DNA from: Octopus vulgaris
Lineage: Eukaryota
Assembly: GCA_951406725.2 (NCBI GenBank)
Contig: OX597824.1
Coordinates: forward strand, 89,156,001 to 89,220,000
Length of the DNA: 64,000 nt
Direction: 5' to 3'
Below are positions 1-64,000 of this stretch, piece after piece. A program made the position numbers and the translations under genes. Below the pieces are notes generated by a model. It worked only from the letters and a program-made list of their open reading frames with translations, made no database searches and was not told the origin of the DNA. Numbering within the stretch: position 1 is the stretch's first letter; each line of letters opens with the position of its first letter.

Positions 1-1
1 C

Positions 2-47
<46 letters not shown>

Positions 48-240
48 GCAGCAGCAGCAGCAGCAGCAGCCGTGACATTAAGATTAGTAACAGCAAAGGC
101 AATAATAGCAATAACAAGAGGAACAACAACAATAACAAAAAAGCAGGAGCAGCAGCAGCAGCAGCAACAGCAAGAACAACTTTAATAACAAGAATAATAA
201 AAAAATAAAGAAAGAAAGAAACAAAAGTATGAACAACAAC
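1..240. repeat. (CAA)n/(CAG)n trinucleotide low-complexity tract
   Basis: Direct reading: caacaa... then cagcag..., decaying into AAC/AAT-rich sequence. Confidence 0.9.
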
Positions 241-249
241 AATTCACTC

Positions 250-373
250 AGGGCGATGCTATGTGGTCAATGGATCTGTTAGAAATAGCAGTAAAAATTA
301 CACAACGACATATCTTTAAAAGAGAAGACGTCAGGATATTGTTGTCCAAGATATACAATGCCGGATAGAGAGA

Positions 374-424
<51 letters not shown>

Positions 425-500
425 GAAAAGGATGCCTTTGACTGGAATAGCTTTGATCATGAGGATTGACCTGATCGATGTGGGTTGACCCGGGTCGAGA
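250..500 (-). mobile_element. Old diverged interspersed repeat ('family F') interrupted by (GA)n
   Basis: tagaaatagcagt and ctttgatca motifs recur at about 42600-43010, 45305-45500, 60930-61140 and 63395-63470. Confidence 0.4.
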
Positions 501-761
501 ATGACAGCAACAACACCCAACGACATCACCAAGGGCAACGTTAAAGATAATTAGACTCAACATGGAAGGGCATCTATTTGACGATAGGAAACGGATAGAA
601 GGATGTTGTGACAAGTATGCCTCTCTCGAAAATAGTTGCAGGGGTAAAGTTTGGAGACATAGGGGTGCATACCAGGAAGCTGTACCCTTATGGGATGACG
701 GTTTTGCGTTAGGATGTGTCTCTGAGTTAAAACAGGTAATTTCAGTTAAAAGATGCGTTTA

Positions 762-765
<4 letters not shown>

Positions 766-835
<70 letters not shown>

Positions 836-898
836 TACACACAGACAGACACACAGACACACACACACAGACACACACACACACACACACACACGCAC
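766..898. repeat. (CA)n microsatellite
   Basis: Direct reading. Confidence 0.95.
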
Positions 899-1305
899 AA
901 ACAAAGATATATTTGCATACGTGTGTGTGTGTACACCTGCACACGTACACATAGACACCCGTATATATTTGTATACGTGTACACGCATAAATATAAACAT
1001 GTATACATAAACATATATATATATATATGTATATATATACACGCATTTCCATATTGTTTAGCAATAAAGCTAACGGTGTTACTCAAATGCTGAAAGTTAC
1101 GCACGTTAGCCTTATCAGAATGACCGCTGTTATTTGAGTTCCAATTTTTGTGTACCAGCACACACACACACACACACACACATGCGTGTGTCTATACACA
1201 CACTGGGACATATACATATGCATACACACACACACATATATATATATATATAAATACAGGTGCTTACAATTATCAAGTACTCACCCTGAATTTTTTGTAT
1301 CCAAC

Positions 1306-1337
<32 letters not shown>

Positions 1338-1777
1338 CAAAAATATATATATATACATTATATATACATAAATATATAAATTATATAAATATATAAATTA
1401 GAGATAAAACCACAATTAGGCAAATCAAACAGTGAAAAACATAAACCAAAACATAAAAATAAAAATAATTAATATTATATACAAAATATATAAAATATAA
1501 AATTTGAATTATTTAGATTTAAAATTAAAATTATTAATTTATATTTATAAATTTTTATGAATTTTTTTTTACACACACATGTATATATGTATATATATTT
1601 ATGTACAAGTAATGTAAACTGCATGATGCCTTTAGGTGTGCAGAGATAATCTGGTATACATCAGAACACACGTGCCGCGCGCGCGCACAGTCCAACGACC
1701 TCACACATTCACACACATAAATATACACATAAGGACTTATGTATACATACATATATAGATATTTGTGTATATGCCCA

Positions 1778-2500
<723 letters not shown>

Positions 2501-2590
2501 AAACTCACACAGACAATTGTTACTTGTGCATGTATATATACGGCATTTACAGATGTAGAAATGTGGTGAAAAATGAAAGTTTATACTTAC

Positions 2591-2765
2591 TGTAAGTTGT
2601 GAGGGACTTGCTAATAGTGTGATTGCTGATCATAGAGGCCGAACTGCCGTCTGGTTTATCCAGTGTCCAGTAACACTGATGGAAACTGCAGGTGTATGAC
2701 AAACAAACCTGCTGAACTAAAAAAAACACTGCCAAACATATCGAAGGCAGGACTTCACTCAACAT
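2591..2765 (-). CDS. Candidate first coding exon of a secreted or membrane protein (signal peptide plus start of an extracellular domain, possibly LamG/pentraxin-like); the gene would continue beyond the left edge
   Basis: True ATG at 2765; [58 protein letters not shown]; hydrophobic N-terminus; NHT sequon; CA|GTAAGT donor (plus-strand acttac 2585-2590), phase 1; possible acceptor ttcgccaccAG at 2813-2814; unique sequence between microsatellites. Confidence 0.6.
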
Positions 2766-3053
2766 CTCACGAACTTGTTTACATCCGACTTCCGTAGATA
2801 AAACGTATCCGACTGGTGGCGAATGATAATTATATACGGTGTGTGTATGTATTGCGTGTGTGTGTACGTATGTGTGTGCGTGTGTGTATGTGTGTATATG
2901 TGTGTATGCGTATATAAAGATAGATAGATTGATACGTATATATATATATATATATTACATATACAAATTTGTGGATGTGTTTTGGCAGAGGGACGAATAA
3001 TTTATAGACATATATCTGTATGTATGTGTTCGTTGAATTAAGTATGTGTATGT

Positions 3054-3099
<46 letters not shown>

Positions 3100-3513
3100 A
3101 CGTGCAGGTGTGTATGTACGTATGTGTTCAACGTCGGTTTGTGTGTGAGTGCGTGTTTATTTGCACGTGCCTTTGCGTTTACTAAATAAACGGGAGAAAC
3201 GAGAGAAAGCAAAAGCGTACTTGGTTTTTCCCGTAGAATTTATGCGCACACACATATATATATATATCTATCAGCGTGCGTGTGTGTATATGCGTGTGTA
3301 CCTGTGTGTGTATATATATCTATATATTCATGTATGTGTGTATGCATGTATGTATGTGCGCGTGTAGAATGAAAGATAGCGAAACGGGCGGGGATATAGA
3401 ACAAAGATGAATAGATATATATGTTTTATTATGTTTATAAACGAGTATTGGGTGTATATATGTGTATATATGCGTATAAAAATATGTGTGTGTGTATATG
3501 TTTATGTTACTTC

Positions 3514-3552
<39 letters not shown>

Positions 3553-3832
3553 TTTCCTTCACCTCTCCGCTGTGTGATTAAGATGTTTTATCGTGTTCGA
3601 TGTTTCGATTTTTGTAATATCAATCAGTCGAAGCACAGCATCCCGCGTCTAACGCATCGCAGTTTCAATCCTGACTGACATACATCGACGTTCATTTCTT
3701 TACGAACGTCGAGTGATCACGGGGTGGGGGTGGGGTGGAATGGGGGTGGAGTGGAGTGGAGTGGTGTGGTGTGGAGGTACACGGTCGGTTCTGTTGCTAC
3801 CACTGAAATTCCTTCCGAAACCAATCATTGAT

Positions 3833-3932
3833 GGTGGTGGTGGTGGTGGTGGTGGTGGTGGTGGTGGGAGTGATGGCGGTGGTGGAGGTGGTGGTGGTGG
3901 TGGCGGTGGTGGTGGGAGTGATGGCGGTGGAG
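3833..3932. repeat. (GGT)n tract
   Basis: Direct reading. Confidence 0.9.
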
Positions 3933-4257
3933 GCTGATCATAAGAACTATCATCAAAACATGGTGAGAAACCTCATGTGCATACATGCACCCTGTGGCTT
4001 CTGCATGTTTACAGGCGCGTGTGTATATATATATATATATAATGTATGTATGTTTTTTTATGGATGTATATATATGTATATATATATACAGCGGAACTGT
4101 GTCAGTGACCAGGTCACTGTTGGTGCGACGAAATTTTTTGACACCAATTAATAAATGTTTTCTTTCCGCGCTGTAATTGTTTTCGTTTCAACACGCGGTC
4201 TTCCGATCAAATCGCTCACCGGGCAAACAGCATCACCGAAACATATGCATGCATGTG

Positions 4258-4339
<82 letters not shown>

Positions 4340-4340
4340 C

Positions 4341-4371
<31 letters not shown>

Positions 4372-4592
4372 TATATGCTTTTGTGTTTACCGACCTAAGT
4401 AACAAGTATTCAATACTTGGGGCAAAGTTTAAATATATGCATATGTGTATATGTATATATCTATATCTATATATCTATATATATATGGTTATCAATAATA
4501 ATATAGGGTGAAACTAATTAATTTGGAATAATCATTAATTTCACCAAGTAGATTTCGGCATGTAAAAGCCCCATTCGAGGAAGGTTTAAGTA

Positions 4593-4811
<219 letters not shown>

Positions 4812-4859
4812 AACACTTATACGTGTGTGTGTTGTGTGTGAGTGTGTGTGTTATACATT

Positions 4860-4907
<48 letters not shown>

Positions 4908-5512
4908 CTTGTATATATATATATGTTGTTTATATCATATATTGTATTCCGTGTTGCTTTCTCTTTGTGTATATCTTCCAGCACACTCCACTTGTAAACC
5001 GAATCAAATGTTTTGTTTCGTTTTTGTCGCCGATATTTTCGTTTCCTCTTCCGAAAATCTTCCGTCATAAGAGATCACTTTATCTCTTTCTCTATCATTT
5101 TTGTCTCCTTCCTTCCTTCCTTCCTACATTCTCCTCTTTCGTAAATCCCTCCTCTATATTCCATCCTCTCTGTCTGTCTGTAAGTCTCTCTTTCTCTCTG
5201 TCCTTCACTCTTTCCCTCTCTGATATAAACACAGTTCTTTTTTCCAACTCCGCCTGTCTGTCTCTCGTATTTCCATTCCACTCGCTCGCACTCACCTAAT
5301 ACACACACACACACACACACATGCGCGCACGCACGCCTGCGCGGACGCGCACACGCACAAATGCTCGCACATGCATTCGTCCACCCATTCCCTCTTTCTT
5401 CTCCCCTCTCCGCTTCTTCCTCTCTCTCTCTTTCTCTCTCTCTCTATCTCTCTCTCTTTCTGCCTCTCTTCTAGCTTTCAAAATGTTTTATTTTGCATGC
5501 GTATACATAGTT

Positions 5513-5585
5513 ACACACACACACTGACACACACACACTGACACACACACACTGACACACACACACACACACTGACACACACACT

Positions 5586-5628
<43 letters not shown>

Positions 5629-5754
5629 ACACACACACACACACACAGACACACACGCACACACACACACACACACACTGACACACACACACTGACACAC
5701 ACACACACAGATACACACACACACACAAACACTGACACACACACACATACACAA

Positions 5755-5789
<35 letters not shown>

Positions 5790-5990
5790 AACACACACAC
5801 ACACACTCCGTCATTGCTTTCCAGTTCTACCCTCACCCATCCTTCTCTATCTCTATTAAATCACACACACGCATATACAAACACACACACACACGCACAC
5901 ACAGACACACACACACACACATGTGCACACGCACACGCACACGCACACACACACGCACACACACACGCATACACGCGGCACAAGCAAACA
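5513..5990. repeat. Compound (CA)n / CACTGA microsatellite
   Basis: Direct reading. Confidence 0.9.
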
Positions 5991-6269
5991 CAAACACAAA
6001 CAAAAACATATTTAACCCTCTTCCCATCTTCCTATCCCACCCTCACACCACTCCCTCCCTCTTCTTCCATCACTTTCTTAGATCTCTCTCTCTCTTTCTA
6101 TATCTCTTCTTTCTCCCATTTTCTCTCCCCCACCCCCTGGTACTTCCTCTTCGTTTCCCTCTCATTCTTGTGTACATTCAGCACATATTGACTCCCTCGC
6201 TTTCGGCCCCTTCTCTTTCCCCCCCCCCCACCTTCTCTCTTATTTAGCTCCCTTAATTCCTCAACATTC

Positions 6270-6312
<43 letters not shown>

Positions 6313-6325
6313 TACAATGTTTCCG

Positions 6326-6460
6326 ACTTGGCTGTGTGGTAAGAAGCTTGCTCCCCGGCTACGTGGTTCCGGGTTCAATCCCACTGCGTGGTTCATTGGG
6401 AACGGTGCCGTCAACGATAAGCTCCAACTGGATTTGGCTCACGGAAACTGAAAGAAGCCT
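6326..6460 (+). mobile_element. SINE A, 5' part
   Basis: tggctgtgtggtaagaagcttgc...ggttccgggttcaatcccactgcgtgg...cggaaactgaaagaagcc matches the 47581 copy. Confidence 0.85.
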
Positions 6461-6483
6461 ATCTCTCTATATATGTACGTATC

Positions 6484-7009
<526 letters not shown>

Positions 7010-7015
7010 CTGACA

Positions 7016-7387
7016 TTCCGTCGATTACGACGACGTGGGTTCCAGTTGATCCCGATCAACGGAACGGCCTGCTCGTGAAATTAATGAGTAAGTGGCTGAG
7101 CACTCCACAGACACGTGTGCCCTTAACGTAGCTCACGGGGATATTCAGCGTTACACAGAGTGTGACAAGGCTGGGCCCTTTGAAATACAGGTACAAGAGA
7201 AACAGGAAGAAAGAGTGAGAGAAAGTTGTGGTGGATGAGTACAGCAGGGTTCGACACCACCCTCTGCCGGAGCCTCGTGGAGCTTCAGGTGTTTTCGCTC
7301 AGTAAAAGCAACGTCCGGTGTGGGAATCGAAACCGCGATCCTACGCCGGCGAGTCCACTGCCTTACCAACTGGGCGATTGCACCTCT
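7016..7387 (-). mobile_element. SINE C (tRNA-derived), near full length
   Basis: Colinear with the 28379-28763 and 58722-59072 copies; A/B-box head at the right end. Confidence 0.9.
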
Positions 7388-7413
7388 ACTATATATATAT
7401 ATATATATATATA

Positions 7414-7468
<55 letters not shown>

Positions 7469-7499
7469 TAAAAAAAATTAGTTTTATTTTTTAACAAAA

Positions 7500-7537
7500 C
7501 TGTCCGACGAACGGGAACGTGAAACTCTGAGTAACAG
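7500..7537 (+). ncRNA. Minimal type-I hammerhead ribozyme variant (U4C core) in a Penelope-type remnant
   Basis: CTGT-CCGACGA-ACG(GGAA)CGT-GAA-ACTC-T-GAGT-A-ACAG: stem I CTGT/ACAG, stem II with GNRA loop, palindromic stem III, GUA cleavage triplet. Confidence 0.65.
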
Positions 7538-7572
7538 CTTATGATAAATTTCTTCTGCTTTTAAATAAAGAG

Positions 7573-7600
<28 letters not shown>

Positions 7601-7603
<3 letters not shown>

Positions 7604-7822
7604 GAGGTTAGAGCGTCGAGCTTACGATCGTGTGGTTGTGAGTTCGAATCACGGACCGGGCTGCGTGTTGTGTTCTTGAGAAAGACACTTTATTTCACGT
7701 TGGTCCAGTTCACTCAGCTGTAGAAATGAATTGCGACGTCACAGATGCCAAGCTGTATTGGCCCCTTTGCCTTTCCCATGGATAACACTGGTGGTGTGGA
7801 GAGAGGAGGCTGGTATGAATGG
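7601..7822 (+). mobile_element. SINE D (tRNA head plus CORE-like segment)
   Basis: ggttagagcg...gagttcgaatc B-box, then gttgtgttcttgagaaagacactttatttcacgttg; related to 59147 and 39390. Confidence 0.75.
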
Positions 7823-8020
7823 GTGTTTGTGTTTGTGTTAGTCCCTTCCCCGCCGCTTGACAACTGGTGTTTGTGTCGTTACGTAACCCTAGCAGTTCAG
7901 CAAAAGGAGAACGATGGAGTAAGTACCAGGCGTTAGACGATGTTTTAGGTCGACTTCAAAGTGGTGCCCCAACATGGCCGCAGACCATGGACTAAAACAA
8001 TAACAGTGTAGATAAAAGGC
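7823..8020 (+). mobile_element. SINE A, diverged 3' part
   Basis: gcttgacaactggtg...gtggtgccccaacatggccgcag matches the SINE A 3' half. Confidence 0.7.
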
Positions 8021-8844
8021 AAAAATAAAAGGCACACACACACACACACACACACTAACACGCACATTAAACATGCATAATCACACACATACACACACAC
8101 ACTAATACACACGCACACTTTAATCATGCATAAACACACAAACACACACGTAAACACGCACACTAACACACACATTAAACATGCATAAACGCACATACAC
8201 ACACTAACACACACACATTAAACATGCATAAACATACACACACACACCCACACACTAACACGTGTGTTCTCCCCTCCCATTTGAGCCCCATCCACCATAT
8301 CCCCCCCTCTTTCAATCTTTCATTGTGCGGATATATGTGTGTGTATGCCTGTGTATATGCGTGTGTTTTTCAATGTGTGTGTGTGTGTGTGCCTATGTGT
8401 GTGTGTGCATATAAATGCCGACCTGCGCGTGCGCATTATGTAACTAACCAACACGTTATTGATAGTTCCGCCTCTCCGTTCGCGCGGGAAGACGTCCGAG
8501 GGGTGGGGGAGAATGAAAATGAATGTGTGTGTGTGTGTATGAGCACACACGTGTTTATGTGTGTGTGTGCATATGTATGTGTATATGTGTGGGGGAGGTT
8601 GTACGCGCGCACGTGTGTGAGTGTACGCCCGCGCGCGTACAAGTGCGTGTTGTCTTTTCAGGGTGTGTAGTTGTGTTTTTTTTGTCTGTAACGTTTGGTA
8701 TTGAGTTCTACATGTATTTTAGATGCATATGTGTGTATGTCTGTTTGTATGTATGTATGTATGTATGTATGTATGTATGCACGCGTATGTATTCGTACGC
8801 GTGCGACAATGCGTATGTGTGCATGTATATATGTATGTACCTGA

Positions 8845-8875
<31 letters not shown>

Positions 8876-9038
8876 TGTATATATATATATATATATAAAG
8901 ATATATATATATATATACGTACGTACTCACATGTATGTATGCATGTATCTATGTATATGTGTATATATATATATGTATATGTAAATGTGTATATATATAT
9001 AAGTATATGTATATATACACATATATATACATACATGC

Positions 9039-9091
<53 letters not shown>

Positions 9092-9120
9092 TATAAAATA
9101 TATATGCATTTAAGTATGTG

Positions 9121-9230
9121 TCCGGTGTTAGAGTGACCAATGGTTTCGCATCCATAAAGGGCTTAGCCCCATGGACGATTCGTCTGACATTAAAGCCGGA
9201 TGCGAAACCATTGGTTACTCTATAACCGGA
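9121..9230. repeat. Fold-back hairpin (33-bp arms) carrying an HHR 3'-half motif GAAACCATTGGT(C/T)
   Basis: Arms 9121-9153 and 9198-9230 are near-perfect reverse complements; embedded in TA repeats. Confidence 0.75.
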
Positions 9231-9279
9231 CATAGGCATAACTGTATAGCGACATATACATACATACATACATACATGA

Positions 9280-9335
<56 letters not shown>

Positions 9336-9537
9336 TGGAGACGGTCATCTTTTGCCGATTAAACACACGCACCATTTATTTGATCTTTACTTTAGCCTTA
9401 TCATTATCATCTTTTTTTTATTTTGTCAAAGTTCTTTCTTCACACCGTTCTATACGCGACCTCCTCAATAACTTTCTGTCCGACGTAATTGTATATGTAT
9501 ACACACACACACACATGTATATGTATAATAGAAATAT

Positions 9538-9933
9538 ACTCTTTTACTTGTTTCAGTCATATGACTGCGGCCATGCTGGAGCACCGCCTTTAATCGAGCA
9601 AATCGACCCCGGGACTTATTCTTTTGTAAGCCCAGTACTTATTCTATCGGTCTGTTTTGCCGAACCTCTAAGTAACGGGTACATAAACACACCAGCATCG
9701 GTTGTCAAGCAATGCTAGGAGGACAAACACAGGCACACAAACACACACACGCATATATATATATATATACAACGGACTTCTTTCAATTTCCGTCTACCAA
9801 ATCCACTCACAAGGCTTTGGTCGGCCCGAGGCTATAGTAGAAGACACTCGCCCAAGGTGCCACGCAGTGGGACTGAACCAGGAACCGTGTAGCTGGTAAA
9901 CAAGCTACTTACCACACAGCCACTCCTGCGCCT
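9538..9933 (-). mobile_element. SINE A, full length
   Basis: Reverse complement of the 47581-47999 copy from aggcgcaggagtggctgtgtgg to actgaaacaagtaaaagag. Confidence 0.95.
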
Positions 9934-10479
9934 ATGTTTCAAGATGTTTCAAAAAGAAAATAGAAACTACACGTGGAAAAGTTATGGTGAAAGTAAGAAG
10001 AAAATAAGCGAAGATGCACATTGAATATAAAAAAACTAAGACTTTTTTTAATGAAAAGTAGCGATAAATAAATACAATTAGATGAACTGAGGTAGAATTA
10101 AGAAGAATGAAATTCATTATTTTCAATCAAAAAATTCAAAGTCAGACCGGTATCGTTATTGCTGTTCACTGGCTTTGAATGTAAATATATGTATATATAT
10201 ATGGAGCTAGCTATGTATGCAGCGCAATTTTGTGTCCCAGTTCTCATTCGTATGTGTTGTTAGTTTTAGACCTCAAGTCAGTCCTGGTTACGTGGATCTG
10301 TAATTAAAAGGCATTTCACTCATAGCAAGCTTTTATATTTTCATATTTACGATGATAGTTTTCCCTGCACTTTATTTTAAACATCGGGTTGGGATCTGAG
10401 AAAATTTGTGTCCTATTTGTAACTGATCGACCCACAACATTCAGGTACCGTCTTGACACATGTGCTTGTACATGTAAAC

Positions 10480-10742
<263 letters not shown>

Positions 10743-10745
<3 letters not shown>

Positions 10746-11146
10746 TCCTTTCAGTTTGAACGGCAGTTTTTTCTAGCGGTGTCATATGAAATAGTCACCC
10801 ATAATTATGACCCTAGTATCGATCTATTGCATTTCAATCTGTTTTAGAGTTAGGGTTAGAGGTGGGGGGAAGGGTATCCTTTTTCTTCAGAAATGTAAAT
10901 AAACCCAATCTGTTTCTTAAACGAGGGACATGTTCATACGGCACAGAATGTTTTCACTTCAATAGACGTCATTGATTGGTTGAAATTGCAGAAATTGAAG
11001 AAAAAACAACGACAAATATCTTACAAACTATAGAATTTTCTCAATAAAGCCAAGAGAAAAAGATGTTTTATAAACACATTCTACCAGTTTAAAAGTGTTT
11101 AGTTACGTGGAAATTATTTTAAAAAACTGCCGTTCAAACCGAAAAG

Positions 11147-11150
<4 letters not shown>
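10743..11150. mobile_element. MITE with ~23-bp terminal inverted repeats inserted in (TA)n
   Basis: tttcagtttgaacggcagttttt (about 10749) versus aaaaactgccgttcaaaccgaaa (about 11122-11144); internal gttagggttag. Confidence 0.8.
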
Positions 11151-11204
<54 letters not shown>

Positions 11205-11205
<1 letters not shown>

Positions 11206-11603
11206 TAGCAGTATCGCCCGGCGTTGCTCGGGTTTGTAAGGGAAATAACTATATAAGCGTTTTAGAGAGTTATAGCCAAAAAAATAGCAAAAAAATGCAT
11301 TAAAAATGGAAAAAAAATGATGGTAAATTTTTTTTTTAAATCGTTGACTCATCGTAAACATTTTTAGAGAGTTACTTCCCTTATATAATAGCGAAAAAAT
11401 GCATTAAAATGGAAAAAAATGATGGTAAATTATTTTTAAAATCGTAGACTCATCGTAGACGCGCACTAATACCCAGAAGGGCTTGATATGAATCACGACT
11501 ATAAGATACCCGGTTTTGGTTAAACTGCACCGCAAAATGTGGTAGTAGTTAGGAATCTAAATCGTAGGAGACAGACACACAACTTCACTTTTATATATAA
11601 AGA
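11205..11603 (-). mobile_element. Non-autonomous Helitron
   Basis: Minus strand reads A|TCTTTATATATAAAAG ... CCCGAGCAACGCCGGG hairpin - CGATACTG-CTAG|T; 5'-TC, 3'-CTAG, A/T target, no TSD; internal ~110-bp duplication. Confidence 0.85.
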
Positions 11604-11617
11604 TATATACATATATA

Positions 11618-11649
<32 letters not shown>

Positions 11650-12165
11650 AAAGTTTTATGTATAAATTCGATGAAAATGTAATAAGTGAAACTGATTTTC
11701 TTTATAATAATCCTGTTCTTGCTGTTTGAGTAATACCCATCCTGGCTTGATTAATCGGTTCAACATGGTAGCACAGTAGCGCCGTCTGCATTGTTCTCAT
11801 TTCTGTTGTCACAAATGTGAACTTTATTAATTATTTCTTTTGTTAACGTTTATCATCCAGGCTGCCTTCTGTGTCTTACCAGGCTTTGACATCGTCTTCT
11901 TAAAACATTTTCTCTCCTCTGTCCTTTCAAATATGCGATGACAATCCTTCTCTTCATTTCTCCAAAACGGTATTCATCTACATCGTTCAGAAATATTCCC
12001 CGCCTCCATTGGTCCTTCATGAAGCTGCTGAAATGCAGTGGTTGTATTTCCTGATATTGCTGGGTATTCTTTACCTTCGGCTGTCTTCTCAAAGGTCGTC
12101 CTTCTCTGTCACCACAAGAACTTCGCCCAAATACCTTCGTTCGTAAAATCCATTATAACTTAACC

Positions 12166-12363
12166 CAGTTGTTCCCAAACTATGAGTCGCGACCCACAGA
12201 TGAGTCGCGAACGGAATCTTAGTGGGTCGCAAAAAGTTATAAAATTACGCATTAATTTTGATTAACTGCTGTCTATCGAGATAGTTCAGTAGAGTTAAGT
12301 GGGTCGTCATAAACTGGTGTGATAAATAGTGGGTCGCGACTCTAAAAAGTTTGGGAACCACTG
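12166..12363. mobile_element. hAT/Charlie-type MITE
   Basis: TIRs cagttgttcccaaac / gtttgggaaccactg; subterminal gggtcgcga repeats; imperfect 8-bp TSD acttaacc/gcttaact. Confidence 0.8.
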
Positions 12364-12416
12364 GCTTAACTCATTGACTTTGCAGATAACATCCACCTTA
12401 GTTTACCATTATTACT

Positions 12417-12649
12417 TATTTCTTTACTACACACAAGGGGCTAAACACAGAGGGGACAAACAAGGACAGACAAACGGAATAAGTCGATTACATCGACATC
12501 AGTGCGTAACTGGTACTTAATTTATCAACCCCGAAAGGATGAAAGGCAAAGTCGACCTCGGCGGAATTTGAACCCAGAACGTAACGGCAGACGAAATACG
12601 GATATGCATTTTGCCCGGCGTGCTAACGTTTCTGCCAGCTCGCCGCCTT
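12417..12649 (-). mobile_element. SINE B monomer, full length with 15-bp TSD
   Basis: TSD tttaccattattact at 12402-12416 and 12652-12666; head ggcggcgagctggcag, tail gtagtaaagaaata. Confidence 0.95.
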
Positions 12650-14045
12650 CATTTACCATTATTACTGACAAGCTGGTGACTACCTGGGAAGCCCTTTCAC
12701 CTCATAAATTGACAGAGGCCGCCATTGTTCTGCTATTTGTGCATTACAAGATTGAGATAGAAGAAAAATATTCATTAAATATTTGAATAACGAATCAAGA
12801 ATTCTTTAGAAGATAATAATACACCTGAAGCAGGTGCATTATGCCTTAATTAAAAATGTTTTAGCCCGAAGGCCGCGGCCATGCTGGGGCACTACCTTTT
12901 TTTCTTTTTTCTTCCAAAACTTGCTGGCGTGCTCGCCTTCTCAGCAATTCTAACAGCAAAAGATTCATACTGGCTACATTTGTGCCAACATAACGCCCAT
13001 AAATGTTCCTGAATATATTACGTGGAGATTCCATCATCATAAGTTTGGCTATTTCAGGGCAATGACCGTCAATGCAACCCTTTTTTTCAACCCCATTATA
13101 CACCTGGGAAATCAAGAGAATTCTTCACAATTAAATTATCTAACATCTTCCTGGACGGTTTGGTTTCCTGTTTCACCATGTGTAACTTTTTCATCGATTA
13201 AATGGAAATTTCTAAATCACCATAACCAGCTGTCATTAGTTGCGAAAGTTTTTATCGCCATAAATGCTGAGGTGGCTTAGCAGCCTTACTTTGAAATTCC
13301 GCGACGTACGTTGCTTCCACCGGATCGTTGATGGATACACACATCGTCTCTACCTCCCCAAGATTTTGTATCTTTTGTAATTTTCACGCCCTTTCTTGTG
13401 CCAACAGGTGATGAATAAGAATTTGTGTAAGTATTCTATTTGAAGAGAAACATAGGTCTGTGCTTAGTCTTATATATATTCAAAATTGCTTGCCTTTTAT
13501 TTTCACACTCTGCAAAATCCCTCGCCACCGAAGGAACAGCTTCTAACTTTAGGTTTCTGGCTAAGAGATAGGGTATTATATATTTCTTTTGATTATTGCT
13601 CTCCCTTGAAGACAGAATATGAAAGACAAGACTGGAAGACGCATTATCGTTTATATAGCATTGAAAATTATAGGACAACAGAGATTATGTTGTATTCCGT
13701 ATGGTGCTTCTACTCATTGTGCCCTGGGCTACCGTGTTAAGCTAGCATAAGTAATACTCAAACTGCAAAAACAGAACTATTGTAAAGAAAATCAATTTCA
13801 GTAGATACATTTTTATCGAATTAATAAAACTTTTACCACGAAAGTGTAATGTCTATAATAGAGGAGTGTGATTGAAAATAAGATTGAGGAAGTCATATAT
13901 AACAGATTGAATATAAATGGAAAAAAATAGGAAAAAGGAGTAAAGGAAATCGAATAGAAGGCTACTTAGGGCATTGGTTGGGCGTGTATGCAGATTGCCA
14001 TAAAGGAAGTAAAATTCTTTAGACAGAAGGATTTAGGCGGATATA

Positions 14046-14244
14046 TATTTCTTTATTGCCCACAAGGGGCTAAACATAGAAAGAACAAACAAGGACAGAC
14101 AAAGGGATTAAGTCGATTACATCGACCCCAGTGCGTAACTGGTACTTATTTAATCGACTCCGAAAGGATGAAAGGCAAAGTCGACCTCGGCGGAATTTGA
14201 ACTCAGAACGTAGCTGCAGACGAAATACCTATTTTTTTACTGCC
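14046..14244 (-). mobile_element. SINE B unit without head, preceded by the tail stub of another unit
   Basis: One ~184-bp unit plus junction aaata|ggtatttcg (cc at 14228-14229). Confidence 0.9.
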
Positions 14245-14246
14245 TG

Positions 14247-14540
14247 TTTTAGTCGAGCAAAGCAACCCCAGCACTTATTCTTTGTAAGCCTAGTACGTAT
14301 TCTATCGGTCTCTTTTGCTGGATCGCTAAGTCACGGAGACGTAAACACACCAGCATCCGTTGTCAAGCGATGGTGCGGTAACAAACACAGACTCACAAAC
14401 ATACACACACCCATGTATATATACGTATATATACACACATATATATATATATATATACGACACGCTTCTCCCAGTTTCCGTCTACCAAATCCACTCACAA
14501 GGCTTTGGTCGGCTCGAGGCTATAGTAGAGGACACTTGGG
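14247..14540 (-). mobile_element. SINE A, internal fragment
   Basis: Matches SINE A from cccaagtgtc to gctcgactaaa. Confidence 0.9.
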
Positions 14541-14938
14541 GATAGACCTAAATCGCCAGCCATTATAATTTCACCACATGACATCTTGGGTAACTTCAAC
14601 GTGGTCCCTATGTTGTATGCAGTCAGGCCAGGTCTTGGGTTCCAGAACTCCTTTGTACTGTAAAAGGCAGGGAACACCTGCTTTACCGCCTCATTAAAAG
14701 ATGAAAGGAAAAAAAACTGAAAAACAAAATGGTTTGGTGACGGTGAAAAGCAACAGGGCCGCGGCCCTTAAATTATAAATCAAGTGTTGCATATTTGCAA
14801 GGTAAGGGAAACACGAGGACCTAGAGAAGATGATCTAGAGATGATGATGATGAGGATAGGGCGGGAAAGAATGAGGAAGATGGCATGGCGGGGTGGGGAA
14901 TAAGAGATGGGATTTAGAGATTTGTAGATTTAGGAAGA

Positions 14939-14941
<3 letters not shown>

Positions 14942-15002
<61 letters not shown>

Positions 15003-15185
15003 GGAGAGGTGAAAGGGAGAAAGTGAGACAGGGAAAAGAAAGAGAGAGGGAGAGAGAAGGAGTGAGAGAGAGAGAGAGGTGAAAGGGTGAAGGTGAGACA
15101 GGAAAAGAGAGGGGAGAGAGGTAGTAAGAAGTGTGTGAGAGAGAAATTGAGAAAAGAGAGAGGGGGAGAGAGGGGAGAGAGAGAA
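14942..15185. repeat. (GA)n and purine-rich tract
   Basis: Direct reading. Confidence 0.9.
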
Positions 15186-15875
15186 AGTCGTGTGGCGGGA
15201 AAGATATAGCTGTAGAGCAATATTACTCGTTGGAAGGAGACGTTGTTGTTGTTGGTGGTGGCGGTGGTGGCGGTGGTGGTGGTTGTGGCGGCGGCGCTTC
15301 CAGATGGTTACAAAAGCAACAGCAATGTGATAACGGCAAGAGATAACACTTAATATCTACTTAACATCTACGCATAGGAACCGTGGTAGAGAAAACACGT
15401 AACGCCGCCGCCGTCGTCATCATCATCGTCATCATCATCATCATCATCATCATCATCGTCAACAACAACAACAACAAAAACATTGTAATAACAACTAGAC
15501 TGTTAGAAGAACAAAAAGAACATTATTACAAGTGTGTGAACACCCAGAAAAAAAAATATCAATTTCAACAGCAGCAGCAACAGCAGCAGTAGTAGTAGCA
15601 GCAGTAGCAGCAGCTTAATTGCAGTTGAAACAACAACAAAACATTACCATAAAAAACAGAAAAGTAATCAACTTCAAGTCAGCGAGGGAGGGTTTACGTG
15701 GTCGCTTTGTCTGCTAGAAATAACAACCGAATCTCTCCGAATTTGATTGACTTAGGAGAAAGAAAGGTCGCATTAAAGAATGCAATTCTACGGAGCAGAA
15801 TAAAGAGGGAATTATCATTGGTAGAGATTCTTTTCATTATTATTATTATTATTTTTATTATCATCATCATCATCA

Positions 15876-15906
<31 letters not shown>

Positions 15907-15907
<1 letters not shown>

Positions 15908-16338
15908 GAATGAGAGAGCAGTGCATGCCATCAAAGTGACACTGGGGTAAAATATTCGAAGCCCAGTATACCCATCATGACTACCCGTCTGATAAAGGTA
16001 CACCAGGCACATGCATCACAACCATATGTGCGCGACATGGCGATCTCATATCAAGATAAGCAGCACATGACCTTGCAGGTGGGGCCCAGTTAGAAATTTC
16101 TTCAGGTTGAGTGGCCCATTCTGTTCAAAAGGTCCCTGAATAAGGGTTGCTTTAGGATGTTGAACGAAACACCTATGTTTCCAGAGGTGAACCATTCAAA
16201 CTCCAAAGAATCCCTCTCAACACATGGCCATGATGCTCCCCCACTACTTCTGCTCGTGATCAGAGATGCACATATCGTCAGCCACTAAGGGACATGCTCA
16301 ACTGGTTAAGGTCAAACAACTGACAAGCAAATCTGTGG
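15907..16338 (-). mobile_element. Probable non-LTR retrotransposon 3' UTR fragment ending in (AAT)n, embedded in ATT/CAT repeats (Dong/R4-like by inference)
   Basis: 430-bp complex sequence flanked on both sides by (ATT)n; no ORF; orientation inferred from the AAT tail. Confidence 0.5.
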
Positions 16339-16347
16339 CTATTATTA

Positions 16348-16390
<43 letters not shown>

Positions 16391-16464
16391 GATCATCATC
16401 ATCATCGTTATCATCATCATCATTATTATTTTTATTATTATCATCATCATCATCATCATCATCA

Positions 16465-16508
<44 letters not shown>

Positions 16509-16511
16509 TGT

Positions 16512-16620
16512 GGAGGCGCAATGGCCCAGTGGTTAGGGCAGCAGACTCGCGGTCAGAAGGATCGTGGTTTCAATTCCCAGACCGGCGTTGTGTGTGTTTA
16601 TTGAGCGAAAACACCTAAAG
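16512..16620 (+). mobile_element. SINE C, 5' head only
   Basis: ggaggcgcaatggcccagtggttagggcagc...ttgagcgaaaacacctaaag as at 58722. Confidence 0.9.
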
Positions 16621-16694
16621 GATATTTAATCATATCCTCCCCCACCCCGAAAGGATGAACGGCGTTTTCTGCTCATTTCTGGGTGACATTGCAC

Positions 16695-16800
16695 ACGCTG
16701 CGCGTCATCTCGTCCCAGTTCTTCTCCATTTGGAGATCTGGACTAAACCAGGCCGCTAGCAATTTAAACAGCCCGTCCTTCCAGCGCCACATAATACTGT
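16695..16800 (-). pseudogene. Possible Tc1/mariner transposase fragment
   Basis: Minus strand translates WFSPDLQMEKNWDEMTRSV, resembling the Tc1 WPxxSPDLNPIExxWxxL motif. Confidence 0.35.
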
Positions 16801-17011
16801 TGAGCAATATGGACCCGTCTCTCCAGTCGAGCTGCAGGCTTACAGTCATTTCTTGGTTGCTATTTGCTGTCCATTAGAACGTTGCAGATCACCTCGGTGT
16901 ACCTGATACCGGATACTATGACGATGACGTCATCGACTAGCAGGACTTGATATTCTCCCGTTCTATTACCAATTGCCAAGTCTGACCCAGTCAAGTCTGA
17001 CATTTAAAAGT

Positions 17012-18398
17012 TGTTGTGTGGGCGCCCCCAGACGATGAAGTAGGCTAGCCCAATACGTAGATATAGATGGAGAAGTCTAGACGTCGAGACAGAAGTAGAG
17101 TTAAGTTGAGTTGAGATCATCCGAGCATGCGACATAGAAGTGGCGACGAGGATGAGATTCGAACTCACGCGGGAATAACCCAATGGATTTATGGTATGAT
17201 TTGTTCCAGGTCCCAGAACCACAAGCAAAAGCAGAACCGATACGTAGGTCGAACAAGGAAGAGAAAACCTACAGAAATGATGGAAATTTACGCTAAGAGA
17301 AAAATATATGCCAGTTTCTCACCGAGGAAATAAAATTGATAAATTCGGGTTTAAAAAACTCAAAAGGGGGAAGTGTTGTGTGGACGCCCCCAGACGATGA
17401 AGTAGACTAGCCCAATATCTAGATATAGAGGGAGAAGTCTAGACGTCGAGAGTGAAGTTGAGTAGAGGTCATCCGAACATGCGACATAACAAAAGTAAAG
17501 TTCACAGAGCAGGTCGTCCAAACCAGGTGATTTATCCGCCTTGTGTCCGGTTTTTCGCAACGCCCCACCTCTCTTGTTGCGAAACGCAGCAGGCCATCGA
17601 GGTAAGCACTGACATTGAGGTAAGCACTGCGTTCCGGCCTGCCATTCTTCTTGAACAGTCAAGCAAAATGCTGCTGGAAAGTCGCATATATTTACTTGGG
17701 GCTGAGTAACGTGGCTCGTTGTGGTCAATCGAAACCGTGTTGTGGCTTTGTTGCCATGTCGTATGTCTGCAACTCGGACACATCGACCAGCTTTCGTCCT
17801 CACCTCATTCGATCACTCACCTTAGCTCTGACAACTTTGAGTTGAAGAATTGGTCGAAAGCGAATCTCACCGTGGACACATCTGTTGCGATGCTTTTCAT
17901 AAGTGACTCTTCTAAGGTTTCAACACAGTTTCCTTCTATTCTGGCTTTCTCTCTCGCTAAACTTTACTAAAGCCTTTCCCCGAACTCTTCGTTGTTGGTG
18001 ACTGCTCCGTAACCGCCTGCCTAACTGATTCACCAATCCGCTTTCGTTAAGCTTGGCACACCGGCGATAAAGCATTTAGTTTCCAGTAAGCGGGTCCCTG
18101 ACAACGAAGCATATATAAGTCAACCGTAAAGATCGCAAATATGTGGTCTATGCAGTCGAATACTATACATTGTTGACAATCAGTGCTTTCTTTATATACA
18201 GGCCCACAAAATACTGAAGACCAGGAGATACCAACTAATCCCATGCAGTACAAACGTGCATCCAAGATGACGTTCTAAATCGCTCGCTAACACTAAAGAG
18301 CGGAATGTTCCAGATACTCCTGACGCCTGATAAAATATAGTTACCTCACCTCGGCCGGGCGGAGACGGTCGCTACTCTAGTAGCGTTCAGGACTACCA
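17012..18398 (+). mobile_element. Internally deleted Gypsy-like LTR retrotransposon (5' LTR stub, pol tail, PPT, 3' LTR)
   Basis: Direct repeat starting TGTTGTG at 17012 and 17374 (~120 bp shared); polypurine tract aaaagggggaag (17362-17373) abuts the second copy; basic RKRKP-type tail upstream; right end at ...gactacCA is tentative. Confidence 0.65.
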
Positions 18399-18840
18399 AC
18401 TAAAACGTAAAGACAGACGAAATACCTATTTCTTTACTACCCACAAGGGGCTAAACACAGAGAGGACAAACAAGGACAGACAAACGGATTAAGTCGATTA
18501 CATCGACCCCAGTGCGTAACTGGTACTTATTTAATCGATCCCAAAAGGATGTAAGGCAAAATCGACCTCAGCGGAATTTGAACTCAGAACGTAGCGGCAG
18601 ACGAAATACCTATTTCTTTACTACCTACAAGGGGCTAAACACAGAGGGGACAAACAAAGACAGACAAAAGGATTAAGTCGATTATATCGACCCCAGTGCA
18701 TAACTGGTACTTATTTAATCGACCCCGAAAGGATGAAAGGCAAAGTCGACCTCGGCTGAATTTGAACTCAGAACGTAGCGGCAGACGAAATACTGCTAAG
18801 CATTTCGCCCGGCGTGCTAACGATTCTGCCAGCTCGCCGC
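18399..18840 (-). mobile_element. SINE B tandem array (head, 2 units, stub of a third)
   Basis: Junction cc at 18425-26 and 18609-10; period 184 bp. Confidence 0.95.
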
Positions 18841-19254
18841 TTTGGTAGTGGATATACTGTTGGTGGCGACGTTGTAAGAGCTGATGCTATCACTGGTGGT
18901 GGTCGTGTGAGGATGCGAATGACGGAGGTGGCGGCGAAGGTTCGGTTGTTGCAGGCGATAAGCCTGTTGGATGCGGATAGGGATAAGTGTTTTGATTGGG
19001 TGTATACACGCGTGTGGAATCAGCTGTACACTTCCAGGGGGAGGTGGATGGGGGTAGTAGCATATTTATGTGTATACTGACACGCGCACTTGTATGTGTG
19101 GTGTTAGAAAAAACAATGGATGACAATGTAATTGTATATACAAGCATGCATGCGTGTTAATATTTACTTAGGGTTGGGCGTAAGTAATGATATATATATA
19201 TATATGTGCGCGCGCGTGTATCAATATATACATACATATATATATATATATATA

Positions 19255-19470
19255 TAGTTAATCCAAACAAGAAAGCACAAAAAAAACACAACAACGCGAG
19301 GACGTGGAACAAATATAGTATTATTGGACGCTCAGGAAAAAAGGAAAGAAGGAGGGTTTAACGTTTCGAGCGGAGTTCTTCGTCGGAAACATAGGAGAAA
19401 GAAAGATCCAGAGAAGGGAAGACAGAGGAAAAAAAATCGCCAACGGTACACACGAGGACACATTTTGAAA
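19255..19470 (-). mobile_element. Penelope-type terminal repeat remnant with an HHR variant at 19356-19390
   Basis: Minus strand GTTT-CCGACGA-A-GAAC(TCC)GCTC-GAAACGTT-AAAC; flanked by TA repeats; shares ttcctgagcgt with 49875-50042. Confidence 0.65.
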
Positions 19471-19682
19471 TATATATATTTGTGTGTATGTGTGTGTGTG
19501 TGTGTATCTATATAAACATATATGTGTGTATATGTATGTATGTATATGTGTGTGTATATATACATATATGTATGTATAATATATATATATATATATATAT
19601 GTGTGTATGCTTGTGCGCGCGCGTGTGTATGAATATATACATATATATGTATGCATCTACAATATATAAACATATATGTATC

Positions 19683-19847
<165 letters not shown>

Positions 19848-19858
19848 ATGTGTATGCA

Positions 19859-19900
<42 letters not shown>

Positions 19901-20044
19901 ATTTGTGGGTGTGTGTGTGTGTTAGTGTGTGTATATATAATAAATATTAATTCTGATCAGTTTGAGTTAAAGCCTTCTCCATAATTACATGTGTGTGAAT
20001 GCGCATGTGTATCTATGTATATATGCATAGACACTCACACATGT

Positions 20045-20087
<43 letters not shown>

Positions 20088-20541
20088 CACACTCACATAT
20101 GTATGTGTGTATTAGAAAACTACGAAATAACAAGAGTTAGATGCCTCAAGCAGAATTTCTTTTTGTTAATGACTTTCTCGAAACGTCATAATTATTTCAT
20201 TTGCATTCTTAATTGATAAAACGTCTCGGCAGCTTCGAGCACAAAATATGCTTGTCGCTGTAGTGTACGTCACAGGAGGACAACTTTTCGTTTTTACGAG
20301 CTACAGTTTGTTCATCACACGCTGCTCATTGTCGCACGGGATTCTAGGATGCCGATGTTTCGACATGTTGGGACTCTTCAGCCTGAACCACCAGGATCTT
20401 TGAGCTTTAACCAAGCTACTAGATTTGCTTATACTTTCAGCGGACAAATTGTTTACTGATCGCTGCTTGTAGCTGTTAACCGACAAATTATCGTTATTTG
20501 CACCAACGTCTATAGCAAGACCAGAATATATATATGTGGAA

Positions 20542-21146
20542 GGCGGCGAGCTGACACAAACGTTAGCACGCTGGGCAAAATGCTTAGCGGTATTTCGTCT
20601 GCCGTTACGTTCTGAGTTCAAATTCCGCGCAGATCGACTTTGCCTTTCTTCCTTTCGGGGTCGATAAATTAAGTACCAGTTACGCACTGGAGTCGATATA
20701 ATCGACTTAATTCGTTTGTCTGTCTTTGTTTGTCCTCTCTATGTTTAGCTCCCTGTGGGTAGTAAAGAAATAGAAATAGGTATTTCGTCTGCCGTTACGT
20801 TCTGAGTTCAAATTCCGCCGAGGTCGACTTTGCCTTTCATCCTTTCGGGGTCGATTAAATAAGTACCAGTTACGCACTGGGGTCGATGTAATCGACTTAA
20901 TCCCTTTGCTTGTCCTTGTTTGTCCCCTCTGCGTTTAGCCCCTTGTGGGTAGTAAAGAAATAGGTATTTCGTCTGCCGTTACGTTCTGAGTTCAAATTCC
21001 GCCGAGGTCGAATTTGCCTTTCATCCTTTCGGAGTCGATTAAATAAGTACCAGTTACGCACTGGGGTCGATGTAATCGACTTAATCCGTTTGTCTGTCCT
21101 TGTTTGTCCCCTCAGTGTGTAGCCCTTTGTGAGCAATAGAGAAATA
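20542..21146 (+). mobile_element. SINE B trimer with 15-bp TSD (1 mismatch)
   Basis: GGTATTTCG at 20589, 20779 and 20963; TSD aatatatatatgtgg 20525-20539 / aatatatgtatgtgg 21147-21161. Confidence 0.95.
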
Positions 21147-21334
21147 AATATATGTATGTGGTGTGTGTGAGTGTGTGTAAGAAATAAATGAAGTTGAAAA
21201 TGCAGAGAGAGTATATATGAAGAATTATCAAAATTAATACACTTAAGCGATTTCCAATTTGCCTGATTTTCAAAAGAGTTTCTCACAAGAAACGTGCAAC
21301 ACAGCCGCACGTCTCTCAAAAATAAAACTTATAA

Positions 21335-21367
21335 GACGCCCGTCGTATATGTGTATGTGTGTTTGTA

Positions 21368-21419
<52 letters not shown>

Positions 21420-21447
21420 TGTTTGTCCCTCTACCACTGCTTGACAA
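21335..21447 (+). mobile_element. SINE A central fragment with expanded (TG)n
   Basis: gacgcccgtcgtatatg...(tg)n...gtttgtccctctaccactgcttgacaa. Confidence 0.75.
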
Positions 21448-21563
21448 ATGTGAAACCGTTTAGATGTATTTATTTTAAAATTTCAATAAATCATAAATAT
21501 TTTTACTTTCCATTCATTTCTTCTGTTCGACAATTTATATGGATTAGTAACGAAACACACATA

Positions 21564-21616
<53 letters not shown>

Positions 21617-23056
21617 TGTTATTAATTGTTATTAATCTCAGCTGTATCTCTCAAAAAAACAAAACCCCCAAAACCCCCCTTAGTTTTCAATAATATTTCT
21701 AGCTGCCATAGACTTCATCTTAGTATATAGAAAATCTCTCTTGAAAGACCAATGTTGTATAGTATAAGCAATAATTGCTGTATGTTCAGTAATAGCAGGA
21801 AGGCTAATAAACTATTCATTTTTTCCCAAATAAGCGCATAGAGCAGCTGGTAATGTTGCTAATTACATCAATTCAAGTGACTAACATTAAAACATTAAGA
21901 AACGGTTTTATATTTACAATAATGAAGCTACGTTGTCGCAGTGTTTTGCGTTTACAATCTATATAATAATCTGCTTGTTCGTTCGCTCATTATGCTTTAG
22001 TTAGTCAGAGACGTTGAGGTGAAGTGAGTGAGAGGTAGAGTAAGAATGAGAGAGAGGGAGGAATGTGGGTTGAGAAGAAAGAAGTGAGGAAGACGTACAG
22101 AAAGATGTCTAAAAGGCTAAATACGTTACGTGGTTAGTTAAAGGGAGAGGCGAAGAGCGAGGGGGGAAAACGGTGAGAGAAAAGAGGGAGAAGGAAGTGT
22201 TAACGACGTTCTGTAAGGTGGGGAGGGAAAGTTAAAAAGAAAGAGATATGTTTGGGATACAATATTTAGCAGAGGGTGATGTTCGGATGGTGAGATTAAA
22301 GAAAGGTAAATAGAGATGGACAGGGGAGGCAGTTACATTGAGAGAGAGAGAGAGAGGGGGGAGCAGAGGGTTGCATGTAGCATTTATATTATCAAAGTAG
22401 AGATACCTCGACAGAAAGAAAAAGTATATATAAACAATCAGCTGGGTTGAAATGAAATGAGCTTTGTTACTGATGATGGTGGTGTGTTGATAGTGAAAAT
22501 TATTTTTTTATTGAACTAAATCTATAATATTCTTCTTCTATCTGTTCGTTCACACTTTACGATTTAGCTTGCTAGAGAGGAGGAGGAGGAGGTGGGTTGA
22601 AAGAGAGAATGTGAGAGTGAATGAGAGAGCAGATAGCCAGCCGATGCATTATGCTGCCAATCACGTGGTTTGTGGAAGTGAGAAGTGAAGTGAAAGAGAG
22701 AAATGTTAAAGACATGAAGATGGGAATTACATGGTTAAAAAGTTTGTTGAAGAAGTAGAAAGAAAAATAAAATAAAGTGCTTAGAAGAAGGAAATTTGAG
22801 GAAGGATTTTGACTGGAAGTAAAATAATTTAGCAAAGCAAAAATGAAAATGCAGATCATTCTTATATAACTTTTCTCAATCTTTTTCTGTGAAATTTCCA
22901 TGGCTTCCACTCATACGACTTTATAAACTAAGAGACTATTCAACGCTACTTCGTCGGTCCTTCATTTCGCCTTCGTTCCCAATTTATTTTGGGTGTAGAG
23001 TTGTAATAATCGACAAGAACCTTATTTAAACGTCTTGTATAAAATTTATAAAACGC

Positions 23057-23420
23057 TTGGCTGCATGGATAAGGAGTTCACTTGGAAACCACGTGGTTTT
23101 GGGTGTAGCCCCAATGCGCATCTCTTTTGTGCAAGCGTCTTCTATAACCCCAAACCAACAAGGGCCTTGTGAGTGAATTTCATTGAGATAAACTGTGTGG
23201 AAAGCGTCGTATACGTATATGTCGCTGAGTGTATATGTCTGTGTTTGTTCTCCTCTCACAGCAGGTTTGTTTACAGCTCCGTAATTTGGCGGAGTGATAG
23301 AATAAGTACCAGGCTTTAAAAAAAATACCAAAGAACTAAGGTCGATTTGTTCGACTAAAACCCTTCAAAGCGGTATCACAACGTGGTCGTAGTCCAATGA
23401 CTGAAACAAGTAAAAGAAGA
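23057..23420 (+). mobile_element. SINE A, diverged full length
   Basis: Colinear with 47581; ends aatgactgaaacaagtaaaaga. Confidence 0.85.
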
Positions 23421-23439
23421 TTTAAGCATGCATTTACTC

Positions 23440-23844
23440 ATTCTCATTTACTCATTTACTTGTTTCAGTCATTTGACTGCGGCCATGCTGGAGCACCGCC
23501 TTTAGTCGAGCAACTCGACCCCGGGACTTATTCTATTTAAGCCCAGTACTTATTCTATCGGTCTCTTTTGCCGAACCGCGAAGTGACGGGGACATAAACA
23601 CACCAGCATCGGTTGTCAAGCAATGCTAGGGGGAAAAACACAGACACACAAACCAACACGCACACATACATATATATACATATATACGACGGGCTTCTTT
23701 CAGTTTCCGTCTACCAAATCCACTCACAAGGCTTTGGTCGGCCCGAGGCTATAGTAGAAGACACTTGCCCAAGGTGCCATGCAGTGGGACTGAACCCGGA
23801 ACCATGTGGTTGGTAAGCAAGCTACTTACCACACAGCCACTCCT
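23440..23844 (-). mobile_element. SINE A, young full length (tail-to-tail with the previous copy)
   Basis: Near-identical to 9538-9933. Confidence 0.95.
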
Positions 23845-24109
23845 AAATTTCTAACAACGGGTGTCGTTGTTTGTTTCACGCCTAAGCTTAATCGTTGATA
23901 AATTAAGTTCTACTGATACTTCTGGCTCCATATTTATTTCTGGTTGTGTTTGGCACGTGCTAAAATCTTAGATGAAAGCACTTAAACATCATGCGGTAGG
24001 GCCTGCGTCTATTGAGACGATGATCCATTGCATTCTCTGCACGCATTTCACAATTTCTTTAATGGAGGTCCGTTAATGAAGTCGTTATCATGTAGCGGTG
24101 TCCTTCCGT

Positions 24110-24742
24110 TAGTTCTTCCCAACCTCATGGTTACAGATTCAGTCCCACTGTATGGCACTTCGGAAAATGTCTTCTACTATAGCCCCAGGCTGATCAAAGC
24201 CTTGTGACTGGCTATGGACGCCGGAAACTTAAAGACGCCCGTCGAGGTCGACTAAATTCCGTCGAGGTCGACTAAAAACCGCCGAGGTCGACTTTGTCTT
24301 TCATCCTTTCGGGGTCGATAAATAAAGTACCAGTTATGCACTGGGGTCGATGTAATCGACTTAATACCTATGTCTGTCCTTGTTTGTCCCCTCTATGTTT
24401 AGCCCCTTGTGGGTAGTAAAAAGAAATACGTATATGTGTATGTGTGTTTGTGTGTGTGTGTGTGTGGTGTGCGTGGTGTGTGTGTTGTGTGTGTATGTGT
24501 GTGTGTGCGTGCGTGTGTGTGTGTTTCTTTGTGTCTGTGTTTGTCCCTCCACCACTGCTTGACAACCGGTGCTGGTGATTTTACGTTCACGTAACTTAGC
24601 GGTTCGGCAAAAGACATCGATAGAATAAGTAACAGAATTTAAAAAGTAAGTACTGGGGTCGATTCTTTCTACCAAAACAAATCGTTTAAGACGGTGCCCC
24701 AGCATGGCCGCAGTCTAATGACTGAAACAAGTAAAAAAAAAA
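24110..24742 (+). mobile_element. SINE A interrupted by a 5'-truncated SINE B (about 24241-24428)
   Basis: Host gacgcccgtcg|...|cgtatatg is split by a B body ending aagaaata. Confidence 0.9.
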
Positions 24743-25300
24743 ATAGAAGGGAAAAGATGATCTCCATACATTTCAGACATTTTTGCACCTTCAATTCAAG
24801 TTTGGTGAACTTAGGTCTCACCTTTTATTTGCTACATAAAATTAACAATTTTTTTTGGTTTTTCTCTGTGCTTAAGGACGGGATAATAATGGTAGACAGG
24901 TGGTGCTTAGGTCAATGGTTTCTTTACAGTTTTACCAATTCTTTCTATGGTAGTTTAAGGTTTGTTTCGGAAGTCTTTCATTAATATGATTGATATTTCA
25001 GCGGTTGGAAGGACAGCTGCTGTATGGGACAGCCATTTGTTGAAAAAATGATCGATACATGTTGACGGAGACATTTAGCCGCGAAATGGTTCCATTTTTG
25101 ACGGATTATCGACTTCGTCACCGTAATTCTTTAAGCGATTCGTTTTCGAGAATAGAAGAATGCTATCAGGATTTATTTTATAGCACTGGAATAAATCTGG
25201 ATATTGGAGAAAACACAAAAAGTAGTTATAGAAATGCTGACGTCGTCTTCGATGCGCTGAAAGACGTGTCTTCCCTTGATGTTAATGCTGCTGCTGCTAC

Positions 25301-25334
<34 letters not shown>

Positions 25335-25438
25335 GGTACTATGTCGGTATTCACAGAATCGAAATTGAACGAAGTTTTATTTTGGGGATTCAGTCTAAAT
25401 AGCGTTAACTAGTCGAATATAGAAGCAGCTCTTATAAT

Positions 25439-25626
25439 ACACACATACCTACACTCACATACATACATATACATACATACATATACATACATACATACAT
25501 ACACACGTACATACATACATATACACATACACACATACACACATACATACATACACACACATACACACATACATACATACATACACACATACATACATAC
25601 ACACATACATACACACACATACATAC

Positions 25627-25668
<42 letters not shown>

Positions 25669-25828
25669 ACACACATATACACACACACATACACACACAT
25701 ACACACACGCATACATACATACATACATACATACATACATACATACATACATACATACATACATAGACTTGTCACTTTGTTAACAACCGGCTTGAACTCT
25801 ATGAAGAACTTAAATAAAGAAACACAAA

Positions 25829-25883
<55 letters not shown>

Positions 25884-26438
25884 CAAATTATTGACCTAAG
25901 CTATATAAGATCGGTACAATTGGCGAGAAGACATATTCAGGCATATGAAACAGTCTACTAGTCTTCACGTCGGCTTATGAAGGCGCCATTGCATGTATGT
26001 ATGTATGTATGTATGTATGTATGTATGTATGTATGTATGTATGTATGTATGTATGTATGTATGTGAGTGTGTATGTATGTATGTATGTGTGTGTGTATGT
26101 ATGTGTGTATGTATGTATGTATGTATGTACGTACGTACGTACGTATGTATGTATTTGTGTATGTATGTATGTATCTATGTATTACGTGTGTATGTATGCA
26201 TGTATGTATGTATGTATTTGTGTATGTACGTGTGTATGTATGCATGCATGTATGTATTTGTGTATGTACGTGTATATGTATGCATGCATGTATGTATGTA
26301 TGTATGTATTTGTGTATGTATGTATGTATGTACGTGTGTATGTATGCATGCATGTATGTATTTGTGTATGTACGTGTATATGTATGCATGCATGTATGTA
26401 TGTATGTATGTATGTATTTGTGTATATATGTATGTATG

Positions 26439-26471
<33 letters not shown>

Positions 26472-26630
26472 GTGTACGTATATACATATGTATGTACGTA
26501 TATACGTACATATATATATGTATGTAGGTATATACGTATGTATATATGCATGTAGGTATGTACGTATGTATATATGCATGTATGTATGTACGTATGTATA
26601 TATGTTTGTATGTACTTACGTACGTACGTC
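25439..26630. repeat. (TACA)n/(CA)n and (TATG)n microsatellite blocks in opposite orientation around a ~110-bp unique spacer
   Basis: Direct reading. Confidence 0.9.
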
Positions 26631-26837
26631 ACTCTAAAGATGAAGGTCAGATCTATCCAATTACTATTTGCTTCCATTATTGATTGCATATTTTGGCGAA
26701 CTACATCTGACAACATTATGGAGTAACTCTGAGCCCCCAGAAACAGCTGTCGGACTTGTAACACCTTACTTCTATAACTCTACTTGAATATTCGTTGTCT
26801 GAAAATTTTTAATCTTTTCATTTCTCTATTTACATGT

Positions 26838-26908
<71 letters not shown>

Positions 26909-27065
26909 GTAGTTGAATGAATTATCTTATTAAGGATAATTCGAAAGATAACCGATACCTGGGTAGCAAATTCACATCAGAAAGAACACGGTTGAAGCTA
27001 CGTCCCTAGGGCATAGACTACGTGTCTTCGTGCGGAAATTTGTATGTTTATTTTAAAATTATAAG

Positions 27066-27261
27066 TATATGAAAGAATGGAGTTGAACGACTAGTTAACA
27101 AATATCCTTTATTCTCGACATATGTTTCGAAGGCTGCATATTCCTAATTCCGAAGGAATAAGGAGTACATTATGCAGATTTCTCGGAATTAGGAATATGC
27201 AGCCTTCGAAACATACGTCGAGAATAAAGGATATTTGTTAACTAGTCGTTCAACTCCATTC

Positions 27262-27270
<9 letters not shown>
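27066..27270. repeat. Long fold-back hairpin (~88-bp arms, 29-nt spacer) with an HHR 3'-half motif CGAAACATA(T/C)GTC and AATAAA; Penelope-type
   Basis: Arms 27066-27153 and 27183-27270 are reverse complements with about one mismatch. Confidence 0.9.
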
Positions 27271-27304
<34 letters not shown>

Positions 27305-27350
27305 ATACCAAAATCAAGCAGTTTTATTTCTTTATTTCTGTATTTATGTA

Positions 27351-27414
<64 letters not shown>

Positions 27415-27863
27415 TGGAGATATGTATGTAGGCAATTATGTCTGTATGTTAAAAATTATGTGTGTATGCATTATACGTTCATGTATGCATGTACCTATGT
27501 GTGTATGCCTCAAGTATTTTCTGTATATATAGGTGAGTGGATAGGAAGGGAGAGAAATACGTATGTTTGATTTTATGCACGCATGTATATACACATCCAT
27601 GCATATATGCATACATGAATGTATATTTGTATATGTGCGTGTATGTTTGAATGTATGCAAAAATATATATTTTGCACTTATGTACTTGTGTGTGTGTGTG
27701 TGTGTGTATGTTGGAGCGTATAAATGTGTGTCTATATATATATATATGTATATGTGTCTATGTGTCTATGTGTGTGTATGCATACACACACAGACACACA
27801 GACACATACACACATATATATACTTTTATATATATAAAAGTATATATATATATTTATATAAAA

Positions 27864-27907
<44 letters not shown>

Positions 27908-28378
27908 TTTTATATAAATATATATATATATTAATATCAATGTTTGTATGTCTGCATGCATATATATTTGAATGTATGCGTGTATGTGTGTAGCTATACA
28001 TATGGACTCCAAAACAACGAACGCCAACACACAAGGCAATCCCCATAAACAATAAATCATGGTAGCCACCACCGCAGACACCAATCCAAATGTCACGCCA
28101 GTACCGCTGATGAATGTCAGATGTCAGCTACAAGCAAGTAACAGATGTAAAAACTCTTATTTAGGAGACATTGCCACATGCATTCATTCGATAGGCAACG
28201 CCACTTGCGCAAGTGATTCTATCAGCGAAAATACACTTTGCAAAATATGTTGTACGTCTTGTATCATGTACGGAATTGGATGAAAGTTAGGCGTTACTGT
28301 GGCGTTGTTATATACAGCCATGAAAGTGTTACACCGTTTGCCCTGCTAATACAATCGAACTCTATCTGTGAGATACTA

Positions 28379-28763
28379 TGGAAGCAATCCGTCGGTTACG
28401 ACGATGAGGGTTCCGGCTGATCCAAATCAACGGAACAGCCTGCTCGTGAAATTAACGCGTAAGTGGCTGAGCACTCCACAGACACGTGCACCCTTAACGT
28501 AGTTCTCGGGGATATTCAGCGTGACACAGAGAGTGACAAGGCCGGCCCTTTGAAATACAGGTACAACAGAAACAGGAAGTAAGAGTGAGAGAAAGTTGTG
28601 GTGAAAGAGTACAGCAGGGATCACCACCATCCCCTGCCGGAGCCTCGTGGAGCTTTTAGGTGTTTTCGCTCAATAAACACTCACAACGCCCGGTCTGGGA
28701 ATCGACACTGCGATCCTATGACCGCGAGTCCGCTGCCCTAACCACTGGGCCATTGCACCTCCG
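28379..28763 (-). mobile_element. SINE C, full length with 13-bp TSD
   Basis: TSD ctgtgagatacta at 28366-28378 and 28764-28776. Confidence 0.95.
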
Positions 28764-28976
28764 CTGTGAGATACTAACCGCACATGTAAAGCAGTTATGT
28801 TAGTATCTTTGAAGAAGACCTTAAAAAGCTAGAAGGAGTATTGTACTTCTTTTGGATGATTTCAATTTCTCCAGGGTTAAATGACCTGAAGAAAAAGAGA
28901 TAAAATTTTTGGCGTATGATGAGTATGGAAGAAATAACATCGTTCGAAATCAAGAACAGGATTACTTAAGACATCT

Positions 28977-29029
<53 letters not shown>

Positions 29030-29184
29030 CCTTTGGTATTGAGAACCATGACAACCCCATGAGTTAAAGTTTACAGCTTAATACCAAACGTCCAGAATCG
29101 TAACAAAATTCCGCAGCAGCTCAGGTATATTCTCAAAACCGAATTGGAAGGTCTCCATTCAAATACACATACATTCAGTTTTAG

Positions 29185-29330
29185 AACTTAGCGGTTTGGC
29201 AAAAGGGAACCGATAGAATAAGTACTAGGCTTACAATGAATAAGTCCTGGGATCGATTTGCTCGACTAAAGGCAGTGCTCCAGCATGGCCGCAGTCAAAT
29301 AACTGAAACAAGTAAAAGAATAAAAGAAAA
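29185..29330 (+). mobile_element. SINE A, 3' part
   Basis: aacttagcggtttggcaaaag...actgaaacaagtaaaagaataaaag. Confidence 0.9.
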
Positions 29331-29339
29331 TACGTACGT

Positions 29340-29391
<52 letters not shown>

Positions 29392-29495
29392 ACACACACA
29401 CACACAAATACACACACGCATTTATATGTATATGTGTGTATGTATGCATCTGTGCTCATGCGTGTCACACTGTATCTGCGTATGTTTATGTGTGT

Positions 29496-29537
<42 letters not shown>

Positions 29538-29660
29538 TAGAGAGAGAGAGATAGAGAGAGAGTGAGAGAGAGAGAAATAGTGTATGTATGTGTGTGAATG
29601 TACAACAGTTTGTGTACGTGCGCAAGTATGTGTGTGTATGAGCAGCCTTGTGTGTGTGTG

Positions 29661-29692
<32 letters not shown>

Positions 29693-29984
29693 ACAGTATG
29701 TGCGTACGTGGATGCCTGTCTGTGTGAGTGTGTGTATGTGCTCACGTGCGCGTGTTTGTGCATGTATGCATTTTTAGTCTTGTAGTTTTGTATGTGTGAA
29801 TATATGTGTGTGTGCTCGTGTGCAGCATTGTGCAAATGAAGACAGTATATGTTGCAGTGTATGTGTACGCGCGCGCGTGCATGTGTCTGTGTGTGTGTAT
29901 GCACGTGATTGCGCACGCGCACGTTTTCGTTTGTGTATCCGTTTGTACTTTTGTGAGAATGTATACGTGAGCTTGAGTGTGCAT

Positions 29985-30420
<436 letters not shown>

Positions 30421-30928
30421 TATGGGTATGCGCGTGTGTGTGCTATCACAAGTGTATATGTGTGTGTGTGCGTGTGCGTGTGTGTGTGTGTATGTGTGTG
30501 TGTGTGTGCGCGCGCGTGCGCCGCGTTTGTATACGGACTGCTGGATGGACTGATGATGACTAGAAGGACTAATGAGTAAATGGATGCACGGATGGCTGGA
30601 CGGGTAGATGTAAGTGCTCACACAGCAAGTTTTATCTTCTGACGAAAGCAAACAACCACAACAACAACAACAACAGCATCAACAACAAACGCAACAATAA
30701 AGCAACAAGGAAAACAACAACAAAAACAATAACAACCAAATAAGATAGAAATGAAACAAAAACGGCCATGACGACAACGAAAACGCGAAATCAGACATCA
30801 AAAAGCTACGCGAAAACGGACGCGCATGCGCACGCACAAACACACGAGCGCGCGTACACTCGGACACACACATATATGTATATACATAAAAGTATTCGTA
30901 AATACGTGCATATACATGTACAAAATGC

Positions 30929-30990
<62 letters not shown>

Positions 30991-31237
30991 ATTTGTGTGT
31001 GTATATATATATATACACTCGGACACATATATACGTTCGTAAATTTATGTACAAAACGCATATATGTGTGTGTCTATGTGTGTGTGTGTGTATTTGTGTG
31101 TTTATGTATATATATATAAGTACATATATGTATATGAACATATATGTGCATATATATATATGTGTGTGTGTCTGTATGTGTGTATGCATATATATGTATA
31201 TATATATATGTACACACACACACACACACATATATAT

Positions 31238-31341
<104 letters not shown>

Positions 31342-31472
31342 ATGTGTGTGCGTTTACATATATCAACACAGATCACGCGTACATCAAATCATAATTAAAC
31401 ACACAACACAACACATCATAATACACCATCAAGCATCAAGAAAAACAACAACAGAAAGCAACAACAAGTGAA

Positions 31473-31559
<87 letters not shown>

Positions 31560-31569
31560 TAGTAGTAAT

Positions 31570-31735
31570 ACAGCTGACGCCGATTCCGCCAATCTGTTAC
31601 AATCTGAACTGCGCTGAGTAAACTCTTTCTAGGTGGTTAGCTTGTAAAATCATAAAAGACGTAAACTAGCTTCTAAACGGACGCTGTACTGTCAATATGG
31701 CGACTCTCGGATGACGCTGAGCCGTCCGTAGACCT
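31570..31735. promoter_or_regulatory. CpG-containing unique island with CCAAT, YY1-like AATATGGCG and TGACG half-sites
   Basis: ccaat 31589-31593; aatatggcg 31694-31702; two tgacg; motif matches only. Confidence 0.25.
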
Positions 31736-32254
31736 TTATCTCAATAATGCATCCTTATACTCCTGAAGCTCAAACTAGCAAACCATGAAATACATCTGAT
31801 GGATGCATGAGTTCGTGTTTCATTGGATGTTGGACTGTTTCTGTTGGAAGTGTTTTCATTTAGCGTTATTATAAACATTCATTTCATACGTGCTATGCAT
31901 ACATACATACAAACATACATACATGCATATATATATATGTATATATATATAAATAAATATATATATATATATATATATGTATAAATATATATATATATAT
32001 TTATATATATATATATGTATATATATACACATATATATAAATATATATATGTATGTATATATATATATATATATAAATGTAAATAAATATATATATGCAT
32101 ATATATATGTGTGTGTATACACAAGCTCACACGCACATACACACATATGTACGCATACATCGCACATATACGTTTATGCATATACAGATGCGCACATACA
32201 CATACGCAGAAACACACATGCACATACACACACATATAGATAGATGTGCGTATA

Positions 32255-32308
<54 letters not shown>

Positions 32309-32366
32309 TATATGTATATGAACATATATGTTCAAATGTATATATATATATACCTATATATATATA

Positions 32367-32574
<208 letters not shown>

Positions 32575-32813
32575 CATACATATATATATATATACATACA
32601 TATATATATATATATATACATATATATATGAAATATGAAAGTCGAAAGAATGCGATTTAATAAAATAGTTATTATGACTATCTTTTCTTCTATCGAAGCT
32701 TTGACCTCAGATGGCCGTTATCAAAAATTACAGAGACGAGGAAGAAAGACAAGTAAAAGAGAAAACGACAAAAAAAGACACACAAACACACACAGACAGC
32801 ACCCCTCCCGCCC

Positions 32814-32846
<33 letters not shown>

Positions 32847-32894
32847 TAAACTAAACAGCTCTGTGACGATACGATGACAAAATTAAAATATTCG

Positions 32895-32965
32895 GATTCA
32901 ATTAGCGCGCGGACATTCGCGCCAATCAGCCGTGAGGAGCTCGACTGTCGACTGTTCGTCGCAAT
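32895..32965. promoter_or_regulatory. CpG-rich patch with overlapping E2F-like and CCAAT motifs
   Basis: ttcgcgccaatcagc at 32916-32930; agcgcgcgg upstream. Confidence 0.3.
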
Positions 32966-33346
32966 AAATAAGAATTTAAGGAAATAAGCCAGCATTTTTT
33001 TTTTATTTTGCCTTGGCTCAACCAGTGACTGCATCCATGTTGGATTCAGGAAAAATGCTTAATTTCAAATCAATTTTCTCAAGGATTTTTCGATGTAGGC
33101 AGTGAATTGAATCGTTGGAAGATATGCGTATAACACCATTAAATATTGCTCTAAGGTCATCTATTCGAATGGAAATAGCATTAAATTAGCATTCGGGATT
33201 ATTTTTAAACATTGAAAAACATATAAAATCGGGGTTAATGAAATAAAACCCAAATAAGCCTAGTGGCAGGTATTTGAAACACACACACACACAAACAAAC
33301 ACAGACACGCGAGCACACATATACGCTTATATATATATATATATAT

Positions 33347-33409
<63 letters not shown>

Positions 33410-33550
33410 GAATAATAAAGAGAAAGTTCTTAGCCCAGTATTATATATATTTGAAAGAATGCGTAGAGATGGGTTTTTTGAGGGGATGATTCTTATTTTA
33501 ATCTTACTAATAATGTTTATCACCTCAAAAAATGCCATCTCTACTCAATC

Positions 33551-33664
<114 letters not shown>

Positions 33665-33794
33665 ATATACACACCTCAAAAATGCCATCGCTACTCATTC
33701 TTTCATATATATATATATATATATATACGCACACACACACATATATATATATATATATTGTATATTTATACATCTATATCTATCTATCTATCTA

Positions 33795-33859
<65 letters not shown>

Positions 33860-34149
33860 GTATGTATGTATTAATAATGACCTGGAGAACGGAGATGTCT
33901 CACATCCATAATTATATTCAAGTTATTTGCAGCATCGTTTCGGGACCTACACGTATTTCGACTTCAGCGACTCCACACAATGGATATGTAGCCTCGCTTG
34001 GCTATTATATATGAAACCAATTTAGGAGGAAACAGGGTTACCGCCAGAATAGTATATCCCTTTAAACTCACTTTTGGATGTCTTTTACTGTTTATATTTT
34101 GTACTGTCGTTACTGTCCTGTTTTTGTTACCATTTTTACCCCTCCGCAA

Positions 34150-34475
34150 AAAAATCTCAAATTTTATTTAATTTGATTTTCGCGGGAAGAAAAGTTTCAT
34201 TGAAGTCACGTATCGCCTTGACCTTCGAGACGTGGAGTAGATGAAACAAAGGCGACTGAAGAAGGGGAATTTTCCTTATTTTGTATGTCCTGTACTCTAT
34301 TTTTTCGTTAAGAAAAATGTCCATTTCCTGGGTTTTGTGTTTATGTTTTCGTTTCTCATTGTGTTCGACGTTTTTTTTGGTGTCCTGTACCCATATATGC
34401 ATGTATATATACATGTAGAGGTAGGTACCTACATATATGTATGTATATATGCATATGTTTTGTTTATTTATTAAT
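34150..34475 (+). mobile_element. Interspersed repeat (second copy at 56255-56495, minus); probable Penelope-type terminal region
   Basis: ctgaagaagggaa...tgtatgtc.tgtactct...gttttcgtttctcattgtgttc shared by both loci. Confidence 0.7.
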
Positions 34476-34478
34476 CTA

Positions 34479-34511
<33 letters not shown>

Positions 34512-34799
34512 CTAGCCACTACACATTTTTTCTCTCCTTGGTTTTTGTTTTAACTCTTATTTCTAGCAATACTGGTGCTCATTAGTACTGTTGGTCGCTT
34601 TAGTGAGGTGTGTATGTGTTCATATATCTATTCCAACACTTTGTGCGTCGCGTCAGGTTACACGCATTATTCTACAACACTTCACCTGCATCTAATGAAA
34701 ATTGCTTCTCCGACCTGGGCTGTCGACCATCTCACTGGACGCCAGCTCCTGGCCAGTTGATCAATTGGCAAGCATCTGCTAACGGGTTGTTGACCGGTT

Positions 34800-35780
34800 C
34801 AACTTTCGCAGGCATCCCCTACCTCTCAACATCTCCCCGCCCGAACTCTCGACCCTTCGATGTCTGCGATGCCGCAAAGATATCGTCATCAAACCGGCCG
34901 ACAAGGGTGGAACTGTAATGGTGTGACACGCAGAACTTTTAAAGGGTCGAAACTCTCCGTCAACCTCAAGAAACCTCCTTTCATTGCCCTCTGTCCTCCA
35001 ACCCCACGTCTGACTACTAACGGACTGTGTCCTCCGCTATTAATGACCTCATTTCCTCCTCCCGTCTCCATCCCATCACATCCAACCTCATTGTCCATAC
35101 CCCACGCACCCCATTATTTAATACCTTCCCAAAATTCACAAGCCCAACAACCCTGCTGGCCCATCGTCTCCGCCTGCAACTGCCTTACTAAAATGACCTC
35201 CAAATACATCAACCATGTCCTTTTTCCCTTGGCGGCTCTCCTCCCCTCACACATTCACGACACTAATCATGCTCTCCGTCTGTTTAACTCTTTCTCCTTC
35301 CCTTCTGGCTTTTCTCAACTTCTGTTCCCTTTCGACATTAAGTTTCTGTAGCCAGTGATCACACACAACGAAGGCCTTCTTGTGGTTAAACACTTTCTTG
35401 GCCTTCGGCCCGATTCTCTACCTGACACCTCCACACTTCATCGTCTGACCGAACTTGTCTTCTCCTTCAACATATTCTCGTTTGCGGGTTTGGTGGAGTT
35501 TTACCAATACGTCTCGGGAGTGGCCATGGGAACGAAAATGGGCCCCAACTATGCTAACCTGTTCGTTGGCTACGTTGAGGGCCAAATATTCTCACAATTC
35601 ACTGGTTACACTCCCGAGCTATACGTTCGTTATATCGATTACTGCATCGGCGCGACCTCACTCTCCCCCGAACATCTGGAATCCTTCATCTCCTTTGTCA
35701 AATCCTTCCATCCTACCCTCGAATTCTCCTGCACTATCTCTAACTCCTCGGTCGAATTTCTCGACATTTCTGTCAGCATA
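34800..35780 (+). pseudogene. Penelope-like element reverse transcriptase, degenerate
   Basis: DIVIKPADKGG (about 34880), PIVSACNC, LPSHIHDTNHAL, FDIKFL*, GVAMGTKMGPNYANLFVGYVE, RYIDY (YIDD mutated), EFLDISV; stop at 35349 and frameshifts. Confidence 0.9.
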
Positions 35781-36138
35781 CGGAAGTGGTGACAGTAACT
35801 TCAAAGTTACTGCCTGCTATCCTTCGTGGTACATTCGGGTTCCTCCTGGTTTTATATAATCTCTGGTAATTTGTTTTTCCGAGTTTGGTTGAGCTATGTG
35901 GAATGAAACTTCGACGTCACTGTCACCAATTTTAAAGAAAATGTATGATTAGCATGTACTGTACAAGGGATATTGAGTAACCCGTCCGTTAAATGTTGAA
36001 TTATTTTTATTATAACTCGAGATAATAATAAACATCAATACATGTGTATAATAAACATCAATATATGTGTATGTAATATATATACATATATATTATATAT
36101 ATATATTATGTATATATATATATATATTATGTATATAT

Positions 36139-36176
<38 letters not shown>

Positions 36177-36178
36177 AT

Positions 36179-36210
<32 letters not shown>

Positions 36211-36263
36211 ATATATATATATAATATATTATATAATATATATGCATAATATTGCACACACAC

Positions 36264-36316
<53 letters not shown>

Positions 36317-36629
36317 ATGATGATACTGTTCTATATCTTAGTGTGTTTCTATTTCGGATTTACGATTTACTGAAGATATATTTATATATATATTTATACA
36401 TACATATACATGTGTGCGCGTGTTACTGCACGCATACATACGCATACACACCAGTACATGTGTGTAGATACGAGAGAGTGTGTAAGTTGTTTACGACAAA
36501 AAAAAAAAAACAAAACACTTATTAAATTGATAAGCGAACGACGACCATAACACTAGAGTCTTTCAGTTCTGACTGAAATAATTTCTGGTATAAAGATTAT
36601 AGTTTTTATCTGGCATCAAAATCACTTAC

Positions 36630-36989
36630 TAGGAGACACACACGCACGCACGCACACATGCGTATACGCACATACGCACACGCATGCATGCACGCAGGCA
36701 CGACACACGCACGCGCTTAAATTGACAAACACACACACACTGACATCCGTGGCATGCATATAGATACACATATGTAAATATATACACCTCTGTTCTTATG
36801 TACATTATATGTGTAAGCGTATGTGCACGCACGCATGTATGTATGTATGTATGTATGTATGTATGTATGTATGTATTTATGTATGTATGTATGTATGTAT
36901 GTATGTATGTATGTATGTATGTATGTATGTATGTATGTATGTGTACGCATATATTTGTACGTATACATATATAAATACATGTAAATATA

Positions 36990-37028
<39 letters not shown>

Positions 37029-37815
37029 ATGTATGTATATATGTACACATACGTGTAATATATACATACATATACATGTATATATATATATATATGTTTT
37101 TCTGTATGTGTGTGCACGCGTGTGTATACTTGTGTGCACGTGTGTGTATTTGTGTGTGTGTATATGTGCACGTGTGTGTATGTATATGCGCACGTGTGTG
37201 TGTATGTGTGTGTATACGTGTGTGCATATGCGCACATGTGTGTGTGTGTGTGTATGTGTGTGTGTGTGTGTGTGCGTGTTTGTGTGTGTGTGTCTGTGAG
37301 AGAGAGTGTTTGCAGAATTAGAGGGAGCTAGAGAAAATGGGGGATCTTAAAGATATACAGAGTGTCGCCTTTCGGCGAAATCAATAGAAATGCTTGAATA
37401 CAAAACATTAAAATTGATGGTGGAGACCAAACCCAGTTCCTCGACCATTCCTCGACCATTCCTCGAAGCCATAAATATTCAAAATGAGGTGTCTAATTGT
37501 CTTTGCACTTTACACTCCAATGAATATTGACCAGGCCGATAGTCACGGCTTGGAAAGAGGTGAGACCGATCCCGTCTTTCCCACCGTCTCTGCAGCTGTT
37601 TGTATGTATGTATGTATGTATGTATGTATGTATGTATGTATGTATGCATGTTTGTATGTATGTATGTATGTATGTACGTATGTATGTATGTATGTATGTG
37701 TGTGTATGTGTGTGTGTATGTATGTATGTATGTATGTATGTATGTATGTATGTATGTATGTATGTATGTATGTATGTATGTATGTATGTATGTGTGTATG
37801 TATGTATGTGTGTAC
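36630..37815. repeat. Compound (TATG)n/(TG)n microsatellites around a ~280-bp unique island
   Basis: Direct reading. Confidence 0.85.
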
Positions 37816-37817
37816 AT

Positions 37818-37982
37818 GGGCAGGCGTAGCTGTGTGGTAAGAAGCCTGCTTTCTAATCACATGGTTCCGGGTTCAGTCCCACTGTGTGGCACATTGGGCC
37901 AGTGTCTTCTAGAATAGTCTCGGGCCGACCAGAGCCATGTGAGCGGATTTAGTTGACGGAAACTGAAAGAAGCCCGTCGTAC

Positions 37983-38021
<39 letters not shown>

Positions 38022-38193
38022 TCGCTTGACAACCGATGTTGGTGTGTTCGTGTCTCCGAAGCTTAGCGGTTTGGCAAAAGAGACCGATAGAATAAGTAAT
38101 AGGCTTACAAAGAATAAGTTCTGGGGTCGATTTCTTCGACTAAAAGCGGTGCTCCAGCATGGACACAGACAAATGACTGAAACAAGTATAAGA

Positions 38194-38195
<2 letters not shown>
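37818..38195 (+). mobile_element. SINE A, full length
   Basis: Colinear with 47581. Confidence 0.92.
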
Positions 38196-38259
<64 letters not shown>

Positions 38260-38261
<2 letters not shown>

Positions 38262-38465
38262 TATTCAAAGCAGCAGAAAATTCAACAAAACCTGTTACTC
38301 TGAGTTTGCCGTTGCCGTTCGTCGGAAACTGTCCGATGAACGGCAACGGGAAACTCAGAGCAACAGGTTTTGTTGAATTTTCTGCTGCTTTGAATAAAGC
38401 ATATTACTCTACCACTGGTATTTGAGTACTCTTTTTTCCACCTTGTTTCACATTTATGTGTTTAC

Positions 38466-38468
<3 letters not shown>
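38260..38468. mobile_element. Penelope-type fold-back element (67-bp arms) with HHR variants on both strands
   Basis: Arms 38260-38326 / 38332-38398; plus-strand CTGT-CCGATGA...GAAACTCAGAGCA-ACAG at 38329-38366; same family as 57386-57610 and 7500. Confidence 0.85.
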
Positions 38469-38504
<36 letters not shown>

Positions 38505-38574
38505 GAGTTGAGGATAATCTGTCATTTTCTCCCCTTTTTTTACAATGGTGCGAACCCTACAAAATAACCTTTTT

Positions 38575-38820
38575 GCTATTGAGATTCCGAAAAGGTGTAG
38601 AATTTAAACTCTGAGCACAAAGGGACAGAGCCTATTCCACAAGTCACCCGGTCTGATGCTCTTTCATCAATCCATTGCTCTGGGCTGATACTTTATCGAC
38701 CCCGAGAGGACGAATGGCAAATTTGACCCCGTCATAATTTGAAATTGAATAGCAAAGCTGGAACAAGTACCAGGGGACGATCTATCCAATACCTTAAAGA
38801 TTCTGCCAGTTCGCCACTTG
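38575..38820 (-). mobile_element. Old SINE B-related fragments
   Basis: tttatcgacccccgagaggacgaatggcaaa...gattctgccagttcgcc. Confidence 0.6.
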
Positions 38821-39389
38821 AGGTCAGGTCACTCGCGGATGCTATTGTTAACGTGTAACGTTGTACAACTTGGTGTATCGGATCGAATCGTCGGTGACTG
38901 AACCGACACCCGCTACGGTGGCGATAAGGGTGGCTAGAAACCCACCCGAACAAGAGACATAGAAATGTTTGGACATAGTGAACGAGGGTACTATTCTATT
39001 GGTCTATCTTGCTGAACTGCTAAGCAACTGAGAGGGATAAGTTTTCTGCTCTTTAACTGTATAGAAAGTAACATGTTTAGGCCAGGATCATTACGGTACA
39101 ACCATTTGTAATAGCCAATTATATTTGATTTGCTCTTAGTGGTTTTGCATGTGGCCTACAGATGTAGTTTTGTACTGTGTAAGCTATGTTTTCTTTTAAC
39201 GAAGAACATCTCAAATCTTATCCGTGGATAAACATAGTTGGTCCATCATACTGTTTTGAACTATTTGTAAATTATTTGATATCTTTTGGGTATTATATTC
39301 AGCTCGGCTAAAAAGTTATTTCCATTATGTAACTCTTTGGCGAGTAATGATAGTAGTAGTAATAGACAGAAGAAATGTTAGGCCTTTTC

Positions 39390-39535
39390 TTTGGCATGCC
39401 GGTTCCTACACAGCATTACAGCAGCGTAAAATGAAGTGTTTTGCTCAAGAACACAACATACCACCCCGTCTGAGAATCGAACCGACGGTCGGGTGATCGT
39501 GAGTACAACACCCTAGCCAGTAGGATATGCGCCTG
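39390..39535 (-). mobile_element. SINE D head, diverged
   Basis: aaatgaagtgttttgctcaagaacacaac...gaatcgaacc. Confidence 0.65.
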
Positions 39536-39848
39536 TGATACAACTTTAAAAGCAATCACATCATTTTATTTATGCAATTAACATTGCCGAATTTTGCCCT
39601 TCAAATTTAAACACTTTCCACGCAGTGTCGCCTCATAATTCCTCAAGGTTTAAATTCTATAGAAGATAACGATATCATAATTAATGGGAATTCTAATGAA
39701 AGCTTACTTATTGACGAATTTCGCCTGGATCAAGATATTCAGCTTCATCTGGAGATGTAAACATAGGATCGTGTGATTGTGAAGAAATACGGGAACGTGT
39801 AGCTTTATAGATTTTAGATCTATGAGGTGTTGAATTTACCTGATCGGA

Positions 39849-39922
39849 CGGCGGACTCTATAGAGACGACGTGTTAGCTATATTCGAATATAGCTAACAC
39901 GTCGTCTCTATAGAGTCCGCCG
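39849..39922. repeat. Perfect 74-bp palindrome with no spacer
   Basis: cggcggactctatagagacgacgtgttagctatattc|gaatatagctaacacgtcgtctctatagagtccgccg. Confidence 0.95.
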
Positions 39923-40091
39923 CAACACCAGTGGACACGCGTCAGTCAACTTGAGGAAAGGTATTATTAGTTACGCGTTCAGTACTTCCGACCCCAAAAT
40001 AATGGTTGCTACAAAATAAACTTCAGTTATTAATGTCTTAATTAAATATTTCAGGAAACCTAATAAATAAAACCTACATTTGCATAACTTT

Positions 40092-40420
40092 TTGTCTTTT
40101 TACTTAGATTGTGGCCATGCTGGGACACATCACTGAAGAATTTTAGTCGAACGAATCGACCTCAATGTTTATGCTCTTTTAAAGCTTGGCATTTTATCGG
40201 TATCTTTTGCCGAACTGCTAAAGTACGGAGTTGTAAATACAACAACATCGGCCGTCAAGCGATGGCGGGGGACGAACACAGGCACAAAGACACACACACA
40301 CACACGACGGGCTTCTTTTAGTTTCCGTCTACCAAATTCACTCACATGGCTTTGGCTGGCCCGAGGCTATAGTAGAAGACATGCCTAAGGTGCCACGTAG
40401 TGAGATTGAACCTGGAACCA
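40092..40420 (-). mobile_element. SINE A, diverged
   Basis: gacgggcttcttttagtttccgtctaccaaattcactcac...gaggctatagtagaagac. Confidence 0.88.
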
Positions 40421-41749
40421 GGACACTATGTATAATATAAGAAGAAAGGTTCGCATTTTATCCTCAAATAAAGAAACTTGGTAAGGCTTCCTCCTTGGTT
40501 CATCTATACCTTACAAATTCAGTAGATTGGAAGAAAAAGGTCAGCCTCTGCCTCTAATCTTCACTTCCAGCTAAGGTCCACACATTTTTTAATGCTAAAC
40601 TTAATATCCAGTTGACGGAAACTGCGTGGAAGCCCTTTAGTGAGATTATATCTGAAATTCCAAGGAGCCGCCTTATCACAGAATGTTTCATTAAATCTAC
40701 CCGTGTTTGTAGATTACTCAGCAAATTACACGTTTATTGTACAAATACTAAGTGCTGGTAGGTACATCGTATTTCGCTATGCAGCCGTGTTATATTACCA
40801 AGTATAGTAAAGGCTATATAAGTCAATGCTGTATCCTTCCGTGTTAGCAGTGCAAATCAATAGATTTCTAAAATTATCACTACAACGTTTCCTACAGATT
40901 TTTAATAGAAATTAGAGTACATTTGCATACGAATTGTTGTAACTTTCAGCGGTGGCTCGAATTTTTATTGAAAGTCTGCAGAAATTATTTTAAATAGTTC
41001 AGTTGATAGAACAATCTTAATATTCATCGTCGAAATCAACGAAGGTCCATTTTCCTTTTATATGTTGGTATATAAAATTTGGTGAAAGTTCTTCTCTGTA
41101 GAAAGGGCGTGGTACACGTGCGAGTGCGTGTGCAGTGACTGTGCATGTAAGTGTGTGTGTGTGTGTGTGTGTGAAAGTGTGTGTTGGGTGCGTGTGTATG
41201 TGAGTATGGGTGAGTGTATGTGATTATGTGTATACATATATTTATGTGTGTGTGTGTACGTATGTGTGTGTGTATGTGATGATGTGTATGCATATGTTTG
41301 AGTGTATGTATATGTGTGAGTGTGACGATCTGGTATGTAAGGTGGGGTGCGGCGTGGTGGGGCTAAATGTATGTTTTAGAGTGAGAATGTGTGTGTATGT
41401 ATGTATGCATGTGTGTGTATATATGTATGCATGCATGTTTGTATTATGTGTATATATGCATGTGTGTGTGTATGTTTGTATGTATGCATGTGTGTACGCG
41501 TGAAAGTATGTGTGTGTGTGTGTGCATGAGGAAGGTGAACGAGTTAAGATAAATATTTGATGCAATTACCAAGGAATAAATATTTTATCAGTTGCAATAG
41601 GAAACCCAACACACGGCTCGACGCGTGTCCACGCCATAATCTGATGCACACGAACACAGCAAAAATATGTATCGCAGCCGAACGAGGAAAGCCGAACCAG
41701 AGACAGACACACACACACACGCAAACCCAAATACTTATCAAACACATAC

Positions 41750-41913
41750 ACCGCCTCCTCTCCCTCTCCCTCATCCTCCTCCTCCTTTCCATCCTCCCCT
41801 CCCCTCCTGCTCCTCCTCCTCCTCCTTTCCCTCCCCTCCTTTTCTTCTTCTTCTTCCTCCTTTTCTTCCTCCTCCTTTTCCTCCTCCTCCTTCAATCCCC
41901 TCGTCTTCTTCCT

Positions 41914-41951
<38 letters not shown>

Positions 41952-41970
41952 GTTGCTGCTGCTGCTGCTG

Positions 41971-42020
<50 letters not shown>
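41750..42020. repeat. (CCT)/(CTT)/(CTA)n compound trinucleotide tract
   Basis: Direct reading. Confidence 0.9.
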
Positions 42021-42021
<1 letters not shown>

Positions 42022-42029
42022 TCTGACGT

Positions 42030-42310
42030 GTATTTGAGTGTGAGGTGTTGAATGTAGTATGGTGAGTGTGATGTGTTGAGTGTAATGTGCTAAGTGTGAT
42101 GTGCTGAGTGTGGTATGTTGAGTGTGATGTGTTGAGTGTGGAATGCTTAGTGTGATGTGCTGAATGTGTGGTGTGTTGAGTGTGATGTGTAAAATTGTGT
42201 GTTGAGTGTGAGGTATTGAGTGAAGTGTTGAGTGTGGTGTGTTGAGTGTGAGGAGTTGAGTGTTAGGTGTTGAGTGTGGTGTGTTGAATGTGATGTGTTG
42301 AGTGTGGTGT
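42030..42310. repeat. ~14-bp minisatellite (GTGTTGAGTGTGAT)n, degenerate
   Basis: Repeated gtgttgagtgtg units. Confidence 0.85.
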
Positions 42311-43706
42311 ACGGGAGCCGACTCTTCCCTTTCTTTTTTCCCTTCGCCTCATCTCTCTTTCTCTTCCACGCGCGTGCTCACACACACTTCCTCTTTGAAA
42401 GAAATCGGTTACGTTCACCTATTTGAATGGATGGGCTTAAAATGTCAAAGGCACACCATGTGTTGTAGCGGCGCTCCTCCGACTCTAAGATGTGTTGAGG
42501 GCCCTCAATGTTCTACAAGTGGAATGGCTTTTATATTGGTTTAGAAAGGGTATTGCATAAGGTGTCTGTTCAAACGCTTTTGTTTCGTTGTTATTCTTGT
42601 CGAACCACCCCGCCACCCACGGGTCTGATCAATTAGACCCGTGAGCACACAAATCAACCGTAATCATACCATCTTTTATTCAGTAGCAGTAACAGTCTAC
42701 CTTGGAACACATATCCCCATTGTGTTTCTTCATTCTTTTAAAAAATCTGTTAGGGTTTAATTTGAGAGAAAGAATTCGTTTTTATTCTGTAGAGGTCAAA
42801 TGGTTACAATGGAGCCTATATTTACACTTGTCAGGCGGAATAGTGTAACTAAGACTACATGATCCAATGTGTTTGTCCATTCTTTAAAAACTATTAAGGT
42901 TTATAATTCGTGAGAATGAGTTCGTTGCTATTTCTAACAGGTCAAATTGTCCCGATGCAGCCTTAATTTTTCACTTGTCACTCGGAAAGAGTGTATCTAG
43001 GCCTACATTTGTCCATGTTTAAACGCATCAAACGGCCGCAACGAAGTTTATGCTTCGGTTTGTCGGTCATTTCATTTTGTGTTAGGGCAGTAAACCTGAT
43101 TGTATAGGTCTCATTTTTCATCTAACTGTCGCCAAATCTCCTGAAAATGTTCCCCTAACGCCCTCCTACAGCAGCTATGCATCGACCCATTTAATACCAC
43201 GAGACTTAGCGAGCGTTTACGTAAATATAAGCGATAATGAGCTACACCTAAGCTAATATTTAAGCTGCAGACAACTCGAGACAGTAATCGATTTCGTTCT
43301 CAGTTGAAATAAAATAATTTCACGTTTGTTATGTCGATCTTCTTAAACACAGACGATATCATATATTGCCAAAAGCCTAAATTATCGATATGAAGAAATG
43401 AAATGCAATTTAGTCTCAACAGACTTTGAAATTAAAAGAGACAAGATTGAATCCAAATGCTACAAATGCCTTTAGAACTGAGTAAGTTTAGCATTAGCCA
43501 TTTTCATCTTTCTTTAAACTCTTTGATCTCCATTATGCATGAGCGCGCGCACGTTTATACGAACGCACACACACGAACATAATTCTACACAATAGATACG
43601 CATATACATACACACAGAGACACATACACATACAGGCACACACACACATACATGTATGTATGTATATGTGTAGTTCTAATCCATACACGTAGTAATATAG
43701 AAAAAA

Positions 43707-43890
43707 TATATGAAGATTTACTTAAATTAAAATTATTATATTTAACCAGTTTCACCTTCATATGGTTTCCACGATAAACGATACAGTTTGCGACACCGCT
43801 CCACGTCCCTCAAATCTTACACGTTTGAAAATCAAGCAAATGTGAAACCGGTTAAATTTTAATATTCTAAATTAAATAAATCTCCATATA
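43707..43890. repeat. Degenerate fold-back (~49-bp arms) with a GAAACCGGTT HHR 3'-half motif
   Basis: Arms 43707-43755 / 43842-43890; related single arm at about 21448-21555. Confidence 0.6.
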
Positions 43891-43983
43891 TATATATATA
43901 TACTCTCCGTACATTTTAAAATTCATTAATTTGACTATACAAATACTTATATGAATGGATTAGTAACGGTTCTCTCTCCCCAC

Positions 43984-44034
<51 letters not shown>

Positions 44035-45229
44035 CTGTGTGTGTGTGTAAGAATTTATAAACTTTCCAGAAAAAGTCAAATTGTTCTTTTTTTTTTTTTT
44101 AGCTGAGTGTATCTTCAAGCACACACATAGAATTATAGATAAGAGATTGTAAATATTGGGTCGAAAAACCCTTTTTGATGGAAAAGGTCGAAACCTGTCA
44201 TGTGTGTCGGTAAATATGTTTACGTCGATATATATATAGTACTTATATAGGTATGTATATATGCATGTATGTATGTATGTATGTATGTATGTATGTATGT
44301 ATGTATGTATGTATGTATGTATGTATGTATGAATGTATGTATTTATATATGCATGTATGTATGTATGTATGTATGTATGTGTGTACGTGCGCGCATTTGT
44401 GTGTGTGTTTTCTATATATGTACATATATATACATATACATACATATATATATATATTATGTGTACGTATGTATATGTATATATATATGTATATATGTGT
44501 GTGTGTGCGTGTGCACACCTGTATATATAAATATGTATATATATATGCATACGTACACATAATATATATATATATGTATGTATATGTATATATATGTACA
44601 TATATACATATATATATAAATATATATATACATATATATTTATATATGTGTGTGTGTGAGCACGCTTGTATATATATTTGTGTGTGTGTGTGTTCCTGTG
44701 TATGTATACATATACAAATACACATACATCTCTTTGAATTTACACACAGAATCAAACGAACAGAGACACACATCTTCCCGCGGGCCGCACACCGACATCA
44801 GCATCCCCGATTACACCTTCACACAGTTACTACCGCCATTCGCTCTGACCACACCCCTCTACCCACGTCTCTATGGCTTTCGTTGATCTAATCCAATAAC
44901 CACGGACACGTCAACCCTAAGTGAATCCATCACTAAATACATTTCTCCCGGAACATTACCGATAAACCCCACCGCCAATCATATCGCAGCATACATCTTA
45001 AACAAACACAATAAGGCAGTCTTACTTCATCTAACATCTACCAAAACCACCTCGTCCCGAAGCCTCCAGTCCATTAAGAGCGGTGACGGTCGTATTCAAC
45101 GGAGAAAAGTGCAGTCATGCTATGACAGCGGTGACCGTAAAAGGTGACGTACCTTGTCAGATGTAATTTCCTGTTTGTTTGTACTTATCTAATGGTGTTA
45201 GCAGCAGCAGTGGCAGCAGCAGCAGCAAC

Positions 45230-45291
<62 letters not shown>

Positions 45292-45531
45292 CAGTAATTT
45301 AGTATCAGATCAGCTTCTCATCAGACAGACCATTGACCAAAGCAATCCATTCGTGACCATCCCATCCTATATATTTATTGCTATATACAACTACTATAAG
45401 TACATTATCTAACGTGTCCTTCCCTTTTTCTTCAACAATTTCAAGGGAATTTGAATTATGTTTAGCTGCTGTTTCCAGTAAGTAGAGCGACCAGTAGAGC
45501 CACAGTCGAACCAATTCTACTATATTTCTCA

Positions 45532-45922
45532 GAAACCTGGACGTTATCAAAGAAGCTTGAGAGGCGGTTGGATGGAACTTACACTCGCCTCCTTATGAGA
45601 GCTCAAAATCTCTCGTGGAAGCGTCATCTAACCAAAGTACAAATATATGAGAAACTACCACCTGTACCATCTCTTGTGAAAGGTAGAAGAGTCCAGTTTG
45701 CTGGACATTGTTGTAGAGCTGAAAACGAGGTAATTTCTACTTTTCTCCTCTGGAAACCATCTACTCGCGATACCAGAGGGCGCACACTCTCCTACTCTGA
45801 TGTAATCTCCAGGGATACAGGCATCCAGCAACAGGACCTCCGTAATGCTATGATGGACCGTGAAGTCTGGTGTAACATAGTAAATTCCATTGTCTCGACC
45901 ACGGTCGAACAATGATGAATGA
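45532..45922 (+). pseudogene. RTE-clade LINE ORF C-terminus with a (TGA) tail, 5'-truncated
   Basis: ETWTLSKKLERRLDGTYTRLL...RRVQFAGHCCR...LLWKP...AMMDREVW*; the ETW, FAGH and DRxxW motifs are typical of the RTE C-terminus. Confidence 0.88.
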
Positions 45923-46399
45923 CCACATACAGGTAAGTAAACAATGTGAAACAGTAGCGTTCTTGCTAAAGGAAGTTCGGTACATATCGCTAGATGGCGC
46001 TCTGGGAATAATGATGTTGTTGGTGACAGGTTTTTATAGAGACAATCCCGGAGCGTTTGCGCAACTCGGGCAGAACAAATAGCACCGGGGTATGTTTGCT
46101 TATCGGCTTTTACGCAGTTGTTAACGTCTTTCGCAATTATACACACGTACACACGTACTTGCACAAAGGATACACACGTACTTGCACAATATATCCGGGA
46201 ATTTTGTCAGGGCGTTCTTCAGTGAAGTCTACTGTAGTTGTTGAAGCAGAAGGCGAGCAGTTGGCGTGTCATGTGATGTGTGACGTCACCGACGTTCTGA
46301 ATATTGTTCTGAAAATGGATTGCCAAAAGTTTCATTCATTGCTTTTGAGATTAGGCCGTCCTTTCCCTTCTTTATTGGGGTTTTGTTGTTTGTTACTTC

Positions 46400-46677
46400 T
46401 CGATCCACACCTGGCTCAAAGGGCCAGTTTCCCTTCCCGGTTTCCTTGGCGTTTAGGTTCCCCACCTGGACGGGACGCCAGTCCGTCGCAGGTGAGCTGC
46501 TAGATGCAGGAGGAAAGAGTGAGAGAAAGTTGTGGCGAAAGAGTCAGCAGAAGTTCGCCATTACCTTCTGCCGGAGCCGCCTGGAGCTTAGGTATTTCGC
46601 TCATAAACACACACATCGCCTGGTCTGAGATTCGAACCCACGATCCCTCGACCGCGAGTCCGCTGCTCTAATCACTC
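46400..46677 (-). mobile_element. SINE with a C-like head but a different 3' body
   Basis: Shares gaaagagtgagagaaagttgtgg and the tRNA head with SINE C; left part cctggacgggacgccagtccgtcgcagg is absent from C. Confidence 0.8.
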
Positions 46678-47580
46678 TTTATTGGGGTGGGTTATAATGT
46701 TCTCAATCAGACTTATGCTGTAATGTTTTGAATATAATTGCATGACATGGCACTGTCTTTTATTGAGATTGAAATGTTGATCTTTTACATTTTCTCCAGA
46801 TCTGCTTCAAGATCGATGTTTCCTTTGTGTTGGTATAACCGCTTCTTAAATGAGATTTCCGTTCAACAGAACTAAGACGCAGTACTGTCGATTTATTTTT
46901 AACAGTTGCGGTGGCTTGATGCTTGATGGAGCTACTTACACATTAGTTAACCCAAGGATAACCAGTACTTGATCTATTAAAGCCATATTCTGAGTTCCGA
47001 AAATTATACCCATATATCTTTTTATTTTTTGTAGTGGGTTGAGGGGTTGTATTCCGCTGAAGGTTTCTATGATTAAGTAGCGAAATATTTTTCTTATGAA
47101 ATAATGGCTCTTAAACGGGAGAATCGGTCCTTGTTTGATCCAATAGTCCGGAGGTACTGCTCGCTAACGAGACATAACAATGTCGAATAACAGAATGTCC
47201 CAGAATCCCTTGTACTGATGAACTGAGTGTGTTATGAACACATGTTCGACGTAAAGAAATTGTTCCGTGAAAAAACACGTGAGCGATTAGCATATTCACG
47301 TTCAAATCTGCCGAAACATATGAATAAATATTCAAGTCGTTGTGCAAGCATTTATTTCATTACTGTCATGGTGCTTGCCGAAGTGTTTGTCGGATGTTTT
47401 GCTCTGCAGTTTATGATATAAAATTTTACGGCTGTGAAGGAAACACTACAGCCCTTACAAAGTATATTAGGCAGAAGAAAAAACTTACTAATGTTGCGAG
47501 GTCAGTCTCGGACAGAACAACCCGTTCAATACTAGTTTTAAACGGTTTAAAGTTTAAGCTTGACAGTGAAATATATCAGT

Positions 47581-47999
47581 AGGCGCAGGAGTGGCTGTGT
47601 GGTAAGTAGCTTGCTAACCAACCACATGGTTCCGGGTTCAGTCCTACTGCGTGGCATCTTGGGCAAGTGTCTTCTGCTATAGCCCCGGGCCGACCAATGC
47701 CTTGTGAGTGGATTTGGTAGACGGAAACTGAAAGAAGCCTGTCGTATATATGTATATATATATATATATGTGTGTGTATGTGTTTGTGTGTCTGTGTTTG
47801 TCCCCCTAGCATTGCTTGACAACCGATGCTGGTGTGTTTACGTCCCCGTCACTTAGCGGTTCGGCAAAAGAGACCGAGAGAATAAGTACTGGGCTTACAA
47901 AGAATAAGTCCTGGGGTCGATTTGCTCGACTAAAGGCGGTGCTCCAGCATGGCCGCAGTCAAATGACTGAAACAAGTAAAAGAGTAAAAGAGTAAAAGT
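47581..47999 (+). mobile_element. SINE A, young full length (tRNA head, CORE-like cttgggcaagt, internal TA/TG, (GTAAAAGA)n tail)
   Basis: A-box tggctgtgtgg, B-box ggttcagtcc; more than 10 related copies or fragments in the window. Confidence 0.95.
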
Positions 48000-48347
48000 G
48001 TAAAATACATTATATATGACAGTACATCACAACCACAATGAGGAGAATTACAGACATAGTCTGAAGGTTTTAATATCTATTTTCATATAATGTATACACT
48101 TAACGTTCTTTGAAAAAGCATGAACATCATGACACGTTATTACTTATCTTCTAAATAATACGTTAGACTTTATATATTACGAGGACAATGAATGTGAAAG
48201 TATAGTTGTACTTCTCAGCCTGTAGATGTCAGTGTTACGTGAGTACAAAAATAGGTTACAGCCTGCGCCTATGAACAAGTTATATGTGGATTATTGAGAC
48301 TATGGGAATCGAACGCACACCTTCTAACGAACGACAGATGTGATACC

Positions 48348-48950
48348 TATTTCTTTACTACCCACAAGGGGCTAAACACAGAGAGGACAAACAAGGACAG
48401 ACAAACGGATTAAGTCGATTATATCAACCCCAGTGCGTAACTGGTACTTATTTAATCGACCCTCGAAAGGATGAAGGGCAAAGTCGATCTCGGCGGAATT
48501 TGAACTCAGAACGTAACGGCAGAAGAAATACCTATTTCTTTACTACCCACAAGGGGCTAAACACAGAGAGGAGACAAACAAGGACAGACAAACGGATTAA
48601 GTCGATTACATCGACCCCTGTGCGTAACTGGTACTTATTTAATCGACCCCGAAAAGATGAAAGGCAAAGTCGACCTCGGCGGAATTTGAACTCAGAACGT
48701 AACGGCAGACGTAGTACCTATTTCTTTACTACCCACAAGGGGCTAAACACAGAGAGGACAAACAAGGACAGACAAACGGATTAAGTCGATTATATCAACC
48801 CCAGTGCGTAACTGGTACTTATTTAATCGACCCCGAAAGGATGAAAGGCAAAGTCGACCTCGGCGGAATTTGAACTCAGAACGTAACGGCAGACGAAATA
48901 CCGCTAAGCATTCCGCCCGGCGTGCTAACGTTTCTGCCAGTTTTCCGCCT
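48348..48950 (-). mobile_element. SINE B trimer with a perfect 15-bp TSD
   Basis: TSD gacagatgtgatacc 48333-48347 / 48953-48967; junction cc at 48531 and 48717; head site at 48901. Confidence 0.97.
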
Positions 48951-49499
48951 TAGACAGATGTGATACCATTACACTAACAGCCCCATATGTGTGTGTGTGT
49001 GCATGTGTGTGTGCTTGTGTGCGTGCATGTGTGCGTGCGTGTGTGCGTGCATGTGTGCGTGCGTGTGTGCATGGGAATTTCGATGTGGCGGTTCACATCC
49101 ACTAAGCTCTCCACGTTTTCACAACAGCGTAACGCTTCTTTCTTTTTTTTTTTTGTTTCAGTTTATCAAACCAGAATTATTTGTGGCAGCCATGTTGTAT
49201 ATGTTTGAAAATGGTTGTATTGCACCGTGTTTCTCCATATTTTCTGCGGATGACATTGAATATTCTTCATAGATTAACATTAAGTATAATGATGACGTTA
49301 AAGTGTCTTGTTGACATTTTGAAGCAGTTCATGTTTAAGTACTTCGGTCTTTTCTTCAATGAAAATGTAAAGCAGTCGACATTTGCAGTCATCCCTAGCC
49401 ATTGGTACTGTTTCATAATGTATTTTATGGACATCAATTAAGTTCATTAATGTCTACAGTTTACTCATCCAGACGTAACTATACTACTTGTCAATATTG

Positions 49500-49682
49500 A
49501 TTTCAAAAGTTTGACACAAGGCCAGCACGCTCGGGGGGAAGGGCTAAATCGATCGGTCGATTCCAGTATTCAACCGTATCGACCCCAAAAGAATGAAAGG
49601 CAAAGTCGACATCGGCGGAAGACGGACGAAATGCTGCTAAGTATTTTGCCTGGCGTGCTAACGATTCTTCCAGCTCGCCGTT
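49500..49682 (-). mobile_element. Older SINE B relative with the alternative (non-LINE-like) tail
   Basis: Head and gaaaggcaaagtcgac domain as in B; tail cacaaggccagc...ggggaagggct differs. Confidence 0.75.
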
Positions 49683-49714
49683 TTATAAATAATGGCATAT
49701 TTATTTATTATTAT

Positions 49715-49860
49715 CTCTTACTTGTTTAAAACATTTGACTGTGGCGTTACGGGAGCATTGCCTTTAGTCGAACGAATTGACCCCCAAGTACTCATACTAT
49801 CAGTCTCTTTTGTGAATTTAGAGGGACATAAACATACCAACATTAGTTGGCAAGCAATGT
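49715..49860 (-). mobile_element. SINE A, diverged 3' fragment
   Basis: ttacttgtttaaaacatttgactgtggc...gcctttagtcgaac. Confidence 0.7.
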
Positions 49861-49874
49861 ATATATATTGCCAA

Positions 49875-50038
49875 CTACCACTACACACATTTTTTTCTCT
49901 CCTTGTTTTTTCTGTGTACCTTTCTGTAGAAGAGCGCAGGCTCGAAACGTAAAAGACTTTTTCTATTCCTGAGCGTTATACATCTGTTTGTTTTGTACAC
50001 CACCTGTCTTCGTCTTTTGTTTTTTCCGTAAACTCTCC

Positions 50039-50042
<4 letters not shown>
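49875..50042 (+). mobile_element. Penelope-type terminal repeat with an HHR variant (A6U core) at 49920-49955
   Basis: CTTT-CTGTAGA-A-GAGC(GCAG)GCTC-GAAACGTA-AAAG; its start ccactacaca..ttttttctctccttg also occurs at about 34517, next to the Penelope RT. Confidence 0.7.
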
Positions 50043-50115
<73 letters not shown>

Positions 50116-50174
50116 TGATACACACACACATAGATAGAGAGGGAGAGAGAGAACGAGAACTGCAGTAGCTCTTG

Positions 50175-50325
50175 GCTGGTATTCTTTCTCGGCTGAGTAG
50201 ACTAGAGCCAGGTGAAATGATGCACTTTGTTTCAGGGTGCAGCACGCCGCCCGCAGCCAACAATCGAACCCACTATACGATGATTGTAAAGTGAACGTCA
50301 TAGCCACTAGATCGCATGACTTCAT
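50175..50325 (-). mobile_element. Old SINE D-like fragment
   Basis: gctgagtagactagagc...gtgaaatga...aatcgaaccc...agccactag. Confidence 0.5.
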
Positions 50326-50345
50326 GCTTTACACACAGACGCGCA

Positions 50346-50378
<33 letters not shown>

Positions 50379-50960
50379 GCACACACACACACACGAACGC
50401 ACGCACGCATACGCGTATGTATATGGGTGTATGCGAATGAATGTGATCAGTATTTGTGTTTATATTAATTTAGTGACGTTCTCAACAACAATATTATTAC
50501 CTGAATATGAACAAATTAAAAAAAAAACTAACCAAGGCTCATTTTGTGGAAACATTCCAGCCCCAACGTGCATGTCCGGTGCCCCTATGCTCTCCCCATT
50601 CAACCATCTGCATTTCTCACGCCCCATTACTTCTCCATACACACAGGTTGTTCTTGCGAAAACTTCTCTTCTCCCCAAACTCTACTTAATCTTCAACATT
50701 AAAATCCAAGCGTAAAAATTTACACTCCATAGCTTGATATTAATTTACAAAATGTCTTCGAACTAATTAAGGTGAGTAATAATGTAATAAGCTAACCAAT
50801 GAAATCAAGCCATTCTAATGAAAAGGCAACAATTAAGAAAACAAAAAAATTAAGTAAAACAGATTATATATGAATGAAAACTACCGAAAATTGGTAAAAA
50901 TGATTTTAATGCGAAACATAAATTATCTTGAAGAATTATTATGCGCCAATCTAATGGAAC

Positions 50961-51061
<101 letters not shown>

Positions 51062-51145
51062 ACACACACATACACACACTCATAGAACCACACACACACA
51101 TACATATATCTATAGACACATGCAAATACATGTATGTGTGTGTGT

Positions 51146-51327
51146 AGGCGCAAGAGTGGCTGTGTGGTAAGAAACTTGCTTCCCGACTGCATAATTCTGG
51201 GTTCAGTCCCACTGCGTGTTTCTTTGGGTGTCCTCTACAATAGCTCCAAGCCGACTACAGCCATGTGGGTGGATTTGGTAGAGAGAAACTAAAAGAAGCC
51301 TGTCGTATACATACATACATACATACA

Positions 51328-51385
<58 letters not shown>

Positions 51386-51665
51386 CGTGTGTGTGTGTGT
51401 GTGCGTGTGTGTGTGTATATATAGATATACATACATATATATATATATATATATGTTTGTGTGTCTCTGTGTATGCGTTTGTCCCACGCCACTGCTTGAC
51501 AGTGTTGGTTAGGCTACGTCCTCGTAACTTAACAGTTCGGCAAAACAAACCGATACAATAAATATCAGGCTTCAAAATAATAAAAGAAACCTTGGGGTCG
51601 ATACATTCGACTGAAATCCTTCAAGGTGGAGTCCTGCATGGCCGCTGTATAATGACAAATAAGGA
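51146..51665 (+). mobile_element. SINE A, diverged, with expanded internal microsatellite
   Basis: aggcgcaagagtggctgtgtggtaag ... gcatggccgc. Confidence 0.88.
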
Positions 51666-51702
51666 AAAATGGGAAAGGTAAAATAGTTATATGTATATAT
51701 AC

Positions 51703-51798
<96 letters not shown>

Positions 51799-52214
51799 CC
51801 TACCTACCTGTAAGGAGTAGTTATATGTATAGTGATATATACGGACTAGTTATATTTATAAATGTGGGGAAAGTAGACCTGACGATTGGGAGTGCGTAAA
51901 TGTAATGAGTTTTGGAATGAGACTGTGTCTTAACAATACCATATGTACCCTCATGAAACACGTGTAGTCTGTAATATGAAAATTTGGGGATTATGAATAT
52001 AAACAGTAAGTATATTATTTAACATTTTATGGCTTGGTTGAGTTAATATCGTTTGGAGTTGATGAAGTTGTGGGGGTTTCTATCTCTAACAATATTTTGA
52101 TATATATGAATTAATTATTGAGATTAATTCAATTTAATATTTTAAATTTGAATGTCTGGAATTGATATTCCGTAATTATTATTATTATAATATATATACA
52201 TACACATACATACA

Positions 52215-52256
<42 letters not shown>

Positions 52257-52381
52257 AATTATAAAATTGTAAGATTACGTACAAATTTGTAAAATTTGTA
52301 TTATCTCCCTAGTTTTATGTGCTAAGCCACTTGGTGTTAAACTAATGGTATTATTAAATTAATATCAAATTTTTCACCCTC

Positions 52382-52472
<91 letters not shown>

Positions 52473-52529
52473 TGTATGTATGTATGTATGTATGTATGTA
52501 TTAGTTATAACGCTCGGGAAGTGAAAAGT

Positions 52530-52592
<63 letters not shown>

Positions 52593-52837
52593 TGTGTGTG
52601 TGTCTGTGTGTTATTCAAACAAAATTTACTTTAACTGTAACATTGAAGTTTCCTAGACATTGAAAGCCTTCGTCTAGATATTTGGATTCTACAGTTGTGT
52701 TGGTCTGAAAACAGATGGAGTGGTCGTGGTTAAAACGCCTTTGATCATACGACTATTTCATCGGGGCTGGACTGGGGCTACATTGCAACAGCAACAGCAG
52801 AAGCAGCAGCTGATGTGTGTTTATTTGACTGAAACTC

Positions 52838-54125
52838 GGAAGGAAGGGAGAAAGGAACGAACGAACGAAGGAAGGAAGGAAAGGAGGAAGGAAAGAAGGA
52901 AGGAAGGCAGGAAGGAACGAATGAACCTAGGAAAGAAGGCAGGAAGGAAAGAAGGAAGGAAGGAAGGAAGGCAGGAACGAACGGACGAAGGAAAGAAGGA
53001 ACGAAGGGAGGAACGAAGAAAGGAAAGATGGAAGGGAGGAAAGAAGGAAGGAAGGCAGAAAGGAACGAACGAAGGAAGGAAGGAAGGAAAGGAGGAAGGA
53101 AAGAAGGAAGGAAGGAAGGAAGGAAGGAAGGCAGGAACGAACGGACGAAGGAAAGGAGGAACGAAGGGAGGAACGAATGAACGAAGGAAAGAAAGATGGA
53201 AAGAAGGAAGAAAAGAAGGAAGGAAGGAAGGCAAGAAGGAACGAACGAACGAAGGAAAGAAGGAAGGAAGGAAGGAAGGCAGGAACGAACGAACGAAGGA
53301 AAGAAGGATGGAAAGAAGAAGAAGAAAAGAAGGAAGGAAGGAAGGAAGGAAGGAAGGAACGAAGAAAGGAAAGATGGAAGGGAGGAAAGAAGGAAATAAG
53401 GCAGAAAGGAACGAACGAAGGAAGGAAGGAAGGAAAGGAGGAAGGAAGGAAGGAAGGAAGGAAGGAAGGAAGGAAGGAAGGCAGGAACGAACGAACGAAG
53501 GAAAGAAGGATGGAAAGAAGGAAGAAAAGAAGGAAGGAAGGAAGGAAAGAAGGAAGAAAAGAAGGAAGGAAAGAAGGAACGAAGAAAGGAAAGATGGAAG
53601 GAAAGAAGGAAGGAAAGAAGGAAGGAAGGAAAGAAGGAAAGAAAGAAGGAAAGAAGGAACGAAGAAAGGAAAGATGGAAGGCACGAAGGAAGGAACGAAC
53701 GAACGAACGAAGGAAAGTAGGAAGGGAGGAAGGAAGGGAGGAAGGAACGAAGAAAGGAAAGATGGAAGGAAGGAAGGAAAGAAGGAAGGAAGGAAGGCAG
53801 GAAGGAAGGAAGGAAGGAAGGAAGGAAGGAAGGAAAGAAGGAAGGAAGGCAGGCAGGAAGGAAGGAACGAACGAACGAACGAACGAAGGAAGTAACGAAC
53901 GAACGAAAGAAAGAAAAGGAAGGAAGGAAGGAAGGAAAGGAAGGAAGGAAAGAAGGAAGGAAGGAAAGAAGGAAGGAAAGAAGAAAGGAAAGATGGAAGG
54001 AAGGAAGGAACGAACGAAGGAAGGAAAGAAGGAAGGCAGGAAGGAACGAACGAACGAAAGAAGGAAGGAAGGAAGGAAGGAAGGAAGGAAGGAAGGAAGG
54101 AAGGAAAGAAGGAAGGAAGGAAGGA
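52838..54125. repeat. ~1.3-kb (GGAA/GAAC)n purine-rich satellite with higher-order blocks
   Basis: Direct reading; recurrent gaacgaagaaaggaaagatggaag marker. Confidence 0.95.
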
Positions 54126-54630
54126 CGAGGCCAACGAATGAATAAGACAAACCTCGAAGCATGTAATATGAGGCACCGAACTGGGTTAGATCCTGTTAGT
54201 AAAGCATCTAATTCGCTGTTTTACTATCTCAGTTCTCTCCAAATTCAAAGGCATTATTCGTAATGCAGCTATCTTTGCCAAATCTCATTCCAGCCTGCAA
54301 TTTCGGAATTGCTGAGTGAGAGCTAGCGAGAGAGGGAGAGCGAGAGAAAGGGAGTGTAAGTGAGAGAGAGAGAAAGAAAGAAGGAGAGAGAGAGAGAGAA
54401 GCACCCATTGCTCTGCCTCTCACTCTCACATCAAAGACATTGCAGGCACGAATGAAGGGTGAGGTCCGTATATCTTTCCATAAAACTTTTAACAACAAAA
54501 GAAATGGAATTTTTTAATAAAAATAAATTGTTTCGTCCTAGAAGAAAAAAAAAACCCCAAAGAAACAAAGCAATGAAAATAACGATGGTGGAGAATTTGA
54601 TAATTCAAGGTCTTTATGCGTTTTATATTA

Positions 54631-54669
<39 letters not shown>

Positions 54670-55054
54670 GGCGGCGAGCTGGCAGAAACGTTAGCACGCC
54701 GGGCGAAATGCTTAGCAGTATTTCGTCTGCCGTTACGTTGTGAGCCGAGGTCGACTTTGCCTTTCATCCTTTCGGGGTCGATAAATTAAGTATCAGTTAC
54801 GCACTGGGGTCGATATAATCGGACTTAATCCGTTTGTCTGTCCTTGTTTGTCCCCTCTGTGTTTAGCTCCTTGTTGGTAGTAAAGGAATAGGTATTTCGT
54901 CCGTCTTTATGTTCTGAGTTCAAATTCCACCGAGGTCGACTGTGCCTTTCATCCTTTCGGGATCGATAAATTAAGTACCAGTTACGCACTGGGGTCGATA
55001 TAATCGACTTAACCCACCCACAAATTTCAGCCCTTGAGCCTAGAGTAGAAATGA
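54670..55054 (+). mobile_element. SINE B dimer whose second unit carries the older-type tail
   Basis: Junction gaata|ggtatttcg at 54891; second unit ends aacccacccacaaatttcagcccttgagcctagagtagaa. Confidence 0.9.
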
Positions 55055-55333
55055 TTCTTCTTCTTCTTCTTCTTCTTCTTCTTCTTCTTCTTCTTCTTCT
55101 TCTTCTTCTTCTTCTTCTTCTTCTTCTTCTTCTTCTTCTTCTTCTTCTTCTTCTTCTTCTTCTTCTTCTTCTTCTTTTTCTTCTCCTCTGCCCCTTCTCC
55201 TCCTCCTTTTTCTTCTATTCCTTCTCCTTTCTTCTTCTTCTTCTTCTTCTTCTTCTTCTTCTTCTTCTTCTTCTTCTTCTTCTTCTTCTTCTTCTTCTTC
55301 TTCTTCTTCTTCTTCTTCTTCTTCTTCTTCTTC
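55054..55333. repeat. Two long (CTT)n/(GAA)n tracts
   Basis: Direct reading. Confidence 0.95.
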
Positions 55334-55492
55334 AATATAACTGGAGGAGAAACACATTCATATCTTGCAAACTGAATTTAAGCGGGGAATGTCATTTACT
55401 TTCATGGAGTCTTTTGTCGTATTGCATTATTGGAATTATTAAGAAATCTCCGTTTAAAACACAGAAGAAGCATAAACCAAGGCATTGTAATT

Positions 55493-55592
55493 ATCATCGT
55501 CGTCGTCTTCATCATCATCATCATATTTATCAATCATCATCATCATCATCAATCATTATTATCATCATCATCATCATCACCTCTATCTTCAT

Positions 55593-55623
<31 letters not shown>

Positions 55624-55681
55624 TTCATCAATCATCATCATCAATCATTATTATCATCATCATCACCACCTCTATCCCCAT

Positions 55682-55713
<32 letters not shown>

Positions 55714-55725
55714 TCATCGTCATCA
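55493..55725. repeat. (CAT)n compound repeat
   Basis: Direct reading. Confidence 0.9.
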
Positions 55726-56254
55726 TATATTCACAAGATGGGAAATTGATACCCATGAATCTCGCCATCTTTGGTTCTCTGGCTGTTGGGCATTATATCA
55801 CATTTCTAATTTTTATAGTTCGTATTTTCCTTTGGAAATATTCTTCCGAGCTTTCTGTTGATAAACTGACATGTGCCACATTGATTGTCATTGAATTTGG
55901 ATTTTACGAATGATTTAACATCATTGTTTGGCTCAAACTTTGTCTTTGTCAAAAATTCCTTCGAGTGTTTTGGTAGTGTTTCACTGTGAACGAGTCTCCG
56001 ATTTCTAATTACATCTTTTAGTTCGTTATTCTGACCGATGATAAGCACGCTGAATCATCTTGGTGGGGCATATCGGAAAGTATTTAGAGGACAAACCTAG
56101 TCGTTTAATAACAGTAATCAACTGTGAAACAAAACTTCTTGGTTAATACTGCACTACATGAAATTGAAGATTGCAGAAAGCATGAAAGTACTTGCGTTAT
56201 TATGATGTTGAACATTGTAAAATTGTAAATTTGCATTCATGCATACATACATAA

Positions 56255-56495
56255 TTACAAAATAATAAATAAAACATATGCATATATATATATATATACA
56301 TATATGTACATACCTACATCTATATGTATATATACATGCATATATAGGTACAAGGCACAAAAAACGTAGAACACAATGAGAAACGAAAACGAAAAAGACC
56401 CTGGAAACGGACATTCCTCAAACAACGAAAAGACAGAGTACAAGACATACAACACAAGGAATATTCCCCTTCTTCAGCTGCCCCTGCTTCGACTA
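56255..56495 (-). mobile_element. Second copy of the 34150-34475 repeat
   Basis: Reverse-complement similarity by eye. Confidence 0.7.
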
Positions 56496-57184
56496 CTTAT
56501 ATATACATAGGTATATAGATATATATACATATGTATATGTGTGCCTGTGTGTGTATATATATGTATGGATATATATATATATATATACATACACACACAT
56601 ACATATAGAAATACATATTAATCAGAATATACACTATTATAAATCTATTACATCTGGTCTTACCCATCAGTTTCATACCGGATATTAACTACTGCGTGGT
56701 TATTTAATACTTCTTCAACTACACTCCTACACGCATACCAACCTTATACTCACAGCAAATTCTAAACAAAAAAAAACTGCCACCTACACATATGTTTACT
56801 CATCTGCCTCTAAGAGCATCGCAGCTAATTCCAGTTTTGGGGGATAACTCCCGATAAATTCCTCGAATTATTGTTTCCCACAATTTTGCTTCGTCTTATT
56901 CTTTCACAGTATTCACAAAACAGATGGGACACTTTCTCACATCCAATAACAGAGGACAGCTAGCATTTCCCCTCTCCCCTGCCTACCATCCTTGAAGAGC
57001 ACGTGTATGAGATAATCACCCACTTACCTAATATGCAGCGCAAAACCGATCGATAAAATCGGTTGTAATGGATCTGCAATACTGTTTAGTTTGGATTAAT
57101 ATAACCTCTCTGTTGACAAATATACGAGTGCCTATTTTTCCTGATCTGTGAATTCTTAGATTATATATATATCACCATGATTGA

Positions 57185-57365
57185 CCGCTAAATCCACAAG
57201 TTTAAAAAAAAATTCTCTCTGTTTATTTCATCGTGTACCTTTCTGTTGAAGAGCGTAGGTTCGAAACGTAAAATACTTTCTTACCTTCCTGACCGTCAAA
57301 CTAATACACCTGCTTGTTGTTTATACACCTGTCTACGTCTTTTGTTTTTCTGTAAATTTCAATTA
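57185..57365 (+). mobile_element. Penelope-type terminal repeat with an HHR variant at 57239-57274
   Basis: CTTT-CTGTTGA-A-GAGC(GTAG)GTTC-GAAACGTA-AAA; homologous to 49875-50042. Confidence 0.7.
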
Positions 57366-57385
57366 TATATATATATATATATATA

Positions 57386-57607
57386 CTTTATTTAAAAGCA
57401 GCAGAAATATAACAAAAGCTGTTACTCGGAATTTCACGTTCCCGTTCGTCGGGCACTTTTGTTCAAGCTGTACGACGAACGGGAACGTGAAACTCCGAGT
57501 AACAGCTTTTGTTATATTTCTGCTGCTTTTAAATAAAGCATATTACTCTACCCCTGGTATTTGAGTACTCTTTTTTCCACCTTGTTTCACATTTATGTGC
57601 TTACTCC

Positions 57608-57610
<3 letters not shown>
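57386..57610. mobile_element. Penelope-type fold-back element (66-bp arms) with HHR variants on both strands
   Basis: Arms 57386-57451 / 57473-57538; same unique 3' extension as 38400-38468. Confidence 0.85.
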
Positions 57611-57677
<67 letters not shown>

Positions 57678-58175
57678 CTCAGGAAGTCGAAAAGCAAAAT
57701 TTATATCCTTATATCGAACATTAAATGATAAACAAGAAATATAGTGTGTAAATGTACAGGTTCTACCAAGCATACACTTTAGATAAAGTTTTCACAAATA
57801 ACTCCCTACATACGATGAGGCTCGCCATGTACACACGTTTACGCAATCTTAACCCTATCATGTATTGCTTCACTTTTAGCTAGCCATTTACAAGGATATT
57901 GGTGTAGAAATATCCCATTCTCTGCTTCCAACAGCATTTAATATGTTGTATTATATTTTCAAGTGTGCGACTGGTCAAACGGAATACGTAGACATGCCTA
58001 CGAAATGCCAGGAGGTCCCACAGGCAATATGGCAGACGTGACGACAGAGCATATAAACCGGATATACTGTCGGAACACAACAAACCAACTGTATATATTC
58101 AATGTATTTTTAAAAAGGAACATTTTAAAATGATGCCTATGTGTTGGCGTCTGACATTTGCTTGTTTTTTACAGT

Positions 58176-58704
<529 letters not shown>

Positions 58705-58721
58705 TCTGTGTGTGTGTGTGT

Positions 58722-59072
58722 GGAGGCGCAATGGCCCAGTGGCTAGGGCAGCGGACTCGCGGTCGTAGGATCACGGTTTCGATTCCCAGACCGGGCGTTG
58801 TGAGTGTTTATTGAGCGAAAACACCTAAAAGCTCTACGGGCTCCGGTAGGGTGTAGTGGTGATCCCTGCTATACTCTTTCATCACAACTTTCTCTCAGTC
58901 TTTCTTCCTGTTTCTCTTGTACTTGTATTTCAAAGGGACCAGCTTTGTGTCACGCTGAATCTCCCTGAGAACTACGTTAAGGTTACACGTGTCTATGGAG
59001 TGCTCAGCCACTTGCACGTTAATTTCACGAGCAGGCTAGAAACCTCGTCGTCGCAACCGACGGAGTGCCACG
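58722..59072 (+). mobile_element. SINE C
   Basis: Colinear with 28379-28763. Confidence 0.92.
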
Positions 59073-59118
<46 letters not shown>

Positions 59119-59144
59119 ATGTGCGTGTGTGTGTGTGTATAAAC

Positions 59145-59417
59145 GCGCGTGGCTTAGTGGTTAGAGTATTTGGCTCGCGATCACCGGGTCACGAGTTCGT
59201 TTCTTGGCAGCGCGTTGTATCCTTGAGCAAGACAATTTATTTCATGTTGCTCCAGTCCACTCAGCTGGCAAAAATGAGTAGTACTTGTCACACTGAATCT
59301 CCCTAAGAAATATGTGAAGGTTACACGTGTCTGTGGAGTGCTCAGCCACCTGATCTCACGAGCAAGCTGTTCTGTTGACCACGTTGACCGGAACCCTCGT
59401 CGTCGTAACAGACAGAC
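59145..59417 (+). mobile_element. SINE with a D-type head and C-type tail
   Basis: gttgtatccttgagcaagac...cactcagctgg followed by ggttacacgtgtctgtggagtgctcagccac. Confidence 0.8.
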
Positions 59418-59554
59418 TGAAATTTATATATATACGTGTGTGTGTATGTGTGTGTGTGTGTGTGTGTGTGTTTGTATACATGTAAGCCACGATTGAGCAC
59501 ATGTATGTGAATACATATGGACACACACACACATACACACATATATATATATAC

Positions 59555-59739
59555 TATAATTTTTGGTTTTAACAGGGTCCGATTTGAATTTTATCTTCTT
59601 CGGAAGGAAGAGCAAGCCTTGTTCTATCATACTCTCAATTTTGGTCAACTTGTGCTGCAGGGTCTCGGAGGAGATAGTGTTAGTTGAAGGCTACCAAACT
59701 TTCCACACACAGACAACTTCAGCTTTATATATAGAGAGA
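59555..59739 (-). mobile_element. Helitron-like 5' fragment
   Basis: Minus strand A|TCTCTCTATATATAAAGCTGAAGTTGTCTGTGTG resembles the 5' end of the 11205-11603 element; no 3' CTAG hairpin seen. Confidence 0.55.
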
Positions 59740-59954
59740 TAATAATATATATGTTCGATTGCTTATCAAGCTATCTCTCTATCTTGCTTCTTTATCTGTC
59801 TCTGGCTGTGTGTCCCTCTCTTTATCACTCTTCTCTCTCTCTCTCTCTCTCTCTCTCCCTTTCTCTCTTTCTCTCTTTCTCTCTCTCTTTTTCCCTCATC
59901 TCTCTATCCTGCTTCTTTATCTGTCTTTGTCTGTGTGTGTCTCTCCTTATCCCT

Positions 59955-59995
<41 letters not shown>

Positions 59996-61440
59996 TTCTC
60001 TCTTTCTTTCTCCTTCTCTCCCCTTCTTTACAGGTGAGCATACCCATCGAAAGGTATAGGCTACGTTTCAGTAACATATTTCTTAAATTATAAACCCTTT
60101 AACGAGCCCCCGAGTTCAAATCCTGCCTCAGCAAAATAAATCAATAACTGAACTTGAGGTTATTGACTCCCTCTGTGTGTGTGTATGTGTGTGTGTCTGT
60201 AAATATATATATATATATATATATATAATCAGAAGGCTTCACCGGAGCATTCAAAATATTTTTGTTTGCACCGGAACTCTCCTAAGTGAACAGTGGCCAT
60301 TTTGTTTTTGTGTATATTTTCTTTGTTTGTTCTTTTAGATTTGTTTACATTTTGTTTCAGTTGTTTTTATTATGTGTTCTCTTCATTTACATCAAGTCTA
60401 GTTTATAAAACATTTATGACATAACCGAAATAAAGCCAGGCCTCTTCAAAATAGTCGTATATCCAGTGTAATATTTCGATTACATTACGGTAATATATTA
60501 AATAAAACTGTTGCACTGAAGTGATATTACAACAGACTGTGATATTGAGTTCGTCCAAGCGGAATCTTGTTAAGCTATTTCAGCCTCTTCTCAATGATGT
60601 AAGCGACAACTCTTTTATGTAGTTATTCAATTTGTTGGTTTCAGGTAAAAAAAGAAGAAACAAGAATAAAATACAAATGTTTTCAAAAACTCCTGAAAGC
60701 CGATGGACATTAAGTTCTTCTGATTTTATAGAATTAATTTGAAAAGGGATAGAAGTTTCCCTGGATAGGATAACACACTATCACAGATTAACATTCCCAA
60801 ATGACAGGATACATATTACCGACGTCTGAATGAACTGGAGCATGTGGAATGAAGTCGTACTGCCTAAATTGCACAGAAAGATGTCTGCTGTACCATATTC
60901 TTGTCATCGTTGCTGTTGTTGTTGTTGTTTTGCTCGGGTCATTCGGGAGTGAGCAGATTTATGATCAATTACAATCCGTCCCTAATCATCCTGTATTTTA
61001 TTTTTCTGGCTTACTGTATCAAGCACTATATTAGCCAGTGTCTCTCCCCAATTTTTAAAAGATTTCGGTTGCAAGATGAGAAAGATTTAACTGTTATTTC
61101 TCGCAAGTTGAGTGAACCTGGAGAGGCTTCTTAGTTCGCCCGGGTCGAGCAACTATACAGAAGCACATACTTCTGCCTATAGACTGGAACTAAATGTCTG
61201 AGATTCGGTTGTCTGATAATCTTCTCATTCTGCCATTTGCCTCTAAAGATTATCAGGGGATTTCTGCCAAAGTGTAGAAATATCCTCAGATCGTATAAAA
61301 ATGTTAAGATTATGTTAAATGCTTAAATGTTAAGAGTTTTTTGCTAACTTTTCAGAGGCCCCAAAGAAATCCCGATGAAAGTTTCTAATGTTAAAGGAAA
61401 AGAGTGTCAATATTCCTCCAAGAAGTCCGTCTAGGTGTTG

Positions 61441-62100
61441 AGTAAGCATAGGTTAGCACAAGTAGGACTCGGTCAACAAGTAACCTGGACAAGGTGGGTC
61501 AACATAGAGCAGCGGGACATCACTTGGTCCGATCTCAGGTGGGATGGCATCCAGCTCATCAGCTTCCTCATCCAGACAGTTTATCGTATCCGATAAGCTT
61601 TCGCTCACAAGAGAGGAGTAAAGTATGTTTCTGTCCCTTGTGTACTGAAAAAGTGTCCCTTAAACACCTCTACAGCAGCTGCTCCAGCGTCATGACAGTG
61701 TGCACGAGGCAGTTGCGGAGGTTTTGACAGCAGATGTTAAGTCCAATAAACAACTATTCAAGAAGGACGCCATTAGTTTTCTCAAAACTAGAGAGAAGTC
61801 TATTTCGCTGACACATCAATGGTTGTAGCTTCTTTCCATAGCCCCATTTCCCAGCGAGATTGTCAACTTAGCGTGGTCTTTACGGAACAGTTAAAGCTCA
61901 CGGACCAAATCAAATCTCGACATAATTACCTTCTCGAATTCTACCACGCAGGTGATTACGTGGGAACTGACTGTTCTGGGAAGAATACACGGAGAATCAC
62001 AAGAGAAAGCTTACTAAATACCAGAAGCTGGTAGAGCAAAGTGAGGTTGGCGGGCACGTTGCAAGCCAATTGGTATGGGCTGCTGGGGTTCACTTTGAAA
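61441..62100 (+). pseudogene. HERO/R2-group (RLE-type) non-LTR retrotransposon C-terminal relic
   Basis: GQQVTWTRWVNIEQRDITWSDL..ISFLIQTVY*; CPLC....SLKHLYSSC zinc knuckle; KLTKYQKLVEQ and CKPIGMGC resemble the KxxKYxxL and PVEVGCRGF motifs; many stops and frameshifts. Confidence 0.75.
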
Positions 62101-62389
62101 AGATCTGACAAGGTTTCGAGTTCATCTCATCTAGGTCGTCCCATAGGACGCCCCTTATTCATAGAGGTTTCGGTTGCGCATACTATAGGAGCGATAGGGC
62201 GTTACTCCACGTGGTCCCACAGTTTCCATCTAACTAGAAATAGTAGGGTCTCATCCATTGTCTTGTATTCAAGATCCTCTGCATGACATTCTGCTAGTTC
62301 AAAGCCAGGAATCTGATCTGTTAGGTCCTGCCAGTAACTAAATCCACGCCCTGCTGCCGATGCTTCGATTTATTGTCATTAAGATTTTG

Positions 62390-62700
62390 TCTGTCTCTTA
62401 CCCTTAGAGCTGTCTCGCCTGGTAAGACCTACTTGAAGATTTCTCTCCCTCCAGCATAGCTCTCTAGATCAATGGAGCACACAGGCACTTCACCGCGACA
62501 TGGTACTTGTTGAATTGGCCGTTGACTACACAACAGTGCTTCCGCCCTTTTTCGTCCCACAGGGTGTCCCACTGGGTGTCCAACCCTCCTCACCAAGCAA
62601 GCTTGTTAGGGTTGCCAGTTTAGTTACCGACGACCCAACCTTGTGACAGGTTGTACAGGGTTACATGTTGCCAGTGGCGCTCAAGAGCGACCTGACCAGA
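62390..62700 (-). mobile_element. Possible RTE-type 5' UTR relics
   Basis: ccagcatagctctctagatcaatggagcacac...caccgcgacatggt resembles RTE/Expander 5' ends (from memory). Confidence 0.4.
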
Positions 62701-62757
62701 GGTTTCGAATTATTAACTGAAAGAATCATGAATGCGTCGGATAAAATACTTAACAAC

Positions 62758-63006
62758 AATCGACTTAATCCCTTTGTCTGTCCTTGTTTGTCCTCTCTGT
62801 GTTTAGCTCTTTGTGGGTAGTAAAGAAATAGGTATTTTCGCCCGTCGCTACGTTCTGAGTTCAAATTCCACCGAGGTCGACTTTGCCTTTTATCCTTTCA
62901 GGGTCGATAAATTAGGTACCAATTACGCACTGGTAATCGACTTAATCCCTTTGTCTGTCCTTGTTTATCCCCTCTATGTTTAGCCCTTGTGGGCAATAAA
63001 GAAATA
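62758..63006 (+). mobile_element. SINE B, 5'-truncated dimer
   Basis: Partial unit, junction gaaata|ggtatttt at 62831, then a unit ending gggcaataaagaaata; followed by an old B relative to about 63200. Confidence 0.92.
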
Positions 63007-63469
63007 TGAATCGTTAGAGCTTCAGACAAAATGTCTGTTCTGGTTCCTTAAGTTCTAAGTTCAAATCCTTCTAGCATCATCCTTGCCCTTTGTCCCTCTG
63101 GTGTCGATAAAATAATGTCTCAATAAAGATGTGGAGTCCATGTACTTGACTAAACCCTCTCCCTTCAAAGCCGCTGGACTTCTGCTTAATTTAGAAATAT
63201 TTAATAATACTGATATTGCATATGTAATATCTGGAAAAAGACGGGATTGTCATTTCTGGAATGCTTTTGATAAGAGGAAGTTAACATCCACAACAACAAC
63301 CTACAGATCATGAAGACCCCCAACATTTTGCAATCAACAGCAGCAACATCCCATACATCACGAACTAACAAATATCTATTACATCATCTATCACTGTGCT
63401 AGAAATAGCAGTCAAATCGGTGTCTTAAAAAAGGCAGGGGGCACACGTTAGATAATATGGTTGTAGATA

Positions 63470-63930
63470 TGTTTCTTTATTAGCCACACAGAGCTGCACA
63501 CAGACGGGACAGATTACAAAGTAGAACTTTTCTTTTTTGGGGAGAAAAAAAGTGGGGTAAGTTTTCGATCAAAAGGGATCGTAAAAGGGAAAGAAAAAAA
63601 AAGGAAAGAAAAAAAACAATAAATAGGGGTCGTGTATCACAGTAATGTCATGATGTAAAGTGTAAAGGGGGAAGCAGATAAGGTTTATCTGTGGAAAGAA
63701 GAGCCTACGGAAAAGACCACGGTAACCTCGGTCAATAATTTTACATGTTACCACATTTGTTTGCAAGTAGGTAACCCTCTGTTTTAAATTTTCCGGGTTC
63801 ATAAGATTATGCTCAAGGTGTCTTCGTCATTCATACGTGCCATCTTTGCTACATTCACCCATCTTTTTTTTTAAACATTCGCTAGACAAAACTTGCCTCT
63901 CTACTTTCACTTTCATTTCCAAGTGGAACC
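63470..63930 (-). mobile_element. Tx1/L1-like LINE 3' end (ORF2 C-terminus, 3' UTR, AATAAAGAAA)
   Basis: Minus strand FHLEMKVKVERQVLSSECLKK/RWVNVAKMARMNDEDTLSIIL* (1-nt slip in an A-run); T-rich UTR; terminal aataaagaaa. Confidence 0.65.
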
Positions 63931-64000
63931 AGAGAAAAAATTTTAAATACTGCTGAATATATATTTCTCTTTGATCTTAGATAAACTTCGATCAGGGTTC

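Follow-up and report, generated by a model that had tools for sequence, protein, structure and literature searches.

How does a dispersed SINE come to form tandem arrays in which every additional unit begins at the same letter of the element and only the first one carries a head? The question is raised by a stretch of 64 kb (hereafter the window) of AT-rich animal DNA, dense in microsatellites, in which a previous sequence-only reading had noticed six loci with a common junction. The SINE involved is 232 nt long and, by BLAST with the head plus the first unit as query, is present at eight loci that make up 4.5% of the window. By eye, we recognised an A-box-like motif at nt 12-22 and a B-box-like motif at nt 74-86; ARAGORN detected no tRNA genes in the window, Rfam gave no matches for the window or the SINE at E values up to 1, and no credible long open reading frame was found in the window. 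The window has the look of octopus DNA, and we assume that the element resembles an octopus tRNA SINE; the tRNA-derived octopus SINEs OK, OR1 and OR2 were reportedly described by Ohshima and Okada in 1994. The copies have TSDs, and some (at 24279, 62758 and 14046) are cut at the 5' end, the features of target-primed reverse transcription. With 75,502 contigs in one set (X14) and 183,266 in another (X8) matching a single monomer of the window, this is a short, dispersed and high-copy element. Pattern scans for extra copies gave none in viral contigs, none in bacterial genomes and, in metagenomes, first none and then one chance match (L001) without SINE context.

Combining BLAST with a junction scan, we have located 15 SINE tail ends in the window. 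Six meet ordinary flank and nine enter another unit, the restart being at nt 49 in all nine. These nine junctions are distributed over six loci, precisely those for which a shared junction had been claimed, and eight have the exact letters AATA/GGTATTT (the slash marks the junction), while AATA/GGTACTA is found at 48718. A complete AATA end precedes every junction and no upstream unit is cut at its 3' side. The layout is therefore one head (nt 1-48) followed by 184-nt units (nt 49-232), at most three of them in the window, with the fixed restart falling between the A-box-like and the B-box-like motifs. Two of the six arrays, at 14046 (B) and 62758 (J), have no head of their own and are cut inside the upstream unit. 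That an array never has more than one head is true inside the window but fails genome-wide, as joints of a tail to a full head (237 back) were present in at least seven contigs of X14 and at least seven of X8.

The clearest examples are two trimers, each enclosed, as had been read, in a single 15-bp TSD. Trimer D, on the forward strand, lies between TSDs at 20525-20539 and 21147-21161 (14 of 15 letters identical). Its only tRNA-like head (nt 1-48) is at 20541-20588, with a mutated A-box-like motif at about 20552-20562, assigned by motif only. Unit D1 (nt 49-232; 20589-20778) has a B-box-like motif at 20614-20626 and ends in a doubled GAAATA that looks like priming stutter; D2 (20779-20962, by BLAST) restarts at nt 49, and the terminal D3 (20963-21146) has a CAAT (AATA-signal-like) type of tail. 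Trimer G (48333-48967, reverse strand) is bounded by identical TSDs (48953-48967 and 48333-48347, 15/15) and contains a head at 48903-48950 and units at 48719-48902, 48533-48718 and 48348-48532, of which the first and third are sisters, an X-Y-X arrangement. This trimer sits inside a different tRNA-like sequence (48270-48990, reverse strand), just behind an A-box-like motif, and the flank downstream has a B-box-like motif; we saw no other copy of that host sequence in the window.

The other four arrays are less regular, and a search for TSDs at 14046, 18404, 54669 and 62758 gave none. Array C (18404-18840, reverse strand) has a head starting from nt 3, two units and the first 23 nt of a third one of a sister family, the continuation of which was not found beyond a decayed LINE-like flank. 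An 8-bp inverted repeat (18388-18395 and 18842-18849) flanks array C; it is not a direct TSD and may be due to chance. Array I (54669-55060, forward strand), located between (ATT)n and (CTT)n, is formed by a head, one unit (54717-54890) and a sister-family unit with a different tail. Array J (62758-63006, forward strand) has a 5'-cut unit (from nt 160) and a full one, with sister-family letters and a CAAT tail, and directly 5' of it there is a much more diverged head remnant (62722-62757). Another old head begins at 63007, right behind J. At 62573-62757 and 38783-38944 we also observed two copies (62% identity) of an older, composite repeat in which a related head is preceded by about 170 nt; array J interrupts one of the two. 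Array B (14046-14246, reverse strand) consists of a remnant (9-17 nt) of an upstream tail, followed by the junction and one CAAT-type unit; it is headless and adjoins a copy of another repeat family. The two remaining loci are monomers. Monomer A (12402-12666, reverse strand; element at 12417-12648) has a perfect 15-bp TSD (12652-12666 and 12402-12416, 15/15) and a head of the majority type at nt 44-49. Monomer E (24279-24428, forward strand) is 5'-truncated, from nt 85, and inserted in another repeat family, and its 5' joint shows short duplicated pieces; around this joint (24239-24293) there are two or three short copies of the nt 85-99 region, like repeated priming attempts. A second abundant repeat family, longer and containing a (TA)n/(TG)n block in its interior, extends over 18 BLAST pieces between 6429 and 51583 and hosts B and E. 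TSDs of 15 bp are thus found at three of the eight loci, D, G and A.

A repeat-rich genome invites the suspicion that such arrays are products of assembly, or of chance. We have compared four runs against monomer A, two as contig sets (X14 from organism A and X8 from organism D) and two as raw reads (X22 and X23). The joint that goes back about 184 nt appeared in at least 21 contigs of X14 (summed depth 840), at least 20 of X8 (depth 319) and at least one raw read of X22, all these counts being minima among the matches listed (15 of 303 rows) rather than rates. In X14, the loose-end consensus at the 3' end of the SINE is the unit restart (171 contigs, agreement 0.73) and the one at nt 50 is a tail (278 contigs, agreement 0.63). 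With the junction in independent contigs of two organisms and in at least one raw read, units that differ in sequence and TSDs that enclose the trimers, we regard an artefact or chance as practically negligible, and for the junction itself we consider an artefact refuted. The junction is genome-wide and common to two organisms; the multimers are real, and their frequency is unusual. Read depth, about 9-11 million in the tail bins and about 2-6 million in the head bins, points to more units than heads, but depth is not a copy number and we place no weight on it. Other tandem types are also common, since at least 23 contigs of X8 join a sister-family tail to a full head, about as many as carry the 184-nt joint (at least 20). 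The raw reads were too few for junction rates, 16 in X22 and 240 in X23 matching among about 1,934 million letters each. Some X23 reads over 12417-12482 (36 and 48) have the tail-to-nt-49 junction and, 13 nt later, a jump to about nt 167. The pattern is that of an apparent tandem of units of about 80 nt, possibly a SINE-derived satellite, and a second short-unit junction was present in 12 reads of the same run.

Why nt 49? The sequence-only reading had remarked that the 3' flanks of ordinary insertions look like the restart site, and this holds: in the six ordinary flanks, 20 of the 24 bases at positions 2-5 match GTAT, a score never reached when the window was sampled at random 100,000 times. 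Insertions favour a loose N/RTAT site, and nt 49 of the head is one of them. The proposal that the SINE inserts with a sequence bias into its own head keeps in its favour the fixed junction, the TSDs and this flank bias; alone, however, it under-predicts the junction rate. SINE-internal positions account for 11 of the 83 GGTAT sites of the window and 16 of the 1166 NGTAT sites, and nine of 15 ends at nt 49 depart from those shares with binomial p values of 3e-5 and 8e-14, respectively. Independent insertion predicts only 1-13% of the ends at nt 49, so targeting by itself is insufficient. The share of ends that abut SINE sequence (9/15) may have been inherited from multimeric sources. Microsatellite tails seem a second landing site: (ATT)n often stands in front of SINE heads, and a head often comes after sister-family tails (X14 and X8 at 12649; in the window at 54625-54668 and 16340-16508).

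The comparison of the units gives a polarity. The 3'-most piece belongs to the sister family or to the CAAT type in five of the six arrays and in none of the eight upstream units (Fisher p 0.003, with a grouping made post hoc); it is of sister-family origin at 54891 and 18404-18426 and has the CAAT tail at 14046, 20963 and 62831. As the terminal pieces are of at least three kinds, the nt-49 junction must have arisen more than once. Private substitutions show no age gradient along the arrays (6, 3 and 5 in the D units, 3 and 4 in C, and 0, 4 and 2 in G). In array J there is a hint that the upstream unit is younger, with no private changes in 73 nt versus six in 175 nt downstream. The first units have A at nt 158 in all four headed arrays, compared to about 18-19% of the depth in X14 and X8, but monomer A, also headed, has G, and counting it the figure becomes four of five headed units (Fisher p 0.067). 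Similarly, T at nt 44 is found in the four array heads and in about 37-40% of the genome-wide depth, and is absent from monomer A. These genome-wide frequencies are summed contig depths that include the sister family, and all the array statistics, chosen after inspection, come from six arrays of one window. Finally, the four possible haplotypes at nt 126/158 are all present, which points to exchange between units, and no common master is evident, as no two arrays of the window have the same full ordered haplotype.

If units multiplied at the DNA level, by slippage or unequal crossing-over that involved nt 49 and a 3' flank resembling GGTAT, as was proposed for the SINE-derived satellites of squamates, those of one array should be closest to each other. 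We found a mean of 12.1 differences within arrays and 12.6 between arrays, so there is no homogenisation within loci and local duplication is ruled out as the general cause, even with G1 and G3 being sisters. The tree of the units is star-shaped, without any starred fork. The earlier observation that units differ within an array stands for the arrays at 20541 and 18404: D1, D2 and D3 differ at 13-23 sites, share no derived variant and carry different subfamily markers. It does not stand for the trimer at 48348, whose units 1 and 3 differ at only three sites and pair in the tree with support 93/92. This pair speaks for DNA-level duplication, together with the G flank, which begins with GGTAT, one variant of 20% frequency common to the C units, and the apparent short-unit tandem with the nt-49 junction in X23 (48 reads). 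But a single crossover in a dimer cannot give X-Y-X, and I and C terminate in another family. As a general cause we consider this route improbable, and for D, I and C it is refuted.

A second possibility is that the units were joined as RNA, by a reverse transcriptase jumping end to end between RNAs cut at nt 49 or rolling round a circular RNA of one 184-nt unit. A single TSD and units of equal age would be compatible with one such event, and in the long hairpin predicted for the head (z -1.7) nt 49 falls at the apical loop, possibly a site for a loop nuclease. However, a random pool of RNAs would not order the unit types by position as they are ordered here, a circle would give identical units, at variance with the differences among those of D, and the heads are of minority type in four of four arrays. 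The flank bias would also need a separate explanation. As to self-cleavage, no ribozyme was detected by Rfam at E up to 1, and the hammerhead core CTGANGA is absent from both strands. We give little credit to this explanation, which the sequence-only reading had listed second among its three mechanisms. The same reading had suggested that the GAAATA end could pair with TATTTC at the restart; the complementarity is real, but the hairpin has only 5 bp, is weak and local, and the idea is not needed.

The closest competitor supposes growth in place only, each extra unit being a separate insertion into the resident copy, either at nt 49 or into a junction already present, aided by homology of the incoming RNA or cDNA to the target, with no copying of whole arrays. 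It accounts for the polarity of the terminal pieces, the sister-family hosts at 54891 and 18404, the younger appearance of J1 relative to J2 and the different subfamily markers among the D units, and one TSD per trimer is likewise expected; tandem insertions of SINEU-3 and R1 offer a precedent in the available parts of the respective papers (PMC4494074; PMC2718515). On the other side, it requires the loose site preference to be strengthened about 5- to 40-fold and an extra deletion for each of the headless arrays B and J, and it would not anticipate D, C and G being without an age gradient. Besides, NGTAT sites include the majority head, of CGT type, but none of the nine junctions has the CGT start. 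Growth in place as the only process seems to us unlikely, although a serious contender.

Self-insertion and a multimeric source gene had been listed as separate mechanisms. Rather than competing, they are most likely two stages, the first founding arrays repeatedly and the second copying them. We give an even chance to the full proposal, namely that target-biased insertion into an older head founded arrays on several occasions, and that these were then copied as whole read-through RNAs. Repeated founding is supported by the older-type 3' pieces, and whole-array copying by the similar ages of the units, the two headless arrays cut inside the upstream unit, the position-linked variants and the excess of junctions. 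A cut inside the upstream unit, as in B and J, is the usual result of the incomplete copying of a longer RNA. Against the proposal, monomer A is headed and still has G at nt 158; J1 looks younger and J immediately follows, at about nt 48, the remnant of an old head, both of which fit an insertion in place; and B, C, I and J lack TSDs. The lack of a common ordered haplotype and the other tandem types in X8 weigh on the same side.

The process could take place in four steps. A copy would insert at nt 49 of a resident head, using the loose N/RTAT site and generating a 15-bp TSD. The duplicated target (15 nt, nt 49-63) would be identical to the incoming cDNA, so the two may anneal and prime the second strand, with the incoming head lost and exactly one unit gained. 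Second-strand priming of this kind would rest on the general biology of target-primed reverse transcription. Both annealing-primed 5' junctions and insertion into a TSD have a precedent in R1/R2, as the accessible part of PMC2718515 indicates. By its geometry, the new unit provides a B box at its usual spacing from the old A box, and Pol III would presumably transcribe from there and read through the entire array. Read-through is expected because the unit consensus contains no run of four T (T4); T4 is absent from arrays D and I and from monomer A, and the T4 runs of G and C come from private changes. Arrays would then act as source genes, with priming at any GAAATA end, and 5' truncation plus homologous switching between units might produce monomers, dimers, trimers and headless arrays elsewhere. 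Exchange of units could yield X-Y-X, as in G.

The belief that no such behaviour had been described was partly wrong, as the architecture is published for a blood clam and for squamates. In the clam Scapharca broughtonii, the available part of the paper (PMC11481361) describes TSD1-(SINE)n-TSD1 arrays and suggests unequal recombination between TSDs. As in D and G, a mollusc tRNA SINE is involved, the first head is complete, the later heads are cut at the same place and there is a single TSD; in other bivalves arrays have mostly two to three units (PMC11481361, same part). The differences are that the first and middle clam units are also incomplete in the 3' tail, whereas here all the upstream units reach the true 3' end; that arrays are about 3% of the copies, versus nine of 15 ends here; and that the portion of the article available reports neither target bias nor founder polarity (PMC11481361). 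The squamate satellites (sSat), such as sSat3Gja1 and sSat3Ati, were ascribed to amplification at the DNA level in the part of PMC10702118 at hand. They are similar in having a leading SINE end and tandem units with boundaries common to many loci, and some units start where the head finishes and reach the 3' part. Here too we find shorter tandem units and one extended terminal unit. However, sSat contain four to hundreds of middle units and are homogenised and subtelomeric, with TSDs unmentioned in the text (PMC10702118); the arrays of the window have fewer than four middle monomers and are dispersed and unhomogenised, with two to three units and the trimers flanked by TSDs.

Other tandems are more distant. 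Those of the crocodilian SINEU-3 and Tx1-Mar, and of Tx1L in Tx1D, result from a target preference inside another repeat; for SINEU-3, the accessible text (PMC4494074) gives a different transposon as target, whole copies separated by the TSD and a specificity of about 90%, while here the target belongs to the SINE itself, in its head, and the junction is seamless. The elements of tandem R1 arrays, like R1/R2 in general, are autonomous and strictly rDNA-specific, and complete copies are separated by target sequence (PMC2718515, in part). The excerpts available of PMC13282606, PMC4758252, PMC9795677 and PMC3531059 make no mention of the junction. Our literature search, which covered mainly openly accessible papers, retrieved no cephalopod account of the junction and no promoter-neutral self-insertion between the boxes; the architecture is already published and, within those limits, the mechanism proposed here was not found. 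Retrozyme-type tandems carry a self-cleaving ribozyme in each unit; we found none in the SINE unit.

If the two-stage proposal is true, there would be a route by retrotransposition from a dispersed SINE to a tandem array, where the published papers invoke recombination at the DNA level, and also a concrete route for swapping modules between SINE families. Since the SINE is very abundant, nature offers a great number of events on which target preference, repair of 5' junctions and turnover of source genes could be tested. For these genomes, counting each unit as an insertion of its own would make repeat libraries and copy counts wrong. More broadly, and only as a tentative idea that we are inclined to doubt, the partner enzyme might have its preferred cut site between the SINE's own A and B boxes, so that self-insertion would be seamless and promoter-neutral; arrays would grow by whole units, recombine subfamilies and the sister family and outcompete monomers as sources, and multimeric read-through RNA would be the main replicating form across related species.

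With regard to the partner LINE, we found a match similar to the SINE tail at 63472-63530 (reached in 2 of 2000 shuffles). A pyrimidine-rich stretch (63472-64000, reverse strand) ends in this match and an AATAAA signal, behind a decayed frame, and is possibly the 3' end of the partner. The family of decayed frames was not assigned by Pfam, by phmmer on representatives, by word search or by Atlas, the sole match (P0001) being a repetitive and unrelated-looking protein; these frames may be L1/Tx1-like. A decayed LINE-like fragment at 16680-18403 (reverse strand) directly adjoins array C at its 23-nt third start and presumably holds endonuclease and RT-like peptides, although Pfam gave no support for this fragment. 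It contains an internal direct repeat (about 17030-17140 and 17370-17480).
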